Assembly: GCA_903854365.1 (NCBI GenBank)
Contig: CAINWE010000377.1
Span: forward strand, 1 to 24,038
Direction: 5' to 3'
Length of the DNA: 24,038 nucleotides
Origin: Oligoflexia bacterium
GTDB taxonomy: Bacteria; Bdellovibrionota; UBA1018
The stretch's first letter is position 1. The number at the start of each line of letters is the position of its first letter. Position numbers and translations under genes: made by a program. The notes below the pieces were generated by a model. It saw nothing but the letters and a program-made list of their open reading frames with translations, was not told the origin of the DNA and did not search any database. Below, one piece after another: positions 1 through 24,038 of this stretch.

Positions 1-639
1 TCTCATGGTCAGTGTGGGATTTTAAATCCCGAGGGCGATCACGTTGAAAACGCAGCGACGGTACAACAACTGGCGAGCCTCGCATTAGATTATGCGCATG
101 CAGGCGCCGATTGTATTGCCCCGAGTGACATGATGGATGGTCGAATTGGTGCGATTCGAAGTGCCCTTGATTTAGAAAAACTCTATTCTACTTTGATTAT
201 GAGTTATTCTGCTAAGTTCCATTCTCGATTTTATGGGCCGTTTCGAGTGGCAGCTAATTCGGCTCCGAAGGGTGAGACCCGTCTCAAGGATCGGGCCACC
301 TATCAGATCGATCCAGCTTGTCCGCGAGATGCCTATTTGAGTTCGTTGCGAGATGCTCAAGAAGGTGCGGATATTCTCATGGTGAAGCCTGGGATGCCGT
401 ATCTCGATGTTCTGAGCGATTTATCGAAACGGATTGAAAAACCTTGGGCCGTGTATGAAGTGAGTGGAGAGTTCGCAGGGATTGAGTTGATGGCAGAGCG
501 CGGACTCGTGCGAGGGCCTGAAGCTCATCTCGAAGCTTGGACAGCGTTTTTGCGCGCGGGTGCGTCGATGATTATTACGTACGGTGCTCGATTTGCTGCA
601 GACTATTTGAAGAAAACGAATGAAAAATGGCTGAAATAG
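1..639 (+). CDS. hemB: Porphobilinogen synthase (delta-aminolevulinate dehydratase), 5'-truncated by the window edge
   Basis: Frame is open from base 1 (SHGQCG...AGADCIAPSDMMDGR). It contains YSAKFHSRFYGPFR, YQIDP, MVKPG (Schiff-base Lys) and YEVSGEFA. Stop TAG at 637-639. Confidence 0.96.
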   Translation, partial: SHGQCGILNPEGDHVENAATVQQLASLALDYAHAGADCIAPSDMMDGRIGAIRSALDLEKLYSTLIMSYSAKFHSRFYGPFRVAANSAPKGETRLKDRATYQIDPACPRDAYLSSLRDAQEGADILMVKPGMPYLDVLSDLSKRIEKPWAVYEVSGEFAGIELMAERGLVRGPEAHLEAWTAFLRAGASMIITYGARFAADYLKKTNEKWLK

Positions 640-647
640 GAGTGAGA

Positions 648-1946
648 ATGAAAAACCAACTTTCTGAGGGTCTTTTTGAGCGGTCCAAGAAAATCGTACC
701 AGGGGGGGTGCATTCTCCGGTGCGCGCGTTTCGAGGGGTGGGTGGAACCCCGGTTTTTGTTCAGTCGGCCCGCGGGGTTGAACTGCAGGACGTGGATTCT
801 AACCGTTACTTAGATTTTTGTATGTCTTGGGGGCCATTGATGCTGGGGCATCAAGATCCAGAGGTTTTAGAGGCGGTGCAAGGGGCTCTCCATCGTGGCT
901 GGTCTTTTGGGACCGCAGAGCCTTATTCGCTCGAATTAGCGGAGCTGATGACCCAAACCATTCCATGGCTTCAAAAAGTCAGGTTTGTGAACTCAGGAAC
1001 TGAGGCTGTGATGGCAGCACTCCGAGTCGCTCGCGCTGCAACGGGAAGAAGTAAGATTCTGAAATTCGATGGCTGTTATCACGGTCACGTGGACTCGATG
1101 CTGGTGAAGGCTGGATCCGGTTTGGCTGAAATGGCGAGTCCGGACAGTGCAGGAGTTTCTGCACAGGTGGCTTCGGAAACCTTAGTGGTTCCGTTGAATG
1201 ATTTGGCGCAGTTGAAGCAGGTGTTCGAGTTACACGGCTCGGAGATTGCGGCGGTGATTGTGGAGCCTATTCCTGCGAACAATGGCTTGCTTCTTCAAAA
1301 ATCTGAGTTTTTGACCGAGATGGCGGCCTTAGCGAAGAAGGCCGGCAGCCTAGTGATTTTCGATGAGGTCATTACTGGATTTCGTGTTGCTTGGGGAGGA
1401 ATGGCTGAAAAATCAGGGGTGATCCCGGATCTGGTGACTTACGGCAAAGTCATTGGGGGGGGCTTTCCCGTGGGTGCCTACGGCGGACGTGCGGATCTCA
1501 TGAACTGGGTGGCTCCTGCAGGGCCTGTGTATCAAGCGGGGACTTTGAGTGCGAATCCGATTGCAATGACTGCCGGTTTAGCCACTTTGAAAAAAATTCG
1601 CAGAGAGAATTTTTATTCCACTTTAGAGATGAAGGTCGATGCTCTCGCAAATGAGCTCGAAAAAGTGGGTCAAAAGGCGGGTATTGCTCTCAAAGTGCAA
1701 CGAGCCGCCTCGCTTTTTTGGTGTGTTTTCGGAAACATTAAAACGAATGACGGTTTCGTGAGGCATCCTGGACAAACTCCCGAGGAGCATAAGGCAATCT
1801 ATTCTCGGGTGTTTCACGCACTTTTGAATCAGGGGATTTATTTGGCGCCAAGTGCCTTTGAAGTCTCCTTTTTATCTCGGGCTCACCAGGACGAGCACTT
1901 GAATCGTTTGGCGGAAACGCTCGGCAGTGCTCTCGCGAAATTGTGA
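648..1946 (+). CDS. hemL: Glutamate-1-semialdehyde 2,1-aminomutase
   Basis: PGGVHSPVRAF, RFVNSGTEA, FDGCYHGH, FDEVITGFR, TYGKVIGGG (PLP Lys), YQAGTLSANP. ATG 648 is preferred over 627 because AGGAG lies at 638-642. Confidence 0.96.
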   Translation: MKNQLSEGLFERSKKIVPGGVHSPVRAFRGVGGTPVFVQSARGVELQDVDSNRYLDFCMSWGPLMLGHQDPEVLEAVQGALHRGWSFGTAEPYSLELAELMTQTIPWLQKVRFVNSGTEAVMAALRVARAATGRSKILKFDGCYHGHVDSMLVKAGSGLAEMASPDSAGVSAQVASETLVVPLNDLAQLKQVFELHGSEIAAVIVEPIPANNGLLLQKSEFLTEMAALAKKAGSLVIFDEVITGFRVAWGGMAEKSGVIPDLVTYGKVIGGGFPVGAYGGRADLMNWVAPAGPVYQAGTLSANPIAMTAGLATLKKIRRENFYSTLEMKVDALANELEKVGQKAGIALKVQRAASLFWCVFGNIKTNDGFVRHPGQTPEEHKAIYSRVFHALLNQGIYLAPSAFEVSFLSRAHQDEHLNRLAETLGSALAKL

Positions 1947-1959
1947 AGGGATTTGAGTT

Positions 1960-2931
1960 TTGAGTTGGCACTCGGGAGAGCGGGCTACTTCACAGAAGTT
2001 GAGCTCTGACGATCGATTACGCTGGATGGTGGGAGCTCATCTCGTTTGGCTAGCGTTAGTCTGCTTACTCGGCGGATGGTGGTGGAGGCTTCTCTTGAGT
2101 CAAGCGGCTCAAATTGCCGAGTTGGGCTCGGACCTGGATCGCTGGCATCGAACGCAGAGGATGCTTTACTGGGAGTCACCGGCTTTTTTTGGTCTCCTAC
2201 TCGCCTGTTCAGTCCTGATTTTCTGGATGTATTGGGCTGATGTCAAAAGAGCGCGTGGGATTCAGGCGTTTTTTGCATCGGTGACGCATGAGTTGAGGAC
2301 CCCGTTAACGGGGATTCGCCTCCAGGCGGAGTCGATTGCAGAGAGTCTCGGTGAGGCTCATCCAGAGGCGCCTCTCGTGAAGCGACTTTTAGAAGATACG
2401 ATGAGGCTTGAAGCGCAGGTGGAGAGAACCCTGGAGCTTGCTCGCTTGGAAGGGGGAGGGCCTGTTTTTATTCAGTCTCTTCAACTCAAGCCTTGGGTAG
2501 AGCGCTGGATCAAGGCTTGGCGCCAAGACTATCAAGGCCGCGTCGAGCTGGACCTCGAGATTGAGGACGTCTGGATTGAGGCGGATCCCACGGCTTTGCA
2601 GATTATTTTTAAGAATTTATTTGAAAATGCTCTCAGGCATTCAGGTCTTGATGCAGTGAAGATCGAGTTGCGAACGTGTTCACTGAGAGAACAGCGCATT
2701 CAGCTCTGGCTGAGAGATGATGGACAGGGTTTTTCTGGGGACCAAAAGAGCTTGGGGAGGCTATTTCAAAAGGGACCTCGCTCTACGGGCACAGGGGTGG
2801 GGCTTTATTTGGTGAGCACTTTGATGACACGGATGGGCGGAGCGGCCAGCTATCCGTTAGGGAAAGCTTCGAGTTCCAGGTCAGGTTTTTGTGTGGAGCT
2901 GACTTTTCGAGAGGGTCAAAGCCATGAGTGA
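1960..2931 (+). CDS. Membrane sensor histidine kinase (two TM helices, very short extracytoplasmic loop)
   Basis: H-box VTHELRTPL, N-box KNLFENALRH, G1 DDGQG, G2 GTGVGL, and two N-terminal hydrophobic segments. TTG start preceded by GAAGGGA. Confidence 0.92.
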   Translation: MSWHSGERATSQKLSSDDRLRWMVGAHLVWLALVCLLGGWWWRLLLSQAAQIAELGSDLDRWHRTQRMLYWESPAFFGLLLACSVLIFWMYWADVKRARGIQAFFASVTHELRTPLTGIRLQAESIAESLGEAHPEAPLVKRLLEDTMRLEAQVERTLELARLEGGGPVFIQSLQLKPWVERWIKAWRQDYQGRVELDLEIEDVWIEADPTALQIIFKNLFENALRHSGLDAVKIELRTCSLREQRIQLWLRDDGQGFSGDQKSLGRLFQKGPRSTGTGVGLYLVSTLMTRMGGAASYPLGKASSSRSGFCVELTFREGQSHE

Positions 2932-3628
2932 AGGGCGAATGTCTCGGCTTTTGGTTGTCGAGGATGAGAAAAATGTCGGCTCGACTCTGGTCGAGAGGCT
3001 TCAGAAAGAGGGTTTCGAGGTTCATTGGGCAAAGACCATGAGTCAGGCACTTGAGCAAATTCATGCTTTAGTGTTTGAACTCGCTGTTTTGGATGTGGGT
3101 TTGCCAGATGGTTCAGGACTTGACGTGGCGGCGCTTTTGAGAAAAAAGCAGCCCGGGACTGCTGTGATTTTCTTGACTGCTTTTGGGAATGCAGAGGACA
3201 GGATTCGAGGACTTGAGTTGGGGGCTGAGGATTATGTGGTGAAGCCGTTTCATCTGCGCGAGTTGATTCTCCGGATTAGAAATGGTTTAAAGCGCGCTCA
3301 GTTTGTCTCTCTAGCGTCGGTGGGTCCGCAAGAGGTAGTCAAGGTCGGGAAGGCACAGATTTTTTTCCTGCGCTTTGAGGCTGAGGTGGATGGGCAAGTG
3401 GTTCCATTGTCTCACAAGGAGGTTGCGCTGCTTAAGTTGCTGACGCAGAGGAGGGGCCAGGTTGTGAGCCGGGATGAGATTTTGAATCACGCTTGGTCAG
3501 AGGATGAGTTTCCAACTCCTCGGACCGTCGATAATTTTATTATGAGAATTAGGCGATTGGTTGAGCTCAATCCAGAGCTACCTGAAGTCATTAAGAGTGT
3601 TCGAGGAATAGGATATCAACTTTTATGA
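2924..3628 (+). CDS. OmpR/PhoB-family response regulator
   Basis: Receiver domain (LVVEDE, LDVGLP phosphoacceptor Asp, FLTA, YVVKPF) and winged-helix C-terminus (RTVDNFIMRIR, SVRGIGY). Overlaps the kinase by 8 bp and hemE by ATGA. Confidence 0.94.
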   Translation: MSEGRMSRLLVVEDEKNVGSTLVERLQKEGFEVHWAKTMSQALEQIHALVFELAVLDVGLPDGSGLDVAALLRKKQPGTAVIFLTAFGNAEDRIRGLELGAEDYVVKPFHLRELILRIRNGLKRAQFVSLASVGPQEVVKVGKAQIFFLRFEAEVDGQVVPLSHKEVALLKLLTQRRGQVVSRDEILNHAWSEDEFPTPRTVDNFIMRIRRLVELNPELPEVIKSVRGIGYQLL

Positions 3629-4680
3629 ATTTATTTGAATTAGCGTTAAATAGAAAAAATGAAAACAGACCGCCCGTTTGGTTCATGAGGCAAGCGGGTC
3701 GCTACCACGCCCATTATCAAGCGCTTCGTCAGAAATATAGTTTTATCGACCTTTGTAAAATACCCGAGGTCGCCTGTGAAGCCACGATGGGGCCGATTCG
3801 GGATTTTGATTTTGATGCGGCGATTTTGTTTTCAGATTTATTGTTTCCCCTTGAAGTGATGGGAATGGGTCTAAAATACGAAGAGGGCCCGAAGCTAGAT
3901 TGGCATTTGAGGCACGTGAGGGATCTCGACAAGCTTAAGGGTGGCGCTGCTCTGGTCGATGGGCTGATGTTTCAGGCAGAAGCGATGCGATTGATTCGGC
4001 GACAACTCGCACCCGAGAAGGGGCTTTTAGGATTTGTTGGTGGGCCGCTGACCTTGTTTTGTTACGCTGTCGAGGGCTCTCATCAAGGAGCCTTAGATTC
4101 TGCTCGAGCTGGATTGAAGGATGGCAGATTTGAAGGATTTTTTGAGGCCTTAAAAGATCTTTTGGTTGAGAATATGCGGATTCAGGCTGAAGCGGGCGCA
4201 AGTACGATTGCGGTTTTGGATACCTGCGCAGGGGAGTTTGCTTCCGACGATTATGTCGCCTATGTCCAAAAAGCCCTTCGGCCGGTCGTGGAGTCATTTC
4301 GTGCCCAGGTCCCAGGAACCCCTGTTGTTTACTATTCTAAAGGGACGAGCTGGAACCACTGGGATGCGTTGACGGATCTGCCCTTCGCTGGACTCGGCGT
4401 GGATTGGCGGACGGACTTAGCGGAAGTCCTTTCTCGCTACGGGTCTCGTTGGGCGATTCAGGGAAACGTTGACCCCCACTGGCTCTTTTTAGAAAGTGGC
4501 GAACTCGAGGGGCGGCTGAGACGAGTGTTTGAGTCTGTGCTTCGATTACCCGCCGAAAGTCGCAGGGGGTGGATTTGCGGACTGGGTCATGGAGTTTTAC
4601 CAAAAACTCCTGAAGCGAATGTGCGACTCTTTCTGAAGCTTCAAAAGGAAATGTTCTCCAAAGAAGGCGGCTCTCGATGA
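3625..4680 (+). CDS. hemE: Uroporphyrinogen decarboxylase
   Basis: PVWFMRQAGRY, DAAILFSDL, IQGNVDP and LGHG signatures. ATGA coupling on both sides. Confidence 0.96.
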   Translation: MNLFELALNRKNENRPPVWFMRQAGRYHAHYQALRQKYSFIDLCKIPEVACEATMGPIRDFDFDAAILFSDLLFPLEVMGMGLKYEEGPKLDWHLRHVRDLDKLKGGAALVDGLMFQAEAMRLIRRQLAPEKGLLGFVGGPLTLFCYAVEGSHQGALDSARAGLKDGRFEGFFEALKDLLVENMRIQAEAGASTIAVLDTCAGEFASDDYVAYVQKALRPVVESFRAQVPGTPVVYYSKGTSWNHWDALTDLPFAGLGVDWRTDLAEVLSRYGSRWAIQGNVDPHWLFLESGELEGRLRRVFESVLRLPAESRRGWICGLGHGVLPKTPEANVRLFLKLQKEMFSKEGGSR

Positions 4681-6044
4681 CAACCTCAGATTCTCTATTT
4701 CGGAAATATAATGTGCCTGGTCCTCGATACACCAGTTATCCGACTGTGCCCTATTGGACGGACTCACCGACTGAGTCGCAATGGATCGATTGTATTTCTG
4801 AGTCCTTGATTGAGGGACGGAGGCAAGGTGTAGGAGCGGCGCTCTACATTCATATCCCTTTTTGTGAAAGTCTTTGTACGTATTGCGGGTGCAACACTCG
4901 AATTACTCGGAATCGCTCGGTCTCTCGACCCTATGTGGAGAGTTTGTTGAAAGAGTGGGCTCTTTATCGATCGCGCTTAGGCTCTGACATCAAGATCAGT
5001 GAAATTCATTTGGGAGGTGGGACCCCGACCTTCTTGGCCGTGGATGATTTGAAGCTTTTGGTAGAAGGCATTTTGGGGCCGGTCCAGGTGAGTGAGAAAG
5101 CGGAGTTTTCTTTGGAGGCTGACCCGCGGGTCACTTCACGGGAGCAGCTTGCTGTTTTGAGTCAGCTCGGATTTCGGAGATTGAGTCTTGGGATTCAGGA
5201 CTTTGATCCGAAGGTTCAAGAAGTGGTTCATCGCATTCAATCGAAGGAGCAGGTCGGCGAAGTGACGGAGATCGCCCGGGCTCTCGGTTATTCGAGTATT
5301 AACTATGACCTGATTTATGGGCTTCCCTTTCAAACTCAGCGAAGTATTCGAGATACCATTGACGTGGTTCGCGGTTTGATGCCGGATCGAATCGCTTTCT
5401 ATGGTTATGCGCATGTGCCTTGGATTAAGCCAAGTCAAAGGCGATTTACTGAGGCTGACTTGCCATCTGGGGATGAGAAGCGAGCCTTGTACGAACTCGG
5501 ACGATCTCTTCTCGAAGAGGTCGGTTACGCCGAGGTGGGGATGGATCATTTTGCACTGGCTCAGGACTCTCTCTGGCAGGCCTACGAGCAGGGGAGTCTG
5601 CATCGGAATTTTATGGGGTATACCCCCCGATTTGTGACGCCTTTGATTGCTCTTGGGGTTTCTGCGATTGGAGATTCTGGTACGGCATTTGCGCAAAATG
5701 AAAAGCTCGTGGAAACCTATCAGTCTCGAGTGGATCAAGGAGAGATTCCGATCCAGCGAGGCCACTTGCTGACCTCGGAGGATCGTGTTTTGAGGCGTCA
5801 TATTCTGAATTTGATGACTAAGATGGAGACGAGTTGGGAGTCGCGAGAGCTGCAGTCGCGTCACCTCGATCTGGCGCTCGAAAAATTGACCGAGTTGCAA
5901 CGCGATGGATTAGTCGATCTGACGCCGTATTCCTGCAAGGTGACTCAGCAGGGGCGTCCGTTTATGCGAAATGTTTGTATGGCGTTTGATGCTCGATTGG
6001 CCGAGCGGACGCCAGATTCTCAACTTTTTAGTAAAACGATTTGA
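4677..6044 (+). CDS. hemN: Oxygen-independent coproporphyrinogen III oxidase (radical SAM)
   Basis: GPRYTSYPT, HIPFCESLCTYCGC (CxxxCxxC), GGGTP, GMDHFAL, HRNFMGY and GVSAIG. Full-length 455 aa HemN type in a heme operon. Confidence 0.95.
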   Translation: MTTSDSLFRKYNVPGPRYTSYPTVPYWTDSPTESQWIDCISESLIEGRRQGVGAALYIHIPFCESLCTYCGCNTRITRNRSVSRPYVESLLKEWALYRSRLGSDIKISEIHLGGGTPTFLAVDDLKLLVEGILGPVQVSEKAEFSLEADPRVTSREQLAVLSQLGFRRLSLGIQDFDPKVQEVVHRIQSKEQVGEVTEIARALGYSSINYDLIYGLPFQTQRSIRDTIDVVRGLMPDRIAFYGYAHVPWIKPSQRRFTEADLPSGDEKRALYELGRSLLEEVGYAEVGMDHFALAQDSLWQAYEQGSLHRNFMGYTPRFVTPLIALGVSAIGDSGTAFAQNEKLVETYQSRVDQGEIPIQRGHLLTSEDRVLRRHILNLMTKMETSWESRELQSRHLDLALEKLTELQRDGLVDLTPYSCKVTQQGRPFMRNVCMAFDARLAERTPDSQLFSKTI

Positions 6045-6059
6045 GCAGTGGATCCAGCT

Positions 6060-7016
6060 TTAGGGGAGGGTGATGGCATCTCTCGCGAGATCTCTTTGGT
6101 TTTCGGCAAAGATTTGAAACAAAACGCCGGATAAAATGAGTCCGCCACCGATGTAGTGATGAGTACCTAGCTTTTCGCCCAGAAATAAAGCTGCTACTGC
6201 GGTTCCGATGAGGGGCTGTAGAAAAAGCGAAAGTACCACTGAGCCTAGAGAAAGGCTGCTTCTCAAGGCATAAAGCCAATAGAGGTAAGGTACGGCAGTG
6301 CCCATAATTCCGAACCAAAGTACGGTGAGCCACCCCTTTGTGGAAAGTTGATGAAGCGGAGGCAGGCCCTTCCATGGGATGACGACTCCCGCTAAGAGGA
6401 TTACTCCGAAAAGCATGGCTGTTCCGAAGAGGGTCGAACCCGGGTACGTTTTGGTGAGTGGGCGAGCCAGGACGGAGTAGAGGGCCTCGCAGGCAACGCC
6501 GATGAGAAGGATGAAATCCCCGGACTCGACTCGGACAGCGAAAGTTTTTAACGAAAACGAGTCCAGTTCTAAAATTTGAGACAGAAAAAGAAACCCCGTC
6601 AATGCCAGAAGAAAAGAGGCGAAATGGGAACGGGTAAGGTGCTCTCGGTAAAGAATCCAGCCGAACAGGACAGTAAACAGAGGTTCAAAAGTCACGAGGA
6701 TGCAGTTGCTCACTGCAGATGAGGCCTGGAGCCCGAAAACTTGGGTCATCGGGGAAATAAAGCAGGTAGCGAACCCGATCACGCCCACAATAATGAGGTC
6801 TTTTCTGGGACGAGTGGGCATCCAGAGCGGAGCTGCTTTTTTGGAATAGACTCGAAACATTCCAGCAATGAAGACGTAAGACAAGAGAGCGATTAAATAT
6901 TTGAGGAGCGCAGTTTGCTCCGGGCCTACCACAGCAATGATTCGCTTAGCGATCGTCGGGTTAACCGCCCAAACGAGATTGCAAAGAATGAGTCCAATCC
7001 AAGTAGTGAACTTCAT
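6060..7016 (-). CDS. DMT/EamA-family transporter (~10 TM)
   Basis: 318 aa, highly hydrophobic, with two repeats showing EamA-like motifs (FEPLFTVLFGWILYREHL; LQPLIGTAVAALFLGEKL). Confidence 0.88.
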   Translation of the reverse strand: MKFTTWIGLILCNLVWAVNPTIAKRIIAVVGPEQTALLKYLIALLSYVFIAGMFRVYSKKAAPLWMPTRPRKDLIIVGVIGFATCFISPMTQVFGLQASSAVSNCILVTFEPLFTVLFGWILYREHLTRSHFASFLLALTGFLFLSQILELDSFSLKTFAVRVESGDFILLIGVACEALYSVLARPLTKTYPGSTLFGTAMLFGVILLAGVVIPWKGLPPLHQLSTKGWLTVLWFGIMGTAVPYLYWLYALRSSLSLGSVVLSLFLQPLIGTAVAALFLGEKLGTHHYIGGGLILSGVLFQIFAENQRDLARDAITLP

Positions 7017-7090
7017 AATGCTTCTCCTTCTCAGAATGTCTCACCGTAAGTCAAATGAGTTTGGTGATGAGAGTGGGATTATTGCCGAGA

Positions 7091-7137
7091 GTTTTATTTA
7101 TATTGAGAAAATATACAATTAAAATTAGGATTTTTAT
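7091..7137 (+). promoter_or_regulatory. AT-rich divergent intergenic segment with candidate -10 boxes for the DUF2844 operon
   Basis: Much more AT-rich than flanking genes. TACAAT at 7114-7119, TAAAAT at 7120-7125, AGGA at 7127-7130 before ATG 7138. No convincing -35 at correct spacing. Confidence 0.35.
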
Positions 7138-7647
7138 ATGGATTATATTTTAAAAAATACATTTTTTTTTGCACTCACTTTTAGTGGGCTTTCGCTGTTG
7201 GTGCAGGTCAATGCTGCTCACGCCTACTTAGGCGGAGGAGTCGATTCAATTGAAGTTGATCGAAAGACTTTGCGAGCTGAAAAATCTCCTACGCAAGTCC
7301 GGGCGAGGTCTCAAGCGGATGCACTCCCTTATACGGTGACAGAGATGGTTGCCGCCGGAGTTCAGGTCCGAGAGTATCTCTCTAAAACGGGCGTGGTTTT
7401 TGGGATTGCGTGGAGCGGAAGTCACCATGCGAATGTGTCAGCCCTTTTAGGCGAGTATCGTTCTGAATATGAAAAAGCTTTTGCTTCGAACGTGGCTCAG
7501 TTTGGCCTACATCGTGGCTTTAGAGGTCGAACGGTCCGCTCAGAGAATATCCAAATCGATCTTGGCGGGCATTTTAGAAACATGAGTGGAAGAGCCTATT
7601 CTCCTGCACTTTTACCGGCTGGGGTGAACGTCAATGATATTAAATAA
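7138..7647 (+). CDS. DUF2844-family secreted protein
   Basis: Signal peptide ending AAHA|YLGG. VREY...VFGIAWSG, LLGEY, GGHF...SGRAY.PALLPAGV..NDIK match the DUF2844 pattern as I recall it. Lies directly upstream of DUF3443, its usual partner. Confidence 0.82.
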   Translation: MDYILKNTFFFALTFSGLSLLVQVNAAHAYLGGGVDSIEVDRKTLRAEKSPTQVRARSQADALPYTVTEMVAAGVQVREYLSKTGVVFGIAWSGSHHANVSALLGEYRSEYEKAFASNVAQFGLHRGFRGRTVRSENIQIDLGGHFRNMSGRAYSPALLPAGVNVNDIK

Positions 7648-9166
7648 GGTGTCTTCGGGTAGGGTCTCTGTTTTCCGTGCCTGGATTGTCCTCTGTTTGG
7701 GTCTGGTGCTGGTTGACTGCGGCGCAGCAAAAAGCATGCTGTCTGGTGCTAGCTTAAATACGGGGGGCGGGTCTAACCAAACTGTGAATCAGTGTTCGCA
7801 AACGACGAGCGATCAAAATTTAAATGTGAACCCAACGTCAGGCGGAGCCAGTCTCAATGCAGTAACCGGTAATAACGTCATGTCTTTGACGATCGACGGT
7901 GATCAGTGCCTTTCAGTGCCTGCTACGGATCCTAGTGCTCATACTCCGCCGAACGCTCCCTGTGTGAGTGTTACGGTATGTCCTCCTGGTTCAGCTTCGT
8001 CTTCAGCGCCAAACTGTCAAGTGATTCACGGCCTGCTCTTAGATACAGGGAGCGTAGGGTTACGAGTTTTTAGATCGGCGATGAATTGCGGCCTGGTGGC
8101 TGCTTTGACTCCAGTTGGCGTGAGTTCGGGTAAGATTGCGGCTGAGTGCGTCACTTTTGCGGACGGCAGCGCTGAGTGGGGTCCCATCGCGCAAGCTACA
8201 GTATTTATGGGCGGTGAAGGGGGTGCAAGTACTCCTATTCAAATTATCGATGATACCTTTGGCGGAGCGTGGAATGGTGCGACCTCGGGTTCAAGCGTGA
8301 GTGGCCCAGCCGTTTGTCAGTCGTTGGCGGGTGCCGGTTCGAGCAGCACGGAAACCCTGGATCAGGGACCTGCTCAATTGGGGTATAACGGGGTTCTTGG
8401 GGTGGGTCTCTATGCGCAGGACTGCGGTACTCAGTGCACCAACCCGACTCCTTACCCTCAATACTATTCGTGTACTGGGAATTTGACCTCGGCAACTACC
8501 TGTAGCCTGCAGCCGATTTCGCTGAGTAAAGTCAGTCAGGTTCAGAACCCGGTCGCTCAATTGCCACAAGACAATAATGGCGTCGTAGTCATGCTTCCGA
8601 GTGTCGGACAGACAGGCGCTACTTTCGCAGGTGGGTATTTAGTTTTCGGAGTAGGAACGCAGGCGAACAATACTCCTGCTGGGAGTGTGAAAACATTTCT
8701 TCAAGATCCTTCAACGGGTGAGATTACGGCTTCTTTGAATGGGGCGACTAACCCGGCTTTTCTCGATACGGGATCGACCTACTATAATTTTGCTGCTGGT
8801 AGCTCCACTTCGGGGCTCGTGGACTGTGGGACTCTGAGTAGCATATTTTCAGGCCTGGGATTTTATTGCCCGACAGGAAGCACGGGATCGACTACTAATG
8901 TAGTGTCTTTGTCGTCCACAATTTCAGGTTATACAGGGTCCTCCGCCTCGGCTGCGGTGACGATCTCGGTTGGAAACCCTCTCGATCTCTTTAGCGCGGC
9001 TAATAATAATTGGGTGTTCTCTGATATTGGGGTTGGGTCGAGTCTTTCAGGTTTCTCCAGCAGCACAGTGGACCTAGGCTTACCGTTTTATTTCGGGCGC
9101 TCGGTGTATCATGGATTTGAGAGTCGGTCTTCATCCCTCGGTTCCGGACCCTATTGGGCGTTTTGA
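7634..9166 (+). CDS. DUF3443-family exported protein, predicted pepsin-like aspartic protease (paralogue 1)
   Basis: Has the family motifs NPV and DNNG. Two catalytic-type motifs LLDTGS (Asp codon 8042) and FLDTGS (Asp codon 8765), plus NGVLGVG and VDLGLPF. N-terminal hydrophobic signal with Cys (LVDC). Confidence 0.85.
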   Translation: MILNKVSSGRVSVFRAWIVLCLGLVLVDCGAAKSMLSGASLNTGGGSNQTVNQCSQTTSDQNLNVNPTSGGASLNAVTGNNVMSLTIDGDQCLSVPATDPSAHTPPNAPCVSVTVCPPGSASSSAPNCQVIHGLLLDTGSVGLRVFRSAMNCGLVAALTPVGVSSGKIAAECVTFADGSAEWGPIAQATVFMGGEGGASTPIQIIDDTFGGAWNGATSGSSVSGPAVCQSLAGAGSSSTETLDQGPAQLGYNGVLGVGLYAQDCGTQCTNPTPYPQYYSCTGNLTSATTCSLQPISLSKVSQVQNPVAQLPQDNNGVVVMLPSVGQTGATFAGGYLVFGVGTQANNTPAGSVKTFLQDPSTGEITASLNGATNPAFLDTGSTYYNFAAGSSTSGLVDCGTLSSIFSGLGFYCPTGSTGSTTNVVSLSSTISGYTGSSASAAVTISVGNPLDLFSAANNNWVFSDIGVGSSLSGFSSSTVDLGLPFYFGRSVYHGFESRSSSLGSGPYWAF

Positions 9167-9168
9167 AG

Positions 9169-10548
9169 ATGGGGGCGTGTGGGGTGAATGACTTACTCGT
9201 CCTGATCATGGTGATGATCCTGGGGTGTGCGTGTGCAAAATCTAACCAGAATGCTGTGGTTTCTAGTGGGCTTCCGAACGGCACTACCTTGCCTACGATG
9301 ATTGGGGATAATGTATTGCGTTTGACGGTCGATGGCGATCAGTGTCTCTCTAGCCCCTCGACTGCGGCGAGTTCTGTGGTACCTCCTAACGCCCCCTGCG
9401 TCAGTGTCACGGTTTGTCCGCCGGGAACTAGTTCCTCCTCTGCCAGTCAATGCCAGGTGATTCCCGGCCTCTTGGTGGATACTGGGAGCGTGGGTCTAAG
9501 GGTCTTTAAGTCAGTGATGAATCATTCGCTTTTGAGTCAGCTGGTAAGTGTGGCGGCCCCCGCCGGGGGTATTGTTGCTGAGTGTGTCGGTTATGCGGAT
9601 GGTTCGGCCGATTGGGGGCCGATCGCCGAGGCGACCGTGTTTCTGGGCGGCGAGCCCGGGGTAAATACTCAAATCCAGCTGATTGATAGCACTTATGGTA
9701 CGGCGAGCGTGTGTGGCGGTAATTTGGATCAAGACCCAAGTCATTTGGGGTATAATGGAATTTTGGGGGTTGGGCTTTTTCCGCAAGATTGCGGGACTGC
9801 TTGTGAGAGTACGAATTCAACCCTCAATCCTGGGATGTATTTTTCTTGTTCGGGAACTCTCAGTACGGCCACGAATTGCAATACGACTCCTATTTCTCTC
9901 GCGGCTTCTCATCAAGTTCAAAACGTCATTGCTCATTTACCGGTCGATCCGAACACCGGTACCCAAGATAATAATGGAGTGGTCCTGATGCTGCCCAGTG
10001 TTTCTGCGAGCGGAGCTCCCGAGGTCGATGGGTATCTGATCTTAGGGGTTGCAACCCGGAGCAATAACACGCCGGCCAGTAACGTGGTAGCTTACCCGCC
10101 GGATCCATCGACTGGCAATATCACGGCAATGCTGAACGGCGTTGTCAATGAGGCTTTTATTGATAGCGGGTCCAGTTTTTATAATTTTGCTGCAGGTTCC
10201 TCGACTGGAAATTTGGCGGATTGCGGCAATTATAATAGCGCTTATTTACGCGCGGGCTACTACTGTCCTTTGAATAATGCGAATGCAGTGCAAAGTATTA
10301 GTCTGCCTATTTCGGGGTATAATGGTTCCCAGACCTCATTGATTTCTTTGCTGATGGGCAATCCACTCGATCTCATTGGGGTAAATGGAAATTTTGTCTT
10401 TGCAGATATCGCTACTGGCTCAAGCTTGAGTGGGATGGCTTCAAATACGGTCGATCTCGGCCTCCCCTTTTATCTAGGAAGAAATGTTTATCATGGCTAT
10501 GCGTTCAAGTCTTCTTCTCTAGGGTATGGGCCCTATTGGGCATTTTAG
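9169..10548 (+). CDS. DUF3443-family lipoprotein, predicted pepsin-like aspartic protease (paralogue 2)
   Basis: Colinear with paralogue 1. LVDTGS (Asp codon 9478), FIDSGS (Asp codon 10162), DNNG, NGILGVG, VDLGLPF, same C-terminal GPYWAF, lipobox ILGC. Start ATG 9169 (2 bp after the upstream stop) is uncertain; GTG 9184 is an alternative. Confidence 0.85.
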   Translation: MGACGVNDLLVLIMVMILGCACAKSNQNAVVSSGLPNGTTLPTMIGDNVLRLTVDGDQCLSSPSTAASSVVPPNAPCVSVTVCPPGTSSSSASQCQVIPGLLVDTGSVGLRVFKSVMNHSLLSQLVSVAAPAGGIVAECVGYADGSADWGPIAEATVFLGGEPGVNTQIQLIDSTYGTASVCGGNLDQDPSHLGYNGILGVGLFPQDCGTACESTNSTLNPGMYFSCSGTLSTATNCNTTPISLAASHQVQNVIAHLPVDPNTGTQDNNGVVLMLPSVSASGAPEVDGYLILGVATRSNNTPASNVVAYPPDPSTGNITAMLNGVVNEAFIDSGSSFYNFAAGSSTGNLADCGNYNSAYLRAGYYCPLNNANAVQSISLPISGYNGSQTSLISLLMGNPLDLIGVNGNFVFADIATGSSLSGMASNTVDLGLPFYLGRNVYHGYAFKSSSLGYGPYWAF

Positions 10549-11471
10549 TTGGCGCATTGTTGAATGACTATTTTCTCAGGAGTCTGGAGGTAACTTTCTT
10601 CGGCGAATTTGCAAGACACTCCGTCGCCGGGATTTTCCTCGACGAAATACCGCCGCCATGCAAACGGATTTGAAAAACGGAAGTTGAAAGGGAACCCAAT
10701 TCCCGGGGAGGCGGCCGTGGGTGTCGGTACGGCTGAGGATCGGGGACTCGGTGAGGGGCTCGGTTCGGGTCGAGGCGATGGGCTCGGTGAGGAACTGGAT
10801 GTAGGAGTGGGCGAAGGGCTCGGTGTGGGCGAGGGGGAGATCGTCGGCGTGGGCAAGCTGGGGGGCGCTCCGGGAGCGTTCTGTGGGGTAAGGTCGCGGG
10901 TCGTTTTGCCGAGGTTCCAAAACACAAATGCTCGAATCACCGGATAGTCAGGGTCCTTGCAGTCGACGTGGCCTTTGATTTCGATTAAGGCAGGAGTGGT
11001 GCAGTTGAGATTGCCAGCCCCGTCATTTTTAACACGGATTTGACCGCCATCGATGCTGAGAGCAAGATTTCCGCTGGGTGGGAACTCCCAGGTTGTAGCC
11101 AGGGAGGTGCGCGTTAGGCCCCGGACGTCGAGTGTGTTTTTTTTACAATCGACTTGAATCAATAAAGGTCTAAGTGACTCATTGAGCTCCAGGGAGTTTA
11201 GAGATGTCGGCGCGGTGACTAACTCGAGCGGTGAGGGTTGTGGCGGAGCGATATAGCCATGGGGACATTGACTGCCAAAGCTTGCGCTTCCCAAGACAGG
11301 AATGACGACGAGACGATTATCGGAAGAGGTTCTCCTCGAGTTCATGGGTTCTCTTTGGTCGGTGGGAGGTGGCGTAGATGGAGCAGGAGCCATCGAGTCC
11401 GAAGAGTCGCTGCCGCATCCGAGAATCGTCATGAGCAAGAATCCTGTGGATGACCATTTTCTAGTCTTCAT
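10545..11471 (-). CDS. Hypothetical lipoprotein with Pro/Ser/Thr-rich linker
   Basis: MKTRKWSSTGFLLMTILGC is a typical lipoprotein signal (start ATG 11471). Six further Cys and a ~60 aa PSPT-rich tract. No recognised family. Confidence 0.72.
   Translation of the reverse strand: MKTRKWSSTGFLLMTILGCGSDSSDSMAPAPSTPPPTDQREPMNSRRTSSDNRLVVIPVLGSASFGSQCPHGYIAPPQPSPLELVTAPTSLNSLELNESLRPLLIQVDCKKNTLDVRGLTRTSLATTWEFPPSGNLALSIDGGQIRVKNDGAGNLNCTTPALIEIKGHVDCKDPDYPVIRAFVFWNLGKTTRDLTPQNAPGAPPSLPTPTISPSPTPSPSPTPTSSSSPSPSPRPEPSPSPSPRSSAVPTPTAASPGIGFPFNFRFSNPFAWRRYFVEENPGDGVSCKFAEESYLQTPEKIVIQQCAN
10703..10888 (-). repeat. Low-complexity coding repeat (PSPTPSPSP...)
   Basis: Recurring GGGCTCGGT-type units on the + strand encode Pro-Ser/Thr repeats in the minus-strand lipoprotein. 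Confidence 0.8.
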
Positions 11472-11546
11472 TGTGATCCCGGACTGCAAGCGACAAGCCA
11501 AGCGCTGAGCTATTCCCTGAGCTCAATGCCCAAGATCAAGGGTCCC

Positions 11547-12845
11547 CTACTGAATTGGGCTGAGTTGGGCGAGGCGCGCAGTGTCTTCGATCATTCCTCG
11601 GATACTGACGGCGCCCGTATAATTACCCGCCAAGATTCGGCCGGGTTGCGAGCACCACCCGTCGCGTGCGAGATTCCAAGCGTGAACCAGGTTTTGGTCG
11701 TAGAGCGGGATTGCGTGTGGCCAATGTGTGATCGCATAATGCTCGATAGGCCCGCTCCATCCAAAGAGGGAATTTAATTCTGCTTCGATTGTGAGCAGTG
11801 TTGGTCGGTCGCGATCTAAGTGGAAATGGGAGGACTGAGTTTGAGTGAGCATGATGGTCAGCGAAATCCATTTCCCTGAGTCGAGCACTCGATGTTGAAA
11901 AGCACTCGAGTTGAAAAGAATGCCGAGGCATTTTCGGCCCTCCACTGCTGGCATTAAAACGCCGACTCCTTCGGGGATTAATTTGATGCGGCTCTTTTCT
12001 AAAAATACGGTAGCCGTTGAGAGAGAAGCCCATTGAAGTGCGTCGAGCGCTTGTGCGAGTTGAGGATCTGCAGAATTGAGGAGCTTGCTTGCTTGCGAAG
12101 GCGGCACTGCAAGAATGAGGTTGTCTGTTTTTGGGAGTTCACGAACGGGGTGATCAAGGTGAATGCGTTCGGGATGGCTCGCCATGAGATGATCTTTTAG
12201 GGATTGAATGAGGCTCTCCATCCCATTTTTTGGGGCCATCATTTTGGGCTTTGATCGAGATGACGTTGCGATGCGTTTTTTCAGGAAGTTCAATAGGAGG
12301 TGCGTAAACAGGGTTCGTCCCTGAGGTACGACGAGTGAGGGAAACGCCGCGTTGACTAGAATTTGATGGGGCGATGCTCCAAAAATACCTCGGAGCATAG
12401 GGCTGACCAGGTACTCGAGTGCTGGCTGCCCTAAATAGAGCTGCGTCCATTCGGCCAAGCTCAGCGGATGATCACTGCTGGAGCGGGCCCAAAAACTTCT
12501 GAACAGAGCGCGGATCGCTTCAGAAAAGGTCATGGGAAATTGTCGCATTTGCCCATTTCTGAGAATCCACCGCGCTCGAGAGTGAGGATTGACTTCGAGA
12601 AGTTCAATGCCGAGGTCGCCAAAAAGTTTTTCGACTTCTGGGGTGACCAAAAGTGAGTGAGCTGCTGCCTCTGTGATTCCGAGGGGTGTGGACTGGGTTT
12701 GAATAAGGCCGCCCCAGCGCGTACTTTCTTCATACAGGTGGACGTGATATCCAGCCCGGGTGAGGTAATAGCAGGCGAGAAGTCCGGAAACTCCTCCGCC
12801 GATGATCGTCACTTCACGAGAATTGGGATTGAGTTTACCGATCAT
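11547..12845 (-). CDS. hemY: FAD-dependent protoporphyrinogen oxidase (HemY/PgoX type)
   Basis: Rossmann IIGGGVSGL, E...RWGGLIQT, GIFGA, PKNGMESL, GVGVL, LGILFNS and WPHAIPLY. Start set to ATG 12845 (MIGKLNP), just before the dinucleotide-binding motif. Confidence 0.88.
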   Translation of the reverse strand: MIGKLNPNSREVTIIGGGVSGLLACYYLTRAGYHVHLYEESTRWGGLIQTQSTPLGITEAAAHSLLVTPEVEKLFGDLGIELLEVNPHSRARWILRNGQMRQFPMTFSEAIRALFRSFWARSSSDHPLSLAEWTQLYLGQPALEYLVSPMLRGIFGASPHQILVNAAFPSLVVPQGRTLFTHLLLNFLKKRIATSSRSKPKMMAPKNGMESLIQSLKDHLMASHPERIHLDHPVRELPKTDNLILAVPPSQASKLLNSADPQLAQALDALQWASLSTATVFLEKSRIKLIPEGVGVLMPAVEGRKCLGILFNSSAFQHRVLDSGKWISLTIMLTQTQSSHFHLDRDRPTLLTIEAELNSLFGWSGPIEHYAITHWPHAIPLYDQNLVHAWNLARDGWCSQPGRILAGNYTGAVSIRGMIEDTARLAQLSPIQ

Positions 12846-12950
12846 GGGCCATCTCTTCGAAATAGGGTACGTTGAAGGTGTATCTATCCGATTTCTTCGT
12901 TGTGTGCCATACTTGAATCTCAAAAAGAGCTGAGAAGGGAAAGGCCAAAC

Positions 12951-13463
12951 ATGAGTCTAGGCGTGATTCGAGGAATAAAGCTGAAATACAGAATCTTGTT
13001 TTTTTTGACCTTAGGCGTGGTCATCCTCGACCAGATCACCAAATCGATGATCCTCGAAAGGTTTGGTCTGGGTATGACGTTACCCATTATTCCCAATTAT
13101 TTTAACCTGACCTATGTTCAAAACCGCGGGGCAGCTTTTGGTTTTCTTGCACAGACGGATCCAGCGTTTCGGGTGCCATTTTTCATTGTAGTGCCGACCT
13201 TGGCGCTGGTCTCCATTGCGCTCGTATTTCGGAGGCTGGCAGATCGAGATCTCAAAATGGCATCGGCGTTGTCGTTAGTTGTGGCTGGCGCCTTAGGGAA
13301 CTTAATCGACCGCTTTGTTTTGGGTTTTGTGGTCGATTTCTTAGATTTTCATTGGCACTGGGGTTATCATTTTCCCGCATTCAACGTGGCAGATTCAGCG
13401 ATCTGCATTGGCGTAGGATTGCTAATGTTGGATTGGTTTAAACAAGAGAAGCAGTTAGACTGA
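12951..13463 (+). CDS. lspA: Lipoprotein signal peptidase II
   Basis: LDQITK, NRGAAFG, GALGNLIDRF, VVDFLD and PAFNVADSAI (catalytic Asp pair). Start at ATG 12951 is inferred. Confidence 0.95.
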   Translation: MSLGVIRGIKLKYRILFFLTLGVVILDQITKSMILERFGLGMTLPIIPNYFNLTYVQNRGAAFGFLAQTDPAFRVPFFIVVPTLALVSIALVFRRLADRDLKMASALSLVVAGALGNLIDRFVLGFVVDFLDFHWHWGYHFPAFNVADSAICIGVGLLMLDWFKQEKQLD

Positions 13464-13484
13464 GGCGAAAAGGAGCAAAGTTCG

Positions 13485-14330
13485 ATGCATCCAGAGCTAC
13501 TCAAAATTGGTCCCTTCCCTATTCATACCTATGGTTTTTTGATTGCCATCGGCTTTATTGTGGCTGCAGAAGTTCTTAGGGTGCTGTCGATTCGAGCCAA
13601 ACTCGATACCGAACGCGTCCTAGAAGCGGCTTATTGGAGTCTGTTGGTCGGATTATTGGGTGCTCGAGTTCTCTTTGTGATCACTCAATTGAGAGAGTTT
13701 TCTCATGATCCGCTCGGGATTTTTAGAATCTGGGAGGGAGGCCTCGTCTTTTTAGGCGGCCCGATCTTTGTCATCCCTTTTCTCATTTGGTATTTGCGCA
13801 AATATAAAGTCCCGATTTGGCCGCTTTTTGATATTGCAGCTCCTGCTCTAGCTATCGGACATGCGTTTGGACGGTTGGGTTGTTTGGCTGCGGGCTGTTG
13901 CTATGGCAAACCGACGGGGACTGCTTTTGGGGTGAGGTTGTACTCCAATATTGTCGAGCCTCACCTTCAAGGAATTCCGCTTCACCCGACCCAGCTCTAT
14001 GAGGCCGGATCGCTCCTGGTGCTTTTCTTTGGGCTGCTTTGGCTTCTGCGGCGCAAGGTGTTTGAAGGTCAGGTGGCACTTGCTTATCTGATTGCCTATC
14101 CCGTCATTCGCAGTATCATCGAAGTGTTTCGGGGAGATCTAGTGCGGGGTTTCGTCATTGATGATGTTCTTTCGACGAGTCAGTTCATTTCTATTTTTGT
14201 TTTTCTCGGTGCCGTTTGCGCATTGATTTTTCGACTCAGACAAGTGCAGTCGGAGGGGTTAGAGGGGCTTAAGCAAGGGCTTCAGAATCAAAAAACGGGA
14301 GGTTCCCCGTCTATGCTGGAGACCAAATGA
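13485..14330 (+). CDS. lgt: Prolipoprotein diacylglyceryl transferase
   Basis: TYG, LLGAR, IWEGGLVFLGG, GRLGC..GCCYG, HPTQLYE and R...EVFRGD. Confidence 0.94.
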   Translation: MHPELLKIGPFPIHTYGFLIAIGFIVAAEVLRVLSIRAKLDTERVLEAAYWSLLVGLLGARVLFVITQLREFSHDPLGIFRIWEGGLVFLGGPIFVIPFLIWYLRKYKVPIWPLFDIAAPALAIGHAFGRLGCLAAGCCYGKPTGTAFGVRLYSNIVEPHLQGIPLHPTQLYEAGSLLVLFFGLLWLLRRKVFEGQVALAYLIAYPVIRSIIEVFRGDLVRGFVIDDVLSTSQFISIFVFLGAVCALIFRLRQVQSEGLEGLKQGLQNQKTGGSPSMLETK

Positions 14331-14998
14331 CTTTTGGATTGCTCTCTAGCGCTTGGCCAGGGCTTTTATTTGGGTTTTGTTTTTTCATTGGGGCGATTCC
14401 CTTTGGACTGCTGATCGCGCGAGTATTTAAGATCAAGGAGTTTCGAAGAACGCTTCCTCAAGCCGCTTCACGGCCTCATCTGGCAGAAGTAGCCGGCATC
14501 TGGCCGGCTGGGATTTTGAGCGTTCTTCTTGATTTTGCAAAAGGTGTCTTGACCCTCGTGTTGTTGACACCGGTAGGTTATCGGTTCCTATCTAAATTTA
14601 TAGGAGCAACCGGAGAGCTGAGTGGGCTTGAAGAAAGTATAACCCTGAGTTGGGCTGCCGGATTTTTCACTGTTTTAGGGCACTGTTTGTCTCCGTGGCT
14701 ACAGTTTCGTGGAGGCAAAGGCGTTGCGATTGTTTTTGGGGTCATTACAGTACTCTCTCCTCTTGCATCACTCTTGGGTTTGATCGCTTTTTGCTTAGCA
14801 TTGATTTATTCTCGTTTGATCTCTTTGGCCAGTATAGTGGGGTTGATGAGTGCAAGTGTGACCTATTTGGTTTTGAATCCAGTTGGAACGCAGCTTTGGG
14901 TAGGGGCAGTGATGATTTTTCTTGTGTTACTGCGTCACGAAGCCAATATCGATGCGCTTCTTGAGCAACGTGAGCCAAAATTCGTTCCTAAGTTTTAA
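14327..14998 (+). CDS. plsY: PlsY-family glycerol-3-phosphate acyltransferase homologue (degenerate motif 1)
   Basis: GAIPFG, LDFAKG, LGH, FRGGKGVA (motif 2) and RHEANI (motif 3) are present. GSGNxGxTNxxR (motif 1) is absent. Confidence 0.78.
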   Translation: MTFGLLSSAWPGLLFGFCFFIGAIPFGLLIARVFKIKEFRRTLPQAASRPHLAEVAGIWPAGILSVLLDFAKGVLTLVLLTPVGYRFLSKFIGATGELSGLEESITLSWAAGFFTVLGHCLSPWLQFRGGKGVAIVFGVITVLSPLASLLGLIAFCLALIYSRLISLASIVGLMSASVTYLVLNPVGTQLWVGAVMIFLVLLRHEANIDALLEQREPKFVPKF

Positions 14999-14999
14999 A

Positions 15000-15887
15000 A
15001 TGTTGTTTTTCCTGGCGGCGGCTTTGATTGTAAGTACTCCAGTTTGCCACGCACAAGGGGTGATCGACGCGTTCGGAGTGCAAGTCGAGCTGGTGAGCCG
15101 GCCTCGCCGTATTGTTACCTTGGCACCGTCGCTCGGCGAAATGGTCGCCGAACTTTTGGGTAAGGACCTTAGCAGAATCGTAGGGGTCTCTGATAGAACG
15201 GACTTTCCGGCGAAATTAAAGCAAGCAACCTCAGTGGGGCCTTATCATCGCTTCAATGTCGAGAGTGTTCTGGCTCTCAGGCCAGACCTGGTTTTGGCGA
15301 CTGCAGACGGAAATCCGAGAGATCGGGTTTTAAGGCTGAGAGAATTGGGGCTGCCAGTATTAGTGACTCAGCAAACGAATCTTTCTGATATTGAGAGCAC
15401 TCTGCTCTTAGTGGCGCGAAGTCTTGGGTTGATCGAGCGAGGGAAGCAATTGGCTCAGGAATTTCGCCAAGGTATCGGGGAAATCGAGAGAAAATTCAAA
15501 TCTGAACATTCATTGCGAGTGCTCATGCAATTGGGAGATGATCCCCTGATTGTCGTCGGGTCAGATTCTTTCTTGGGGGATTGTTTAAGGCGACTAGGTG
15601 TCGTCAACGTTTACGCCGGCGCATCGCAGGCATATCCGCGTCCTGCTCGCGAAGATGTCGTCTCAAAAAATCCAGATGTAGTCGTGATCCTATCTTTTGA
15701 TGAGAATTTGAAAAGAAATGAGGAGATCCGAAGCAAATGGTTAGCTTTCAAGGGCTTGAATGCAGTAAAAACTGGTCAGGTTCATCTGGTACAAATGGAT
15801 GAGTTGCTCCGGCCGACTCCACGAATTCTAGAGGGATTACAGACACTCGGTAAAAAAATATATGGCAAGTCAGAGAATCTCCGTTAA
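15000..15887 (+). CDS. ABC transporter substrate-binding protein, BtuF-like helical-backbone family (cobalamin/heme/iron-chelate)
   Basis: Signal peptide after ATG 15000. RIVTLAPSLGE, GVSDRTDFP, ESVLALRPDLV, EDVVSKNPDVVV and LLRPTPRI. Confidence 0.85.
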   Translation: MLFFLAAALIVSTPVCHAQGVIDAFGVQVELVSRPRRIVTLAPSLGEMVAELLGKDLSRIVGVSDRTDFPAKLKQATSVGPYHRFNVESVLALRPDLVLATADGNPRDRVLRLRELGLPVLVTQQTNLSDIESTLLLVARSLGLIERGKQLAQEFRQGIGEIERKFKSEHSLRVLMQLGDDPLIVVGSDSFLGDCLRRLGVVNVYAGASQAYPRPAREDVVSKNPDVVVILSFDENLKRNEEIRSKWLAFKGLNAVKTGQVHLVQMDELLRPTPRILEGLQTLGKKIYGKSENLR

Positions 15888-16848
15888 AAAGACGAACCGT
15901 CGTTTTTTTGCGTATTTTTGGTCGATTTTGATTTTGGTTCTCGTGATTTTAATCGCGTTGCGTTGGGGAGCTTCTGTTGCTGCCTGGGAAGTAGTGCTAG
16001 ATTTACGAGTGCCGCGGGTGCTGCTGGCTTTAGGGGTAGGAATGGGCTTAGCTGTTGGGGGTGCCGTTCTGCAGGTTTTGTTTAGTAATCCGCTTTGTGA
16101 ACCTTATATTTTGGGCATTTCTTCAGGCTCTGCGGTGGGTGTGGTCATCGGGCTATCTTCAGGTCTCAGTTGGAATTTCGGTGGTCTTGTCGGGACGTCG
16201 TTTTTAGGGGCACTGGCCTTTGCTGGGGTACTGTATTGGGCCTCTCATCGCATTCATCGGTCCGGGCTAGGGAAGGGGCGATCTGTTTTGCTCCTGATTG
16301 GCGTGATGCTCGGATTTTTGGGGAACAGTTTATTAGCGCTGTGGCTTGCATTAGGAGACCCAACTGAAATTCAGAATGCGTCTACGTGGTTTTTTGGTGA
16401 TCTTTCGCGAGCTCGACTTTCTGGAGCGATCATTGTTGTGACCCTAGTTGTTGTGATTTGTGCTGCAATTTGTTCATGGTCAAGCCAATTGGATGCGCTG
16501 CTTCTGGGAGAAGAGGAAGCAAGTGCAATCGGGGTCGATGTTCAGCTCATGCAAAAAACACTCATTGGATTGACTTCAATCTTGGTAGGGCTTTGTGTCA
16601 GCGGAGGTGGAGTGATTGGATTTGTGGGGCTTTTAGTTCCTCATGGAGTGAGACGGTGGGTCGGCGCCTCTCATCGAGATTTGCTGCCTCTCTGCGCTCT
16701 ATGGGGCGCGATTGCTTTGGTATTTGCAGATTGGGTTTCGCGTTGGCTATGGAGACCTTACGAGCTACCTGTTGGCGTGGTCACCGCTCTCGTCGGTGCG
16801 CCTTGTTTGATCGGAATTTTACTTCGAGATGTCCGGGAGGTGGATTGA
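15862..16848 (+). CDS. FecCD/BtuC-family ABC permease
   Basis: LRVPR, LQVLFSNPLCEPYILGISSG, LLLGEEEASAIGVD, IGFVGLLVPH and ELPVGVVTALVGAP. Confidence 0.92.
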   Translation: MASQRISVKKTNRRFFAYFWSILILVLVILIALRWGASVAAWEVVLDLRVPRVLLALGVGMGLAVGGAVLQVLFSNPLCEPYILGISSGSAVGVVIGLSSGLSWNFGGLVGTSFLGALAFAGVLYWASHRIHRSGLGKGRSVLLLIGVMLGFLGNSLLALWLALGDPTEIQNASTWFFGDLSRARLSGAIIVVTLVVVICAAICSWSSQLDALLLGEEEASAIGVDVQLMQKTLIGLTSILVGLCVSGGGVIGFVGLLVPHGVRRWVGASHRDLLPLCALWGAIALVFADWVSRWLWRPYELPVGVVTALVGAPCLIGILLRDVREVD

Positions 16849-17609
16849 CTGTTTTAACTGGTCTCCTGGATGTAGAACATTTGACTTATTCTTGGGGTAA
16901 ATCCTCAGATGTGGGGAGGGAATCTACCTTAAGGAAGGTTTCTTTTGGGCTCCTAGCCGGAGAAATTAAGGCCATTTTGGGTCCGAATGGTTCAGGAAAA
17001 TCAACTCTGTTGAGGCTCATGTCCGGTTTGATTCCCTTGTCTCCTACTCGTTGTAAGGGGCGAGTTCGATCGAGGGGACGGGACCTCTTGACGTTGCCGA
17101 GTCAGTCGCGAGCTTCCGTGATTTCTTATTTGGGCTCCGATTTTAACTCGGAATTTCCCTTGACCGTTGAGACGGCCGTAGCGTTGGGTGGTCTGTTTAC
17201 GAGTCAATCTCCGTCGGGTCGATTAGAGACCGTGCAAGCTGCCTTAGAGCGTTGTCTATGTCAAGATTTGCGGCATCAGGATCTTCGATCGTTGAGTGGA
17301 GGTCAAAGGCAGTTAGCAGGTCTGGCGCGGGCTATGGTTCAGTCTCCTGAGATCTTGTTATTAGACGAGTCTCTCTCGAAGATGGACCTAGATCATCAGC
17401 ACCGAATTTCACAGGTCTTGCGGGAGTGGGTCCGTGATAAGAATTCTGCGGTTCTCTGGGTTTCTCATGACTTGCATCTGGCGGCCCAGGTGGCCGATTC
17501 AGCGCTTTGGTTGCGAGCTGGAGAAAAAATAGGCGACGGACGCATTTTTGAAATGCTTGCGCCCGCAATGCTCAAGCAGGTTTACCCTCATGCGGGAGGT
17601 TTGAATTAG
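16845..17609 (+). CDS. ABC transporter ATP-binding subunit (BtuD/FepC-like)
   Basis: Walker A GPNGSGKST, signature LSGGQ, Walker B LLLDE and H-loop SHD. TTG 16845 follows GGAGG and overlaps the permease stop. Confidence 0.9.
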   Translation: MTVLTGLLDVEHLTYSWGKSSDVGRESTLRKVSFGLLAGEIKAILGPNGSGKSTLLRLMSGLIPLSPTRCKGRVRSRGRDLLTLPSQSRASVISYLGSDFNSEFPLTVETAVALGGLFTSQSPSGRLETVQAALERCLCQDLRHQDLRSLSGGQRQLAGLARAMVQSPEILLLDESLSKMDLDHQHRISQVLREWVRDKNSAVLWVSHDLHLAAQVADSALWLRAGEKIGDGRIFEMLAPAMLKQVYPHAGGLN

Positions 17610-18487
17610 AAAAAAATGTTGAGGCCGAATTGATGAGCACCCGAGGGAACGGGCGAGAGCGCTCGGGTATACCCATAGTCAAATGAAATTTTTGGACCTG
17701 TCCAGCCGAGGCCAAAGCTGTAGCCATTCCCTCGTGCGGCCTCAAATGGAACGACTGAGTTTTTGAAGCTTCCGAACCGGAGTGAGAAATCGCTCATCAT
17801 CGTAAATTCGAGCCCTGCTTCGTATCCGAACGTCTCTCCGGCTGGGAGGGCTGGAATCCAATGAGGGTCGAGGAAGACGGATACAATCGAAAGGAGATTG
17901 ATTTTCGTGCCTAGGACGAACTCTCGATAAAAGCCATAGACGGAGTTGGCCTGGAGTAGGTTATCCACGATAAAAGAGGCTTGGAACCAATCTGTGGCAA
18001 TACCGCTGACGGCAAGAGATCCGTCAAAGAGTCGAGAGTTGGTGCCTGCAGGGAGTAGAATTTTGGTTCCTAAGCCGTAGCCGATGCGATTAATTACGCT
18101 TTTGGATGCGCCGATGTGAATCATCGATGCATTCCCTCGCTTGGTAAACCCAACCCCTGCTTGGAAAAGCGAGTCCGCAGTGCCGTCGAGAATGGAGAAG
18201 TTATAGCTGCTTCCTTGGATGGTGCTTTGCCCTGAGGGAGATACTGAGTCGGAACTGTGGGAGAGGTAATTGCTGCTGAAGCTGCGGAACGGGTTGAACG
18301 AGGTAAAAGAGGGATTGAGGTAAATGGCATCGTTTAAGAAGGGGCCTGCATGGCCCGCTCCACCGAGGCCCGCTGTTCGAGGAGATTGAAAATCAGATGC
18401 TCTGAGCGGACTGGGCACAATCCATGCTGCAGTCATGAAGAGAATGAGGAGCGGGCTGGTGTGGAGAGTGTTGCTGTTGCGGCGCAT
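17606..18487 (-). CDS. Outer-membrane beta-barrel protein, FadL/PorV-like N-terminus
   Basis: Signal peptide, then SPRTAGLGGAG...NDAIYLNP, which resembles the R-x-x-G-[ML]-G-G-A...NP hatch motif. Alternating beta-strand pattern and C-terminal Phe. Confidence 0.68.
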   Translation of the reverse strand: MRRNSNTLHTSPLLILFMTAAWIVPSPLRASDFQSPRTAGLGGAGHAGPFLNDAIYLNPSFTSFNPFRSFSSNYLSHSSDSVSPSGQSTIQGSSYNFSILDGTADSLFQAGVGFTKRGNASMIHIGASKSVINRIGYGLGTKILLPAGTNSRLFDGSLAVSGIATDWFQASFIVDNLLQANSVYGFYREFVLGTKINLLSIVSVFLDPHWIPALPAGETFGYEAGLEFTMMSDFSLRFGSFKNSVVPFEAARGNGYSFGLGWTGPKISFDYGYTRALSPVPSGAHQFGLNIFF

Positions 18488-18535
18488 GATTGTCCTTTAC
18501 CTTGAGCCTGATTTAGGTTATGCATCTCCGCTCTT

Positions 18536-18910
18536 ATGGGATTACGCAAGGAAAAGATTGAGACTTATCGTAAAACTTTGCATTTGAGGAGAGAGGTTTT
18601 GGCTGCTGATCTGCGTCAAGCAACCGCTCAAATGATCAATGATGAGTCTTCCTACACCGATGCCGTCGATCAAGCCGCCGCTGATACGGATAGAAATTTT
18701 ATTTTGCAAATGAAGAACCGAGATCGAGATGTGCTCTGGCAAATCGATGAAGCCATCAAAAGGCTCAATGAAGGTTCATTCGGTGAATGTGAGCGTTGCG
18801 GGGAGTCGATTTCTGAAGGTCGACTGGAGGCGTTTCCACTGACTACCCTTTGCATTGATTGTAAAGCCGAGCTAGAGTCCGAGGAGCATCGTTTTCCGGG
18901 TCGCAATTGA
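18536..18910 (+). CDS. dksA: DksA/TraR-family RNA polymerase-binding factor
   Basis: Coiled coil with DAVDQA (DxxDxA tip) and C4 zinc finger CERC...CIDC. 124 aa. Confidence 0.88.
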   Translation: MGLRKEKIETYRKTLHLRREVLAADLRQATAQMINDESSYTDAVDQAAADTDRNFILQMKNRDRDVLWQIDEAIKRLNEGSFGECERCGESISEGRLEAFPLTTLCIDCKAELESEEHRFPGRN

Positions 18911-18911
18911 T

Positions 18912-18941
18912 AGTCACCTCCCGGGGTGACTCAGGAGGTGA
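18912..18941 (+). promoter_or_regulatory. Alternative RNA hairpins overlapping the galU ribosome-binding site
   Basis: AGTCACC (18912-18918) pairs with GGTGACT (18925-18931). Alternatively TCACCTCC (18914-18921) pairs perfectly with GGAGGTGA (18934-18941), which is the SD. Confidence 0.55.
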
Positions 18942-18942
18942 G

Positions 18943-19818
18943 ATGTCTTATCCAAAAATTAAAAAAGCTGTCATTCCTGCTGCAGGTCAAGGGACCAGGC
19001 TACTGCCTGCTACGAAGGTAGTGCCTAAGGAAATGTTGCCGATTATCGATGTGCCTATGATTCAACACATTGTTGAAGAGGCGGTGCGGTCGGGTGTTGA
19101 GGACGTCATTCTTGTTACCGCTCGACATAAGGAAGCGATCGAGAATCATTTTGACTTTAATTTTGAGCTCGAAGAAAGCCTTGATCAGAAGCACAAGAAA
19201 GATCTTGCCGAAATTTCAAAGTCCATTGGTCGCCTTTGCAATCTGATCTCAATTCGACAAAAAAATCCTCTTGGACTGGGTCATGCAGTACTTTGTGCTG
19301 CACCGGTCGTCGGTAACGAGCCGTTTGCGGTTTTGTTAGGAGATGACCTCATTGATGCCGAAGTTCCGTGTACTCGGCAATTGATCAATATTTATGAAAA
19401 AGAGGGACACTCCGTTGTCGGTGTGATGGAGGTGCCTCGGGCAGAAGTTTCAAAATACGGCATTGTGGGCGGTAAGTCGATTCGCTCTCGTTTGATGGAG
19501 GTCAGCCACCTTGTTGAAAAGCCAGCTCCCGATGCAGCTCCTTCGAATTACGCGATTCCTGGGCGTTATGTGCTGTCCCCAAAAATTTTTGAATATCTCA
19601 GAAAAACCCTACCAGGCAAGGGCGGGGAAATTCAATTGACGGATGGCCTTGAGCTCTTGGCAAAAGGGGATCGGCTTTTGGCTTACGAGTTTGAGGGAAC
19701 TCGCTATGATACAGGAGACCGTCTTGGATTGATTGACGCAACTTTGGCCTTTGCCTTGAAGCGTCCGGACTTGGCGCCCGGCGTGAGAGAGCTTTTAAGA
19801 AAATATCTGGCTGGATAG
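18943..19818 (+). CDS. galU: UTP--glucose-1-phosphate uridylyltransferase
   Basis: KAVIPAAGQGTRLLPATK, PKEMLP, QKNPLGLGHAV, LGDD, VEKP, GEIQLTD and YDTG. ATG 18943 follows a strong AGGAGG. Confidence 0.95.
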   Translation: MSYPKIKKAVIPAAGQGTRLLPATKVVPKEMLPIIDVPMIQHIVEEAVRSGVEDVILVTARHKEAIENHFDFNFELEESLDQKHKKDLAEISKSIGRLCNLISIRQKNPLGLGHAVLCAAPVVGNEPFAVLLGDDLIDAEVPCTRQLINIYEKEGHSVVGVMEVPRAEVSKYGIVGGKSIRSRLMEVSHLVEKPAPDAAPSNYAIPGRYVLSPKIFEYLRKTLPGKGGEIQLTDGLELLAKGDRLLAYEFEGTRYDTGDRLGLIDATLAFALKRPDLAPGVRELLRKYLAG

Positions 19819-19829
19819 GATACTGCGAT

Positions 19830-20630
19830 ATGGCGAAACGGGAATGGGTCAGCAAAAAGCTTTTGATTGCTCTAGTGATTGATTTGTGGGCAAGTGCTGC
19901 CTATGCTTACATTCCACCATCGAATTTTATTTTAACCACCTGGGTGGCAAAACATGTCCACCAGAAAAAACTGAAAACGGTGAGTACGGTGAGTGCGGGG
20001 GAAGTTAAGCCAGGTCAATCGGTGCATTTTAAAGAAATTATGGTCCTTACTGACGGCGCAAATTTTCGGAGTTGGGCCCTAAACGACTCGGAAGAGGTTC
20101 TGTTTTATCAGGAGAAGGCCGTAAAAGATGCATCACTTCCAGCTCAGTTCTTGATGAGCTCGAGTGCTCCCGAGTTAGCTCGAGTCCTGCAGAAGCAAGG
20201 TCTGCCGCTATTGACCGGTACCGAGTCTTTAGAGTCGACGACTTCTGAGCAAGAGTCTTTAGTTCGTGCAAACGAAACCGTGGCTTGGGTAATTGCCGAA
20301 AAACCGATTCAGAGACGGCGTCCCCAAGTGTGGTTTGAGAAGGATACTTTTTTACCGCTTCGGTTGGTCTACACTCGAGAAGCTGACTCTAAAGTCTGTG
20401 ATTTAAAATTTGATAACTATCGACGCGATTTCGCGTTTCCGCGGACTATTTTTCTCAATGAGAATGATCAGGGTTTATCGGTCAAAAGCCAGGTGACAGA
20501 AATCACGGCCTACGCTTCCGGGCCGGATAAAACACCTAAGGTGAGTACTCCGGGTTGGACCGCAGCCGGAAGTGCGTCCTCACCTGAGTTAAAAAATTTG
20601 ATTCGGAGCTATTACCAAAACCTCCGCTAA
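19830..20630 (+). CDS. Secreted hypothetical protein, possibly LolA-like/lipoprotein-sorting fold
   Basis: Signal peptide ending AAYA|YIPP. The beta-rich C-terminal half contains VWFEKDTFLPLRLVY, reminiscent of LolA/RseB-type folds. Confidence 0.55.
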   Translation: MAKREWVSKKLLIALVIDLWASAAYAYIPPSNFILTTWVAKHVHQKKLKTVSTVSAGEVKPGQSVHFKEIMVLTDGANFRSWALNDSEEVLFYQEKAVKDASLPAQFLMSSSAPELARVLQKQGLPLLTGTESLESTTSEQESLVRANETVAWVIAEKPIQRRRPQVWFEKDTFLPLRLVYTREADSKVCDLKFDNYRRDFAFPRTIFLNENDQGLSVKSQVTEITAYASGPDKTPKVSTPGWTAAGSASSPELKNLIRSYYQNLR

Positions 20631-20661
20631 GTAAATTGAAGTCAGTTTCGAGAAAGAGATT

Positions 20662-22686
20662 TTGAAATTCGGGCAAATTATTTCTGTCGCTGTGCCTCGT
20701 CCTATCGATAGCTTGTTTACCTATCGCTTGCGGGATGACTTAGTTGCTCGAGTGGCAATGGGTGGGTATGTTCGTGTGCCTTTCGGAAAGTCCTCTTTAG
20801 ATGCATTTGTAGTTGAGCCACCTCGCCTATGGAGTGAGCAGGCTGAGCCTATGTCGTGTGATGCACTCAAAGATGTGATTGATGTCTTGGATGAACTTCC
20901 GAGTTTACCTGAAGACGTCCTGAGCCTCTGTCGTTGGGCGCATGAGTATTATGCTGCCCCTCTCGGAGAAGTTCTCTCGTGCGCTGCGCCAGTTCTCCAT
21001 GCCGGCGTTCGCAAGCTCAAGCGACCGGCCAAGGTAGTTGGGTTCTCTGGCACACCCGTGCTGAGTTTACAGCTCAATGCAGAGCAAATTGAGGTCGTAG
21101 AAAAGTTTGACCACCTCCGGCGGCTCCGGGCGGGGAAGGTCGGACTTTGTCATGGTGTGACGGGCAGTGGAAAAACGGAAGTTTATATTGAACTTGCTCG
21201 AAGGGCTCTTGCCGAGGGTCAGGGCGTCTTGGTGCTGGTTCCTGAAATCGCGCTCACACCGCAACTCCATCGGCGATTTGAGGAGGGTCTGGGCTGTTCG
21301 GTAGGACTCTGGCATTCGGCGATGTCAGCAGGGAAGCGGCGGGACCTGTATCATGCTTTACGCTCCGGTGGTACTCGAGTGGTGGTGGGGGCGAGATCCG
21401 CTGTTTTTGCGCCCGTCCAGAATCTGGGCTTGATTGTGGTCGACGAAGAGCACGATGCGACCTATAAACAGGACGACGGAGTGCGCTATCAAGCCCGAGA
21501 TCTTGCTGTGGTTCGCGGCAAAATCACTCATTCTTTTGTGCTCTTGGGGTCAGCAACGCCGAGCCTAGAAAGTTTGGAGCGAGTGAGGGAGGGCCGGTAC
21601 TCGCTCGGCGAGTTAAGATGTCGTGTGAGTTCAGCCGGAATGCCTCTCGTAGAGATTGTTGATCTCAAATGCGCAGAGAAAGTGTCCGGTACTCAGGCGC
21701 CTTTAGCTCGGTATTGTGTCGATCGAATTCAACATGTTTTAGATATTGGGCAGCAAGTGCTTGTTTACTTAAATCGCAGGGGCTTTGCGTCGTATTTACT
21801 GTGCGCGGACTGTGGCCAAGTCAGGGAGTGTCAAAACTGCTCCATTTCGTTAACAATTCATCGAGCGAAGCGACAGTTGAAGTGCCATCATTGCGACCAC
21901 GCGGAGCCTATTCCGTTGATGTGCTCCGTGTGTCAAGGGGTGAATCTTCGAGCTATGGGAGCCGGCACAGAGAGTCTTGAGGCGGATTTGCCTCGTCTGG
22001 TGCAGGGAGCAAGAATTGCGCGACTGGATCGAGATTTGGTGACTAGCGCTGGCCGCTTGAATGAAATCTTAGAGAGTTTTCGGAAGGGCGAAACGAATCT
22101 ACTTTTAGGCACGCAAATGCTGGTGAAAGGGCATGATTTTCCGAATGTGACCCTGGTGGTGGTTGTGCTGGCTGACTCGCTTTTTAGGTGGCCAGATTTT
22201 AGGGCCGCTGAAAGAGCCTATCAGATTTTAAAGCAGGTCGCAGGTCGCGCTGGTCGAGGCGAGAAATCCGGTCATGTCTTGATTCAGACCTTTGATCCCG
22301 AACATCCTGTTTTGCAAACGGTGGCCCAGGAGTCTGCGGAGCTGGCATTTTTTGAGAATGAGCGGGCATTGAGGCATGCCCTCCATTATCCCCCCTTTGG
22401 ACGTATTGCTCGACTTCGGGTAGAGGGTCCTGTTCAAGGGGATGTGATTCAATCGGCTCGGAGTTTGAGTGATGCGCTTCGACGCGAATTTGCTCAGGAG
22501 GTCGGTTTGAATATCCTCGGTCCCAGCGAGGCATTTCTGGAAAAATCCCATGGGACGTTTCGGTGGGATATCCTATTAAAGGCTAAAGAGATTCAAGTTT
22601 TACAGCGTGCGATCCGATATTTTAAACAGGCGAGTAAAAATATTAAGAAAAGAATCCAGATCGACGTGGACCCTTATGGGGTCTAG
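20662..22686 (+). CDS. priA: Primosomal protein N' (replication restart helicase)
   Basis: GVTGSGKTEVY, LVPEIALTPQ, DEEHD, SATPS, four CxxC pairs, GTQMLVKGHDF and QVAGRAGR. TTG start. Confidence 0.96.
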   Translation: MKFGQIISVAVPRPIDSLFTYRLRDDLVARVAMGGYVRVPFGKSSLDAFVVEPPRLWSEQAEPMSCDALKDVIDVLDELPSLPEDVLSLCRWAHEYYAAPLGEVLSCAAPVLHAGVRKLKRPAKVVGFSGTPVLSLQLNAEQIEVVEKFDHLRRLRAGKVGLCHGVTGSGKTEVYIELARRALAEGQGVLVLVPEIALTPQLHRRFEEGLGCSVGLWHSAMSAGKRRDLYHALRSGGTRVVVGARSAVFAPVQNLGLIVVDEEHDATYKQDDGVRYQARDLAVVRGKITHSFVLLGSATPSLESLERVREGRYSLGELRCRVSSAGMPLVEIVDLKCAEKVSGTQAPLARYCVDRIQHVLDIGQQVLVYLNRRGFASYLLCADCGQVRECQNCSISLTIHRAKRQLKCHHCDHAEPIPLMCSVCQGVNLRAMGAGTESLEADLPRLVQGARIARLDRDLVTSAGRLNEILESFRKGETNLLLGTQMLVKGHDFPNVTLVVVVLADSLFRWPDFRAAERAYQILKQVAGRAGRGEKSGHVLIQTFDPEHPVLQTVAQESAELAFFENERALRHALHYPPFGRIARLRVEGPVQGDVIQSARSLSDALRREFAQEVGLNILGPSEAFLEKSHGTFRWDILLKAKEIQVLQRAIRYFKQASKNIKKRIQIDVDPYGV

Positions 22687-22697
22687 AGGGTGACTTG

Positions 22698-23486
22698 ATG
22701 GGTGCTAAAAAAGTAACATCGGATCATGTTCGTAAAAAAATTGAAGACAGCATGCTCGCTGCGGAAGAAGAGAGAAAGAGAAAGTTAGCGGGCCAAAGGC
22801 TGACTTTAGCTCGGAACGGGGTTCAAGCGTTTCAACGCCATGACATGCCGACCGCGATTAAGTCCTTCATTACTTATCTCAGAATTTTAGAAGACTCAAA
22901 AGGCGTTGATCAGGGCGGTTTGACCCCGCAGCACTTTGACATGAAGAAAGACCTAACTGAATTGCTGATGATTAGCGGGGTTTATTGGGATTTGGTAAAA
23001 ATTTACGACAAAGTCACCGTTGAGAATGACGATTTCAAGCAGTTCATGAGAAAGTACATTCAGTTCACTAAGGGGATGCCTTTTCAGGCGGTGTGTGCAG
23101 AAACCTTAAGAAAGTTCATTGCCAACGGAAAACCCAAACATCCAGGCGAGTTTAAAGCGGCTTACAAAATTTTGGGTACGTCCCGGTGCTTCGTGGCGAC
23201 ATCCTTAGTCGATGTAACTGAGGATCAAACCTTGTTCACCTTGCGAAGATTTAGGGATGAGTTTTTGGCTAAAAAGAGATGGGGCCGTGCCTTTACGATT
23301 TGGTATTATCGTCATGGGCCTTCGATTGCAGCTCGAGTGGATCAGTGTCCTCAAAACCTGAGGTCCGTTCTGGGTCGGTCGCTTGATTTTGCAGCAATCC
23401 TTATTCGTCGGACTCTAGTGAATGATCGTGCCAATGCGACTCGGACGAAAGGCGAACTGGCCTTCCGAAAAATTCGACCAGAGTGA
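22698..23486 (+). CDS. Helical (TPR-like) protein with C-terminal CFI-box-type domain
   Basis: CFVAT...LRRFRDEFL...WGRAF..WYY..GP.IA matches the CFIAT...LR.FRD..L...GR.F...YY..SP pattern. The N-terminus is charged and helical, with no signal peptide. Confidence 0.75.
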   Translation: MGAKKVTSDHVRKKIEDSMLAAEEERKRKLAGQRLTLARNGVQAFQRHDMPTAIKSFITYLRILEDSKGVDQGGLTPQHFDMKKDLTELLMISGVYWDLVKIYDKVTVENDDFKQFMRKYIQFTKGMPFQAVCAETLRKFIANGKPKHPGEFKAAYKILGTSRCFVATSLVDVTEDQTLFTLRRFRDEFLAKKRWGRAFTIWYYRHGPSIAARVDQCPQNLRSVLGRSLDFAAILIRRTLVNDRANATRTKGELAFRKIRPE

Positions 23487-24038
23487 CCACCAAATGACGA
23501 CCGCTTTGCCTTTGATGTTTTTTCTGGGAACAAAACCCCAGAATCGACTGTCGTTAGAAAAGTCTCGGTTATCTCCCATGACGAAGAATTGGTCTTGCGG
23601 CACCTGAATAGGTCCGTAATTTTCGCCCATATAGTTGGATTTATCGATCATAATTCGATGATCCGCCTCGTCGAGGTGCTCTTGGTAGAGGGAGAGAGTG
23701 GAAAGGTTATACTTACCGTCGTCTAGAGCGTGAAATGTCTTTTCTACGCTGGCATCTTGAATAAGGTCTCTAGCTATCATTTTTTGATTGATAAAGAGGA
23801 TCTTGTTTCTCACCTCAATGCTATCTCCAGGAACGCCAATGACCCGCTTGATGTAGTAAATGGTCTCATCTCGTGGATACTTGAAAACGACCACGTCCCC
23901 GTGCTTGGGAGCGTCTCGTTGGAGGAGAAAAATCGGGTGGTCGGTCAAATCATCCGAAAAAGGGATTTTGAGCCCATAAGCAAATTTATTGACGAAGATG
24001 TGATCTCCGACCAAGAGTGTTGGAATCATCGAGCCAGA
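23415..24038 (-). CDS. lepB: Signal peptidase I, 5'-truncated by the window edge
   Basis: Frame is open to base 24038 (SGSMIPTL, catalytic Ser). Contains GDVVVF, YIKRVIGVPGD (catalytic Lys) and MGDNRDFSNDSRFWG. Confidence 0.96.
   Translation of the reverse strand, partial: SGSMIPTLLVGDHIFVNKFAYGLKIPFSDDLTDHPIFLLQRDAPKHGDVVVFKYPRDETIYYIKRVIGVPGDSIEVRNKILFINQKMIARDLIQDASVEKTFHALDDGKYNLSTLSLYQEHLDEADHRIMIDKSNYMGENYGPIQVPQDQFFVMGDNRDFSNDSRFWGFVPRKNIKGKAVVIWWSLWSNFSEGQFAFRPSRIGTIIH

Follow-up and report, generated by a model that had tools for sequence, protein, structure and literature searches.

The window analyzed here, a stretch of 24,038 nt in its whole length, contains three adjacent genes on the plus strand. 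ORF1 (7138-7647, 169 aa) is followed by ORF2 (7634-9166, 510 aa) and by ORF3, which ends at 10548 and begins at either an ATG codon at 9169 or a TTG codon at 9154. The version of ORF3 translated from the ATG codon has 459 aa and is present in public protein catalogues as P0004. A 14-nt overlap between ORF1 and ORF2 (7634-7647, plus strand) contains both the start codon of ORF2 and the stop codon of ORF1, an arrangement expected of translational coupling. The TGA stop codon of ORF2 (9164-9166) is separated from the ATG codon of ORF3 by a 2-nt gap. The arrangement of three same-strand ORFs with a 14-bp overlap and a 2-bp gap had been described in the original prediction, and all of these features were found at the coordinates given there. 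These results support the assignment of the three genes to a tightly coupled operon.

The operon is separated from a divergently oriented EamA transporter gene on the minus strand by an intergenic region (7017-7137), which is presumed to be the promoter region. The GC content of this spacer is 31%, falling to 14% in its last 50 nt, while that of the window is 50%; the operon thus has an AT-rich upstream region of its own, as had been claimed. An AGGA sequence is located 8-11 nt 5' of the ATG codon of ORF1. Promoter-like hexamers at 7097-7131 were not in excess over shuffled sequence. The sequencing runs that contained the operon stretch were lake-water DNA metagenomes only, and the number of RNA runs with the stretch was zero. 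Downstream, the minus strand carries a gene for a Pro/Ser-rich lipoprotein (10545-11501), which is syntenic within the genus only and shows no relation to the gene that follows the operon in locus L003.

The Pfam search assigned ORF1 to DUF2844 (PF11005; 117.8 bits, E 4e-34, profile positions 1-130, gathering cutoff 22.4 bits), and both ORF2 (296.6 bits, E 3.2e-88, profile positions 9-367) and ORF3 (282.2 bits, E 7.3e-84, profile positions 17-367) to DUF3443 (PF11925; gathering cutoff 25 bits). The family labels first proposed from the sequence were therefore confirmed far beyond chance. No NCBIfam model matched any of the three proteins, and a full-text literature search found no paper that named DUF3443 or DUF2844 (PF11925, PF11005); the text matches to PF11005 were Plasmodium gene identifiers and irrelevant.

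Both DUF3443 proteins contain two candidate catalytic motifs. In ORF2, the first DTGS motif (Asp137; 8042-8053, plus strand) is preceded by LLL and the second (Asp378; 8765-8776, plus strand) by FL. The motif search located the corresponding motifs of ORF3 as DTGS after LLV (9478-9489, plus strand) and DSGS after FI (10162-10173, plus strand). A flap-like FADGS in ORF2 or YADGS in ORF3 is followed by WG, and NG[VI]LGVG and DLGLPF are present in both proteins. Every motif, including the Asp codons at 8042, 8765, 9478 and 10162, occurs where it had been predicted. To evaluate conservation, we used 86 DUF3443 homologues with 37-56% identity. D137, D378, W182, G183, G256, G380 and G482 were invariant in all 86 sequences, and T138, G139, S140, L483, P484 and F485 were conserved in at least 93%. 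The second motif was DSGS in 48/86 and DTGS in 36/86 homologues. Each Asp is followed by a hydrophobic-hydrophobic-Gly psi-loop, [IV]-L-G256 and [WL]-G482-L-P-F, of which the Gly was 100% conserved in both cases. The flap-like [YF]-[AG]-D-G-S lies 38 residues past the first Asp, and its aromatic position was Tyr in 46 and Phe in 39 homologues. Moreover, 12 Cys columns were kept in 81-86 of the 86 homologues. The description of these proteins as disulphide-rich thus holds as far as can be judged from the sequence.

The AlphaFold2 model of ORF2 showed a pTM of 0.84 and a pLDDT of 84. Foldseek searches with this model gave 468 matches in the PDB at E<=1e-3, and the 50 matches listed were all pepsin-family enzymes, while the matches among the Swiss-Prot AFDB models were fungal pepsins only. 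VIA-align aligned model residues 79-510 with the whole chains of polyporopepsin, rhizopuspepsin, endothiapepsin, renin, pepsin, plasmepsin and candidapepsins over 281-293 residues (Z 22-23.6, rmsd 3.0-3.6 Å). The best match was 1wkr, in which 293 of 340 residues were aligned with a Z of 23.6 and an rmsd of 3.3 Å. The bilobal pepsin-like fold that the original prediction had proposed was therefore recovered, and the whole-domain superposition suggests that the two Asp residues would be juxtaposed at the lobe interface. These results support a bilobal pepsin-like fold for DUF3443 in which both catalytic Asp motifs are conserved.

The match to family A1 had also been proposed; it stood for the fold and the two Asp motifs but not for A1 (PF00026) membership by sequence. 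Neither ORF2 nor ORF3 matched PF00026 (Asp) at E<=0.1, and only three weak matches were observed among the 86 homologues (best E 0.011). When a profile of the 86 DUF3443 sequences was compared with PDB chains, no pepsin was detected at E<=10; the sequence matches of ORF2 or the profile in the PDB (GD, BamA; E 0.5-0.9) were rejected as spurious. Among the 86 members, 26 matched Asp_protease_2 (PF13650) and one matched PE-PGRS_C. ORF2 and ORF3 were below the Asp_protease_2 cutoff of 24.3 bits, but the N-lobes of the homologues P0108 (26.7 bits) and P0111 (25.1 bits) exceeded it. In P0016 and P0028, it was the C-lobe motif that matched, weakly. Together, these lobe matches provide a sequence link to clan AA. 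Since neither PF00026 nor the pepsins in the PDB could be reached by sequence, we provisionally regard DUF3443 as a separate pepsin-fold family of clan AA that is not filed under A1.

ORF2 is organized as a signal peptide, an atypical lipobox (LVD-C29), a disordered Ser/Gly/Asn linker (residues ~30-78) and the pepsin-fold domain (79-510). The model was disordered at residues 19-50 and 57-67 (pLDDT below 50). No basic N-terminal prosegment was found in ORF2, in which only a Ser/Gly/Asn/Thr-rich stretch connects Cys29 to the first strand (residue 82). The lipobox of ORF3 is the canonical ILG-C, which agrees with the pattern [LVI]-[ASTVI]-[GAS]-C of bacterial lipoproteins (Lgt/LspA substrates). 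In the family, Gly occupies position -1 in 62/86 and the lipobox Cys is present in 69/86, and the Asp at -1 of ORF2 was unique among the 86 homologues. Because of this Asp, lipidation of ORF2 is doubtful. The lipoprotein-type signal peptides predicted for both ORF2 and ORF3 support their export and agree with the earlier view of them as exported proteases. The genes lspA and lgt are also nearby, but they are not conserved neighbours at other loci, and we thus judged their proximity to be coincidental.

Among 78 testable loci, which represent six phyla, the same-strand gene immediately 5' of DUF3443 was DUF2844 in 66, and in 51 of these 66 the two genes were joined by a 14-nt overlap of near-identical sequence. 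Ten of the 78 loci had no same-strand upstream DUF2844, and seven of these ten lacked any DUF2844 gene within ~6 kb. Among 41 related genomes, DUF3443 was present in nine, DUF2844 in nine, and both in eight. The ratio is not strictly 1:1, as one DUF2844 protein is encoded for two proteases in the present operon. ORF clustering of 80 loci revealed that only DUF3443 and DUF2844 were widely shared, with no third conserved gene. DUF3443 proteins were acidic in 86/86 cases (median pI 4.06) and DUF2844 proteins were basic in 91/100 (median pI 9.6). These opposite charges would fit DUF2844 as a bound partner of DUF3443.

ORF1 carries a Sec signal peptide, for which SPase I cleavage is predicted after A-H-A (residue 29), and the mature protein is basic (pI 9.8) and has no Cys. 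A29, L31 and G32 of DUF2844 were 98-99% conserved, and conservation extended to a loop rich in Arg/Lys (residues 120-131). The AF2 model of ORF1 (pLDDT 88.5) consists of two alpha+beta halves. No significant match to this fold was detected in the PDB by Foldseek (best E 8e-3), and the significant matches among AFDB clusters were to DUF2844 itself only. Searches of the ESM Atlas by shape and of the Atlas by features likewise gave no significant match beyond DUF2844, and the best match in a wide VIA search (Z 7.4) was inside the background stated for the tool. The likeness to BLIP-like, PepSY and immunity proteins (Z 3.3-6.2, TM 0.47) was also within background. When 100 DUF2844 members were scanned against Pfam, no second family recurred and no kinship to other Pfam families emerged. 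Since the fold matches did not rise above background, an inhibitor role gains no structural support from them.

We estimate a probability of roughly 0.7 that DUF3443 is exported and active as a pepsin-fold protease and has a dedicated binding partner. The DUF3443 pair would then be exported, Cys-rich, presumably lipid-anchored aspartic endopeptidases. One Asp from each lobe (Asp137 and Asp378 in ORF2, the Asp of DTGS and DSGS in ORF3) would activate a catalytic water as in pepsin, and the flap with [YF]-[AG]-D-G-S would cover the substrate. The conserved 14-nt start/stop overlap may set the amount of DUF2844 in a fixed proportion to the first protease. DUF2844 would be exported to the compartment of the protease, bind the acidic enzyme as its dedicated partner, and could stand in for the absent prosegment until the protease arrives at its place on the envelope or cell surface. 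The most likely role of DUF2844, which we propose tentatively, is that of an inhibitor or a folding chaperone encoded by a gene of its own. We are no more confident that it acts as a separately encoded prosegment, a possible role in which the basic, co-translated and co-exported protein would fold the protease, block it or both, and then be released or degraded at the surface. Pepsin-type enzymes usually need acidic pH, and such pH is not obviously available on the envelope of a lake bacterium, which argues against an active protease.

DUF2844 might instead serve the protease as a dedicated substrate or precursor that yields an active fragment, or as an adaptor that delivers substrates. No structural reason is obvious for the conservation of the x-L-G sequence after the predicted signal-peptidase site (98%) or of the loop at 120-131, and the variable copy ratio would also be compatible with such a role. 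The conservation of the whole 140-residue fold, which is modelled with high confidence, however exceeds what a cleavable precursor needs, and no extra cargo domains were found among the 150 DUF2844 representatives listed (100-241 aa). It is thus unlikely that DUF2844 is a substrate or an adaptor.

Pepsin-fold proteins without protease activity exist, such as the plant xylanase inhibitor TAXI-I and the pregnancy-associated glycoproteins, and DUF3443 could similarly be a non-catalytic binding protein with DUF2844 as its ligand or envelope co-receptor. The opposite charges and the tight coupling of the two genes would fit a stable heterodimer equally well. In known inactive pepsin-fold proteins, however, the catalytic residues are lost, whereas both Asp residues, the next Gly, the D-G-S of the flap and the psi-loop Gly are invariant or nearly so in the 86 homologues. 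This makes a non-catalytic function of DUF3443 quite improbable, and we retain the active protease as the preferred reading.

Specific to the window is that the protease gene is duplicated in tandem; the locus is syntenic across the genus. ORF2 and ORF3 share 56-59% identity in pairwise alignment, and ORF3 lacks the Gly/Ser-rich insertion of ORF2. The duplicated gene diverges faster than its flanks. A tree that included the copies from the same genus left the sister relation of ORF2 and ORF3 unsplit (support 81/90). Elsewhere, DUF3443 members are fused to Ig-like, SLH and dockerin modules. The pair is spread over at least six phyla, and its carriers among the 80 loci were mainly Nitrospirota, Geobacter (Geobacteraceae), Syntrophales, Anaeromyxobacter, Paraburkholderia and Acidobacteria. 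The earlier idea that the proteases digest prey or nutrients and belong to a predatory way of life in a host from the Bdellovibrionota would agree with the NCBI label of the host genus (Bacteriovoracaceae; a lake-water genome) and with the rapid divergence of the duplicate, but it is very unlikely and left unsupported because most carriers are non-predatory and only 8 of 24 further genomes sampled from the host's family, and 0/16 from other families of its order, carried the pair. The wide occurrence in non-predatory bacteria of sediment and soil, together with the Ig-like, SLH and dockerin fusions, suggests a general proteolytic role at the cell surface or outside the cell rather than prey digestion.

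If DUF3443 is active, pepsin-type proteases would form a large, exported and lipid-anchored family over many bacterial phyla, which bears on whether the bilobal fold originated in bacteria or in eukaryotes. Two Pfam families of unknown function gain a testable function, and the DUF2844 partner would offer a new means of regulating an aspartic protease without a prosegment. If DUF2844 is a separate prosegment, the operon would represent the first zymogen of a pepsin-type protease to be split between two genes, in a family through which such enzymes would be common in bacteria. The fast-diverging duplicates ORF2 and ORF3 provide a convenient pair for the comparison of specificities.

DUF3443 resembles the eukaryotic pepsins (MEROPS A1, including BACE1) in its single-chain bilobal fold, with ~290 aligned residues at Z 22-23.6, in the hydrophobic-hydrophobic-D-[TS]-G-[ST] motif in each lobe and the psi-loop Gly after each Asp, and in being secreted and probably disulphide-bonded. 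The flap motif of pepsin is Y-G-x-G-S, with Tyr75, whereas the candidate flap motif of DUF3443 is [YF]-[AG]-D-G-S. DUF3443 also differs from pepsins in ~140 extra residues in Cys-rich insertions and in 12 instead of 6 conserved Cys; it is bacterial, lacks a prosegment, has a lipoprotein signal peptide with a disordered tether, and is accompanied by a separately encoded DUF2844 partner.

Like shewasins A and D (Rawlings and Bateman 2009, PMC2761423; PMC4814920), DUF3443 is bacterial and bilobal and lacks a prosegment, and the flap Tyr is replaced by Phe in some shewasin-type members, as in ORF2. Shewasins and the other bacterial A1 homologues are PF00026 members reported from seven species only, and shewasins are cytoplasmic, without a signal peptide or conserved disulphides (PMC2761423; PMC4814920). 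In contrast, DUF3443 proteins are predicted exported lipoproteins that are Cys-rich, occur in at least six phyla, are paired with DUF2844 and give no PF00026 match. Single-lobe retropepsin-like proteases of bacteria include APRc of Rickettsia and the secreted Rlo enzymes of Pseudomonas (PMC4140852; PMC11957051). DUF3443 shares the clan-AA catalytic half-domain of the retropepsin type (PF13650), whose cutoff is passed by the N-lobe of two homologues, but those enzymes have one lobe and form homodimers, whereas DUF3443 carries two fused and diverged lobes in each chain.

For DUF2844, the structural likeness to inhibitors of the PepSY and BLIP types is weak and stays within background, and it would be a putative binding partner of DUF3443. 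DUF2844 is similar to the pepsinogen prosegment in that a basic polypeptide is paired with an acidic aspartic protease, but it is encoded by its own gene and is far larger than the 44 residues of the prosegment.

Three ORFs on the same strand occupy positions 7138-10548 of the window. ORF1 (7138-7647, 169 aa) was assigned to DUF2844 by Pfam (E 4e-34), and ORF2 (7634-9166, 510 aa) and ORF3 (from the ATG at 9169 to 10548, 459 aa) were both assigned to DUF3443 (E 3.2e-88 and 7.3e-84, respectively), while an NCBIfam search gave no model for any of the three. The last 14 nt of ORF1 coincide with the start of ORF2, and the ATG of ORF3 lies two bases beyond the stop codon of ORF2 (TGA, 9164-9166), with a TTG at 9154 as an alternative start position. 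The spacer between the divergent EamA transporter gene and ORF1 is 121 nt long with a GC content of 31%, which is 14% over the final 50 nt; promoter-like hexamers in this spacer showed no excess over the shuffled expectation. The three-gene module with a 14-bp overlap, a 2-bp gap and an AT-rich upstream region, as described in the original prediction, was thus borne out by the ORF coordinates, the Pfam assignments and the base composition, and every motif that it had read from the two DUF3443 proteins was present at the expected codon.

The predicted structure of ORF2 showed a mean pLDDT of 84 and a pTM of 0.84, and only the signal peptide and tether (approximately residues 1-67) and one loop were poorly modelled. 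Foldseek detected 468 PDB matches at E<=1e-3, and all of the 50 matches listed were pepsin-family enzymes. The Swiss-Prot AFDB matches were fungal pepsins without exception. Residues 79-510 of the model superpose on the complete chains of polyporopepsin (1wkr), rhizopuspepsin, endothiapepsin, renin, pepsin, plasmepsin, and candidapepsins, and VIA-align gave Z scores of 22-23.6 with an rmsd of 3.0-3.6 Å over 281-293 aligned residues. Since these scores are far above the stated VIA-align background (Z 7-8) and both lobes are covered together, the bilobal pepsin architecture is established for the ORF2 model, in agreement with the fold anticipated from the sequence.

An alignment of ORF2 with 85 homologues (37-56% identity) revealed that D137 and D378, the putative catalytic pair, are invariant in 86/86 sequences, as are W182, G183, G256, G380, and G482, and that T138, G139, S140, L483, P484, and F485 are conserved in at least 93%. 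The whole-domain superposition suggests that Asp137 and Asp378 are juxtaposed. A flap-like motif, [YF]-[AG]-D-G-S, is located 38 residues beyond the first Asp. Its aromatic residue is Tyr in 46 and Phe in 39 of the 86 sequences, indicating that the flap Phe of ORF2 is ordinary among DUF3443 proteins. The second catalytic motif is DSGS in 48/86 and DTGS in 36/86. Twelve Cys columns, sufficient for six disulphides, are kept in 81-86 of the 86 sequences, which supports, at the level of sequence, the disulphide-rich character proposed earlier and is consistent with an extracytoplasmic protein.

Membership in the pepsin family itself (MEROPS A1) was rejected at the sequence level. Neither ORF2 nor ORF3 matched PF00026 in Pfam, and a profile of the 86 DUF3443 sequences did not find pepsins among PDB chains. 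Thus, the bilobal fold and the catalytic motifs of the pepsin reading stand, but the assignment to A1 does not. Pfam matches among the 86 members were Asp_protease_2 (PF13650, a retropepsin-like half-domain) in 26, Asp (PF00026) in three, and PE-PGRS_C in one. The N-lobes of two homologues, P0108 and P0111, scored 26.7 and 25.1 bits against Asp_protease_2 (Pfam cutoff, 24.3), and the C-lobe motif region of two others, P0016 and P0028, weakly matched the beginning of the same profile. These matches suggest that each DUF3443 lobe resembles a retropepsin-like half-domain. The link to clan AA appears faint at the sequence level, and we provisionally regard DUF3443 as a separate pepsin-fold family of this clan.

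The DUF3443 consensus has a signal peptide terminating in G-C, with Gly at -1 in 62/86 and Cys in 69/86 sequences. The lipobox of ORF3 is canonical (I-L-G-C), whereas that of ORF2 is L-V-D-C (residues 25-29, window 7706-7720), the sole case of Asp at -1 among the 86 homologues. Because this residue is unique in the set, lipidation of ORF2 is uncertain; this paralogue may escape lipidation or mature in another way. From Cys29 to the first strand (residue 82), ORF2 consists solely of a Ser/Gly/Asn-rich, mostly low-confidence stretch. In other DUF3443 members (P0034, P0061, P0091, and P0108), the fusion partners are Big_2, ASH/Ig-like, SLH, dockerin, or CarboxypepD_reg modules. Such modules are typical of cell-surface and extracellular proteins and point to a similar location of DUF3443. 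The genes for signal peptidase II (lspA) and prolipoprotein diacylglyceryl transferase (lgt) and a PlsY-like gene are consecutive on the + strand at 12900-14998, ~2.4 kb from the two putative lipoprotein protease genes. In other genomes these genes do not recur next to the module, so that this nearness is probably a coincidence.

We collected 80 DUF3443 loci from species-representative genomes, 78 of which had enough upstream sequence to be tested. In 66/78, the gene immediately upstream of DUF3443, in the same orientation, was DUF2844; 51 of these 66 pairs overlap by 14 nt, and the overlap sequence is near-constant (ATGAAATCAAATAA-like; ATGATATTAAATAA in the window). The arrangement is likewise present in two metagenomic contigs (L003 and L011). 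Among the window genome and its 40 nearest relatives, DUF2844 occurs in nine, DUF3443 in nine, and both in eight, where the genes are adjacent. Clustering of the neighbours of DUF3443 loci yielded no third conserved gene. The genetic link between DUF2844 and DUF3443 is therefore strong. DUF3443 proteins are acidic in 86/86 cases (median pI 4.06) and DUF2844 proteins are basic in 91/100 (median pI 9.6); the window proteins have pI values of 4.1 and 4.1 for DUF3443 and 9.8 for DUF2844. In other genomes, two to four DUF3443 genes stand in tandem (L068, L042, L033, and G023:C65), and at G023:C102 a single DUF3443 gene is accompanied by two DUF2844 genes. Copy-number change in the module is recurrent.

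DUF2844 proteins possess a Sec signal peptide with a predicted A-x-A cleavage site. The x-L-G right behind this site is 98-99% conserved among 100 homologues (ORF1 residues 27-32, window 7216-7233), a degree of conservation rarely seen at mature N-termini that points to a function. The AF2 model of ORF1 (pLDDT 88.5) is composed of two alpha+beta halves and gave no significant match to solved structures (Foldseek best E 8e-3; VIA wide best Z 7.4, to the YdcD double-wing domain). BLIP-like, PepSY/YpeB, Rhs-immunity, and Tsi3 proteins scored Z 3.3-6.2, and a PepSY cluster had a TM of 0.47. As all these matches fall inside the background, they serve as a lead only. A Pfam scan of 100 DUF2844 members detected no further recurrent family.

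The module is a coupled operon whose products are a secreted basic protein and a pair of exported, acidic proteins with the pepsin fold, in which the catalytic motif set is intact. We infer that the DUF3443 proteins would act as membrane-tethered aspartic endopeptidases and that DUF2844 would bind them as a dedicated partner. The likeliest role of DUF2844 would be that of a separately encoded inhibitor or chaperone in place of the absent prosegment, to which we assign a probability of about 0.3-0.4. It is rather unlikely that DUF2844 is a substrate, precursor or adaptor of the DUF3443 proteins, and less likely still that DUF3443 is a non-catalytic binding protein with a pepsin fold. A simple stoichiometric inhibitor is disfavoured because one DUF2844 would serve two proteases in the window and because 10/78 testable loci lack a same-strand upstream DUF2844, seven of them having none in the whole locus.

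The locus is syntenic within the genus: the other three genomes have the order hemN, EamA (-), DUF2844, one DUF3443, a Pro/Ser-rich lipoprotein (-), and a hemY-like oxidase; within the genus, two DUF3443 genes occur in the window genome only. ORF2 and ORF3 share 56-59% identity with one another and 43-47% with same-genus orthologues. In the tree they group with the orthologues of G001 and G002 (support 81/90), the order among them being left as an open fork. The duplication appears to be lineage-specific. The paralogues differ in the lipobox, the flap residue (Phe in ORF2, Tyr in ORF3), and the second catalytic motif (DTGS and DSGS, respectively), and ORF2 has a Gly/Ser-rich insertion of ~23 residues and two additional Cys. 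Module proteins show 42-49% identity within the genus (window versus L093, L094, and L095) whereas flanking housekeeping genes show 53-85%, which indicates more rapid divergence of the module than of its neighbours. A predicted lipoprotein gene (10545-11501, - strand; 318 aa, lipobox ILG-C, long Pro/Ser/Thr-rich linker), for which no Pfam match was found, is convergent with ORF3 and overlaps it by 4 nt at the stop codons. Its position is kept in 3/3 other genus genomes with 61-68% identity, but in L003 the module is followed by an unrelated gene. The module lies amid heme-biosynthesis genes at 627-6044 and 11547-12923 (a hemL-like aminotransferase, hemE, a hemN-like radical SAM enzyme, and a hemY-like oxidase), with a two-component system embedded between the hemL-like gene and hemE. 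Throughout the genus, the segment from EamA through the module to the lipoprotein gene stands between the hemN-like and hemY-like genes.

The window sequence occurs in lake-water DNA metagenomes. Most of the 80 DUF3443 loci belong to Nitrospirota/Thermodesulfovibrionales, Geobacteraceae, Syntrophales, Anaeromyxobacter, Paraburkholderia, and Acidobacteria. The module was present in 8/24 other sampled genomes of the host's own family and in 0/16 genomes from other families of its order. It is thus not particular to predators, and the prey-digesting role suggested in the original prediction is not supported.

A search of the available literature library for DUF3443, DUF2844 and their accessions found no paper naming them. 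DUF3443 is an exported, Cys-rich pepsin-fold family, provisionally of clan AA, with a predicted lipid anchor and a putative dedicated partner to which it is genetically tied. A pepsinogen-like prosegment is absent from ORF2, where Cys29 and the first strand are joined by the tether. Shewasins and their relatives, the bacterial proteins known from A1, have been reported from seven species, carry no signal peptide and are cytoplasmic; DUF3443 is unlike them in every one of these respects, namely spread, signal peptide, and location.
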